The notes under the pieces: model-generated
What the model was told of the DNA's origin: nothing
What the model saw: the letters and a program-made list of their open reading frames with translations, nothing else
Database searches by the model: none
Translations under genes and position numbers: made by a program
Source of the DNA: Planctomycetota bacterium
GTDB lineage: Bacteria; Planctomycetota; B15-G4; JADJEK01
Assembly (NCBI GenBank): GCA_044225365.1
Contig: JBGAIQ010000073.1
Location: 1-25,165, forward strand
Reading direction: 5' to 3'
DNA length: 25,165 nucleotides
Shown: positions 1-25,165 of the stretch, in pieces
How positions within the stretch are numbered: position 1 is the stretch's first letter
How the letters are laid out: every line of letters starts with the position of its first letter

Positions 1-1
1 G

Positions 2-1444
2 CGCGACGGCGAGACCGAGTTCGATCCGTCGCGGCGCGTGCCCTTCGCGATCGAACCCGGCGCGATGCGCCACGTCGCGATCGAGATGCGACATCCCGAA
101 TGGACGGGCCGCATCCATCGATTGCGCGTCGTTCTCGGCAACGATACGGCCGGGAGCTCGGTCGTCCTGCAGGCCTTGTTCACGCAATACGACACGCGAC
201 ACGACGTGAACAACGCGGACTTCTTGATCGGCTGCTGCGACGACTTCGTGTGGACGGGCGACGTCGACTTCCTGACGCTCGGGATCGAGCGCATGCGCCG
301 CGCGCTCGAGTACCTGCTGACGCGACAAGGAGTGCTCTCGGAGCACGTCGTGCGTTGCGACTGGATCGGCCACGACGGCCGCAGCGGTCTCTCGCTCGGC
401 AAGGACGGGAAGCAGTTGCGTTCGGGCGTCGGCGTCGGAGGCAACTACTGGGACCTGTTGCCGTTCGGATGGGACGATCTCTACGCCACCAACTACGCGC
501 ACTCGGCGCTCGTGAAGTTGGCCGCGCTCGAACGAGCGATCGCCGCGCATCCCGAGTGGAAGCTGAAGCCGCCGGTACGCACTGCGGATGAACTCGAGAA
601 GATCGCAACCGCGATGGCGAAGGAGGCCGATCGCCGCTTCTGGGACGAGAAGACCGGCCGCTTCGTCGGGTGCATCGACGTCGACGGCACGCCTCACGAC
701 TACGGCTTCACGTTCGTCGATCTCGAGGCGATCTCGTCCGGCATCGCGAGCGACGCGCATGCCCGCTCGATCCTCGATTGGATCGATGGCGAGCGAGAAG
801 TCCCGGGCGACACCTCGGTCGGGAAGGACATCTACGCCTTCCGCTTCGGTCCGCGCTCGACGACGAAGCGGAACATCGAGTGGTACGGCTGGTTCTGGAG
901 CGGTCCCGAGACGATTCCGTTCGGCGGGCAGGTCCAGGACGGCGGCGCCGTGCTCGGCTTCAGCTACTTCGATCTGATGGCGCGGCTGCGAATCCGCGGC
1001 GCCGACGACGCTTGGAAGCGATTCGAGGCGATCCTCTCGTGGAGCGACGACATCGAGAAGGCCGGCGGCTACCGCGAGTACTACGAGCAGCATCCCGTGA
1101 GCACCCTGCAAGGCTGCGGTAAGGCCGGCGGCCTCGGGATCGACTGCGAGTTCTTCGAGAGCGCGATGGTTCCGCACTTCGCGATCGACGGGATCCTCGG
1201 GTTCCATCCCCAGGCGGACCTCTCGCTCGCGATCGACCCCCATCTGCCGAGCACCTTGGATGCGTTCGAGATCGACGGCATCCACTGGCGCGACTTCGTC
1301 CTCGACGTGAAGGCGACGAAGGAGACCGTCGAGATTCGCGTCACCGAAGGGCCGCGCATGAACTGCGCGATTCGGATCGACGGCCGGAAGCCATCCGTGT
1401 TCGAACTCGGGGCCCGAGCGCACGTCGTCCTCGAGCGCCGCTGA
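2..1444 (+). CDS. Glycoside hydrolase-like protein with an (alpha/alpha)6-barrel catalytic domain, 5'-partial
   Basis: The frame is open from position 2 (RDGETEFDPSRRVPF...), so the gene starts before the window. Motifs GGNYWDLLPFGWDDLYATNY..AL..LA.LE and RRFWDEKTGRF, plus a C-terminal GILGF.P....L.IDP.LP beta region, resemble six-hairpin glycosidases (GH116/GH78/GH63/GH65-like). Exact family not assignable. Confidence 0.6.
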   Translation, partial: RDGETEFDPSRRVPFAIEPGAMRHVAIEMRHPEWTGRIHRLRVVLGNDTAGSSVVLQALFTQYDTRHDVNNADFLIGCCDDFVWTGDVDFLTLGIERMRRALEYLLTRQGVLSEHVVRCDWIGHDGRSGLSLGKDGKQLRSGVGVGGNYWDLLPFGWDDLYATNYAHSALVKLAALERAIAAHPEWKLKPPVRTADELEKIATAMAKEADRRFWDEKTGRFVGCIDVDGTPHDYGFTFVDLEAISSGIASDAHARSILDWIDGEREVPGDTSVGKDIYAFRFGPRSTTKRNIEWYGWFWSGPETIPFGGQVQDGGAVLGFSYFDLMARLRIRGADDAWKRFEAILSWSDDIEKAGGYREYYEQHPVSTLQGCGKAGGLGIDCEFFESAMVPHFAIDGILGFHPQADLSLAIDPHLPSTLDAFEIDGIHWRDFVLDVKATKETVEIRVTEGPRMNCAIRIDGRKPSVFELGARAHVVLERR

Positions 1445-1455
1445 AATCACGGACA

Positions 1456-1464
1456 TGGTATCGT
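1456..1464 (+). promoter_or_regulatory. Putative extended -10 promoter (TGgTATCGT) for the DinB gene
   Basis: TGn followed by TATCGT, about 32 nt upstream of ATG 1497, in a short intergenic gap. Confidence 0.3.
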
Positions 1465-1496
1465 GCGGCGGTTGAAACGCTGAACGCGGAGCCGGC

Positions 1497-2030
1497 ATGA
1501 CCATGGGAACGAATTGGAATCGCGAAGAGATCGTCACCCGCCTCGCGAGTCAGCTCGAGAGGCTGCTCGCACACGCGAGCGCGCCCGCGGCCGAGCTGGA
1601 ACGGACCTATGGTCCCGGCAAGTGGTCGGCGCGCCAGGTGCTCGCGCACGTCGCCGACGTCGAATTCATCAACTACTGGCGATTCTGCCGCGCGGTCGCG
1701 GAGCCCGGCTCGAGCGTCGAGGCGTTCGAAGAGAATGACTGGGAGAAGACGTTCGACTATGCGAAGCGTCCCGTCGAGATCAGCCGCGAGCTGATCCGCG
1801 GCCCCCGCCTCGCGTTCCTCCACGCGGCGAAGACGTTGCCGGACGCCGTACTCGCCAACGCCTGCCTGCATCCGCAGAAGGGCCAGATGAGCGGGCACGC
1901 GTGGCTCGCGCTGCAGGTCGCGCACACCGAGCACCACCTCGGGCAGATCGAAGCCGCGCGCGAGCAGCGGAAGTGGGAGCCCGTGCTGACCGCGGACTCG
2001 TGGAAGTACGGAGCGAAGCCGAAGACCTGA
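1497..2030 (+). CDS. DinB/YfiT-like metal-dependent protein (DinB_2 family; putative thiol S-transferase)
   Basis: 177 aa with GKWSARQVLAHVADVE and HTEHHLGQI, the three-His metal triad of the DinB superfamily. Confidence 0.85.
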   Translation: MTMGTNWNREEIVTRLASQLERLLAHASAPAAELERTYGPGKWSARQVLAHVADVEFINYWRFCRAVAEPGSSVEAFEENDWEKTFDYAKRPVEISRELIRGPRLAFLHAAKTLPDAVLANACLHPQKGQMSGHAWLALQVAHTEHHLGQIEAAREQRKWEPVLTADSWKYGAKPKT

Positions 2031-2038
2031 AGCGAGCC

Positions 2039-3325
2039 TCAGGTCTCGGGGACGACGCCGACGACGACGTGACGATCGATCGTGACGTCTCCGGGCTCGG
2101 CGGTGATCACGATCTCGAACGGGCGCGCGACATCGAAGCGGGACGGCAGGAGGAATCGCCCGGACTTCGATTCGATCGAGAAGTCCTCGCCGCCCGCGGC
2201 GGATTTCTGAACGAGCCGGATCGACGATCCCGGGGCGACGTAGGCGCCGACGAGCACGATCGACGGCCGCCCGCGGTTCGATAGGGGCGCAGTCAAGGGC
2301 TTCGACGGCTTGGATTCCGCCGCGCCGCGTGTGGGCGCCGGCGTCCCTTCCTCGAAGCTCTCCGCGAGAGCGATGTCGATCGGCAGCCGGATCGTTCGCC
2401 GTGCGTTGCACCTGAACTGGATGTGCGTGTCGTTCGGCTTCGTGTCGAGTCCCGGAACCGGCGGCTCGATGACGGCTCGCGGAACGACGATCTCGCGCCG
2501 CGTCAGCATCAACCCGGCGACATCGAAATCCTGCCCATCGGTCGCTGCATTCAGGAAGTCGAGGATGCCCGCGAGGTACGTCATCATCGCGGTGAACTCA
2601 TCGCCGTCGTAGAGCGGCTGCGGGGCGGCGACGTGGATCGCGAATCCCGCGCGTGCGAGCGCCTTCGCCTCGACTTCGTCGAGCGCGTCCTTGGGATCGA
2701 TCTTGTCGACTGCGAACTCTCCTGGCCCGAACATCGATGGGTCGCTCTTCTCGACGTCGTGGAGCTCGAACCCGAGGCCGGACGCGGCGTCGTAGCCATC
2801 GATCGTCGCTTCCATTCCCGCTCCCGCGAAATGGACGTTCCGCGCGAGCTTCAGCCCGTAGGCGGCAAACGCATCGGAGGCCAGATCCCTTGCGAGCTTC
2901 ACGTCGAAGATCCCGCTGTACGAGTTGCCGTAGCAGATCGGGATCCTTGCGATCCAGCGGGCCGATCCCTCCTTCGTCTCAGCGGCGGTCGCTCGCCGGA
3001 ACGTGGAATTCGCGAACCAATATCCGCCGGCTTCCTTCGCGCTCATCGATTCCAAGAGGGTGAGGATGCGGGCCTCGAGGTCGGGCGGGGCCGCGGGTCG
3101 CGCGGGATTCGAGGGCGGCTTCGGCGTCAGTTCCTCGGGCTCGCACGCAGCGAGCGAGAACGCCACGCTCGCGAGCGCGGCAGCGCGCGACAGCCGACCC
3201 GGCATGCGGCGCGCGACGAGCTCGCGAAACTCTTCGGGCGTGAGACTGCGCGGGTACCGCGGCTCGTAGCGCGTGGGGACTCTCGGCAGCGAGAAGGACC
3301 GGGCGTATCCGCGGGGAATCGTCAT
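2039..3325 (-). CDS. Hypothetical lipoprotein, partner of the radical SAM/SPASM enzyme (428 aa)
   Basis: ATG at 3325 has GAGGAGG 7 nt upstream and overlaps the native rSAM stop (ATGA). A 40-aa N-terminal extension (…YEPRYPRSL…) precedes a hydrophobic stretch and lipobox LAA-C61, then a Pro-rich linker. The body contains IPICYGNSYSG and IDGYD…GFE. Confidence 0.7.
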   Translation of the reverse strand: MTIPRGYARSFSLPRVPTRYEPRYPRSLTPEEFRELVARRMPGRLSRAAALASVAFSLAACEPEELTPKPPSNPARPAAPPDLEARILTLLESMSAKEAGGYWFANSTFRRATAAETKEGSARWIARIPICYGNSYSGIFDVKLARDLASDAFAAYGLKLARNVHFAGAGMEATIDGYDAASGLGFELHDVEKSDPSMFGPGEFAVDKIDPKDALDEVEAKALARAGFAIHVAAPQPLYDGDEFTAMMTYLAGILDFLNAATDGQDFDVAGLMLTRREIVVPRAVIEPPVPGLDTKPNDTHIQFRCNARRTIRLPIDIALAESFEEGTPAPTRGAAESKPSKPLTAPLSNRGRPSIVLVGAYVAPGSSIRLVQKSAAGGEDFSIESKSGRFLLPSRFDVARPFEIVITAEPGDVTIDRHVVVGVVPET

Positions 3326-4523
3326 TGGAGAACCTCCTCGATCCAATCCTCGAGCGCCGACATCGCGTGATGCGCGGGGTTGTATTGGCGGTCGATGAAC
3401 GTGCGGTCGCGTTTCTTCCATAGGGCTTCCCCCATTCGGTCGGCGGCGAGCGTGACGAGCTTCTCGTGTCGCGTTTCTTCCATAGGGCTTCCCCCATTCG
3501 GTCGGCGGCGAGCGTGACGAGCTTCTCGTGAGCGCAGACCAGTTCGTCGACCTCGCGCAGCTTGCCCGTCAGGCGATGATTGAGGCAGGCGCAGGCCGTC
3601 GCGCAGCGGGTTCGAATTCCGCACGACCCGCATTCGTCCTTGCGGACGCCGTTGAAGTGGTCGGCGACCTCGCGCTTCGCGGCGGCATCGAAGCCCTGCG
3701 CGAGATCGCCGATGCGGAATCGCGGGTCGTTCAGGAACTCCACGCAGGGATAGAGCACGCCGTCGGGATCGACGGCGAACTGGCGGACGCCCGCGGCGCA
3801 GTTGTGCTTCCGCCCCGCTCCTCGCTGCGTGTGCGCTGCGATCTTGCCGTCGAACGGCGCGAGGTAGAACTTCACGCCCTTGCGCGTCCATCGCACGTAG
3901 CGGCGGGCGAGAGCGCGATACTGCTTCCCGAGAACGGCGAGCGTTTCGTCGGTCCAGTCGCCGCCGAAATCGAGCCCCGTGATGAGCACCCGACTGCCCT
4001 GCTCGAACAGCCAGTCGACCGAGCGCGCGAAGTGGCGGGCGTTCTGCGGAGTGACGACCTGATAGGAGCAGAACGGGACCTTCTTGCGGACGAGCGTTCG
4101 AAGCGCGCGCGTCGCTTCGAACGAGGTCGGCGCGCCTTGCTTCGTCGGTCGTCCGAGATCCTGTGCGTCGGGAATCCCGTCGATCGAGAGCGAGATGAAC
4201 AGGCCGTGCTCGCGCGCGAAGTCGGCAAGAGCGTCATCGAGGAGGACGCCGTTCGTGGAGACCTTCGCCGTCACGAGGACGCCGCGGGCCTCCCCCATCG
4301 CGCGCAGCTTGGGGAGCGTCGCTTCGATCGTGCGGCGGTTGAGCAAGGGCTCACCGCCGAAGTAAGAGACGGCGATGTGCTGCTGACCCTGTTCGATCGC
4401 GAAGCCGACGGCCGCGAGCGCGACCTCGGGTGTCATGCCGGCGTCGGGGCGATGGCGCGCGAGTTGGTAGCAGTAGCGACAGGCCAGATTGCAGTCGCGA
4501 GTCAGTTGGAGGATGACTTCCAT
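3322..4523 (-). CDS. Radical SAM/SPASM-domain protein (anSME/AslB-like), frameshifted near the C-terminus by a 62-bp duplication
   Basis: CNLACRYC (CxxxCxxC), YFGGEPLL, STNG, SIDG, and SPASM cysteines (NCAAG…LYPC…ECGSC…RCATACAC…VC). Removing one duplicate copy gives a 379-aa protein ending …DWIEEVLQ at TGA 3322. As sequenced it reads through to 2979 (514 aa). Confidence 0.88.
3407..3530. repeat. Exact 62-bp tandem duplication (2 copies) inside the rSAM gene
   Basis: tcgcgtttcttccatagggcttcccccattcggtcggcggcgagcgtgacgagcttctcgtg occurs at 3407-3468 and 3469-3530. Confidence 0.97.
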
Positions 4524-4753
4524 GGCGCGCTCTCATTGCATTTTCGCGTTTGGCGCATTTGGCAAGCAATTCGCGCTGAGCGGAGCAGATCGCGGTGAGA
4601 TCGACGATCCCGAGACAACCTATCTTGGGGTCTACTCCCGGAAACTTCGCAAATCGAACGCGAGGATTCGCCGGGGGGTTCGACCGAACGACCTAGAATT
4701 CACGGTTCGATCCCACGAGACGACGACATCGACGAGGATTTCCGAGGATTTCC

Positions 4754-5755
4754 ATGAGCACCCAGCCTCGAAACGACACGAACAACACGTGCTGCGGGCC
4801 CGATTGCTGCCCGCCCGAACCGCGCGATGAAGCGGGCGTTGCCTCGGCGCAGGCGGCGCGGGAGCAGATTCGACAGGGCTACGCCGAGATCGCGAAGACG
4901 GGTCGTTGGTCCGGCGTCCAGGGTGAACCGTTGGTAGAGGTCGGCGCGAGTCTTCCCGTGGTCGAACCCGAAGGCGGGAAGGCGAACGCGGAATCCTGCG
5001 CGGGCGGGGGATGCTGCGGGCCGACCACGATCTCACCGGAACAGGTCGCCGCTGCGCTCGGGTACTCGACCCAGCAGCTAGCGAGCCTTCCGAGCGGCGC
5101 GAACCTCGGCTTGTCGTGCGGCAATCCCACCGAACTCGCGAGTCTGCGAGAGGGCGAGCGCGTCCTCGATCTCGGTTCGGGCGGCGGGCTCGATTGCTTC
5201 CTCGCGGGCCGCGCCGTCGGGGCGACCGGGCACGTCATCGGCGTCGACATGACGCCCGAGATGGTCGCGCGCGCACGGAAGAACCTCGCGACGTATCGGA
5301 CCAGCACGGGACTCAGCAACATCGATTTCCGACTCGGCGAGATCGAACATCTCCCCGTGGCGAACGACAGCATCGACGTCGTACTGTCCAACTGCGTCCT
5401 GAACCTCTCGACCGAGAAGCAACAGGTGTGGCGCGAGATCGCGCGCGTGCTCGCACCGGGCGGGCGCGTCGCCGTATCGGACATCGCGTTGTTCCAACCG
5501 CTGCCGGATGCGGTCCGATCGATGGTCGAAGCACTCGTCGGTTGCGTCGCGGGCGCTGCGCTCGTTTCGGAGATCGAGCAGTCGATGCGCGTCGCGGGGC
5601 TCGTCGACATCGTCCTGACCCCGAAGCCCGATTACGTCGCCGCGATGTCGAACGCCGACGATCCGTTGTTCCGCCGCATCCTCGAGCTTCTCCCGCCCGG
5701 CTCCCGCGTTTCGGACTACGTCACCAGCCTCGACATCCGCGCCAGAAAGTCATGA
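4754..5755 (+). CDS. arsM: Arsenite S-adenosylmethionine methyltransferase
   Basis: ANLGLSCGNP, SAM-binding VLDLGSGGGLDCF, GVDMTPEM, LGEIEHLP, SNCVLNLS and GCVAGA. GAGG RBS upstream; Cys-rich N-terminus. Confidence 0.92.
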   Translation: MSTQPRNDTNNTCCGPDCCPPEPRDEAGVASAQAAREQIRQGYAEIAKTGRWSGVQGEPLVEVGASLPVVEPEGGKANAESCAGGGCCGPTTISPEQVAAALGYSTQQLASLPSGANLGLSCGNPTELASLREGERVLDLGSGGGLDCFLAGRAVGATGHVIGVDMTPEMVARARKNLATYRTSTGLSNIDFRLGEIEHLPVANDSIDVVLSNCVLNLSTEKQQVWREIARVLAPGGRVAVSDIALFQPLPDAVRSMVEALVGCVAGAALVSEIEQSMRVAGLVDIVLTPKPDYVAAMSNADDPLFRRILELLPPGSRVSDYVTSLDIRARKS

Positions 5756-5757
5756 GT

Positions 5758-5835
5758 GGCGGACACGGATCGCAGCCGCCGCCGCCGATTTGCGCCGGCG
5801 GACACGGATCGCAGCCGCCGCCGCCGATTTGCTCC
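5758..5835 (+). repeat. REP-like family A, left array (2 copies, 39-bp period)
   Basis: GGCGGACACGGATCGCAGCCGCCGCCGCCGATTTGC starts at 5758 and 5797, between the convergent arsM and secreted-protein genes. Imperfect GGCGG…CCGCC hairpin. Confidence 0.9.
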
Positions 5836-5840
5836 GATGA

Positions 5841-6779
5841 CTATTCGATCGTGAGGAGCAAGCCGCCGGTCGCTGAGAATCCAAGGGGAGCGCCCGGGTC
5901 TACGACGAACGATTGGAGAACGACGGATCCGATGGGCGCATTCGTCGGTATTTGCGCCGTCCATTGAAACCCGCCGGCGGCGTCGAGCGGTAGCCCTAGG
6001 AGGGGCGGGAGGATCGGGGACAGCAGGTAGGAGCAACCACCGCCGACGGGAACGTTCGCGGGCGAGAGTCCTCCGAAGAGGATGGCGGTCGCGCCGGGCA
6101 CGCCATTCGCGATCTGAAGAGTGAAGGGACAACCCCCCGCTGCGCACTCGCTGCCCACGAGTGAGGGCACCATTCCACCCGTTCCGGGACAGCCAGAGCC
6201 GTAGGAAACCGTCGGAGACGCCGTCGCGGTCGAGGCGAAGAGATCGTCGAACACGAACGAGTTCAGTCCGGCGTTGGGAACGGTGAGGACCACCTTCTTG
6301 ATCTTCGAGCAGGAGACGACGCTCAGCGTTCCGAAGATGCCGGTGGTGATGGTGGAGGTATCGAGGAGGACTCCGCCTTGGTCGAAGGCCTGCATCGTGA
6401 ACGTGAAGGGGTGGAACAAGCCCGACGCATGGATCGATACGAACGACATCGGAACGTCGAACGTGATCGTCTCCGGTGCGACGAACTCCCCCGCAACGGC
6501 GCTGAACGCCAGGAAGTTGTGGCCGCTGAGGGCATCCATCGTGAACGTGGAATCGTTCAGGATCGCCCCGCCCTGTTCAGCGGCAGGACCCGCAAAATGG
6601 ACCCCGAGCGGTGCGTACAGGTTGGTCAAAGGGCTGGCGCTGTCGAACAGCGCAGGAGCCGATATCGGCTGGTTGATCGCCTTCTTGTCGAAGTCGATGT
6701 GGATGTCGGTGGCACGCGCGGATGCTGTTGCGACGCAAAGTGCGATGAAGAGGTTGGACGTCGTTCTCTGAGACGTCAT
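5841..6779 (-). CDS. Secreted hypothetical protein: signal peptide, beta-rich domain, ~120-aa conserved-type C-terminal domain
   Basis: ATG 6779 with a GAGG RBS; signal peptide MTSQRTTSNLFIALCVATASARA. The N-domain (IDFD…LTNLYAPLGVHF…FVFDDL) resembles the beta-sandwich passenger domains of surface proteins. The C-terminus runs YGSGCPG…LQSFVVDPGAP…LLLTIE. Confidence 0.8.
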   Translation of the reverse strand: MTSQRTTSNLFIALCVATASARATDIHIDFDKKAINQPISAPALFDSASPLTNLYAPLGVHFAGPAAEQGGAILNDSTFTMDALSGHNFLAFSAVAGEFVAPETITFDVPMSFVSIHASGLFHPFTFTMQAFDQGGVLLDTSTITTGIFGTLSVVSCSKIKKVVLTVPNAGLNSFVFDDLFASTATASPTVSYGSGCPGTGGMVPSLVGSECAAGGCPFTLQIANGVPGATAILFGGLSPANVPVGGGCSYLLSPILPPLLGLPLDAAGGFQWTAQIPTNAPIGSVVLQSFVVDPGAPLGFSATGGLLLTIE

Positions 6780-6862
6780 GAGAGACCTCGGGGAGAGATG
6801 CGCGCCGGGCTGCATCCGATGCTACACCGCTTCCCCCCGTCGAATTAGACGACTCGCCGTTC

Positions 6863-7066
6863 CGGCGGCGGCGGCTGCGATCCGTGTCCGCCGAATTGCA
6901 CGTTGATTCGGCGGCGGCGGCTGCGATCCGTGTCCGCCGAATTGCACGCTGATTCGGCGGCGGCGGCTGCGATCCGTGTCCGCCGAATTGCACGCTGATT
7001 CGGCGGCGGCGGCTGCGATCCGTAACCGCCGAAATCGGCGGCGGTGGACGCGGTCCGTGTCCGCCG
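6863..7066 (-). repeat. REP-like family A, right array (4 copies at 46-bp period plus 1 degenerate copy), inverted relative to 5758-5835
   Basis: CGGCGGCGGCGGCTGCGATCCGTGTCCGCCG starts at 6863, 6909, 6955 and 7001 (variant), with a degenerate copy at 7036. Linkers AATTGCACGYTGATT are near-identical. The core is the reverse complement of the left-array core. Confidence 0.93.
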
Positions 7067-7080
7067 GGTCGCGGGGGTTT

Positions 7081-8988
7081 TTACTCGGCGTCGAGCAGCG
7101 TGATCTTGGCGACGGGCTTGGGGGACAGGCGGCTGCCGCGGGAAGAGGTCGAGGTCAGCTCGAGGTCGTTCAGGTTGTAGCGTCCCTCGGTCACGCGCTG
7201 GTACTTGAAGGGCACGAACTCGAGATGCGCGGTGCCGGGTTTCTCGTTCTCGATCAGCAGATCGATCTTGCACTTCTCCTTGCACAGCGCGTACTCGCGG
7301 GCGCGGACGAACTTCAGGAAGTGCACCTTCTTCGCGAATGCGATCTTCTCGCGATCGCGGTACACGATCGTGAAGACCTTGCCCTTCTCGGGATCGAAGG
7401 GAGCACAGTAGATCAGCTTGCCGGGGATCAGGAGCTTCTCCTCGGCCCCGACGATGCGGTAGCTGCCGTCGTTGCTGATGAGGAGCATGCGGTCGTACTC
7501 ACTCACCGTGAACTGGAACTTCGGTCCCCGCACCTTCGTGCCGAAGAAGCCGCTCTCGGGGTCGTACGACACGCGAATGTCCGAGCGCGCGATCTCCTTG
7601 AGGTCGATCGTCTCGAACTTCGAGAGGTCGGTGCGCCGCGGATACTCGTCGCGGTACTTCTCGATGATGCCGGAGAGCCAGGCGATCGTCGTCTTCTTCA
7701 GATTCTTCAGCTTCTTCTGGCGGTCGGCGATGTCGTCCTCGACCTCCTTCAGTTGGTCCTTCCACTTGTTGATGTCGTAGAGCGAGATCCTGCGGATCTT
7801 GATCGCGAGCAGGCGATCGACGTCGTCCTGGACCATCGGCCGCACGAACTGCTTCTCGAACTCGTGCATGCCGTCCCAGACTTCGGAGCGCACCTTCTCG
7901 TCGGTCGTCGCCTTCTCGATGCGCTTGTAGATCCGGTTCTCGATGAAGATCCGTTCGAGCGAGAGCCAGTGTTGCTTGTCGATGAGCTCCGCGAGTTCGT
8001 GCTCGAGCTCCCGCTTCGTGATGTCGAGGAGTTGATCCGTGAGGTAGCCGAGAACCTGCGTCACCGTCATCTCGGCGGGATGCCCGTCGCAGATCACGGT
8101 GAGGTTCGATTGGATGCTCACCTGACAATCGGTGTAGCCGTAGAGCTGCGGAATGACCTCGGCCGCGTAGACTCCGCGGGGCAACTGGATCTCGATGTTG
8201 ACCGTCTCGGTCGTGTAGTCCGCGATCGAAGCGATCTTCACCTTGCCGGCCTCGGCCGCGGCTTCGATCGAGGCGATCACGCTCTCAGTCGTCGTCGAGA
8301 ACGGGATCTCGGTGATGACGATCGACTTCTCACTCTTCTCGTCGATCCGCGCCCGGAGCGTGATCTTCCCGCGACCGTCTTGATACTCCGACGCATCCAT
8401 CAGGCCGCCCTGCTGGAAGTCGGGAACGACGCGAGCCTCCTTCCCTCGCAACATCTCGACCTGCGCTTCGAGCAGTTCGATGAAGTTGTGCGGCATGATG
8501 CGCGTCGCCATGCCCACCGCGATGCCCTCGGTGCCGAGCATCAGGACCGTGGGCAACTTCGCGGGCAACACGACGGGCTCTTCGTTGCGACCGTCGTAGC
8601 TCGGGATGTACTCCGTGAGCGCCTTGTTGAACAGCGTCTCGATGGCGAGCGGCGACAGTCGACACTCGATGTAGCGAGCAGCGGCGGCGGGATGCCCCGT
8701 GAAGATGTTGCCGAAATTTCCCTGACGATCGATGAAGTACAGCTTGCTCGCGAGCACGACGAGCGCGTCGCCGATGGCCGCGTCGCCATGCGGATGGAGC
8801 TTCATCGATTCGCCGATGATGTTCGCGACCTTGTGGAAGCGACCGTCATGCACCGTGAACAGCGTGTGGAGGATGCGGCGCTGGACCGGTTTCAGGCCGT
8901 CGCGAATGTCCGGGATCGCGCGGTCGAGGACCACGTACGAGGCGTATTCGATGAAGTTGCGCCGCATCAGCGGCTCGAGCTGGGCCAT
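7081..8988 (-). CDS. parC: DNA topoisomerase IV subunit A (short type IIA topoisomerase A subunit)
   Basis: YASYVVLDRAIPDIRDGLKPVQRRIL, HPHGD, catalytic AAARYIE, GIAVGMAT. 635 aa with a short CTD and no GyrA-box. Lies downstream of the B subunit. Confidence 0.9.
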   Translation of the reverse strand: MAQLEPLMRRNFIEYASYVVLDRAIPDIRDGLKPVQRRILHTLFTVHDGRFHKVANIIGESMKLHPHGDAAIGDALVVLASKLYFIDRQGNFGNIFTGHPAAAARYIECRLSPLAIETLFNKALTEYIPSYDGRNEEPVVLPAKLPTVLMLGTEGIAVGMATRIMPHNFIELLEAQVEMLRGKEARVVPDFQQGGLMDASEYQDGRGKITLRARIDEKSEKSIVITEIPFSTTTESVIASIEAAAEAGKVKIASIADYTTETVNIEIQLPRGVYAAEVIPQLYGYTDCQVSIQSNLTVICDGHPAEMTVTQVLGYLTDQLLDITKRELEHELAELIDKQHWLSLERIFIENRIYKRIEKATTDEKVRSEVWDGMHEFEKQFVRPMVQDDVDRLLAIKIRRISLYDINKWKDQLKEVEDDIADRQKKLKNLKKTTIAWLSGIIEKYRDEYPRRTDLSKFETIDLKEIARSDIRVSYDPESGFFGTKVRGPKFQFTVSEYDRMLLISNDGSYRIVGAEEKLLIPGKLIYCAPFDPEKGKVFTIVYRDREKIAFAKKVHFLKFVRAREYALCKEKCKIDLLIENEKPGTAHLEFVPFKYQRVTEGRYNLNDLELTSTSSRGSRLSPKPVAKITLLDAE

Positions 8989-9057
8989 GTCTTGGAGTCG
9001 ACCTCGGGCGATTGGATTTCGATCGTTGGTGCGAACGGCTGTGCGCTCGCGTCATTC

Positions 9058-9085
9058 GTAGGGGCGCACGGCCGTGCGCCCCTAC
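9058..9085. repeat. GTAG-type REP element (family B), perfect 28-bp palindrome
   Basis: GTAGGGGCGCACGG|CCGTGCGCCCCTAC. Its minus-strand GTAG end supplies the TAG stop codon of parE. Confidence 0.9.
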
Positions 9086-10917
9086 AGGACGTCGAGGACT
9101 AGGTTGTCCACGATGAATTGCTTTCGTTGGGGGGTGTTCTTGCCCATGTAGAACTCGAGCGCCTGGCTCACCGAGCCCAGGCTCGTGACGACGACCGGCT
9201 CGAGGCGCATGTTGTCACCGATGAACTGCTTGAACTCCTTGGGATTGATCTCGCCGAGTCCCTTGAAGCGCGTCGTCTCGGGGTTCTTGATCTCTTTCTG
9301 CGCCTGATCGCGTTCCTTCTCATCGAAGCAATATCGCGTCTCTTGCTTGTTCCGCACCCGGAAGAGCGGAGTCTCGAGGACGAACACGTGACCGGTCGTC
9401 ACGAGTTCCTCGAAGTAGCGCAGGAAGTACGTGAGCAGCAGATTGCGGATGTGCATGCCGTCGACGTCGGCATCGGTCGCGATGACGACTCGGTTGTAGC
9501 GCAGGCCCTCGACGCCGTTCTCGATGCCGAGCGCCTGCATGATGTTGTACAGCTCTTCGTTCTTGTACACGGTGTCGCGCTGCAGCCCGTGCACATTGAG
9601 CGGCTTCCCACGCAACGAGAAGACGGCCTGCGTCTCGACGTCCCGGCACTGGATCATCGTCCCGCCGGCCGAATCGCCTTCGGCGAGGAAGATCGTCGAC
9701 TCCTGCGCGATCTCGCCGCCGTCGACGTCGTTCAAATGGACCTTGCAGTCCGTGAGCTTCGGGATGCGCAATGCGATCTTCTTCGCGCGATCGCGCGCGT
9801 CGCGCTTGATCGAGGCGAGCTCGGTGCGGATGCGCTCGTTCGTCTTGATCTTCTCGTGCAGCTTCTCCGCGGCTTCCTTGTGCTTGTGGAGCCAGAAGAC
9901 GACCTGCTCGCGGACTTCCTTCACGACCCATGGGCGCACGGAAGTCGTGCCGAGCTTGTTCTTCGTCTGACTCTCGAAGACCGGATCCTGCACCTTCACG
10001 GCGATCGCGCCGACCATGCCGTCGCGCACGTCCTCGCCCGCGAACTCCGACTGGAAGAACTCGTTCACGCCCTTCAGCACGCCCTCGCGGAACGCGCTCT
10101 GATGGGTGCCGCCGTCGTTCGTGTATTGGCCGTTGACGAAGCTGTAGTAGTTCTCGCCGTAGTTGTGCGTGTGCGTGAACGCGAACTCGAGCCGATCCAC
10201 CTTGCAGTGCATCAATTCGTAGATCGGTTGCTCTCCACTTTCGCCGCCCATCTCGAGTCGGAGCAAGTCGGCGAGCCCTTCCTTGCTCTTGTACGGCTTG
10301 CCGTTGTAGACGAGCGTGAGCCCCGAGTTCAGGAACGCGTAGTACTTCAGGCGGTGTTCGATGAACTCTTCCTGCCAGACGTACTTCTTGAAGATCTCCA
10401 CATCGGGCGTGAAGCGAACCATCGTGCCATTCGGCTCGTCACTCTTCCCGGACTGCTGCTTCAAGAGTTTCCCGCGTTCGAAGAACGCCCGGACGTACTT
10501 GCCGTCGCGGAAGCTCGCCACTTCGAAGTTCGACGACAGGGCGTTGACAGCCTTGGTGCCTACGCCGTTGAGACCGACCGAGAACTGGAAGACGTCGGTG
10601 TTGTACTTGCCGCCGGTATTGATCTGCGACACGCAGTCGACGACTTTGCCGAGCGGGATGCCGCGGCCGAAGTCGCGGATCGAGATCGAATCGTCCGTAC
10701 GATCGATGACGACGCGATTGCCGACCCCCATGATGAACTCGTCGATCGAGTTGTCGACGACTTCCTTCAGCATCACGTAGATGCCGTCCTGCGGATTCGA
10801 TCCGTCCCCGAGCCGCCCGATGTACATGCCCGTGCGCAATCGGATGTGCGACAGTGCGTCGAGCGTCTGGATCGCCTTCTCGTCGTAGGCGACCTGTTTC
10901 TTCGCTTCGTTGCTCAT
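9082..10917 (-). CDS. parE: DNA topoisomerase IV subunit B
   Basis: Likely start MSNEAKK (ATG 10917; 611 aa). HIRLRTGMYIG, GHKL motifs EVVDNSIDE / DFGRGIP / VGLNGVG, TOPRIM EGDSA and DADVDGMHI, RFKGLGEI. Confidence 0.92.
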   Translation of the reverse strand: MSNEAKKQVAYDEKAIQTLDALSHIRLRTGMYIGRLGDGSNPQDGIYVMLKEVVDNSIDEFIMGVGNRVVIDRTDDSISIRDFGRGIPLGKVVDCVSQINTGGKYNTDVFQFSVGLNGVGTKAVNALSSNFEVASFRDGKYVRAFFERGKLLKQQSGKSDEPNGTMVRFTPDVEIFKKYVWQEEFIEHRLKYYAFLNSGLTLVYNGKPYKSKEGLADLLRLEMGGESGEQPIYELMHCKVDRLEFAFTHTHNYGENYYSFVNGQYTNDGGTHQSAFREGVLKGVNEFFQSEFAGEDVRDGMVGAIAVKVQDPVFESQTKNKLGTTSVRPWVVKEVREQVVFWLHKHKEAAEKLHEKIKTNERIRTELASIKRDARDRAKKIALRIPKLTDCKVHLNDVDGGEIAQESTIFLAEGDSAGGTMIQCRDVETQAVFSLRGKPLNVHGLQRDTVYKNEELYNIMQALGIENGVEGLRYNRVVIATDADVDGMHIRNLLLTYFLRYFEELVTTGHVFVLETPLFRVRNKQETRYCFDEKERDQAQKEIKNPETTRFKGLGEINPKEFKQFIGDNMRLEPVVVTSLGSVSQALEFYMGKNTPQRKQFIVDNLVLDVL

Positions 10918-11051
10918 CGTGGGTGAATGATCCTCGCTGCACCGGGATTTCGAGCCGGAGAGTGAAACAGGCTCGGGCGGAAGCTTCAAGCTCCGCGTAG
11001 GTGTCGTGCCACAGTAAGATGCTCGCCCACCCCCGACCCGAGGAATTCGAG

Positions 11052-12383
11052 ATGATCGACGTCGCCCTCCTCGCACTCGCGTGCACCACGCCCTCGGAGA
11101 CCGCGACGATCGCGGTGAAGCCGCGCCCCGAGCTCGTTCCGGTCATCGATGCCGCGATCACGCGTCTCCTGCCGGGTCTCACCTCGATGTATCTCACGTG
11201 CCATGCGCACCCTGAACTCTCGCTCCACGAGGAGGAGACGAGCCAGCGCGCCGCCGCAGGCCTGAAGGATGCGGGATTCGAAGTGACGTCGAACGTCGGC
11301 GGCTTCGGCGTCGTCGGCGTGCTGAAGAACGGCGAGGGGCCGGTGATCCTGATCCGCGGCGACATGGACGCGCTGCCGGTGACGGAGGAGACGGGCACCG
11401 AGTACGCGAGCAAGGTCAAGGTGAAGGGCACGAGCGGCGCCGACGTCGGCGTGATGCATGCCTGCGGCCACGACGTCCATGTGACGTGTCTCGTCGGAGT
11501 CGCGCACGTGCTCGCCGCGCTCAAGGACTCGTGGCGCGGCACCGTCGTCGCCGTGGCGCAGCCCGCCGAGGAGATCGGCGTCGGCGCGAAGGCGATGATC
11601 GACGATGGCCTCTACAAGCGTTTCCCCGTGCCCCAGGCCGCGATCGCGCTGCACGTCTCGAGCGACGAAGTCGGAACGCTCACGCTCACGCCCGGCTTCT
11701 CGTTCGCCAACGTCGATTCGGTCGACATCGTGATCCACGGCATCGGGGGCCACGGCAGCAAACCGCAAGCGGCGGTCGATCCGATCGTGATCGGTTCCTA
11801 CGTCGTCGTCGCGCTCCAAACGGTCGTGAGCCGCAGGATGGATCCGCTCGAACCCGCGGTGATCACCGTCGGTTCATTCCACGCGGGATCGAAGCACAAC
11901 ATCATTCCGAACGACGCAACGTTGCAGGTGACGGTGCGCACCTACGGAGCGGAGAACCGAAAGAAGGTCCTCGACGCGATTCGACAAATCACGGTCGAAA
12001 CGGCGCGCGGCCTCGGCGCGAGGCAGGATCCCGACGTCACGATCCGCGAAGCGGAGTTCACACCCGCGACCTACAACGACCCGAACCTCACGAACGCGGC
12101 GGCCGGCCTGTTCTCCGCGCTGCTCGGCGCGGATCACGTGAGAGTCGTGAAGCCGATCATGGGTGGCGAGGACTTCGGTCGCTTCTCCGACGAGCTGCAC
12201 ATCCCGGGTCTGATGTTTCGGCTCGGTTCGATCTCGAAGGAACGCCTCGCGGCCTACGCCAAGGCGGGTGAGGATCCGCCGACGCAGCACTCGAGCAAGT
12301 ACTACCCCGACCCCGAACCGACGTTGAAGACGGGAGTGCGAAGCCTGTCCTCCCTCGCCCTCTCCCTCCTCGGCAAGCCGTAG
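11052..12383 (+). CDS. M20D-family amidohydrolase (hippurate/aminoacylase-like), possibly exported
   Basis: HAHPELS, RGDMDALP, MHACGHD, QPAEE, GGHGS, MGGEDF. GAGGA RBS before ATG 11052 and a TAAGAT -10-like hexamer at 11015. Confidence 0.9.
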   Translation: MIDVALLALACTTPSETATIAVKPRPELVPVIDAAITRLLPGLTSMYLTCHAHPELSLHEEETSQRAAAGLKDAGFEVTSNVGGFGVVGVLKNGEGPVILIRGDMDALPVTEETGTEYASKVKVKGTSGADVGVMHACGHDVHVTCLVGVAHVLAALKDSWRGTVVAVAQPAEEIGVGAKAMIDDGLYKRFPVPQAAIALHVSSDEVGTLTLTPGFSFANVDSVDIVIHGIGGHGSKPQAAVDPIVIGSYVVVALQTVVSRRMDPLEPAVITVGSFHAGSKHNIIPNDATLQVTVRTYGAENRKKVLDAIRQITVETARGLGARQDPDVTIREAEFTPATYNDPNLTNAAAGLFSALLGADHVRVVKPIMGGEDFGRFSDELHIPGLMFRLGSISKERLAAYAKAGEDPPTQHSSKYYPDPEPTLKTGVRSLSSLALSLLGKP

Positions 12384-12404
12384 CGGCGATCGCTCGACGA
12401 CCTA

Positions 12405-12421
12405 TCCGCAATCTTTGCGGG
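12405..12421. terminator. Small hairpin between convergent genes (possible terminator)
   Basis: tccgcaa-tct-ttgcggg stem-loop with only weak U-tracts. Confidence 0.3.
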
Positions 12422-12433
12422 AAATCCGGCTCC

Positions 12434-13300
12434 TCACCGCTCGCCGCTGTCGTCTCGCGCGGGCTTGGGTTTGAGCGCGGAGTTCGGCATGCGGAACAGC
12501 GCGACGGAGAGATCGTCCGGCTTCGACGGATCCTCCGGGCTCGGCTGCGTCATGCGGCGCCACACTTCGTGAACCAATTCGCGCGCAGCCGCGGCGATGT
12601 CGGGTTTCGAGATCCGGCCCGCGATGTCCTTGATCAGCAGATTGTCGAACAATCCATCGCTTCCGATCACCACTGTATCGCCGGGACCGAGCCGCAGCGG
12701 TCCCTTGATCTCCACCTCGGCGCGACCGATCCCCAGCAGATTCGACACGAGATGCAACTCTTCGTGACGGATCGCCTGCTCCTCGCTCAACAACCCATCG
12801 CGAACCGCGTAGCCGACGGGTGAATGCGGGACGGTCTGGAACGAACGCTCGCCGCCCGATCCGATGATCAGCGTCATCGAATCGCCGATGTGATACGACC
12901 AGAGTTGACCATTCTCGATCAGCACGAGGCTCACCGTCGTGGCGGCGCCGCTGCCGAGTTCGAGGATCTCGCGATGCGCGACGCGGAATCCCTCTTCGAT
13001 CCGCTTCTGCACCGACCCGAGCGAGTCATCGGCGAGCGCGCCCGCGATCGCCGAGATCGCACGCTGGGACGCCGCGCAACCATCGGGCAAGCCACCCGCG
13101 CCGTCGGCGACGGCGAGGACCGCCGAATTCGCCGTGAGCGGCGCGACGAGCAGCGAGTCTTCGTTCTCGGACAGTCGTCCCGGGCGACGACGAACGAGCA
13201 CCATCGCTTTGCCGCCCGCGACCGAGAACTCTTCGATCTGATTCATCTGCCCATCGAGGATGAGTCGCCACGACGGCGGCAATTGCGTGCTGGGTTCCAT
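12434..13300 (-). CDS. PP2C/PPM-family Ser/Thr protein phosphatase
   Basis: ENEDS, VADGAGG, ATT, HIGDS, GSDGLFDNL and DDLS metal-binding motifs. Confidence 0.88.
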   Translation of the reverse strand: MEPSTQLPPSWRLILDGQMNQIEEFSVAGGKAMVLVRRRPGRLSENEDSLLVAPLTANSAVLAVADGAGGLPDGCAASQRAISAIAGALADDSLGSVQKRIEEGFRVAHREILELGSGAATTVSLVLIENGQLWSYHIGDSMTLIIGSGGERSFQTVPHSPVGYAVRDGLLSEEQAIRHEELHLVSNLLGIGRAEVEIKGPLRLGPGDTVVIGSDGLFDNLLIKDIAGRISKPDIAAAARELVHEVWRRMTQPSPEDPSKPDDLSVALFRMPNSALKPKPARDDSGER

Positions 13301-13399
13301 CACGAGTGGATTAGCCCCGTGCCGCGGGCGTCGCCGCGTTCCGTTGTTTCAGGGCGACGAGTGCCTCGATCGAGTACGCAGGGATCGCAGACGCGGTCA

Positions 13400-13813
13400 T
13401 CAATCCTCTTCCTCGTCGTCGGGAGGATCCCGCTTCAGAGTCTGTTCCAGCAACCGTTTCGCGGCCTCGATGTTGAGCCGGGTATCGAGTTGTTCCAACG
13501 TCGCGACGTCGCGCGCGGGGACGAGCGCCACGAAGTCGTCCTTCGCTTCGCGGATCACGATGCGCTCGGTGCCCTTGGCCACGAGATTCATCTCGTCGGC
13601 GAGATGACGCTTCAGATCGTCCGCGCCGATGAACTCCTTCGGGACTTCGTTGTCGCCATCGAGTCGTTCGAGGAGGGCGAGGTCCTCGAGCGAGACGAAT
13701 GCGCAGCGATCGGCTCCGGAGAATCGGATGACGAATCGCTGGCGTGCCCGTCCCACGAGTTGGAGGACGTCCTCGAGGTTGGCGCGGGCTTCTTCGAGCG
13801 AGATGCGCTCCAC
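13400..13813 (-). CDS. Protein with two tandem Phd/YefM antitoxin-like domains
   Basis: GTG start with GGAG RBS. Repeat 1: ISLEEARANLEDVLQLVGRARQRFVIRFSGADRCAFVSLEDLALLE. Repeat 2: IGADDLKRHLADEMNLVAKGTERIVIREAKDDFVALVPARDVATLE. Acidic tail. Confidence 0.7.
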   Translation of the reverse strand: MERISLEEARANLEDVLQLVGRARQRFVIRFSGADRCAFVSLEDLALLERLDGDNEVPKEFIGADDLKRHLADEMNLVAKGTERIVIREAKDDFVALVPARDVATLEQLDTRLNIEAAKRLLEQTLKRDPPDDEEED

Positions 13814-14026
13814 GCTTCATCTCCGTTGACCGTGAAAGTAGCTGCTTTCGTGGCCCCCCGACGCAGGGAACCGGGCATAGCGTAATTCCAAGAATTGCCG
13901 TTCGCCAGACTTCGCTTGTCACAGCTTTCGACGAACCCGTTCAGAAAGCGCCTTCGGGCATGGACGAAGCGGCAGGATCCTGACACGATCGCGAGAGTCC
14001 GCTGAACTGCGACGAGAGCCCTCGAG

Positions 14027-14536
14027 ATGAGCCACCGCGACGCAATACCCGCTGCCTATTCCATTCGACCGATCCGAAGCTCGGACGACCCGGAAATGGC
14101 CGCGATCATTCGGGACGTGATGACGGAGCATGGGGCGTCGGGTCCGGGTTTCGCGATCCACGATTCCGAAGTCGGCGCGATGTCGCAGGCCTATCCAGGA
14201 GGCCGGAGCCGGTACTTCGTCATCGAGTCGGAAGGCCGAGTCGTCGGCGGGGGTGGATTCGCCCCCCTCGCGGGCGCCGACGCCAACACCTGTGAACTGC
14301 GCAAGATGTACTTCCGCCCTTCGGTTCGCGGCCTCGGCCTCGGCCGGGACCTGCTCGCCCACTGCCTCGAGGAGATGAAGCTCGCGGGATTCGAGATCTG
14401 CTACCTCGAGACGCTGAAGTCGATGGCGCGCGCCCGCAAGCTGTACGAAGCCTTCGGCTTCACTCCGAGATGTTCCGCGCTCGGCGGGACCGGCCACTTC
14501 GCGTGTGACACGTACTACGAGAAGAAGCTGACCTGA
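14027..14536 (+). CDS. GNAT-family N-acetyltransferase (YjgM-like)
   Basis: VVGGGG, CELRKMYF, acetyl-CoA motif RGLGLG, CYLET…ARKLYEAFGF, GHFACD. Confidence 0.9.
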   Translation: MSHRDAIPAAYSIRPIRSSDDPEMAAIIRDVMTEHGASGPGFAIHDSEVGAMSQAYPGGRSRYFVIESEGRVVGGGGFAPLAGADANTCELRKMYFRPSVRGLGLGRDLLAHCLEEMKLAGFEICYLETLKSMARARKLYEAFGFTPRCSALGGTGHFACDTYYEKKLT

Positions 14537-14543
14537 GCCGACC

Positions 14544-14666
14544 TCAGCGCGAATTGCGCAGGATCGCGTCCCGCTTCGCGACGACGAGACCGGACAGGAA
14601 TCCGATCGCGAAGACCGCAACGACCGAGAAGACTTCGGCGGAGGTGATGTGGGCGAGGACGGTCAT
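14544..14666 (-). CDS. Small (40-aa) single-pass membrane protein
   Basis: MTVLAHITSAEVFSVVAVFAIGFLSGLVVAKRDAILRNSR. GGAG 8 nt upstream of ATG 14666; one hydrophobic helix followed by basic residues; fills an intergenic gap without overlaps. Confidence 0.6.
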   Translation of the reverse strand: MTVLAHITSAEVFSVVAVFAIGFLSGLVVAKRDAILRNSR

Positions 14667-14786
14667 CGGTCGGACTCCGAGGTAGGATGGTTCGTGGCGA
14701 GTCCATTCCATCGCCTGCGTCCCGAACATCAAGCCACAGGATCGTCCGCATCGCGATCCTCGGCCACCGCATTGGGAGTCCGTGTC

Positions 14787-16691
14787 ATGCACAGGCTGCG
14801 TTGCGCTCTCGCACTCGCGATCGCGACAGCGAGCCCTGCGCTCGCCCAGTCTCCGCCGCCACCCACCCCTTCCGCGATCCAGTTCACGCAGGTCGCGAAC
14901 CGCGTCGGACTCTCGTACTACCAGAACGACGACACGATGATGATGGGCGCCGGCTCCGCGTTCGTCGACGTCGATGGCGACACGTTCCAGGACGTCGTCA
15001 TCACGGGTGGCCAGCGAACCCCGCGTCTGTTCATGAATCAGCAGGACGGCACGTTCGTCGCAACCCCGCCCGGCTCACGGATCCCGCTCTTTCGCAATGT
15101 CGTCGCGGGCGGCGGCATCGCGTGCGCCGACGTGGAGAACGACGGCGATCAGGACATCTTCTTCGCAAACAACGGTGCCGATCTCTTCGTGACGAACGAC
15201 GGAACGGGCCAGTTCACCGACGCGACGACGAGTGCACATCTCGACGACGAGCGCTGGTCGACCGCGGCGGCGTTCGGCGACTACGACAACGACGGCTTCC
15301 TCGATCTCTACGTCGGGAACTACATCGAGACGATGAGTTTCCCGAACCACACGCCGTGGCCGAACGTGCTGCATCACAATCGCGGCGACGGCACGTTCGA
15401 GGACGTCACGGCCGAAACCGACACCGGCGGTCACGGAACCACTCTTGCCGTGCTGTGGAGCGACTTCGACCAAGACGGCGACGTCGACCTCTTCGTCGGC
15501 AACGACTTCGGGATCTACATCGAACCGAATCGCCTGTATCGCAACGACGGCAAGCTCGGTCCGGATGGCCGATGGAACTTCAGCGAGATCTCCTCGCAGG
15601 TCGGCGCGGACTCCGCACTCTACTGCATGGGCATCAGTGCCGGGGACTACGACGGCGATGGCGATCTCGACTACTTCTTCACGAACATCGGCCGGAAGGT
15701 CCTGCTGCGCAACGATGGCGCGACGGGCTTCACGGACGTCAGCGCGTCGGCGGGCTGCGAGGGCATCCACGATCCGTATCTGCCGAACCTGTTCGCATCG
15801 AGCTGGGGCTCGGGCTTCGTCGATTTCGACTCGGATCTCGATCTCGACCTCTTCGTGTCGAACGGCTTCATCCCCGCGATCTGCTTCATCGCCAACTCGC
15901 TCGACACGCCGAACTTCCTCTATCGCAACGACGGCAACGGATCCTTCACCGAGATCGCGAAGGTCGCGGGCTGCGAGGAGAAGCAGAAGCTCGGTCGTAG
16001 CGCCGCGTTCGCCGACTACGACCATGACGGCGACGTCGACATCCTGCAGTACTGCGTCGCAAGCGACCTGAAGCTCTTCCGCAACGACACGTCGACGACG
16101 AATCGTTCGCTGCATGTGGGACTCGTCGGATGGAAGAGCAATCGCGACGGCGCGGGCGCGCGGCTCGTCGCGACGGTCGGCGACCGGCAGTTGTTGCGCG
16201 AAGCCACCGCGAGCTACTCGTTCCAGTCGTCGTCGGATCCCGGAGCGCACTTCGGTCTCGGCGCACACGACGGCGTCGACCTCGTCGTACATTGGCCCTC
16301 GGGCATCGAACAGCATCTCGTCGACCTGCCGCGCGGGCACGACCTCGTCGTCCACGAGCCGCGATGCACGCTCGACGTGCCGGGTCCGGGTGTTCCCGCG
16401 ACGCTGCATTCGAACGAGTCGCTGCGCATCGCCTTCACGGCGACGAACCACGACAACGGTCCGCACTCGATGATCTGGAAGCTCGCTCTCTCCACCGATT
16501 CGCCCGGCACGAACACCTGGCCGCTTCTGCTCGGAGCGGGCGTGGTGCCGAGTCTCGGGGGCGGCGCGTTTCCGATCGTCGTGACCACCGAACTGCCCCA
16601 CGCGGCAAAGGGGCGCGCAAGACTCGTCCTCACGCTCGAGGACGCCGCGGGCGGAATCGATCAGCGATCGTTCCACACCGTCATCGAATGA
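14787..16691 (+). CDS. Secreted FG-GAP repeat protein with ASPIC/UnbV domain (CRTAC1 family) and an extra C-terminal beta domain
   Basis: Signal peptide MHRLRCALALAIATASPALA. Multiple DxDxDGxxD Ca-binding repeats, then SNRDGAGARL…HFGLG…V.WPSG of ASPIC/UnbV. GGGAG RBS. Confidence 0.88.
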   Translation: MHRLRCALALAIATASPALAQSPPPPTPSAIQFTQVANRVGLSYYQNDDTMMMGAGSAFVDVDGDTFQDVVITGGQRTPRLFMNQQDGTFVATPPGSRIPLFRNVVAGGGIACADVENDGDQDIFFANNGADLFVTNDGTGQFTDATTSAHLDDERWSTAAAFGDYDNDGFLDLYVGNYIETMSFPNHTPWPNVLHHNRGDGTFEDVTAETDTGGHGTTLAVLWSDFDQDGDVDLFVGNDFGIYIEPNRLYRNDGKLGPDGRWNFSEISSQVGADSALYCMGISAGDYDGDGDLDYFFTNIGRKVLLRNDGATGFTDVSASAGCEGIHDPYLPNLFASSWGSGFVDFDSDLDLDLFVSNGFIPAICFIANSLDTPNFLYRNDGNGSFTEIAKVAGCEEKQKLGRSAAFADYDHDGDVDILQYCVASDLKLFRNDTSTTNRSLHVGLVGWKSNRDGAGARLVATVGDRQLLREATASYSFQSSSDPGAHFGLGAHDGVDLVVHWPSGIEQHLVDLPRGHDLVVHEPRCTLDVPGPGVPATLHSNESLRIAFTATNHDNGPHSMIWKLALSTDSPGTNTWPLLLGAGVVPSLGGGAFPIVVTTELPHAAKGRARLVLTLEDAAGGIDQRSFHTVIE

Positions 16692-16737
16692 CGCGACGGA
16701 TCGGTTCGCAAACGTAGCCGCGTGACGTGCGGCCGCC

Positions 16738-16743
16738 TACACT
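16738..16743 (+). promoter_or_regulatory. -10 element (TACACT) 6 nt upstream of the hisS ATG; probable leaderless promoter
   Basis: TACACT-gccgcc-ATG with no Shine-Dalgarno sequence. Confidence 0.45.
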
Positions 16744-16749
16744 GCCGCC

Positions 16750-18072
16750 ATGTCCGACGAAAAGCGCATCGATCCGCGAACGCTGAAAGGCTTCCGCGAC
16801 TATCCTCCCGAACTCATGATGCCGCGCGAATGGGTCATCGACACCGCGCGCCGCGTCTACCGCTCGTACGGCTTCGCGCCGATCGACACGCCCGCGCTCG
16901 AGCACGCCGAGGTGCTGCTCGGCAAGGGCGGCGGCGAGACCGAGAAGCAGGTCTATCGTTTCCAGGATCACGGCGGACGCGACGTCGCGCTGCGCTTCGA
17001 CCTCACGATCCCGTTCGCGCGCTTCGCCGCCGCGAACATCGGGCAACTCGGCAAGCCATTCAAGCGCTACCACGTCGGGCCGGTATGGCGCGGCGAGAAC
17101 ACGCAGCGCGGTCGCTATCGCGAATTCATCCAGTGCGACTTCGACGTCATCGGAACCGAGAGCATCGTCTCCGACATCGAGTCGTTGCTCGTGATGCACG
17201 ACACGATGGTGGCCCTCGGATTCCCGAAGGTGACGCTGCGCGTGAACAACCGTCGAGTGCTCAATGGAATGCTCGACAAGCTCGGCATCGCGGAGCATGG
17301 CGTCGCCGTGCTGAGGGCCGTCGACAAGCTCGACAAGATCGGCGCCGATGGTGTCGTCGCGGAGATCGTTCGGAACACGGCGATCGACGAAGGCAGAGCC
17401 CGCGAGGCGCTCGCGCTGTGCTCCACCACCGGCTCCAACGAGGAGGTCCTCGCCCGGCTCGCCGCGATGGTGGCAGGCTCCGCGAACGGCGAGCGCGGCG
17501 TCGCGGAACTGCGCGCAGCGCTCGATGGGTTCGCGGCGGGCGGCGGAGTGAGGGAGCGCATCCGACTCGATCTCTCGATCGCTCGCGGTCTCGATTACTA
17601 CACCGGCATCGTGTTCGAGACGCAGCTCGACGAACTGCCGGGCATCGGGAGCGTGGGGTCGGGCGGCCGCTACGACGACCTCGCGTCGCTCTACACCAAG
17701 GAGAAGCTGCCGGGCGTCGGCGGCTCGCTCGGCGTCGATCGCCTGCTCGCGGCGATGGAAGAGCTGAAGCGTATCGAGAAGGTCGGGACGCCCGCGCGGA
17801 TCCTCGTCACGCTGTTCAACGAGGAGTCGCGGATCGCAGCGCTCGCGATCGCCGCGAAGTTGCGCCATGCCGGCCTCGCGGTCGAGCTGTATCCCGAAGC
17901 GAAGAAGCTCGGCAAACAGCTCGAATACGCGGACAAACGCGGTCACCTGTACGCGGTCATCGTCGGTCCCGACGAGGCTGCTCGCGGCGTTTGCCAGTTG
18001 AAGGCTCTGAAGACCAAGCAGAGCGAAGAGGTCGCGCTCGATGCGCTGGCCGAGCGTTGCCGCGAGGCGTGA
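16750..18072 (+). CDS. hisS: Histidine--tRNA ligase
   Basis: LKGFRDY, ALRFDLTIPFAR, WRGENTQRGRYREFIQCDFD, ARGLDYYTG, SGGRYDDL, G.SLGVDRL, and a C-terminal anticodon-binding domain (KKLGKQLEYADK), which argues against HisZ. Confidence 0.96.
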   Translation: MSDEKRIDPRTLKGFRDYPPELMMPREWVIDTARRVYRSYGFAPIDTPALEHAEVLLGKGGGETEKQVYRFQDHGGRDVALRFDLTIPFARFAAANIGQLGKPFKRYHVGPVWRGENTQRGRYREFIQCDFDVIGTESIVSDIESLLVMHDTMVALGFPKVTLRVNNRRVLNGMLDKLGIAEHGVAVLRAVDKLDKIGADGVVAEIVRNTAIDEGRAREALALCSTTGSNEEVLARLAAMVAGSANGERGVAELRAALDGFAAGGGVRERIRLDLSIARGLDYYTGIVFETQLDELPGIGSVGSGGRYDDLASLYTKEKLPGVGGSLGVDRLLAAMEELKRIEKVGTPARILVTLFNEESRIAALAIAAKLRHAGLAVELYPEAKKLGKQLEYADKRGHLYAVIVGPDEAARGVCQLKALKTKQSEEVALDALAERCREA

Positions 18073-18079
18073 AATCGGA

Positions 18080-19579
18080 TTGCGCCTCGCTGCCGCGCTC
18101 CTGCTCGCGGGCGGCTGCGTGGCGGCCGCGCCGGAGCCTCGTCCGAAAGCCCGCCCTATTCCCACTCCGGTGAGGATCGAGCCCGCGAGAGTCGAGGCTC
18201 CGCGTCCCGAGTACCACTTCGCCCCCGGTCGCTTCGGCGAGCTGCTCGACGCCAAGGCCCGCTTCGTCTATCGCGACCCGGCCATCGGGTGCACGATCGA
18301 GAGCGACCTCGATCCCACGGTCGTAACTTCGTTCTTCGCGCCCGCGCTCGAGCAGTCCGCGCAGGAACTCTCCACGATCCTGAAGAACGCCGATGCGCGC
18401 CGTCTCGTGGTTCGTCTCCACGCGGCCCCGCCGCAGGACGTCGACGGAGTCGTCGTCGATGCGGTTCACCGCGAGTGCGAGGTTCACGTCTTCGCGCTCG
18501 ACGACGCCGGATCGCCGTCGCCGCACGCCGTCGACCATTTGCGGCACGAACTCGTGCACGCCTTCTTGTTCCTCTCGAATTCGACTCCGCCGCGCTGGCT
18601 CGAAGAGGGTCTCGCGCAGACGCTCTCGAACCTCATCAAGGACTCCGCGGGCAACCTGGAGCCGCTGCCCCGTGCGGACTTCATCATCGGACTCGCGCAG
18701 CTCCATCGCGAGAAGCGGGCGATGGACCTCGAGTCGATCCTCGCGGCGAAGGACGCCTATCCCGATCCGAAGCAGCTCGGGGCGTTCTACGTCGGCGCGT
18801 GGAGCTTCACGTTCGAGGCGCTCGCGCAGCAGGAGGGCCCGCTCCCGTCGCGAGTCGCAGCGCTCCTCCTCACACCCGACGATCGCCTGCTCACAATGAA
18901 GGCGGAATGGGTGAAGCAATGCGCCGCGGGCGACGCCGCCGCGCCGTGGCTGCCGCTCGTGAAGCGAAAGGACACTCGACTCGACGACGCCGCGGAAAGC
19001 GCGTTGCGCGCGCTCGACGCCACTATTTCGTGGTGGCGATGCATCGACTCGTTCACCCTCGACGATCGACCTTCCGCGCGCCGCCACGCGGCGCGGTTGC
19101 TCGTGATCGCACCCGCCGAATCCCGTACGTTCGACCGCTTGCGACAGCTCATCGCGGACGAGGACGGCGGCGTGCGCCGCGATGCGATGCGATCGCTCTA
19201 CTCGAACGAGGCGATTCGCCGCGACGGTGAAGCCGACCTCCGACGATTGCGGAGCACCGAGGGCTCTCTCCTCGCCTCCTCGATCGCGCTCGCGTTACGG
19301 GGCGAGCGCGATGAACTCGCCGCCGCGTGCGAACTCCTTGCGATCGAGAAGGACGAACGCTGCGTCATCGACGCCCTGCTCGCGATCCGTTCGGTGTTGC
19401 CCGATTCCGCGCCGATCCCGCGCGCCGACGAACTGCTCGCGCCGAGCTTCGACGCACGACGCGTCGTCTCCGCCCTCGCGTCGTGGGTCGAGTCCAACTC
19501 CGCCGCGCTGCGTTTCGATGCAGGAATCCCCGGCTACGTCGTCACGCCGAGCGCCGCCGTTCCGACGCTTCCTCGCTGA
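18080..19579 (+). CDS. Putative lipoprotein with gluzincin (peptidase MA-like) zinc motif and C-terminal HEAT-like repeats
   Basis: Likely TTG start giving MRLAAALLLAGG-C (lipobox-like); alternative ATG at 18041. HELVH followed by WLEEGLA (third-ligand Glu) and FY..AWS. Helical repeats such as LDDRPSARRHAARLL and DEDGGVRRDAMRSL. Confidence 0.7.
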   Translation: MRLAAALLLAGGCVAAAPEPRPKARPIPTPVRIEPARVEAPRPEYHFAPGRFGELLDAKARFVYRDPAIGCTIESDLDPTVVTSFFAPALEQSAQELSTILKNADARRLVVRLHAAPPQDVDGVVVDAVHRECEVHVFALDDAGSPSPHAVDHLRHELVHAFLFLSNSTPPRWLEEGLAQTLSNLIKDSAGNLEPLPRADFIIGLAQLHREKRAMDLESILAAKDAYPDPKQLGAFYVGAWSFTFEALAQQEGPLPSRVAALLLTPDDRLLTMKAEWVKQCAAGDAAAPWLPLVKRKDTRLDDAAESALRALDATISWWRCIDSFTLDDRPSARRHAARLLVIAPAESRTFDRLRQLIADEDGGVRRDAMRSLYSNEAIRRDGEADLRRLRSTEGSLLASSIALALRGERDELAAACELLAIEKDERCVIDALLAIRSVLPDSAPIPRADELLAPSFDARRVVSALASWVESNSAALRFDAGIPGYVVTPSAAVPTLPR

Positions 19580-19580
19580 G

Positions 19581-20581
19581 TCACCGTCGCATCGAGACGA
19601 CGATCGGATCCGGCGAGCCCTGGATCGCCTCGAAGCCAGCCTTGTCGCGAATCCCTCGCCAGCCCTCTTGGACGAGGCATTGGCCGACGACGCCCCCGAG
19701 CGTGTTTCCGGGCCCCGGGAGCACGATGCGATCGGGAGCCGTTTCGCGCAACGCGACGCGAACGCTCGACGAGAAGTCGAACGGCGTGACGATCTGTTCG
19801 GTGAGCGTGTACTCCGCGAGCGCCTCCGCGCACGGCGCCCACGGCGCGTAGCGACGACCGGCGCCATCGATGAGGAGGATCTCCGGTCGCCGCCAATCGA
19901 GCGATGCGAGGCGTTCCCGCGCTTGCGTCGCCACTTCGCCAAGGAGCGGCGTGTGATACGGCCCGTGCTGCATCAACCGGAACGGATAGGCGTTCTTGCC
20001 GACCTTCACCTTGGGCAACCGCGCCTCGAGTTCACGCAAGCCCGAGATCGTCGCCGCGAGCACGATGACGCCTCCGAGGCGAATCGATTCGAATGCGTGG
20101 CCGACCGTCCCTTCGAGCGCGGCCGCGACCGATTCGACCTTCTTCGAGTCGATGCGCCACTCGTCGTCGACGAGCGGATAGAGGATCTGTCCGCCCTCGC
20201 CGTGCTGCTCCTGCAGAAGAGCGATCTCCTGGACGAGCCGGAAGCCGTCCTCGAACGAGAGCGCACCGCCGACGGCGAGCGAGGTGTACCAGCCGAGCGA
20301 GTTCCCGCCCACCGCGACGATGCGATGGGCCGCCTTCGCGGTCTCGGCGTCGAGCATCGAGATCACGTAGATGAGCGGCGAAACGTTGGACGGCTTCAGG
20401 TGCAGTACGGATTCGAACTTGCCCCTGCGATCGAGATCGAGCAGCGGCGGCCGTCCGTATTCCGCGCGCAGTTCCTCCGCCGCTTCGACGAACGGATGCG
20501 CCTCGGGCAGGGAACCGAGGCAACTCTCGGTGTACGAGCCGCGGCCGGGGCACAGCAACACCGCGCGCTTCTTCGCTTCGC

Positions 20582-20585
<4 letters not shown>
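19581..20585 (-). CDS. FabD-like acyltransferase (ACP S-malonyltransferase superfamily, atypical GNSLG subtype)
   Basis: LCPGRGSY (compare FPGQGSQ), nucleophile elbow GNSLGWY, HGPYHTPLL, LPGPGNTL. Start overlaps the E1 stop (ATGA). Confidence 0.8.
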
Positions 20586-22819
<2,234 letters not shown>

Positions 22820-22857
22820 CGGAAGCGAGCCCTCGGAGCAGCGACGACGAAACGAGG

Positions 22858-22886
22858 AGCTTCGGGGCGCCGTCGTCGCGTGTCAA
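22858..22886 (-). promoter_or_regulatory. Putative sigma70 promoter for the E1/FabD-like operon
   Basis: Minus strand: perfect TTGACA, 17-nt spacer, weak -10 GAAGCT. Confidence 0.35.
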
Positions 22887-22904
22887 GGATGGAGGAGAAG
22901 ATGG

Positions 22905-23066
22905 GGACCGCCGGGCTCCGCCCGGCTTCTTTGGCGAGGGGATGGCGGCGGGCGAGAGAGAAAGAGAAGACCGGAGCCAGGCGGAGCCTGGCGGTCCGCA
23001 AGAGCCAGGCGGAGCCTGGCGGTCCAGAGGAGCCAGGCGGAGCCTGGCGCTCCGGCCTGGCGGTCC
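22905..23066. repeat. REP-like family C: 3 tandem copies (28-bp period), one half copy and one inverted variant
   Basis: GAGCCAGGCGGAGCCTGGCG(G/C)TCC at 22974, 23002 and 23030; half copy at 23054-23066; inverted variant at 22905-22929. Hairpin GCCAGGC-GGA-GCCTGGC. Confidence 0.9.
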
Positions 23067-23079
23067 GGCGGGGTGGGCG

Positions 23080-24579
23080 TCAGCCGCCGAGCACCCAGTG
23101 CAGGAAGGGCGACTGCGCGGTGTGGTAGGGGCCGGGCGCGGCGGGGTCGACGACCATCGCCTGGAAGTAGACGTGCGTGCCGCAGAGCGAGGGAGTCGCG
23201 GGCAGTGGAATGTGGAACGCGGCAGCGCCGACCGCAGGCGTGACGAAGGGCACGACGGCGAAGGGATCGACCTGCAGCGTGCCCTTGTCGAAATACAGTG
23301 AAGCGATGTTCCATCCGACGAGCAGGACACCGGAGCCCGGCACCGCGTTCGAGATGGTGATCCCGACGGTTGTGCCGAGCTTGGGCGAGCCCGAGACGAG
23401 TTTCGGAACGCCGAGCGCCCCTGCTTTGCCGCAGCACCCGTTCAAGGCGAGCGCTCCGCCGCCGCACAGACCACAGTCGAAGAAGAGCACCGACACGTCG
23501 TGGGAGTCGGTATTGGCCGTCGCTACTTCGAGTCGCCCGCTCCCGAACATGTCCCCGATCGCGATTCCAATCGGCTTCTTGCCGATGGCAAGCGTTTGAG
23601 TCGATTGGATCCCTCCCGTGCCATCGCCGCGGAGGATCGATGCGCTGTCGCCCTGCCAGTTAGCGACCGCGAGATCCAGATTCGAATCGCCATCGAGATC
23701 GCCAATCGCTACTGCGCGCGGGTCCGAGCTGGTCGGATGCATCACCGGCGGCGCGAAGGCACCCCCGCCGAGACCGAGACAGATCCCGACGCCGAAAGGA
23801 AAAGCCGACTCGGTCACGGCTAGATCGAGTTTGCCGTCGGCATTGAGATCCGCGATCGCCGCGGACGACGGAATTACGAATCCGCCGAGACTCGATGGCG
23901 GCGCGAACGTCCCGTCTCCGTTGCCGAGAGCGAGCAGGACGCCGTAGCTGAAGAACGTCGCCATCGCGAGATCGAGCTTGCCGTCGCCGTTCAGGTCACC
24001 GAGCGCCACCGACTGGGGAGTGGCGACGAGCGGAACGAGCGTCGGCCACCCGAAACCACCGGCGCCGTCCCCGAGAAGGACCGAGACCGTCGACGGGAAG
24101 GAGTTTGCGTTCTGCGAAATGGCGTCGAGATCACCGTCGCCATCGATGTCCCCGATCGCGAGCCCGTTGGAATATCCCAAGGTCGGATAGTCGATGGCCG
24201 GAAAGAAACCGCCAAGTCCGTTGCCGCGGAGCACCGAGATCGCGTTCGCTGTGAAGCAGGCCACCGCGAGATCCACCTTCCCATCCTGATCGAAGTCCGC
24301 GGCCGCGATGCCTTTCCCCCACGAGGCTACGGCGTAGCTCGTCGGTGGGCCAAACGTGCCGTTTCCGTTCGAAAGACGAACTTCGACGATGTTGGAGAGT
24401 TCGGTGGAATTCGCGATATCGGCCTTGCCATCCCCGTTCAGATCCGCTGCCACGACCGAGCTTGGAACGGAACCCGACGGTAGCGCTTGCAGTGCCGAGA
24501 ACCCGCAGTTCTGAGCCGATGCACTCGCGACGAGGAAAAAGGATGCAACGATCCACGAAGCCGAAATTCGATGAAGCAC
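23080..24579 (-). CDS. Secreted FG-GAP/VCBS repeat (beta-propeller) protein with ~120-aa C-terminal domain
   Basis: GTG 24579 with GGGAG RBS; signal peptide ending ASA-Q. Seven ADLNGDGKxD-type repeats. C-terminus …VPKL…ISNAVPG…YFQAMVVDPAAP…LHWVLGG. Confidence 0.88.
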   Translation of the reverse strand: MLHRISASWIVASFFLVASASAQNCGFSALQALPSGSVPSSVVAADLNGDGKADIANSTELSNIVEVRLSNGNGTFGPPTSYAVASWGKGIAAADFDQDGKVDLAVACFTANAISVLRGNGLGGFFPAIDYPTLGYSNGLAIGDIDGDGDLDAISQNANSFPSTVSVLLGDGAGGFGWPTLVPLVATPQSVALGDLNGDGKLDLAMATFFSYGVLLALGNGDGTFAPPSSLGGFVIPSSAAIADLNADGKLDLAVTESAFPFGVGICLGLGGGAFAPPVMHPTSSDPRAVAIGDLDGDSNLDLAVANWQGDSASILRGDGTGGIQSTQTLAIGKKPIGIAIGDMFGSGRLEVATANTDSHDVSVLFFDCGLCGGGALALNGCCGKAGALGVPKLVSGSPKLGTTVGITISNAVPGSGVLLVGWNIASLYFDKGTLQVDPFAVVPFVTPAVGAAAFHIPLPATPSLCGTHVYFQAMVVDPAAPGPYHTAQSPFLHWVLGG

Positions 24580-24688
24580 GACGCACTCCCGATTCGAGGC
24601 CGCCCAGCACGACCGCAAGCATAACAGGAACCCGAGAGCATGGCGCTTCGAACTCGAGCCCGGAAATCTCGACTCGGCAACTTTCTTG

Positions 24689-24707
24689 TGTATGCTAACA
24701 CCATACA
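24689..24707. promoter_or_regulatory. Palindromic operator, likely bound by the YtrA-type GntR; overlaps a TATGCT -10
   Basis: TGTATG-ctaacac-CATACA perfect inverted repeat in an AT-rich patch, about 50 nt upstream of the GntR gene. Confidence 0.7.
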
Positions 24708-24758
24708 GTTGACGAGTGCCGATCGCTTTCGATCTCTGCTTCCTCGAAGAGCCGCAAC

Positions 24759-25139
24759 TTGATCATCCACGTCGATCCGAGCGATGCGCGACCGCTGTAC
24801 CAACAGGTCGCGGACGAGATCAAGCGCCTGATCGCGCGCGGTGATCTGGCGGCCGGCGATCCGCTCCCTTCGGTGCGACAGGTCGCGGCGGATCTCGGAG
24901 TCAACCTCAACACGATCGCCACCGCGTATCGCGACCTGCAGGATCAAGGGCTGATCTCTGTGCGTCATGGCTCCGGAGCGACGGTATCGGCATCGAAGGC
25001 GCGCGATCTCCCGAAGACCGAGCTTCGGAAGTCGCTGCGCCGCGCGCTCGCGGAACTCGTCCTCGCCGGGATGTCGCCTTCTCGAATCATGAGTCTCGTC
25101 ACCGATGAGCTCCAGGACCTGACGAAAGGTGGGGACTGA
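24759..25139 (+). CDS. GntR-family transcriptional regulator, YtrA subfamily
   Basis: 126 aa. PLYQQV…I..G.L..GD.LPSVRQVAADLGVNLNT…AYRDL…G.I..RHGSG wHTH with a very short C-terminal domain. TTG start. Confidence 0.92.
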   Translation: MIIHVDPSDARPLYQQVADEIKRLIARGDLAAGDPLPSVRQVAADLGVNLNTIATAYRDLQDQGLISVRHGSGATVSASKARDLPKTELRKSLRRALAELVLAGMSPSRIMSLVTDELQDLTKGGD

Positions 25140-25165
25140 TGCCGGAACCGAAGTTGCTCGTCTTC
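25139..25165 (+). CDS. Start of the next gene in the GntR operon (3'-partial; MPEPKLLVF…)
   Basis: ATG overlaps the GntR stop (TGATG), with AAGGTGGGG upstream as RBS. Confidence 0.55.

Follow-up and report, generated by a model that had tools for sequence, protein, structure and literature searches.

SPASM-domain radical SAM enzymes rank among the main sources of new peptide chemistry; most are discovered through a peptide-recognition (RRE) domain and short precursors. Enzymes of the anSME type (AslB/AtsB, TIGR03942, structure 4k36) lack an RRE and act on complete proteins that are still in the cytoplasm, ahead of export, reading a short linear motif that lies in the mature protein. Bacteroides-type systems (TIGR04133/TIGR04134) pair a SPASM enzyme with a putative lipoprotein. 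PapB is reported to act on sequences tethered to a recognized leader (PMC9413430). PapB-type precursors are short and carry Cys-X3-Asp/Glu motifs. Protein-sized substrates are known from the protein-cross-linking radical SAM/SPASM systems QhpD/QhpC and CrpC/CrpA, in which the enzyme bears a recognition domain at its N terminus and the substrate is rich in Cys; CrpC is reported to install thioethers on a protein (PMC13692751). Bufferins, finally, are RiPP precursors of larger than usual size with Sec signal peptides that are modified in the cytoplasm by enzymes of the MNIO class and then follow general export; their signal peptide was reportedly dispensable for modification under overexpression, and it is not preceded by a tag (PMC11626156). 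Our literature search retrieved no publication on a tag preceding a signal peptide that is read by a radical SAM enzyme; the supplements of large radical SAM compendia (e.g., PMC10288494) may list the enzyme clade described below.

The locus studied here lies in a window of 25,165 nucleotides, the whole stretch of DNA that was analyzed, from a Planctomycetota genome (G000), and comprises a radical SAM/SPASM enzyme gene and the gene of a partner protein (Table 1). The enzyme has 10 residues ahead of the first Cys of its CxxxCxxC motif (C11, C15, and C18), a complete SPASM Cys set (C242, C260, C298, C301, C307, C311, C313, and C330), and Pfam matches to Radical_SAM (60.5 bits), Fer4_12, and SPASM. 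With its best sequence matches, PapB and CteB, it shares the radical SAM core and a full two-cluster SPASM domain, but it stays below the family cut-offs: The top NCBIfam model, PapB (NF047865), reaches 185.1 bits against a cut-off of 340 over profile positions 5–329 of 330 (183 and 218 bits for two relatives from the enzyme's clade), and the SCIFF maturase model (TIGR03974) reaches 128 bits against 425 with an alignment that starts at profile position 100. The closest solved structure is CteB (5wgg, 225 bits), and because only its chain residues 99–445 are aligned, the N-terminal RRE of CteB is absent here. The QhpD model gives 124 bits. An initial annotation of this DNA had called the enzyme AslB/anSME-like with a full SPASM Cys set; the Cys set stands, while the anSME likeness is only loose, since TIGR03942 aligns over positions 8–335 with 106.5 bits against a cut-off of 349.45, and at this score the accompanying formylglycine analogy is not supported. 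A genome-wide search with the same model scored the enzyme at 105.9 bits and placed no locus of G000 above the cut-off. TIGR04133 has 11 matches in this genome, none of which is the enzyme, and TIGR04134 finds only sub-threshold matches elsewhere in the genome; the locus appears in neither model's list (E ≤ 0.01 and E ≤ 1). At least 252 sequence clusters match the enzyme clade, which is RRE-less throughout, and the only names found among the enzyme's relatives were "radical SAM", "SPASM domain-containing", "hypothetical", and "uncharacterized". Searches of genome contigs with the enzyme or the partner as single query returned no relatives of either.

Table 1. Features of the enzyme–partner locus (coordinates of the window; residues are those of the partner protein).
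Feature	Position	Strand	Basis
Radical SAM/SPASM enzyme gene, without RRE	3322..4523	-	Frames, translations, Pfam, NCBIfam
Perfect 62-bp tandem duplication that frameshifts the enzyme	3406..3530	.	Tandem Repeats Finder, 2.0 copies
Coupling junction: GAGGAGG (3339-3333), 7-nt spacer, ATGA	3322..3339	-	Sequence read
Partner gene, 428 aa: tag, lipoprotein-type signal, alpha/beta domain, beta-sandwich	2039..3325	-	Translation, AlphaFold
Pre-signal tag, residues 1-40	3206..3325	-	Logo, complex model, neighbor distribution
Tag core Y20-E-P22-R-Y24-P25	3251-3268	-	Logo of tagged relatives
Export signal, residues 41-61	3143..3205	-	Arg-rich start, hydrophobic core, lipobox L-A-A-C61
Putatively exported alpha/beta domain, residues ~80-272	2510..3088	-	Domain model, pLDDT 93
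Candidate segment IPICYGNSYSG of the initial annotation, residues 128-138	2912..2944	-	Relatives' alignment
C-terminal beta-sandwich, residues 275-428	2042..2503	-	Foldseek, VIA-align

The partner had been noted as a protein of no recognizable family, and no Pfam or NCBIfam family matches it at E ≤ 0.1. HMMER recovered 138 relatives from 1.84 billion representatives, a word-based homologue search only one, and the ESM Atlas no usable match. Its AlphaFold model (pLDDT 83, pTM 0.79) contains a helix of residues 30–60 that includes the export signal. As the initial annotation had observed, a long leader precedes a lipobox: The signal starts with ...RRMPGRLSR and continues through the hydrophobic core to L58-A59-A60-C61, which conforms to the lipoprotein pattern [LVI][ASTVI][GAS]C when the sequence is read directly. 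The partner is probably a lipoprotein after export, a property that is not family-wide, given that Cys61 is kept in 17 of 45 leader-bearing relatives and the others have A-x-A/Q-type sites. This Cys is also the only one in the N-terminal part that the partner shares with other tagged proteins; Cys-Asp/Glu thioether chemistry as in PapB-type precursors is not implied because the part common to all partners holds no conserved Cys. A thioether from the lipobox Cys61 to the following Glu/Asp was considered separately and is unlikely, as this position holds no Cys in many of the tagged relatives.

The folded domains of the partner resemble known structures at a general level. Within the alpha/beta domain, residues 141–263 may form a restriction-endonuclease-like core, for which VIA-align placed 3r3p_B first (Z 7.1, rmsd 3.3, 96 residues aligned); 4 of the 5 following rows (2–6) are nucleases (3hrl_A, Z 5.9; VRR-NUC, 5.2; Bax1, 5.0; Vsr, 4.9), and the third row, 9g6k_Ld (Z 5.6), is a mitoribosomal chain without nuclease annotation. 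Foldseek found no match for this domain at E ≤ 0.001. In a comparison with PD-(D/E)xK enzymes, D176 is nearly invariant, and on strand 3 the partner has the triplet E-L-H where its relatives have E/K-L-R. The C-terminal beta-sandwich matched the carbohydrate-binding module CBM61 (2xon, E 4e-4) in Foldseek, as well as Gap/Asp accessory secretion proteins and carbohydrate-binding modules in VIA-align (Z 6.8–7.6); by these model comparisons, the predicted sandwich shares only a generic fold with them. We assign no function from either the sandwich (Z ~7) or the nuclease-like matches (Z ≤ 7.1), because such scores fall in the tool's "common" range.

The two genes are coupled. The enzyme frame ends in ...EEVLQ* with its TGA at 3324–3322, which overlaps the partner's ATG at 3325–3323; both the ATGA overlap and the GAGGAGG ribosome-binding site of the initial annotation are present. 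Enzyme and partner genes also overlap by these 4 nt in G001 (L013, 6848–6851), G393 (L032, 8491–8494), L046, and L037 (6134–6137), and tagged members of the partner family lie directly downstream of the enzyme in G001, G393, G163, L046, L037, and L133; a decayed enzyme–partner pair is found in G104. Among relatives, the pairing is conserved together with its translational coupling. As had been stated, the pair has no sulfatase, peptidase, or transporter gene beside it; the flanking genes encode a DinB-family protein (1497–2030, plus strand) and a methyltransferase (4754–5755, plus strand). A promoter and terminator scan of positions 1900–4800 gave background-level signals. Pairs of the type "YP-leader...DGYD...(G/A)FE", which the initial annotation had mentioned for other phyla, were traced at L038, L044, and L045, with an hhalign probability of 92.5% to partner residues 139–195.

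The partner-family HMM detected the family beside only 3 of 80 enzyme loci, and this finding gave rise to the idea of a tag. The tag, located ahead of the export signal, has the consensus ..P-V-P-x-x-Y-x-P-G-Y-P-x-x-L.. with the core P-x-Y-P, and in the logo of 57 tagged relatives its Y, P, Y, P, and L positions are 98%, 100%, 94%, 100%, and 92% conserved. An automated rule (P-x-Y-P followed by a hydrophobic segment) detected tags in 11/80 genome loci and 9/80 metagenome loci, and visual reading added 6 further loci. We then compared 163 enzymes in a tree, in which one split separates a clade of 36 rows from 127 others. At the time of tree building, 27 rows were labeled tag-positive (20 loci from the scan, 4 of the 6 loci read by eye, the window, L013, and L032), and all of them fall within this split (SH-like 93; SH-aLRT 100 in an IQ-TREE subset), as do the Akkermansia loci L056 and L063 that were read by eye later. 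Tagged neighbors accompany 29 of the 36 enzymes inside the clade versus none of the 127 outside, where the tag rule was derived from the same loci that were later counted and 9 positives came from visual reading. For an unselected sample, 401 Planctomycetota genomes were searched and the 30 best enzyme loci taken, of which 4 loci were already known: A tagged neighbor lies within 1.5 kb in 19 of them by scan and in another 3 by visual reading of variant tags (22/30), and the 8 loci without one include all 5 that score around 300 bits.

The tagged cargoes vary widely: Besides the partner family, they include a shorter protein related to its core, small proteins with acidic repeats, a LysM protein, and Lys/Pro-rich proteins. 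Among the signals behind the tags are lipobox, A-x-A, and Tat-like RRxFL types. Cleavage of the signal, if it takes place, would remove any mark on the tag from the mature protein, and the purpose of the mark would then be unexplained. The short rule proved unsuitable as a genome-wide marker, with 9 matches in G000 compared to 8–25 for permuted motifs. Only the extended form Y-x-P-x-Y-P is specific genome-wide: Together with a hydrophobic segment, it occurs in just 2 open reading frames of G000, the partner and a tagged paralogue of it (on C66) that has no adjacent enzyme. Untagged relatives of the partner occur in a genome without the enzyme (G084, 94% complete), where the only similar enzyme is encoded elsewhere and is QhpD-like with ~95 extra N-terminal residues. 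Across the neighborhoods compared, it is the tag, rather than the folded domain of the partner or its Cys131, that tracks the enzyme clade, and the enzyme–tag pairing recurs in several bacterial phyla; members of the clade are labeled as Planctomycetota, Akkermansia, Lentisphaerae, Clostridia, Krumholzibacteriia, Riflebacteria, and Deltaproteobacteria.

A structural model of the enzyme together with partner residues 1–75, computed from our own alignments and with ligands included, scored 0.63 (0.63, 0.71, and 0.62 in the individual runs) compared to 0.00 for the best of 3 controls; this score expresses model confidence only, and a value at this mark is attained for 58 of 80 solved complexes and for 2 of 110 mismatched pairs. 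At least 66% of contacts recur between the runs, with a pLDDT of at least 52 for the partner and of only 53–57 for the tag. Modeled contacts involve partner residues 8–28, 33, and 35–37, and tag residues 15–28 are placed on the SPASM domain and the C-terminal helix of the enzyme, where P22, R23, and Y24 touch enzyme residues 341–348 and 231, including the clade-invariant D341 and L347, while V16 to Y20 touch residues 300–303 beside C298 and C301. The tag is thereby predicted to bind the SPASM domain and the C-terminal helix.

We consider it fairly likely that the two genes form a maturation unit in which the RRE-less enzyme recognizes the N-terminal tag and modifies the partner before export. 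A cytoplasmic enzyme would recognize the tag at the extreme N terminus of the partner, dock it on the SPASM domain and C-terminal helix, and modify the partner, which would then be exported as a probable lipoprotein; cytoplasmic modification ahead of export is the most parsimonious reading. This retains one half of the earlier proposal, that the partner itself is the substrate and is modified before export, which the conserved coupling and the leader with its lipobox favor, and departs from the other half by no longer placing the Cys-containing segment first as the site. Tyr24 or its neighbors in the tag would be our first candidates for the modified residue and the F/Y132-G-N-S segment the second, and the chemistry would be expected to be a -2 Da cross-link or an epimerization rather than formylglycine. 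Such a unit would differ from the PapB type in the size of its partner, an exported protein of 428 aa instead of a short peptide, from anSME in that the tag lies ahead of the signal peptide, from QhpD and CrpC in having neither their recognition domain nor Cys-rich substrates, and from bufferins by a separate conserved tag in front of signals of the Sec, lipoprotein, and Tat-like types. More generally, what the clade appears to recognize is a portable tag at the N terminus of diverse proteins, ahead of their ordinary export signals, and the enzyme–tag pairing suggests an undescribed pre-export protein modification. If confirmed, this would be a new recognition mode for SPASM radical SAM enzymes and would add a class of envelope-protein modifications, including in gut and rumen bacteria.

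The tag might instead serve as a mere leader for an enzyme that modifies the IPICYGNSYSG segment by a cross-link or oxidation at residues 131–135, which we regard as rather unlikely. Separate leader and core would follow RiPP-type logic, and the small partners of related enzymes bear Gly-centered repeats of the form L-x-G-[DEK]-[VI]-[AG]-[VI] (25 occurrences versus 1.3 in shuffles, for a pattern that was picked post hoc in sequences many of which are related). Within the segment, G133, N134, S135, and G138 are nearly invariant, but the Cys that the initial annotation had emphasized is variable: Of 50 relatives with a leader, just 5 have it at residue 131. The G-N-S core is equally conserved in leaderless relatives, and G084, the one untagged genome examined, is without the enzyme; where partners in this enzyme clade are unrelated to the family, the whole domain is missing. 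Residue 132 (Tyr here) is F/Y in 48 of the 50 members that have a leader and C in 21 of the 29 that do not (the 8 exceptions have a variant tag or a missing N terminus), and for this reason the segment may be a target via its aromatic residue rather than its Cys, even if this switch may be a mere subfamily split. An enzyme-made staple that replaces a disulfide of untagged members found no support, as no second conserved Cys column hints at such a disulfide; the untagged set was selected for Cys, which makes this comparison partly circular.

It seems quite improbable that the tag itself is the product, i.e., that signal peptidase releases a modified Tyr-Pro peptide of tag plus signal that acts as a signal or regulator. 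There is a parallel in the enterococcal pheromones that are cut from lipoprotein signal peptides, and if true, the modified peptide would stay on the cytoplasmic or membrane side and Sec, lipoprotein, or Tat export would yield a ribosomal natural product.

The enzyme frame is disrupted in the assembly by the tandem duplication (Tandem Repeats Finder: 100% match, score 250). Since a repeat unit of 62 bp shifts the frame, the open reading frame in the assembly extends to 2979 and spans 514 aa; deletion of one copy leaves 1,140 nt, i.e., the 379 codons plus stop of the repaired enzyme that had been predicted, within the 377–381 aa of its orthologues. The locus could be a decaying remnant with an enzyme pseudogene and a pair that no longer functions in this organism, and other copies are indeed damaged: The enzyme gene of G163 contains an in-frame TAA, and that of G104 has lost an internal part and lies beside a split partner. 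In Logan contigs of 3 runs from one sample (X1, X2, and X3), however, position 3405 is joined to 3468 with 62 bp skipped, and the duplicated form was seen in none of them; run X4 (a relative, 95–99% alike) and stretches without contig cover were set aside in this comparison. Since independent contigs of 3 runs carry the single copy, the frameshift is probably an assembly artifact or minor allele and not real in the population. The rest of the frame is intact as well, as are the ribosome-binding site and the overlap, and both genes align end to end with their orthologues, so that we deem loss of function here very unlikely. Damage to the enzyme in 3 assemblies (the window, G163, and G104) nevertheless means that the system may be dispensable.

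That the enzyme is an ordinary anSME serving sulfatases elsewhere in the genome, with the partner adjacent by chance, would fit its anSME-like size, full SPASM domain, missing RRE, and long TIGR03942 alignment as well as the numerous sulfatases that many Planctomycetota carry, but is exceedingly improbable given that the enzyme is nearer to PapB and CteB than to anSME (185 and 225 versus 106 bits), that L094 (from a Bacteroides thetaiotaomicron MAG), which we take to be an anSME-type row, lies outside the 36-row clade, that the 4-nt coupling to the partner is kept across genera, and that 29 FGE-sulfatase domain matches in the genome represent an oxygen-dependent route.

The clade of radical SAM/SPASM enzymes that includes the enzyme of this window co-distributes with a short N-terminal motif placed ahead of the export signal of neighboring proteins (consensus Y-x-P-G-Y-P, core P-x-Y-P; hereafter the tag), and not with any cargo. 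We accordingly take the tag to be the recognition element for the enzyme, and the enzyme with its 428-aa partner to be a putative pre-export maturation unit: The enzyme would recognize the tag, and the partner would be modified before export. No description of such a pre-signal tag was found in the literature searched, with supplementary material lying outside that search.

The pair is flanked by a DinB-family gene and a methyltransferase gene. Pfam assigns the domains Radical_SAM, Fer4_12, and SPASM to the enzyme, in agreement with the complete cysteine set that the initial annotation had reported, and the gene overlap behind a strong ribosome-binding site was likewise seen as described there (see table).

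Features of the enzyme–partner locus, the partner model, and the GC-rich repeats
Feature	Position	Strand	Remark
Radical SAM/SPASM ORF (enzyme)	start 4523	minus	CxxxCxxC at start and full SPASM cysteine set
Perfect 62-bp tandem duplication	3406-3530		inside enzyme ORF; shifts reading frame
Enzyme stop/partner start overlap, ATGA	3325-3322	minus	GAGGAGG 7 nt ahead
Partner gene	3325-2039	minus	428 aa
Partner residue 132	2930-2932		in candidate site IPICYGNSYSG
Partner model part 1	N-terminus		poorly ordered
Partner model part 2	residues 30-60		long helix: tag end and signal
Partner model part 3			alpha/beta domain
Partner model part 4			beta-sandwich
GC-rich repeats	5758-5835 and 6862-7066		units of 32-39 nt
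324-aa ORF	5841-6815		no Pfam family

Owing to the frame shift, the assembled enzyme ORF continues to 2979 (514 aa), while the correctly continuing frame ends with ...EEVLQ* at 3322 and, minus one repeat copy, has 379 codons, in agreement with orthologues of 377 to 381 aa. We checked the duplication in Logan contigs, which show presence and not absence, from 3 runs of one sample that is possibly the source sample. Contigs crossing it join 3405 to 3468 in all 3 runs, skipping exactly 62 bp, and the two-copy form was found in none of them. Given these single-copy contigs, there is an intact allele, and an assembly artefact or a minor variant probably accounts for the duplication. Elsewhere, the orthologue of genome G163 has an in-frame TAA two codons ahead of the first cysteine of CxxxCxxC (locus L033, 3815-3817), and genome G104 (L034, 99-2075) retains an enzyme remnant with an internal deletion (only residues about 1-76 and 296-350) followed by a partner broken into two ORFs.

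The earlier description of the enzyme as AslB/anSME-like fits only loosely: The anaerobic sulfatase-maturating enzyme model scores 106 bits, under its cut-off of 349, and PapB scores higher as the top NCBIfam match (185 bits, cut-off 340), with SCIFF maturase (128 bits) and QhpD (124 bits) in between. No locus in the window's own genome reached the anSME cut-off, and this genome has 29 FGE-sulfatase domain matches. Among solved structures, CteB is closest (225 bits, against 137 bits for anSME with the enzyme profile); its alignment begins only at CteB residue 99, so that the enzyme lacks the peptide-recognition (RRE) domain. The "rSAM/lipoprotein system" models TIGR04133 and TIGR04134 gave no match at the locus, and of the 252 clusters matching the enzyme at E ≤ 1e-40, the best 120 bear only generic source names.

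The partner, previously described as belonging to no recognizable family, indeed matches none in Pfam or NCBIfam. A word-based search found one relative; searching 1.84 billion representatives with HMMER yielded 138 at E ≤ 1e-3, including 38 at E ≤ 1e-30. Its AlphaFold model (pLDDT 83) has four parts, of which the alpha/beta domain, modelled by itself (pLDDT 93), weakly resembles restriction-endonuclease-like nucleases (best Z 7.1) and the beta-sandwich resembles carbohydrate-binding modules (Z about 7); we draw no function from either. From its sequence, the stretch of residues 41-61, ending in L-A-A-C61, reads as a lipoprotein signal. One short contig (G130:C596:3953-6619, L036) carries four tandem matches to the partner core (profile positions 117-217), as if a helix-hairpin module were repeated.

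The tag precedes the hydrophobic segment in 57 of the 138 partner-family representatives (Y 98%, P 100%, Y 94%, P 100%, then L 92%), the remainder being fragments or proteins with ordinary signals. The conserved pairing for which a neighborhood analysis had been proposed was borne out: Tagged members directly follow the enzyme in G001, G393, and G163, in G104 as a remnant, and at loci L046, L037, and L133. The exception is a tagged paralogue in the window's own genome (G000:C66:1902-3203, L002/L016; 37% identity, segment I-P-I-H-F-G-N-A), which directly follows a glycine dehydrogenase-like gene, has no radical SAM gene nearby, and could be served only in trans. Genome G084 (94% complete), which has an untagged family member, contains no enzyme of this clade anywhere, the sole near match being a QhpD-like gene adjoining a haem protein.

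Contig scans with the enzyme alignment kept 80 genome and another 80 metagenome loci, in which a tag was called as P-x-Y-P lying no more than 30 residues from a start codon and ahead of an uncharged hydrophobic 14-mer. Matches (11/80 and 9/80, respectively) all fell among the loci closest to the query, and inspection of the misses by eye added L045, L139, L145 (S-Y-P variant), L146, L056, and L063. The mature parts of these tagged neighbors are unrelated to one another: There are five tandem paralogues at L039, small acidic repeat proteins (rumen Clostridia), a LysM protein (a Lentisphaerae MAG), and, in MAGs of Akkermansia, proteins rich in Lys and Pro. Those at L038, L039, L044, and L045 share the partner's helix-hairpin core "DGYD...AFEF" (hhalign against the partner core: probability 92.5%, E 4.9e-7, 53 columns). 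Small tagged partners of related enzymes at L041, L043, L134-L136, L140, L143, and L047 carry 1 to 4 L-x-G-[DEK]-[VI]-[AG]-[VI] units, often with D/P-E-P next, and the one at L048 has just the variant C-x-G-[KDE]-[IV]-A, noted by eye; these partners look like multi-core precursors. In 27 partner sequences the unit matched 25 times compared to 1.3 in shuffles; the pattern was picked post hoc, and the sequences include many relatives.

In a FastTree phylogeny of 163 enzymes, all 27 tag-positives then known lay inside one 36-row split (support 93), compared to 0/127 outside. Of its remaining nine rows, two (L056 and L063) were positive by eye, four are short or truncated contigs, one is L049, and two (L051 and L053) have a soluble neighbor of another kind. 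IQ-TREE, run on all 36 rows together with every fifth outside row (26 of 127), placed the outside rows on one side (SH-aLRT 100). The enzyme profile matched 49 of 401 Planctomycetota genomes at E ≤ 1e-60; among the best 30 loci (1.5 kb per side; 4 already known), 19 had a tagged neighbor by rule and three more a variant (T-G-Y-P, A-K-Y-P, A-R-Y-P), totaling 22/30. None of the five loci scoring near 300 bits had one. The neighbors at L051 and L053, in Campylobacteraceae and Promethearchaeota MAGs, are untagged proteins of about 120-150 aa with a common motif made up of P-H-I/F-H, two variable residues, and D/E-E-I-V-L-M. Another Planctomycetota partner type (L227, L229, L231-L236) has twin-arginine-like D-R-R-x-F-L after P-x-Y-P, and the tag thus seems to precede Tat-type signals besides Sec and lipoprotein ones.

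A complex of the enzyme (352 aa; alignment of 17 rows) with partner residues 1-75, SAM, and three clusters was modelled with a score of 0.63 (runs 0.63, 0.71, and 0.62) compared to 0.00 for the best of three controls. This value was attained by 58/80 solved complexes and 2/110 mismatched pairs, counts that are only roughly valid here because we supplied our own alignments and riding ligands. The runs had at least 66% of contacts in common, with partner pLDDT of at least 52. Modelled contacts involve tag residues 8-28, placing V16 to Y20 against enzyme residues 300-303 and P22 to Y24 against 231 and 341-348, a stretch that includes the clade-invariant D341 and L347.

The segment proposed earlier as the modified site, IPICYGNSYSG, is conserved in part: G133, N134, S135, and G138 are almost invariant among relatives, but C131 is Ser in the nearest one and Cys in only 5/50 tagged relatives. 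It stays in play because at residue 132, 48/50 tagged members have F or Y and 21/29 untagged ones have C; the eight untagged exceptions lack their N-terminus or bear a variant form of the tag. Untagged members have a lone conserved Cys immediately ahead of G-N-S (C-G-N-S); a second conserved Cys column was sought and not found.

Elsewhere in the window, the 324-aa ORF lies between GC-rich repeats in inverted orientation, with two copies on one flank, five on the opposite one, and a spacing of 46 nt; complementarity of the arms reaches 100%, and a hairpin can form within each unit.
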